From the IMG/VR virus record IMGVR_UViG_2537561605_000012: 7,330 bases of DNA; one strand, given 5' to 3'. Position 1 is the stretch's first letter; every line of letters starts with the position of its first letter. The notes under the pieces were generated by a model. The model saw only the letters and a program-made list of their open reading frames with translations. It had not been told where the DNA came from and did not search any database. Positions 1 to 7,330 of the stretch are shown one piece after another. The position numbers and the translations under genes are program-made. Source of the DNA: a virus. Taxonomy: Duplodnaviria; Heunggongvirae; Uroviricota; Caudoviricetes.

Positions 1-208
1 GAGATGGATATCCCGGGTTCACAGGAGGCAGCAACGAGCTGCTGTTTAAATTCGGGAGGATAATTAGGGCAGCCTTTTCGCCTGCCGGGAGTCACATTTT
101 TCTGCATATCTGATACTTTGGTTCCCACTACTTATTTGGTGGACACCACTTTGTCTAATTCGTCAGATTCTGACCAGACGGTTCAGGCTGTACGCTTACG
201 GAGATCTG

Positions 209-457
209 GTGCAGGTGGGCGATGTTTTTGCGGTGGCGCTGACCGATATTCCACAGGGTGAAACAGGCGACGGCATGACCGAAGGTGTGTTTATGCTGCC
301 TAAGCTGAAAACGGATGACATGAAAACGGGTAAGAAGGTTTATCTGAAGTCAGGAAAAGTTCAGCTGACTAACAGCGGCTCTGATCCGCTGGTCGGGGTT
401 GTCTGGGCAGATGCCGGAACCAGTGCAGAAGAAGTGCCGGTAAAACTCAATGTCTGA
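209..457 (+). CDS. Small head-module protein of unknown function (82 aa), sitting where lambda has FI, immediately upstream of the FII-like gene. It does not resemble lambda FI.
   Basis: Frame is open from 68 to 457, but the first plausible start is GTG at 209, preceded by GGAG (200-203) with a 5-nt spacer. The in-frame peptide upstream of 209 is W/L/F/C-rich and not protein-like. The stop overlaps the next gene's start (ATG 450 / TGA 455-457). Function is not assignable from sequence alone. Confidence 0.5.
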   Translation: MQVGDVFAVALTDIPQGETGDGMTEGVFMLPKLKTDDMKTGKKVYLKSGKVQLTNSGSDPLVGVVWADAGTSAEEVPVKLNV

Positions 458-725
458 TCCCTTTTCCCGGCTGGCAGCGCGTATGGATGCTATCACGGTC
501 AGAAAGATGGGAAAGACAGCCTCGATTAATGATGTCGATATGACTGTGATCCCGGGAGAAACACTGGCAGAGCTGAATGCTCTGTCCGGACCTGCGGTCT
601 CTCTGGTGGTGTTTTCTTCGGGATACCGCCCACGGCGCGGGGATCGCGTTGTTTATGACGGACAACAATGGACGGTCACACGGCATGAACGCTTTAACGG
701 TAAGCCAATGATCTTTATTGAGTAA
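450..725 (+). CDS. FII: Head-tail joining / tail attachment protein, lambda gpFII-like (91 aa)
   Basis: The N-terminus (MSDPFSRLAARMDAITVRKMGKTASI) and the RRGD...W.V.R block resemble lambda FII as I recall it. It sits immediately upstream of the Z homologue, as in lambda. Its start overlaps the upstream stop by 8 nt. Confidence 0.75.
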   Translation: MSDPFSRLAARMDAITVRKMGKTASINDVDMTVIPGETLAELNALSGPAVSLVVFSSGYRPRRGDRVVYDGQQWTVTRHERFNGKPMIFIE

Positions 726-736
726 AGAGGTGTGGG

Positions 737-1315
737 ATGAAGGGGCTTGAGAATGCCATCCGCAATCTGAACAGCCTTGATACCCGTATGGTGCCACAGG
801 CCAGCGCATGGGCGATAAACCGTGTGGCACAGAAAGCGGGCTCGGTTGCCACCCGGCAGGTTGCCGGGAATACCGTTGCGGGAGATAACCAGGTGAAAGG
901 GATCCCCCTGAAACTGGTTCGTCAGCGTGTCCGGGTGTTTAAAGCCAGTCCGTCAGGAAAAATGACGGCCAGGATCCGCGTTAACCGGGGCAATCTGCCC
1001 GCCATTAAGCTGGGGACAGCCCGGGTCAGACTGGCCCAGCGTGGTGGAAAACTGCAGTACCGTGGCAGTGTGCTGAAGGTGGGTAAATATCTTTTCCGGG
1101 ATGCGTTTATTCAGCAACTGGCGAATGGTCGCTGGCATGTGATGCGGCGTATTGATGGCAAAAATCGTTACCCCATTGATGTGGTGAAAATCCCGCTGTC
1201 CGGACCGCTGACACAGGCATTTGAAGATGCCCGCGACCGCATCATTGCTGCGGAAATGCCGAAACAGCTGGGGTATGCACTGAAACAACAACTGAGGTTA
1301 TGGCTGACCCGATGA
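737..1315 (+). CDS. Z: Minor tail protein Z-like (tail completion protein), 192 aa
   Basis: ATG at 737 is preceded by AAGAGG (725-730). The translation (MKGLENAIRNLN...NGRWHVMRRIDGKNRYPIDVVKIP...LGYALKQQLR) aligns along its whole length with lambda gpZ as recalled, including the near-identical NGRWHVM.R..GKNRYPIDVVKIP block. Confidence 0.9.
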   Translation: MKGLENAIRNLNSLDTRMVPQASAWAINRVAQKAGSVATRQVAGNTVAGDNQVKGIPLKLVRQRVRVFKASPSGKMTARIRVNRGNLPAIKLGTARVRLAQRGGKLQYRGSVLKVGKYLFRDAFIQQLANGRWHVMRRIDGKNRYPIDVVKIPLSGPLTQAFEDARDRIIAAEMPKQLGYALKQQLRLWLTR

Positions 1316-1713
1316 ACCGACATACACAAATCCGCCAGGTCGTACTGGCACGCCTTCGGGAACAGTGTGGAGACAGCGCCACGTTTTTTGACGGGCTTCC
1401 GGCATTTGTTGATGCGCAGGAACTGCCTGCCGTGGCGGTGTGGCTGAGTGATGCTCAGTACACCGGAAAAATGACGGATGAAGATGACTGGCAGGCTGTT
1501 CTGCATATTGCTGTCTTCATCCGGGCACAGGCACCGGATTCAGAGCTGGATATGTGGATGGAGAGCACCATTTTCCCGGCCCTGAATGATGTATCGGCAC
1601 TTTCCGGACTCATCGACACCCTGATCCCACTCGGTTTTAACTATCAACGTGATAATGAGATGGCCACCTGGGCGATGGCGGAAATCACGTACCAGATCAC
1701 GTACACGAATTAA
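1312..1713 (+). CDS. U: Tail terminator protein U-like (minor tail protein U)
   Basis: The translation (MNRHTQIRQVVLARL...ATFFDG.PA...PAVAV.L..A.YTG...PDSELD.WMES) matches lambda gpU. ATG 1312 overlaps the Z stop (ATGA, 1312-1315), indicating translational coupling, and aligns with the lambda U N-terminus. An in-frame ATG at 1300 (GAGG 1294-1297, 2-nt spacer) is an alternative start. Confidence 0.85.
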   Translation: MNRHTQIRQVVLARLREQCGDSATFFDGLPAFVDAQELPAVAVWLSDAQYTGKMTDEDDWQAVLHIAVFIRAQAPDSELDMWMESTIFPALNDVSALSGLIDTLIPLGFNYQRDNEMATWAMAEITYQITYTN

Positions 1714-1723
1714 GGAGGTGGTA

Positions 1724-2467
1724 ATGACCACGCCAAATCCACTGGCAAAGACGAAAGGTGCGGGGACGACGTTCTGGATGTATACCGGCAACGGCGATGC
1801 GTTTGCGAACCCTTTGTCGGACACTGACTGGCTGCGTCTTGCGATGGTGAAGGATCTGCAACCTGGCGAAATGACCGCTGATGCAGAAGATGACACTTAT
1901 CTCGATGATGAAGATGCAGACTGGAAAACGACAACCCAGGGGCAGAAATCCGTTGGTGATACTTCGGCGACGCTGGCCTGGCGTCCGGGTGACAGCGGGC
2001 AGAAAAAACTGGTTCAGTTGTTCGACTCCGGTGAAGTCTGCGCGTTTCGTATCAAATATCCCAACGGCACTGTTGATGTTTTCCGCGGCTGGCTGAGCTC
2101 ACTGGGTAAAACCATTGCCTCAAAAGACGTGATGACCCGCACAGTGAAAATCAGCGGTGTGGGGCGTCCATATCTGGCAGAGGAGGGCACTGAAACTGTG
2201 GGCGTTACCGGGCTGACGGTGGCACCGGCATCCGCCAGTGTCAATGTGGGAGCAACCACCACGCTGACCTTTACAGTAAAACCTGACGGAGCCAGTGACA
2301 AAGCGATCAGTGTGCATTCGACAGATCCACAGACAGCCACTGTGACCCTGAACGGACTTGTGGCCACGGTGAAAGGCGTGAAGCAGGGCAGCGTCAGCAT
2401 TGTGGGCATGACCGCTGACGGGAATTTTGTGGCTGTGGCTGCGGTGACTGTCAGCGCTGCAGGTTAA
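1724..2467 (+). CDS. V: Major tail tube protein V-like with a C-terminal Ig-like (Big_2-type) domain, 247 aa
   Basis: AGGAGG at 1714-1719 precedes ATG 1724. The N-terminal region (KGAGTTFWMY.G.GD.FANPLSD.DW.RLA.VKDL.PGE...YLDDEDADW...GQKS.GDTS.TLAW) and the NGTVDVFRGW block match lambda gpV. The C-terminal ~85 aa (about nt 2204-2464) is T/V/A/S-rich beta sequence typical of Big_2 Ig-like domains. The ORF-track start at 1649 is an upstream extension without an RBS and runs through the U stop region. Confidence 0.92.
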   Translation: MTTPNPLAKTKGAGTTFWMYTGNGDAFANPLSDTDWLRLAMVKDLQPGEMTADAEDDTYLDDEDADWKTTTQGQKSVGDTSATLAWRPGDSGQKKLVQLFDSGEVCAFRIKYPNGTVDVFRGWLSSLGKTIASKDVMTRTVKISGVGRPYLAEEGTETVGVTGLTVAPASASVNVGATTTLTFTVKPDGASDKAISVHSTDPQTATVTLNGLVATVKGVKQGSVSIVGMTADGNFVAVAAVTVSAAG

Positions 2468-2487
2468 CAGGACGATACTCATCATTT

Positions 2488-2511
2488 GCCCCGGTTATCC
2501 GGGGCTTTTTT
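2488..2511 (+). terminator. Intrinsic (Rho-independent) terminator-like hairpin in the V-G intergenic region
   Basis: GCCCCGG (2488-2494), loop TTAT, CCGGGGC (2499-2505) form a perfect 7-bp all-GC stem, followed directly by TTTTTT (2506-2511). It lies 21 nt after the V stop and ends 17 nt before the G start. The minus-strand equivalent has no U-tract, so it is oriented for + strand transcripts. Confidence 0.55.
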
Positions 2512-2527
2512 GCAGGTGGAGAACATG

Positions 2528-2914
2528 ATGTTTCTGAAACAGGGCACGTTTAATTATGAAAAGCAGTCCGTGGTGCTCAGTGAGCTGTCCGGGCTGCAGA
2601 GAATTGAATATCTGGCGTTTGTTCAGCAGCGAACGGCAAAGTTTGATGCCGAAGAGGGAGAACTGCCGGAGGCTGAACGACAGATTGCTTTTCTGCGGAT
2701 GGGGATGGATATCAATGCCTGGCTGGTTTCCCGCTCACTGTGGAATGCGGAACAGTCTCAGGATGTTGAGACGCTTTGCGCATCCGTTATTACAACATGG
2801 TCGTATGATGCCCTGGGAGCGGGGGCGGAGATGGTTCTGTCGCTGAGCGGTATGGGAGCCATTGAGAATGCCGGGGATTTGGAGCATGAGGTGCTGACGC
2901 CGGAAAAGTCCTGA
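2528..2914 (+). CDS. G: Tail assembly chaperone G-like (tape-measure chaperone), 128 aa
   Basis: MFLKQG... begins like lambda gpG (MFLK...), and the LSELS.LQRIE.LA block is conserved. AGGTGGAG (2514-2521) gives a 6-nt spacer to ATG 2528; an in-frame ATG at 2525 is possible. The ORF-track start at 2486 lies inside the terminator hairpin and is unlikely. Stop is TGA 2912-2914. Confidence 0.85.
   Translation: MFLKQGTFNYEKQSVVLSELSGLQRIEYLAFVQQRTAKFDAEEGELPEAERQIAFLRMGMDINAWLVSRSLWNAEQSQDVETLCASVITTWSYDALGAGAEMVLSLSGMGAIENAGDLEHEVLTPEKS
2902..2908 (+). other. Putative programmed -1 ribosomal frameshift (slippery) site producing the G-T fusion
   Basis: The G frame (stop at 2912-2914) and the -1 frame (open from 2890 to 3252) overlap only over 2890-2911. 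The only slip-prone heptamer there is G GAA AAG (2902-2908), with the stop codon 3 nt downstream. Lambda uses G GGA AAG at the equivalent position. Shifting here gives ...LTPEK-VLTREMQFVMRLAREF... Confidence 0.5.
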
Positions 2915-3252
2915 CGCGGGAAATGCAGTTTGTCATGCGGCTTGCCCGGGAGTTCCGGCGGGCAGACTGGCGGCGGATGCTGTCGGAAATGTCGGCCACT
3001 GAGCTTGGTGAGTGGGGCGATTATTTCCGGATGCAGAGCTTCAGTGATGTGTGGATGGATGCGCAGTTTGCCTCGCTGAAGGCATTGATCGTGAGAATGG
3101 TGTCCGGTAGCAGTGATGCTGCGGTGGCTGATTTCAGCCTTTTACCGGAAGAGAACGGGATACCGGAGCGAACGGACGAAGAACTGATGCATCTTGGGGA
3201 AGGTATTTCCGGAGGTGTGCGTTATGGACCAGATAGCCAACCTGGTCATTGA
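2908..3252 (+). CDS. T: T-frame segment of tail assembly chaperone G-T, expressed as a G-T fusion by -1 frameshift (fusion spans 2528-3252, about 241 aa). Not expected to be translated independently.
   Basis: An ORF in the -1 frame relative to G starts inside the 3' end of G. There is no convincing RBS for the internal ATG at 2923. The G/GT arrangement immediately upstream of the tape measure gene is the conserved architecture of long-tailed phages. Stop is TGA 3250-3252. Confidence 0.7.
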   Translation, partial: VLTREMQFVMRLAREFRRADWRRMLSEMSATELGEWGDYFRMQSFSDVWMDAQFASLKALIVRMVSGSSDAAVADFSLLPEENGIPERTDEELMHLGEGISGGVRYGPDSQPGH

Positions 3253-6200
3253 TTTGGGGATTGATGCGGCAGAGTTTAAAAATGAAATTCCCCGTATCAA
3301 AAACCTTCTGAATGGTGCAGCCAGCGATGCAGAACGGTCTTCTGCCCGTATGCAGCGTTTTATGGAGCGTCAGACTCAGGCCGCCCGGCAGACAATGCAG
3401 GCGGCTTCTTCGGCTGCAACAGCCGCATCCGTCCATGCGCAGACGGTGGAGAAGAGCGCACAGGCTCATGAACGCATGGCCCGCGAGGTGGAGCAAACCC
3501 GCCAGCGTATGGAGGCACTGAGCCAGAAAATGCGCGAGGAACAGGCGCAGGCCATGGCTCTGGCGGAGGCTCAGGATAAAGCGGCTGCTGCGTTTTATCG
3601 TCAGATTGACAGTGTGAAACAGGCCGGTGCGGGGCTGCAGGAATTACAGCGTATTCAGCAACAGATCCGACAGGCCAGAAACAGTGGCGGGATTGGTCAG
3701 CAGGATTATCTGGCGCTGATTTCTGAGGTTACGGCGAAAACCCGTGTTCTTACACAGGCTGAGGAAGAGGCTACCCGACAGAAAGTGGCGTTTATCCGTC
3801 AGCTTAAAGAGCAGGCAACCCGCCAGAATCTTTCTTCTTCTGAGTTGCTTCGTGCTAAGGCTGCCCAGCTGGGGGTAAGCAGTGCTGCAGAAGTGTATAT
3901 CCGCAAAATGGAGCAGGCAGGAAAAGCCACGCATTCGCTGGGTCTGAAAAGTGCAGCAGCCCGTCAGGAGATAGGCGTTCTGATAGGTGAACTGGCCCGC
4001 GGCAATTTAGGTGCGCTGAGGGGATCCGGAATAACGCTGGCTAACCGTGCCGGGTGGATAGACACACTGATGTCACCGAAAGGCATGATGCCAGGAGCGG
4101 TTATTGGCGGTATTGCCGCGGCTGTCTATGGTCTGGGTAAAGCCTGGTATGACGGTCAGAAGGAGGGGGAAGAATTTAACCGCCAGCTGTCGCTGACGGG
4201 GCATTATGCCGGAGTCACTGCCGGGCAGCTGTGGACGCTCAGTCGTGCTATTTCCGGGAATGGTATCACGCAACATGCTGCAGCCGGTGCGCTGGCTCAG
4301 GTGGTGGGGAGTGGTGCATTTCGTGGAAACGATATCGGTATGGTGGCGAGAGCTGCCGCACAGATGGAGCGATCGGTTGGCCAGTCGGTCAGCGATACCA
4401 TAAATCAGTTTAAGCGGCTGAAGGATGATCCTGTAAATGCCGCGAAGGCTCTGGACAATGAGCTGCATTTTCTTACTGCCACTCAGCTTGAGCAGATACG
4501 CGTCCTTGGGGAGCAGGGGCGGTCCAGTGATGCTGCACGGATAGCCATGTCTGCACTGGCAGAGGAAACCGGTCGGCGTACTGCGGATATTGATAATAAC
4601 CTCAATGCGCTTGGCAGTACGCTGAAGTATCTGTCTGATTTGTGGAGTCGTTTCTGGGATGCGGCCATGAATATTGGTCGTGAAGACTCGCTGGATGAAC
4701 AGATTGCCGCTTTACAGGAGAAAGTGTCGCGGGCGAAAAGACTCCCCTGGACGGCATCATCTTCTCAGGTTGAATACGATCAGCAGCGTCTTAACGATCT
4801 TCAGGAGAAAAAACGCCAGAAGGATTTGCAGGATGCAAAAGAGCAGGCAGAGCGGAATTATCAGGAGCAACAGAAACGCCGTAATGCTGAAAATGCTGCA
4901 CTGAACCGGATGAATGAAACGGAAGCAGCACGACATCAGCGTGAAATAGCGCGTATTAATGCCATGCAGTACGCCGATCAGGCTGTCAGGGATGCGGCGA
5001 TACAACGTGAAAATGAACGTTACGAGAAAGCCCTGGCATCCGGTAAGAAAAAAACACGCGAAACCCGTAATGATGAGGCCACCCGGTTATTGCTGCAGTA
5101 CAGTCAGCAACAGGCACAGGTGGAAGGACAGATTGCTGCTGCCAGACAGTCAGCAGGCATTGCCACGGAAAGGATGACAGAAGCGCGTAAACAGCTTCTG
5201 GCTCTGCAGCAGCGCATCAGCGACCTGGACGGGAAAAAACTGACGGCAGATGAAAAGAGTGTGCTGGCCCGTAAAGATGAACTGATTCAGGCACTGACGC
5301 TGCTGGATGTAAAACAGCAGGAGCTTCAGAAACAGACGGCACTCAACGAGCTGAAGAAAAAAACAATTCAGCTGACCAGTCAACTGGCTGAAGAAGAGCG
5401 CGCTCAGCGTCAGCAACATGACCTGGATATCGCCACGGTGGGTATGGGTGATCAGCAGCGACAGCGATATCAGGTACAACTGAGTCTTCGCCAGAAATAC
5501 CAGCAACAGCTGGAGCAGTTGAGGCGGGATAGTGAGCAGAAAGGGACATATAACACGGATGACTACAGAAAGGCCGAGCAGGCGCTGACGGAGAGCCTGA
5601 ACCGACAACTGAATGAGAATCGCCGTTACTGGCAACAGCTTGAAGTTGTACAGGGTAACTGGAAAAACGGAGTCCTGCGTGCATTTCAGGATTTTACCGT
5701 GGATGCAGATAATACGGCAGAAACAGCAGAACAGGTGTTCTCGTCAGCCTTCAGCAACATGGGAAATGGCCTGGCAACTTTTGTCACTACCGGCAAACTC
5801 AATTTCAAATCCTTCACCTCTTCTGTGCTGTCAGATATGGCGAAAATCCTGGCGCAGGCAACCATGATGAAATCGATAAAAGGGATTGGCAGTGTACTGG
5901 GATTTGATCTCAGCAGCCTTTCCCTGAATGCCAATGGGGGGATTTATCAGTCTGCTGATTTGAGTCGTTACAGTGGCACGGTGGTTAACCGTCCGACGTT
6001 TTTTGCTTTTGCAAAAGGCGCGGGTGTGATGGGGGAAGCGGGACCTGAAGCCATTCTGCCATTGCGTCGTGGTGCTGACGGTAAGCTGGGGGTTGTGGCG
6101 GATATTGGGGGTTCAGGTATGGCGATGTTTTCCCCGCAGTACAACATCGAGATCAATAACGATGGCACGAACGGGCAGATAGGTCCGGCTGCCCTGAAGG

Positions 6201-6289
6201 CGGTTTATGACCTCGGGAAAAAAGCGGCAGCGGACTTTATGCAACAGCAGGCCCGTGATGGTGGTCGGTTAAGTGGAGCATATCGGTAA
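3224..6289 (+). CDS. H: Tail tape measure protein H-like (tail length determinant), about 1021 aa
   Basis: GGAGGTG at 3211-3217 gives a 6-nt spacer to ATG 3224. The N-terminus (MDQIANLVIDLGIDAAEF) resembles lambda H (M...GDLVVDLSLDAARF). There is a long Q/R/E/A/K-rich predicted coiled-coil central region, then a hydrophobic/Gly-rich segment. The C-terminus (NNDGTNGQIGPAALKAVYD...RDGG..SG) is almost identical to the lambda H C-terminus as recalled. The ORF-track start at 3194 is a TTG extension. Confidence 0.92.
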   Translation: MDQIANLVIDLGIDAAEFKNEIPRIKNLLNGAASDAERSSARMQRFMERQTQAARQTMQAASSAATAASVHAQTVEKSAQAHERMAREVEQTRQRMEALSQKMREEQAQAMALAEAQDKAAAAFYRQIDSVKQAGAGLQELQRIQQQIRQARNSGGIGQQDYLALISEVTAKTRVLTQAEEEATRQKVAFIRQLKEQATRQNLSSSELLRAKAAQLGVSSAAEVYIRKMEQAGKATHSLGLKSAAARQEIGVLIGELARGNLGALRGSGITLANRAGWIDTLMSPKGMMPGAVIGGIAAAVYGLGKAWYDGQKEGEEFNRQLSLTGHYAGVTAGQLWTLSRAISGNGITQHAAAGALAQVVGSGAFRGNDIGMVARAAAQMERSVGQSVSDTINQFKRLKDDPVNAAKALDNELHFLTATQLEQIRVLGEQGRSSDAARIAMSALAEETGRRTADIDNNLNALGSTLKYLSDLWSRFWDAAMNIGREDSLDEQIAALQEKVSRAKRLPWTASSSQVEYDQQRLNDLQEKKRQKDLQDAKEQAERNYQEQQKRRNAENAALNRMNETEAARHQREIARINAMQYADQAVRDAAIQRENERYEKALASGKKKTRETRNDEATRLLLQYSQQQAQVEGQIAAARQSAGIATERMTEARKQLLALQQRISDLDGKKLTADEKSVLARKDELIQALTLLDVKQQELQKQTALNELKKKTIQLTSQLAEEERAQRQQHDLDIATVGMGDQQRQRYQVQLSLRQKYQQQLEQLRRDSEQKGTYNTDDYRKAEQALTESLNRQLNENRRYWQQLEVVQGNWKNGVLRAFQDFTVDADNTAETAEQVFSSAFSNMGNGLATFVTTGKLNFKSFTSSVLSDMAKILAQATMMKSIKGIGSVLGFDLSSLSLNANGGIYQSADLSRYSGTVVNRPTFFAFAKGAGVMGEAGPEAILPLRRGADGKLGVVADIGGSGMAMFSPQYNIEINNDGTNGQIGPAALKAVYDLGKKAAADFMQQQARDGGRLSGAYR

Positions 6290-6618
6290 TGGAGACGTTT
6301 CACTGGAAAGTGCGCCCGGATATGAATGTGGTATCAGAGCCGAAAGTGGTGACAGTGAAGCTGGGCGATGGTTATGAACAGCGTCGTGCGGCGGGACTGA
6401 ATAACCAGTTGTCGACTTACAGCGTGACGATACGTGTTCGTAAATGTGAACACCCATCTTTAAAAGCCTTTCTGGAACGGCACGGTGGCGTCCGTGCATT
6501 TCAGTGGACGCCACCTTATGACTGGAAACCGATCAGGGTGGTTTGTCGTAAATGGTCGGCAAGCGTGGGGGCGCTGTGGGTAACCATAACGGCAGATTTT
6601 GAACAGGTCGTGGCATAG
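6289..6618 (+). CDS. M: Minor tail protein M-like (tail tip assembly), 109 aa
   Basis: The ATG overlaps the H stop (TAATG at 6287-6291). The translation (METFHWKVRPDMNVVSEPKV...GDGY.QR...GLN..L.TYSVT......FLE.HGG...F.WTPPY.W..I.V.C.KWS......FEQVV) is colinear with lambda gpM. Confidence 0.9.
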   Translation: METFHWKVRPDMNVVSEPKVVTVKLGDGYEQRRAAGLNNQLSTYSVTIRVRKCEHPSLKAFLERHGGVRAFQWTPPYDWKPIRVVCRKWSASVGALWVTITADFEQVVA

Positions 6619-6627
6619 GAGGCTCTG

Positions 6628-7326
6628 ATGCAGGATATTCCACAGGAAACACATCATGAGACGACACGCCTCACTCAGTCAGCCCAGGCGGTGCTCTGGG
6701 AAATCGATCTGACAGAGGTCGGTGGTGAACGTTATTTTTTCTGTAATGAGCAGAACGAAAAAGGTGAGCCGGTTACCTGGCAGGGGCGGCAGTATCAGGC
6801 ATACCCCATTCAGGGGACGGGATTTGAACTGAACGGCAAGGGCAGTTCTGCCCGTCCGACACTGACGGTTTCTAACCTGCACGGCATGGTCACGGGGATG
6901 GCGGAAGACCTGCAGAGTCTGGTCGGCGGAACGGTGGTCCGGCGTAAGGTTTACGCCCGTTTTCTGGATGCGGTGAACTTCGTCAACGGAAACAGCGACG
7001 CCGATCCGGAGCAGGAGGTGATCAGCCGCTGGCGCATTGAGCAGTGCAGCGAACTGAGCGCGGTGAGTGCCTCTTTTGTACTGTCCACGCCGACGGAAAC
7101 GGACGGCGCTGTTTTTCCGGGACGTATCATGCTGGCCAACACCTGCACCTGGACCTATCGCGGCGATGAGTGCGGTTATCACGGTCCGGCGGTCGCGGAT
7201 GAATATGACCAGCCAACGTCCGATATCACGAAGGATAAATGCAGCAAATGCCTGAGCGGTTGTAAGTTCCGCAATAACGTCGGCAACTTTGGCGGCTTCC
7301 TTTCCATTAACAAACTTTCGCAGTAA
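6628..7326 (+). CDS. L: Minor tail protein L-like (tail tip protein with a Cys-rich, putative Fe-S-binding C-terminal domain), 232 aa
   Basis: AGGAGG at 6617-6622 gives a 5-nt spacer to ATG 6628. The translation is near-identical over long stretches to lambda gpL as recalled (VLWEIDLTEVGGERYFFCNEQNEKGEPVTWQGRQYQ..., GRIMLANTCTWTYRGDECGY..., DKCSKCLSGCKFRNNVGNFGGFLSINKLSQ). Cysteines fall at residues 173, 182, 205, 208 and 212. Confidence 0.93.
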   Translation: MQDIPQETHHETTRLTQSAQAVLWEIDLTEVGGERYFFCNEQNEKGEPVTWQGRQYQAYPIQGTGFELNGKGSSARPTLTVSNLHGMVTGMAEDLQSLVGGTVVRRKVYARFLDAVNFVNGNSDADPEQEVISRWRIEQCSELSAVSASFVLSTPTETDGAVFPGRIMLANTCTWTYRGDECGYHGPAVADEYDQPTSDITKDKCSKCLSGCKFRNNVGNFGGFLSINKLSQ

Positions 7327-7330
7327 ATCC

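Follow-up and report, generated by a model that had tools for sequence, protein, structure and literature searches.

Lambdoid late operons are usually described as a single long antiterminated transcript whose gene ratios are set by translation, and the Q-modified polymerase that starts from pR' ignores the terminators it meets. The locus described here raises the question what a hairpin with the appearance of an intrinsic terminator does inside such an operon, directly behind the gene for the tail tube protein, which in lambda is the tail protein of highest copy number. Two answers suggest themselves, a partial terminator and a 3' stabiliser of the V mRNA. Judged by the comparison of related sequences, a stabiliser fits the data better, and the partial terminator appears to be the less likely of the two.

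A hairpin in the spacer between V and G

The window, i.e., the whole stretch of 7,330 nucleotides that was analysed, contains by Pfam the genes for a cement protein and an FII-like protein followed by Z, U, V, G, T, H, M and L. The V-G junction is composed of the following elements.

1724..2467, + strand: V, major tail tube protein with an N-terminal tube domain and a C-terminal Ig-like Big_2 domain (Pfam)
2468..2487, + strand: 5' part of the V-G spacer, unpaired and A/U-rich, CAGGACGATACTCATCATTT (sequence, fold)
2488..2494, + strand: 5' arm of the hairpin, GCCCCGG (sequence, terminator scan, fold)
2495..2498, + strand: tetraloop of the hairpin, TTAT (sequence, fold)
2499..2505, + strand: 3' arm of the hairpin, CCGGGGC (sequence, terminator scan, fold, hairpin alignment)
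2506..2511, + strand: T6 tract, a U-tract in the RNA, which completes the anatomy of an intrinsic terminator (sequence, terminator scan)
2515..2521, + strand: Shine-Dalgarno sequence of G, GGTGGAG (sequence)
2525..2914, + strand: G, tail assembly chaperone (Phage_TAC_2; PF06894 at 2e-39)

The start of V was adopted from mEp460 and from the RefSeq annotation of orthologues. Its product matched PF16461 (Phage_TTP_12) at 6e-67 as well as PF02368 (Big_2), and the frame ends with the stop codon TAA at 2465-2467. For G, the start codon is the ATG at 2525 according to the mEp460 annotation or that at 2528 according to RefSeq. The heptamer G GAA AAG at 2902-2908, shortly upstream of the G stop codon (2912-2914), probably serves -1 frameshifting; the lambda heptamer is G GGA AAG. 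Via this site the T frame (PF06223) would be entered, which extends to 3252. The V-G spacer comprises 57 nt and is the only one exceeding 11 nt among the nine phage-gene junctions of the window. The hairpin lies within it, between the V stop and the G start, just where a first-pass annotation of this DNA had placed it. The same annotation had described a perfect 7-bp all-GC stem with a tetraloop and T6 at 2488-2511, and the sequence reads exactly so. The spacer sequence preceding the stem (2468-2487) is not conserved across lineages.

The 29-nt segment containing the hairpin folds with -16.2 kcal/mol, and this structure accounts for 98% of the ensemble. Compared to dinucleotide shuffles a z of -4.4 was obtained, none of the 200 shuffled sequences folding as well. 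A search for the hairpin pattern gave a single occurrence in the window and none in 200 shuffles. Generic terminator-like matches are frequent by chance, as the terminator scan of the window gave 12 of them versus 6.5 ± 2.7 expected; the V-G hairpin was the top-ranked match and the only one in which all seven pairs are G-C. The assertion that it forms the strongest RNA structure of the window did not hold, since four intragenic 30-nt segments of the + strand were equal or better (-18.0 to -17.2 versus -16.2 kcal/mol). These intragenic hairpins reside at 3378-3407, 839-868, 1436-1465 and 6485-6514, and all of them are devoid of a T-tract. Among the strongest folds of the window, only the V-G hairpin lies in a spacer and only this one is followed by a T-tract. 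On the reverse strand the stem is identical and a T-tract is absent, so that the signal is unidirectional. The GC stem, the loop size, the U-tract, the location on the + strand and the distance of 20 nt from the V stop codon are those of an intrinsic terminator. No part of the window matched a covariance model of Rfam 15 at E ≤ 1. A REP/BIME element was ruled out on the grounds of a single copy in the window, the lack of a REP consensus and the lack of an Rfam match.

It had been expected that this element would not be annotated. We found the orthologous site annotated in two phages, as 'rho-independent terminator' in mEp460 (JQ182728.1, 8751-8774) and as 'terminator' in Ayreon (MF807953.1, 8742-8782). 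The surrounding 1.6 kb of these phages are 97.6-98.0% identical to the window, and the stem, the T6 and the position between V and G are shared. The mEp460 stem deviates from that of the window by a single G-U wobble pair. There is no substantive difference between these elements and the one in the window, and both terminator annotations are computational predictions, for which the literature search disclosed no experimental test. The same search for hairpins downstream of major tail or capsid genes gave statements in genome annotations only and no experimental work. The hairpin is a known kind of feature that has already been annotated, and not a discovery.

Positions 199-7330 of the window match prophage Sp3 of E. 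coli O157:H7 Sakai with an identity of 99.99%. V and G correspond to ECs_0834 and ECs_0835 of this strain, and the hairpin with its T-tract to 912,522-912,545. The first 198 positions represent the end of ISEc8 (IS66 family) with tnpA on the minus strand. The element has inserted into the DUF2190 cement gene, the N-terminus of which is truncated at the junction 198/199. Exactly the same junction was found in the O157:H7 strains AC-3 and NZRM3614, while Sp3 of Sakai is free of the IS. Sp3 contains a portal pseudogene. The window copy belongs to a defective prophage, and the present activity of its hairpin may for that reason be irrelevant to the cell. When 241 nt around the hairpin were used as a query, they were present in 1,835 of 5,426 complete E. 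coli genomes, with a median of one place per genome and a maximum of six. The extra copies are consistent with extra prophages.

Conservation of the stem and variation of the T-tract

The V-G junctions of 186 loci were compared, which gave 41 distinct spacers. The diversity of these loci came from protein-homologue searches together with the encoding contigs and from viral scans; the scan of genome contigs gave eight loci. In clades whose G is not of the lambda type, with G proteins 38-100% identical to that of the window and spacers of 45-67 nt, a GC-rich hairpin of 5-13 bp was present in 35 of 35 distinct spacers. Its stem was significantly more stable than composition-matched shuffles in each of 14 representative lineages (z from -2.6 to -5.8, each p ≤ 0.027). 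Conservation in relatives with the same gene order had been set as a check on the element, and every examined relative of this G clade possesses the hairpin. Lambda and five other phages with a lambda-type G have the same gene order, spacers of only 10-21 nt and no hairpin. Lambda itself shares the order Z-U-V-G-T-H-M-L and a homologous V protein (55% identity) with the window, but differs by a V-G spacer of 15 nt lacking the hairpin.

The flanks and loops of the relatives have diverged beyond alignment, the loops ranging from 4 to 13 nt. As MAFFT misregistered several of the hairpin sequences, base pairs were counted on a manual core-anchored alignment of 26 variants. The counts, which depend on the anchoring, were 19 G-C, two A-U, three U-A and two wobble pairs for the closing pair, and four G-C, two G-U and four C-G pairs for the seventh pair. 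Compensatory changes are thus seen at two stem positions, the closing pair and the seventh pair. A core of C4 and G4 was invariant in 26 of 26 variants, in contrast to the loop, the flanks, the closing pair and the T-tract, and its invariance is not accounted for by a need for stability alone. Within the lineage of the window, changes were confined to the loop, to the innermost pairs and to the outermost base on the 3' side, and no variant had fewer than five G-C pairs. The hairpin between V and G is real and has been evolutionarily kept in a large group of prophages from E. coli and Salmonella.

Some loci of this collection showed peculiarities of their own. In L179 and L180, an insertion of 8 nt in the V-G spacer enlarges the loop from 5 to 13 nt and leaves the stem intact. 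In the Gifsy-1-like IMG/VR loci L131 and L148, the V frame ends 321 nt before G, whereby the C-terminal Big_2 domain is cut off. L153 is a recombinant locus with a crossover inside G.

The T-tract behaved differently from the stem. Requiring at least five T within the 8 nt downstream of the stem, we found it in roughly one half of the hairpin-bearing lineages. T5-T6 was present in every spacer variant of the window type (94 loci), and conservation of the T6 tract is limited to the Sp3/mEp460/cdtI lineage of E. coli; the window-type sequences are closely related, which makes the retention of the T-tract inside this lineage weak evidence. Outside of it, the threshold was reached in L157 and L166, and in L182 and L185 only if their A-U pairs were excluded from the stem. 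The T-tract is absent from Gifsy-1 (TTCTATGG; 51 loci with that exact spacer), from Citrobacter (TTTGCGGG), from Salmonella types (CCTCTTAC, ATCTACCA and others) and from the D-type stems in L153, L158/L159 and L163 (ACGGGGAG, GGGAGTGA, GCGGGATG). Of the latter, L153 and L158 represent E. coli types. At degraded U-tracts such as UUCUAUGG of Gifsy-1, some termination might still be possible. In evolutionary terms, the T-tract on which intrinsic termination depends is therefore optional, in contrast to the hairpin itself.

These data also bear on the idea that the hairpin is a scar at a module boundary, a former terminator in slow decay that serves no present function. The lambda-type phages manage without a hairpin, the T-tract is decaying in many lineages and the window copy itself is part of a defective prophage, all of which would agree with a neutral relic. 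Against it stand the presence of a hairpin in all distinct spacers of the non-lambda clades in spite of wholly diverged flanks, the compensatory changes in the stem and the significant stability in 14 of 14 tested lineages. A neutral relic is already disfavoured by these conservation data, and we consider it very unlikely.

Counterparts in other phages and the question of termination

Similar hairpins are recorded in phages that are not close relatives. The HK97 record, which is based on Juhala et al. 2000, lists 'putative terminators' behind the major head gene (5192-5213) and behind the gene of the major tail subunit (7443-7462). Like the hairpin of the window, the latter is GC-rich with a 7-bp stem and a tetraloop, and it lies in a short spacer between the tube gene and a frameshifted chaperone pair, the analogues of G and GT. 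It differs in its stem sequence (TGCCGGG-TTGT-CCCGGCA) and by the missing T-tract, and the tail proteins of HK97 are unlike those of the window. For the Bacillus phage SPP1, Rho-independent terminators have been predicted at 8775-8815 and 11,255-11,304 (PMC6316719). They reside downstream of the capsid gene 13 and at the end of the tube gene 17.1*, upstream of the chaperone gene 17.5 (PMC6316719), and thus in positions comparable to those in HK97 and in the phages studied here. The difference is the Gram-positive host and a late regulation without Q, and the SPP1 terminators are predictions as well.

In phage T7, Tphi is a leaky terminator downstream of the major capsid gene 10. Both Tphi and the V-G hairpin follow the most abundant structural gene, and at Tphi read-through supplies the downstream genes; T7, however, employs its own polymerase and no antitermination, whereas a Q-modified polymerase is expected at the V-G junction. 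For T7 and LUZ7, inefficient terminators have been reported as a device for balancing expression (PMC9163698). By the same principle, the element of the window would be a leaky intrinsic terminator, at whose U-tract some late transcripts stop despite Q, so that fewer transcripts of G, T, H and the tip genes than of V are made. The full anatomy with seven G-C pairs, tetraloop and U6 speaks for such a function, as do the T5-T6 in all window-type variants and the terminator annotations in mEp460 and Ayreon.

On the other hand, a usable U-tract is missing behind the hairpin in about half of the lineages, the HK97 counterpart has no T-tract either, and the conservation of the tract within the window type stems from close relatives. 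In addition, late transcription of lambdoid phages is controlled by antitermination (PMC7547250), and a Q-type late regulator is encoded by both Sp3 (ECs_0815) and mEp460 (mEp460_050). The mEp460 record shows five terminators in the late operon, namely after the capsid gene, after V, inside T, after J and after lom, all of which the polymerase must cross before it reaches the tail-fibre gene. Besides the one after V, this Q-antiterminated operon therefore contains four further annotated terminators with essential or fibre genes behind them. Taken together, we regard a leaky terminator as doubtful. The annotated 'rho-independent terminator' within T of mEp460 (9389-9406) corresponds to positions 3126-3143 of the window, which were absent from the results of the consensus scan.

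Termination could also matter in the lysogen only. According to this explanation, the hairpin would stop unmodified polymerase that has started at a spurious promoter or in the upstream ISEc8, and thereby keep the tail genes silent in the prophage state without any role in lytic stoichiometry. From the biology of Q, an element with terminator anatomy would be expected to be fully active only towards polymerase that has not been modified. In the same operon of mEp460, the terminators on either side of lom follow this logic, and in the window an IS element is situated 1.5 kb upstream of V. Yet the scan of the window revealed no promoter-like site inside or upstream of V, and lineages without a T-tract cannot insulate and retain the hairpin nonetheless. 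Furthermore, the position right after the tube gene, which is matched in HK97 and SPP1, points to lytic expression. Insulation as the conserved function is in our opinion unlikely.

A possible barrier at the 3' end of the V message

If several such signals lie in an operon that is antiterminated by Q and the T-tract is labile, the conserved role is most simply sought in the RNA hairpin itself. By analogy, the hairpin may constitute a barrier at the 3' end of V which allows the V segment to outlive the RNA downstream of it. We consider this reading well possible, if still somewhat short of probable. Termination would then be a lineage-specific addition, presumably exerted mainly on unmodified polymerase. 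The stem is located in the spacer downstream of a cistron that is needed in excess and has been kept independently of the U-tract, as would be expected of an intercistronic stabiliser. Two systems may serve as models. Newbury et al. are said to have demonstrated in 1987 that the intercistronic REP hairpins between malE and malF stabilise the upstream cistron in E. coli, and Belasco and co-workers reportedly described a hairpin of the Rhodobacter puf operon as an intercistronic stabiliser of the upstream cistron. In both, a stable stem-loop downstream of the cistron needed in excess blocks 3' exonucleases without the help of a U-tract. The hairpin of the window differs from that of malE-malF as it is not a REP element, and the stabilising role is assigned to it by analogy.

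On this model, Q-modified RNA polymerase would read through the hairpin site during lytic growth, as expected from the established antitermination of lambdoid phages, and the hairpin would fold in the free transcript after read-through. Once the late mRNA has been cut by an endonuclease, or a minority of transcripts has terminated at the U-tract, the hairpin would block 3'-to-5' exonucleases. The V segment should thus outlast the segments of G, T, H and the genes further downstream, and the amount of tube protein would rise over that of the chaperone, the tape measure and the tip proteins. Residual termination at the U-tract, which is conceivable in the lineage of the window only, would act in the same direction as protection of the V segment. 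In the lysogen, unmodified polymerase of spurious or IS-derived origin would perceive the same element as an ordinary terminator, as its anatomy suggests. The starting points of the model are the observed structure, position, conservation with compensatory changes and lability of the U-tract, while it is from the mal and puf analogues that we infer the direction of the protection and its effects on mRNA half-life and on protein ratios.

Lambda-type phages have the same gene order and no hairpin, and hence the stoichiometry of tube and chaperone does not require it. To judge from these genomes, the hairpin is dispensable for tail assembly in general. A more far-reaching version of the protection model can be proposed tentatively. 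The conserved unit would be the C4...G4 hairpin, acting in the tail operons of a large family of enterobacterial prophages as a termination-independent, post-transcriptional element that sets the ratio of tube to chaperone and tape measure protein on a Q-antiterminated mRNA. A nuclease or RNA-binding protein would perhaps recognise the invariant core, and the U-tract would be lineage-specific.

Protection might just as well benefit the downstream RNA, the hairpin then shielding the 5' end of G-T-H. The end of the stem was always found 13-22 nt upstream of the G start codon, just 5' of the Shine-Dalgarno sequence, and the hairpin is missing precisely in the clade with a lambda-type G. Both facts would suit an element serving G, either as a 5'-proximal hairpin that shields the processed G-T-H RNA from RNase E or as one that modulates the loading of ribosomes on G. 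What argues against an effect on ribosome loading is the accessibility of the Shine-Dalgarno sequence, which in 18 lineages was equal to or higher than in controls with shuffled 5' flanks. Sequestration of this sequence by the pyrimidine-rich 5' flanks, seen as UCCU...AGGA pairing in minimum-energy folds, was rejected on the same data. It is thus improbable that the hairpin is kept on behalf of G.

Small RNAs that depend on Hfq usually carry a hairpin with U6 as their 3' module, and the element of the window resembles it. The hairpin might accordingly be the 3' terminus of a small RNA that binds Hfq and originates from the 3' region of V, similar to StxS or HnrS of other EHEC prophages, and such RNAs are indeed encoded by EHEC prophages, also within late genes (PMC13502914, PMC4104026). 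In the list of Hfq cross-linked RNAs of Sakai, Sp3 is represented by EcOnc13 and EcOnc32 only, which reside near pR' at approximately 901.3-901.7 kb (PMC4104026). There were no candidates near 912.5 kb in this list, which covers uninduced cells only (PMC4104026). Neither HnrS (PMC13502914) nor the EcOnc RNAs (PMC4104026) is the RNA of the hairpin, as they map elsewhere. The lack of a promoter-like site inside V and the missing U-tail in many lineages also argue against a small RNA, and the 3' end of V, encoding the Big_2 domain, is the least conserved part of this gene, which is at odds with a conserved RNA body. We hold a small RNA to be extremely unlikely. Another RNA, sRNA-17 of an mEp460-like prophage, was reported from a 1-kb 'intergenic' region in 60 of 1,676 genomes (PMC7719688); it probably represents a locus different from the V-G hairpin.

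Hairpins right behind the genes for capsid and tube are a recurrent feature of unrelated siphoviruses (Sp3/mEp460, HK97 and SPP1) and have been termed 'putative terminators' since 2000. What the comparison adds is that the hairpin is conserved and the T-tract is not, which replaces the label by a testable question, that of mRNA stability in phage operons under antitermination. In practical terms the gain is modest and consists in a better annotation of prophage late operons. The natural hairpin variants with and without a U-tract provide material for studies on Q-modified polymerase and on mRNA decay.

A counterpart of the hairpin behind the capsid gene was not detected in the window, because positions 1-198 are the end of ISEc8 and not the capsid spacer. 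The spacer between the capsid-fusion gene and the DUF2190 gene, which in the window would lie beyond the IS insertion and is absent, contains two hairpins in Sakai Sp3 (L187, 15083-15168) and in mEp460 (L001, 1349-1434). The first reads GGCCC-GTAA-GGGCT and is followed by T7, the second CAGCCCC-TGAAC-GGGGCTG without a T-tract; the fold of the mEp460 spacer gave a z of -2.4. In lambda, a 7-bp hairpin with a weak T-tract, ATGGCCC-TTCG-GGGCCAT, starts 3 nt past the end of the capsid gene E (lambda 7163-7180, corresponding to 2164-2181 of L003).

What the first reader, a model, noticed from the sequence alone, without database searches (positions are those of the whole stretch)
2890..2911. G-T programmed -1 frameshift appears to use GGAAAAG rather than lambda's GGGAAAG
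The G and T reading frames overlap over only 22 nt, and within that stretch the only slip-prone sequence is G GAA AAG (2902-2908). After a -1 slip the P-site tRNA-Glu would re-pair with GGA through a middle-position G:U pair, and the A-site tRNA-Lys with AAA. The G stop codon lies 3 nt downstream. This variant heptamer implies a different, probably lower, frameshift efficiency than the lambda site, which would change the G:GT ratio.
Basis: partly seen in the sequence, partly recalled or inferred. Interest (0 to 1): 0.45.

Follow-up and report, generated by a model that had tools for sequence, protein, structure and literature searches.

The report
Phage tail-chaperone frameshift site, GGAAAAG type
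This is the ordinary ribosome-slipping site that lets a lambda-like E. coli prophage make a small amount of a fused G-T tail-assembly protein; its GGAAAAG sequence differs by one base from lambda's, but the same sequence is already annotated in phage N15 and is the commonest version among the relatives I sampled.

Summary
G (2525-2914) and the -1 frame carrying the T domain (open 2890-3252) overlap by 22 nt. The only in-phase slip-prone sequence there is G_GAA_AAG (2902-2908), and the G stop lies 3 nt downstream.

The site is homologous to lambda's G_GGA_AAG. In 31 lineage representatives the Lys codon sits exactly 11 residues before an invariant LARE motif in the -1 frame. Across 16 GGAAAAG lineages (median G-gene nucleotide identity 49%) all seven bases are invariant while the flanks vary. 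The ATG at 2923, used by GenBank and RefSeq to annotate a free-standing T, has almost no ribosome-binding site and is not conserved.

The heptamer is not new. The N15 GenBank record marks GGAAAAG as the "slippery sequence for -1 translational frameshift". phi80, HK225, mEp213 and Gifsy-1 carry it too, and it is commoner in my sample than lambda's form. Both forms occur in both major clades, so they have interchanged.

Lower efficiency is plausible: Peng 2019 used this sequence as a poorly slipping control in vitro. No measurement in the G-T context was found. I found no conserved stimulator; a GAGGUG 8 nt upstream is clade-specific.

Verdict: a real, ordinary, under-annotated member of a known kind.

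The parts
2525..2914 (+). Gene G, tail assembly chaperone (129 aa from ATG 2525; ends ...TPEKS, stop TGA 2912-2914)
   Evidence: Pfam PF06894 Phage_TAC_2, E 1.8e-39. SD-like GCAGGTGG upstream, -7.0 kcal/mol. Annotated gpG in RefSeq.
2890..2911 (+). Overlap of the open G frame and the open -1 (T) frame, 22 nt
   Evidence: -1 frame stop TGA at 2887-2889; G stop at 2912-2914.
2902..2908 (+). Slip site G_GAA_AAG. P-site codon GAA (Glu), A-site codon AAG (Lys); after the -1 slip they face GGA and AAA
   Evidence: Only in-phase candidate in the overlap. 7/7 bases invariant in 16 diverged lineages. Homologous to lambda GGGAAAG. The same heptamer is annotated as the slippery sequence in N15, AF064539 10027-10033.
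2908..3252 (+). -1 frame part of the GT fusion (114 aa from GTC 2908: VLTREMQFVMRLARE...; stop 3250-3252). The full GT is 2525-2908 joined to 2908-3249, 242 aa
   Evidence: Pfam PF06223 Phage_tail_T, E 5.1e-15. The -1 frame peptide is conserved from the first codon after the heptamer, [VA][LF]xxE[LMI]xF[VA][ML]xLARE, in 31 lineages.
2888..2893 (+). Shine-Dalgarno-like GAGGUG, 8 nt upstream of the heptamer; a possible but unproven stimulator
   Evidence: Duplex with the 16S 3' end -9.2 kcal/mol, 7th percentile of the gene's own background. Weaker in close relatives (GAGGCG, -5.6) and absent in N15, HK225, phi80, mEp213 and PSTCR8lys, which use the same heptamer.
2923..2925 (+). ATG used by GenBank and RefSeq as the start of a free-standing 109-aa T; probably not a real start
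   Evidence: Anti-SD pairing only -1.1 kcal/mol, against -7 to -13 for G, V, H, L and Z. The Met is replaced by I, L or R in Salmonella-type loci, Gifsy-1, L195 and N15. Annotated as a separate CDS.
2488..2515 (+). Intrinsic-terminator-like hairpin plus T run between V and G (context, not part of the slip signal)
   Evidence: Annotated as a terminator in the Ayreon and mEp460 records.
3224..6289 (+). Tape measure gene H, downstream partner of G/GT; its start overlaps the end of T by 29 nt
   Evidence: Pfam TMP_2, Tape_meas_lam_C and TMP_4. Strong SD GGAGGTGT, -13.1 kcal/mol.

Best explanation
The window is the tail module of a lambdoid E. coli prophage of the cdtI / mEp460 / Ayreon type.

Most ribosomes translating G stop at TGA 2912 and make the chaperone G. 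A minority slip back one base while GAA (Glu) and AAG (Lys) occupy the P and A sites at G_GAA_AAG (2902-2908). They then read GTC at 2908 and continue in the -1 frame to 3252, making a 242-aa GT fusion with the junction ...TPEK-VLTREMQ....

The driver is E. coli tRNA-Lys, which re-pairs from AAG to the cognate AAA. The P-site tRNA-Glu can re-pair with GGA through G-C, G.U and A-U. The site is therefore intermediate between a canonical X_XXY_YYZ heptamer and a bare A_AAG tetramer.

By analogy with lambda, the G part of G and GT binds the tape measure protein, and the T part recruits the major tail protein.

Shown here: the frames, the phase, the homology of position, the nucleotide-level conservation, and the lack of a conserved start or RBS for T.

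Inferred, not shown: that slipping occurs, its frequency, and whether both tRNAs or only tRNA-Lys move.
For: 1. Anatomy. G is PF06894, the -1 ORF is PF06223, and they lie between the major tail gene and the tape measure gene. The overlap is 22 nt with one in-phase slip-prone site.

2. Homology. Lambda's -1 frame after GGGAAAG reads GKVFDGELSFALKLARE and the window's reads GKVLTREMQFVMRLARE. In 31 lineage representatives the Lys codon is always 11 residues before LARE.

3. Conservation at the nucleotide rather than the protein level.
- The heptamer is invariant in 16 lineages with median 49% nucleotide identity, while upstream flanks have a major allele at only about 30-60%.
- The Lys codon at the site is always AAG, although elsewhere in these G genes AAA outnumbers AAG 54 to 29.
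- The preceding codon encodes P, A or L but always ends in G (CCG 9, GCG 6, CTG 1).
- Across the whole family the P-site amino acid varies (E, G, K, P, A) while the A_AAR core is constant.

4. Overlap length varies from 16 to 82 nt among relatives, so the heptamer is the only constant element in it.

5. Precedent in records. N15 annotates GGAAAAG as the slippery sequence and gene 15 as the 'downstream half of translational frameshift product'. Gifsy-1's T homologue is described as made 'by translational frameshifting'.

6. Isolated phages carry this heptamer: Ayreon (99.9% identical to the window), mEp460, phi80 and N15.

7. T has no credible start of its own.
Against: No direct evidence of the GT protein exists for this phage group in anything I could reach.

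In a purified E. coli system G_GAA_AAG gave mainly 0-frame product at all EF-G concentrations, and it was chosen as the poorly slipping comparator to G_GGA_AAG (Peng 2019).

Tetramer motifs, of which A_AAG is the best, averaged about 0.15% against 0.11% background without a stimulator, and A_AAG needed a strong pseudoknot to reach 5.6% (Sharma 2014).

I found no significant or conserved downstream structure (z -0.31 and -1.43) and no generally conserved upstream SD. What raises the frequency to a useful level, if anything does, is therefore unexplained.

The lineages are related by descent, so the codon-choice probabilities overstate independence.
Confidence: 0.85

Rival explanations
1. The slip happens at the same place, but only tRNA-Lys moves (single-tRNA slippage on the A_AAG tetramer, or the NNA_AAG 'hexanucleotide' type). 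The tRNA-Glu in the P site does not re-pair, and the leading G is incidental.
For: NNA_AAG sites are used without P-site re-pairing in B. subtilis cdd (A_CGA_AAG) and IS1222 (G_CGA_AAG) (Atkins 2016). Family members with G_GCA_AAA followed by TAG (L094, L111, L114) cannot re-pair the P-site tRNA-Ala, yet keep the same position. [quoted passage not shown]
Against: Heptamer position 1 is G in all 16 GGAAAAG lineages, although the codon holding it encodes P, A or L. It also tracks the P-site codon across types: G for GGA and GAA, A for AAA, C for CCA. That pattern is what P-site re-pairing predicts. However, CCG, GCG and CTG are also the commonest E. coli codons for those residues (own knowledge), so the argument is moderate only.
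Confidence: 0.3
2. T is made on its own, by initiation or termination-reinitiation at ATG 2923, which lies 8 nt after the G stop. This is what every GenBank and RefSeq record of this group annotates. No fusion is made.
For: All records examined annotate a separate T CDS. In RefSeq (WP_001161009.1), mEp460 and Tritos it is the 109-aa CDS from this ATG; Ayreon starts its T CDS further downstream. The ATG is close enough to the G stop for coupling in principle.
Against: Anti-SD pairing upstream is -1.1 kcal/mol, against -7 to -13 for real starts in the window. The Met is not conserved (I, L or R in relatives), and neither is the next Met at 2935, which is L in lambda and phi80. The -1 frame peptide is conserved upstream of the ATG, right back to the heptamer (VL.RE), which is unexpected for untranslated sequence. 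In lambda T is known only as part of GT (Levin 1993, as cited).
Confidence: 0.05
3. The G-to-A difference from lambda is a disabling mutation. This prophage's GT frameshift is decayed and the tail module is a relic.
For: G_GAA_AAG slips poorly in vitro. Many E. coli prophages are defective (own knowledge).
Against: The same heptamer is present in phages isolated on E. coli (Ayreon on K12, mEp460) and in phi80 and N15. It is invariant across lineages with 43-94% pairwise nucleotide identity. It is the commonest state in both major clades. The module is intact and present in 1848 of 5426 complete E. coli genomes.
Confidence: 0.03
4. The frame change is made by RNA polymerase slippage on the A run, or by a ribosomal shift at another codon in the overlap.
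For: None specific. The overlap is short enough that only direct peptide data can fix the codon.
Against: The A run is only 4 bases; the transcriptional slippage motifs cited are runs of more than 7 A or more than 8 T. No other codon pair in 2890-2911 allows cognate or near-cognate -1 re-pairing. Overlap sequences other than the heptamer are not conserved.
Confidence: 0.02

Closest known systems
Phage lambda G/GT programmed -1 frameshift (G_GGA_AAG)
   Same: Same protein families (PF06894 and PF06223), the same gene order V-G-T-H, the same slip position relative to the LARE motif, the same A-site codon AAG with tRNA-Lys re-pairing to AAA, and no known need for a downstream structure.
   Different: Base 3 of the heptamer is A, not G. 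The P-site codon is therefore GAA (Glu), not GGA (Gly), and re-pairing needs a second-position G.U. The G stop is 3 nt after the site rather than 15, and the overlap is 22 nt rather than 61. G proteins are only about 33-36% identical.
Phage N15 gene 14/15 frameshift (GenBank AF064539; also HK225, phi80, mEp213)
   Same: An identical heptamer, GGAAAAG, at the homologous position. In the N15 record it is annotated as 'slippery sequence for -1 translational frameshift'.
   Different: The preceding codon is GCG (Ala) rather than CCG (Pro). The G stop is 15 nt downstream. There is no SD-like sequence upstream (0 kcal/mol against -9.2 in the window). It belongs to the other major clade of the family.
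Gifsy-1 (Salmonella) STM2596/STM2595
   Same: The closest named relative outside E. coli (about 59% identity over GT). Same ccGGAAAAGtccTGA arrangement, and the record states that T is made by translational frameshifting.
   Different: The record does not mark the heptamer. The upstream SD-like element is weak (-5.3 kcal/mol).
NNA_AAG 'hexanucleotide' and A_AAG tetramer -1 sites in bacteria (B. subtilis cdd A_CGA_AAG; IS1222 G_CGA_AAG)
   Same: The slip is driven by tRNA-Lys on A_AAG, with a P-site codon that cannot re-pair perfectly. Efficiency is low and context-dependent.
   Different: Here the P-site tRNA can still form two Watson-Crick pairs plus a G.U. The known cases rely on stimulators, and none is conserved here.
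'G_GA' near-canonical heptamers of eukaryotic RNA viruses (for example pea enation mosaic virus G_GAU_UUU_UGG_UAG)
   Same: The same G_GAN departure from X_XXY, and in PEMV also a stop codon 3 nt 3' of the shift site that affects efficiency.
   Different: Eukaryotic ribosomes, a UUU A-site codon, and dependence on downstream RNA structures. The resemblance is a lead, not a test.

Membership tests
Lambda-type G/GT tail assembly chaperone with programmed -1 frameshift | Two overlapping ORFs between the major tail protein gene and the tape measure gene, the second in the -1 frame | tested here: met
   V 1724-2467, G 2525-2914, -1 ORF 2890-3252, H 3224-6289.
Lambda-type G/GT tail assembly chaperone with programmed -1 frameshift | The upstream ORF belongs to the gpG chaperone family and the downstream ORF to the gpT family | tested here: met
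   PF06894 E 1.8e-39; PF06223 E 5.1e-15.
Lambda-type G/GT tail assembly chaperone with programmed -1 frameshift | A slip-prone sequence in the overlap, in the phase of the upstream ORF, at a conserved position | tested here: met
   G_GAA_AAG at 2902-2908, in phase. The Lys codon is 11 residues before LARE in all 31 lineages. The heptamer is invariant in 16 lineages.
Lambda-type G/GT tail assembly chaperone with programmed -1 frameshift | The downstream ORF lacks its own conserved start and ribosome-binding site | tested here: met
   ATG 2923 is not conserved, and its SD pairing is -1.1 kcal/mol.
Lambda-type G/GT tail assembly chaperone with programmed -1 frameshift | A GT fusion protein is made at a low fixed ratio to G and is needed for tail assembly | not testable with these tools
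   Needs a western blot, mass spectrometry or a reporter, plus genetics.
Canonical X_XXY_YYZ slippery heptamer | The first three bases are identical, so the P-site tRNA re-pairs with at most a wobble-position change | tested here: not met
   The bases are G, G, A, so re-pairing of tRNA-Glu needs a second-position G.U (Peng 2019). For the same reason Sharma 2014's genome search, limited to X_XXZ_ZZN, could not find this site.
Canonical X_XXY_YYZ slippery heptamer | Bases 4-6 are identical, so the A-site tRNA re-pairs with a cognate codon | tested here: met
   A_AAG to AAA, both read by the single E. coli tRNA-Lys.
A_AAG tetramer / NNA_AAG hexanucleotide -1 sites | A_AAG in phase with a non-re-pairing or partly re-pairing 5' codon | tested here: met
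   GAA_AAG in phase. The class is described in Atkins 2016 and Sharma 2014.
A_AAG tetramer / NNA_AAG hexanucleotide -1 sites | Dependence on a stimulator (an upstream SD-like sequence or a downstream structure) | tested here: inconclusive
   The window has GAGGUG 8 nt upstream (-9.2 kcal/mol, 7th percentile), but N15 and phi80-type loci with the same heptamer have none. Downstream folds are not better than shuffles (z -0.31, -1.43).

The most novel reading that the evidence does not exclude
G_GAA_AAG, the sequence used in vitro as a poorly slipping control, may in its natural G-T context shift at a rate comparable to lambda's few per cent. The cause would be features missing from minimal systems.

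Both slipping tRNAs (Glu and Lys) carry the 2-thiolated wobble uridine made by the TusA/MnmA pathway, whereas in lambda only tRNA-Lys does. The G:GT ratio of this very common prophage family would then be doubly sensitive to host sulfur and tRNA-modification state. In the window's clade there may also be help from the GAGGUG 8 nt upstream or from the stop codon 3 nt downstream.

Repeated switching between GGAAAAG and GGGAAAG would then be a way of tuning that sensitivity.
Probability: 0.15. Interest if true: 0.5.

Novelty: new member of a known kind. Interest (0 to 1): 0.25.

Why it matters
There are three practical consequences.

1. Annotation. This module is present in about a third of complete E. 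coli genomes (1848 of 5426), and in every record examined T is annotated as a free-standing CDS rather than as the second half of a GT fusion. Tools that look only for X_XXY_YYZ heptamers will miss it.

2. Choice of reference. Lambda's GGGAAAG is usually quoted as the G-T slip site, but among the lambdoid lineages sampled here GGAAAAG is commoner. The two forms have interchanged at least twice, so the textbook site is not the typical one.

3. An open measurement. I found no measurement of GGAAAAG frequency in a G-T context. Because the G:GT ratio matters for lambda tail assembly, a simple reporter comparison would show either that these phages tolerate much less GT or that context rescues a weak site.

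None of this changes the understanding of the mechanism as a kind.

Tried and rejected
1. Compensation of the weaker heptamer by an upstream Shine-Dalgarno-like stimulator. The window (GAGGUG, -9.2 kcal/mol), some Salmonella-type loci (GGAGG, -9.8) and a Symbiopectobacterium locus (-10.4) have one. Close relatives with GAGGCG are unremarkable (20-35th percentile). N15, HK225, phi80, mEp213 and PSTCR8lys have none. The linker is also rich in Glu and Gly codons, which create such strings by chance. Rejected as a general rule and kept only as a clade-specific possibility.

2. A downstream stimulatory structure. Folds of 2909-2990 and 2870-3030 are no better than shuffles. I did not run an alignment fold, because downstream conservation is explained by T coding.

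3. Transcriptional slippage. Rejected because the A run is only 4 bases.

4. Independent T initiation. Rejected on RBS strength and non-conservation.

5. Searches that gave little:
- The genome-contig scan returned only 13 loci because its peptide patterns were strict.
- The P0099 scan returned one locus.
- Xu et al. 2004 (PubMed 15469818) is not held.
- PRFect's supplement has nothing on N15 or this heptamer.
- Full-text searches for GGAAAAG or 'G GAA AAG' with phage, tail or slippery returned only Peng 2019.
- The 2025 bioRxiv frameshift screen does not include this sequence.

6. P0032 and P0046, database proteins with both G and T domains, are internal-deletion fusions, not annotated frameshift products.

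Full report
**What the window is**

The 7330-nt window is the tail module of a lambdoid prophage. Pfam identifies Z (737-1315), U (1300-1713), the major tail protein V with a C-terminal Big_2 domain (1724-2467), G (2525-2914, PF06894, E 1.8e-39), a -1 frame ORF with the T domain (PF06223, E 5.1e-15), a 1021-aa tape measure protein (3224-6289), M and L.

The G-T region is 99.9% identical to Escherichia phage Ayreon and 97.6-99.7% identical to the phi458, cdtI and mEp460 group. It occurs in 1848 of 5426 complete E. coli genomes, including O157:H7.

**Checking the observation**

The G frame ends ...CCG GAA AAG TCC TGA, with the stop at 2912-2914. The -1 frame has a TGA at 2887-2889 and is open from 2890 to 3252, so the overlap is 2890-2911, 22 nt. 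G_GAA_AAG lies at 2902-2908 in the right phase, and it is the only in-phase candidate in the overlap. The predicted junction is ...TPEK|VLTREMQ....

The heptamer by itself is not rare. It occurs 5 times in the window against 1.23 expected, and the other + strand copies are out of phase. Significance has to come from comparison with relatives.

**Homology with lambda**

Lambda's site reads tct gcG GGA AAG tgt. After the slip lambda gives GKVFDGELSFALKLARE, and the window gives GKVLTREMQFVMRLARE.

I collected 207 loci from IMG/VR, GTDB genomes and GenBank phages and reduced them to 31 lineage representatives. In every one the Lys codon of the slip site lies exactly 11 residues before an invariant LARE in the -1 frame. 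The -1 frame peptide is conserved from the first codon after the heptamer: [VA][LF]xxE[LMI]xF[VA][ML]xLARE. The site is therefore homologous throughout the family.

**Conservation at the nucleotide level**

Sixteen GGAAAAG lineages have G genes with a median of 49% nucleotide identity (range 43-94%).

- All seven heptamer bases are invariant, while upstream positions have a major allele at only about 30-60%.
- Elsewhere in these G genes Lys is AAA 54 times and AAG 29 times, yet the slip-site Lys is always AAG.
- The codon before the heptamer encodes Pro, Ala or Leu but always ends in G (CCG 9, GCG 6, CTG 1).
- Across the whole family the P-site amino acid varies (Glu, Gly, Lys, Pro, Ala) while the A_AAR core does not.
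- Overlap length varies from 16 to 82 nt.

These patterns point to selection on the RNA sequence rather than on the G protein. The lineages share ancestry, so the simple probabilities are upper bounds on significance.

**The rival: a free-standing T**

GenBank and RefSeq annotate T as a separate CDS in every record examined. RefSeq, mEp460 and Tritos start it at ATG 2923 (109 aa), and Ayreon starts it further downstream. That ATG has -1.1 kcal/mol of anti-SD pairing, against -7.0 for G, -13.0 for V, -13.1 for H, -10.2 for L and -9.6 for Z. The Met is replaced by Ile, Leu or Arg in Salmonella-type loci, Gifsy-1, L195 and N15. The next Met (2935) is Leu in lambda and phi80. The conserved -1 frame residues upstream of the ATG would be unexplained if they were not translated. 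I give this rival 0.05.

**Is the heptamer new? No**

The N15 GenBank record (AF064539) carries a misc_feature 'slippery sequence for -1 translational frameshift' at 10027-10033. I read that stretch as GGAAAAG. Gene 15 in the same record is the 'downstream half of translational frameshift product'. The Gifsy-1 record calls its T homologue 'part of bacteriophage tail assembly chaperone gpG by translational frameshifting', and its site is ccGGAAAAGtccTGA.

| Heptamer | Representatives (of 31) | Which |
|---|---|---|
| GGAAAAG | 20 | window group, two E. coli sub-groups, Salmonella groups, Gifsy-1, Symbiopectobacterium, Superficieibacter, phi80, mEp213, an Enterobacter phage, N15, HK225, a Providencia phage |
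| GGGAAAG | 6 | lambda, PhiR5_1, PhiR12_4, Serratia/Symbiopectobacterium loci |
| AAAAAAG | 2 | VT1-Sakai, an Stx1 phage |
| CCCAAAA | 1 | a Vibrio phage |
| GGCAAAA directly followed by TAG | 2 | IMG/VR loci |

A rough neighbour-joining tree of GT fusions, without bootstrap, has two major clades: one with the G stop 0-3 nt after the site and one with the stop 15 nt after. Both GGAAAAG and GGGAAAG occur in each clade. That implies at least two switches. Lambda's form is the minority state in this sample.

**How it most likely works**

E. coli has one tRNA-Lys for AAA and AAG, and its move from AAG to AAA is the known driver of bacterial -1 shifts. Bock et al. estimate that this A-site change is favourable (-2.9 kJ/mol) and that a P-site A.U to G.U change costs about 5 kJ/mol, the mildest class of mismatch. 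G_GAA_AAG should therefore be weakened, not dead.

Atkins et al. describe such cases as intermediates between hexanucleotide NNA_AAG sites (cdd, IS1222) and full heptamers. They list 'G_GA' variants in several eukaryotic virus groups. The constant G at heptamer position 1 favours some P-site re-pairing. The GGCAAAA-TAG lineages show that the family can also manage without it.

**Efficiency**

Peng et al. used AUG GAA AAG as the sequence 'unfavorable for slippage' and saw mainly 0-frame product at any EF-G concentration, whereas G_GGA_AAG shifted more than 70% at low EF-G. Sharma et al. found tetramer motifs barely above background without a stimulator, and A_AAG at 5.6% with a strong pseudoknot. 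Lambda keeps the 0 frame about 96% of the time.

I found no measurement of GGAAAAG in a G-T context. I also found no conserved stimulator. Downstream folds are not better than shuffles (z -0.31 and -1.43). The upstream GAGGUG of the window (-9.2 kcal/mol, 8 nt upstream, 7th percentile of the gene's own background) is weaker in close relatives and absent from N15 and phi80-type loci. The actual G:GT ratio remains open.

**A speculative point**

The TUS pathway thiolates tRNA Lys, Glu and Gln, and its loss raises lambda GT frameshifting. At G_GAA_AAG both slipping tRNAs are targets of that pathway, whereas at lambda's site only tRNA-Lys is. This could make the ratio more sensitive to host state. 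Nothing here tests that.

**Verdict**

The identification of the slip site is well supported (0.85). The variant is an already annotated and in fact predominant form. The efficiency claim is plausible but untested. The main practical finding is systematic under-annotation of GT in this very common prophage family.

Noticed in passing
window 2488-2515: A strong intrinsic-terminator-like hairpin (GCCCCGG-TTAT-CCGGGGC followed by TTTTTT) sits between the major tail gene V and G. The Ayreon and mEp460 records annotate it as a terminator. It may set the V to G/GT/H expression ratio by partial termination.
   Followed up: partly
window 2923-3252; RefSeq WP_001161009.1 and GenBank phage records: Every record examined (Ayreon, mEp460, Tritos, an O157:H7 RefSeq chromosome) annotates T as a separate CDS with no join to G, in most cases as the 109-aa CDS from ATG 2923. 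This probable mis-annotation recurs in a module found in about 1848 complete E. coli genomes.
   Followed up: partly
L094, L111-L114 (Ewingella and IMG/VR contigs); L199 (Providencia phage PSTCR8lys): In these relatives the G stop codon directly follows the Lys codon (ctGGCAAAA-TAG; ctGGAAAAG-TAG). For G_GCA_AAA the P-site tRNA-Ala cannot re-pair, which suggests a tRNA-Lys-only slip, perhaps with the stop codon in the A site.
   Followed up: no
window 2909-2914 and relatives: In the window's whole clade the G stop is exactly one sense codon (3 nt) after the heptamer, whereas in the lambda, N15 and phi80 clade it is 15 nt after. In pea enation mosaic virus, a stop 3 nt after a G_GAU_UUU site affects frameshifting (Atkins 2016). 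Whether stop distance matters here is unknown.
   Followed up: no
P0032, P0046, P0001: Public protein databases hold in-frame G-T fusions created by internal deletions (for example ...SYDA|GKVLTREMQ...) and a G with an internal duplication. These are either real deletion variants or assembly artefacts.
   Followed up: no
L086 (MAG 'Bacillota bacterium'), L089 (soil 'Proteobacteria' MAG): Contigs assigned to a Bacillota MAG and to a soil Proteobacteria MAG encode a G protein 94-99% identical to that of this E. coli prophage. This suggests mis-binned or contaminating E. coli prophage DNA in those MAGs.
   Followed up: no
window 3224-3252: The tape measure gene starts at ATG 3224, 29 nt before the end of the T frame, behind a strong GGAGGTGT Shine-Dalgarno sequence that lies inside T coding sequence. 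The tape measure protein is 1021 aa, against about 853 aa in lambda (lambda H is 10542-13103), which implies a longer tail.
   Followed up: no
window 353, 461(-), 1091(-), 2902, 3920: GGAAAAG occurs five times in the window against 1.23 expected (3 of 200 shuffles reach 5). The other + strand copies are out of phase with their ORFs, so this is probably compositional.
   Followed up: partly
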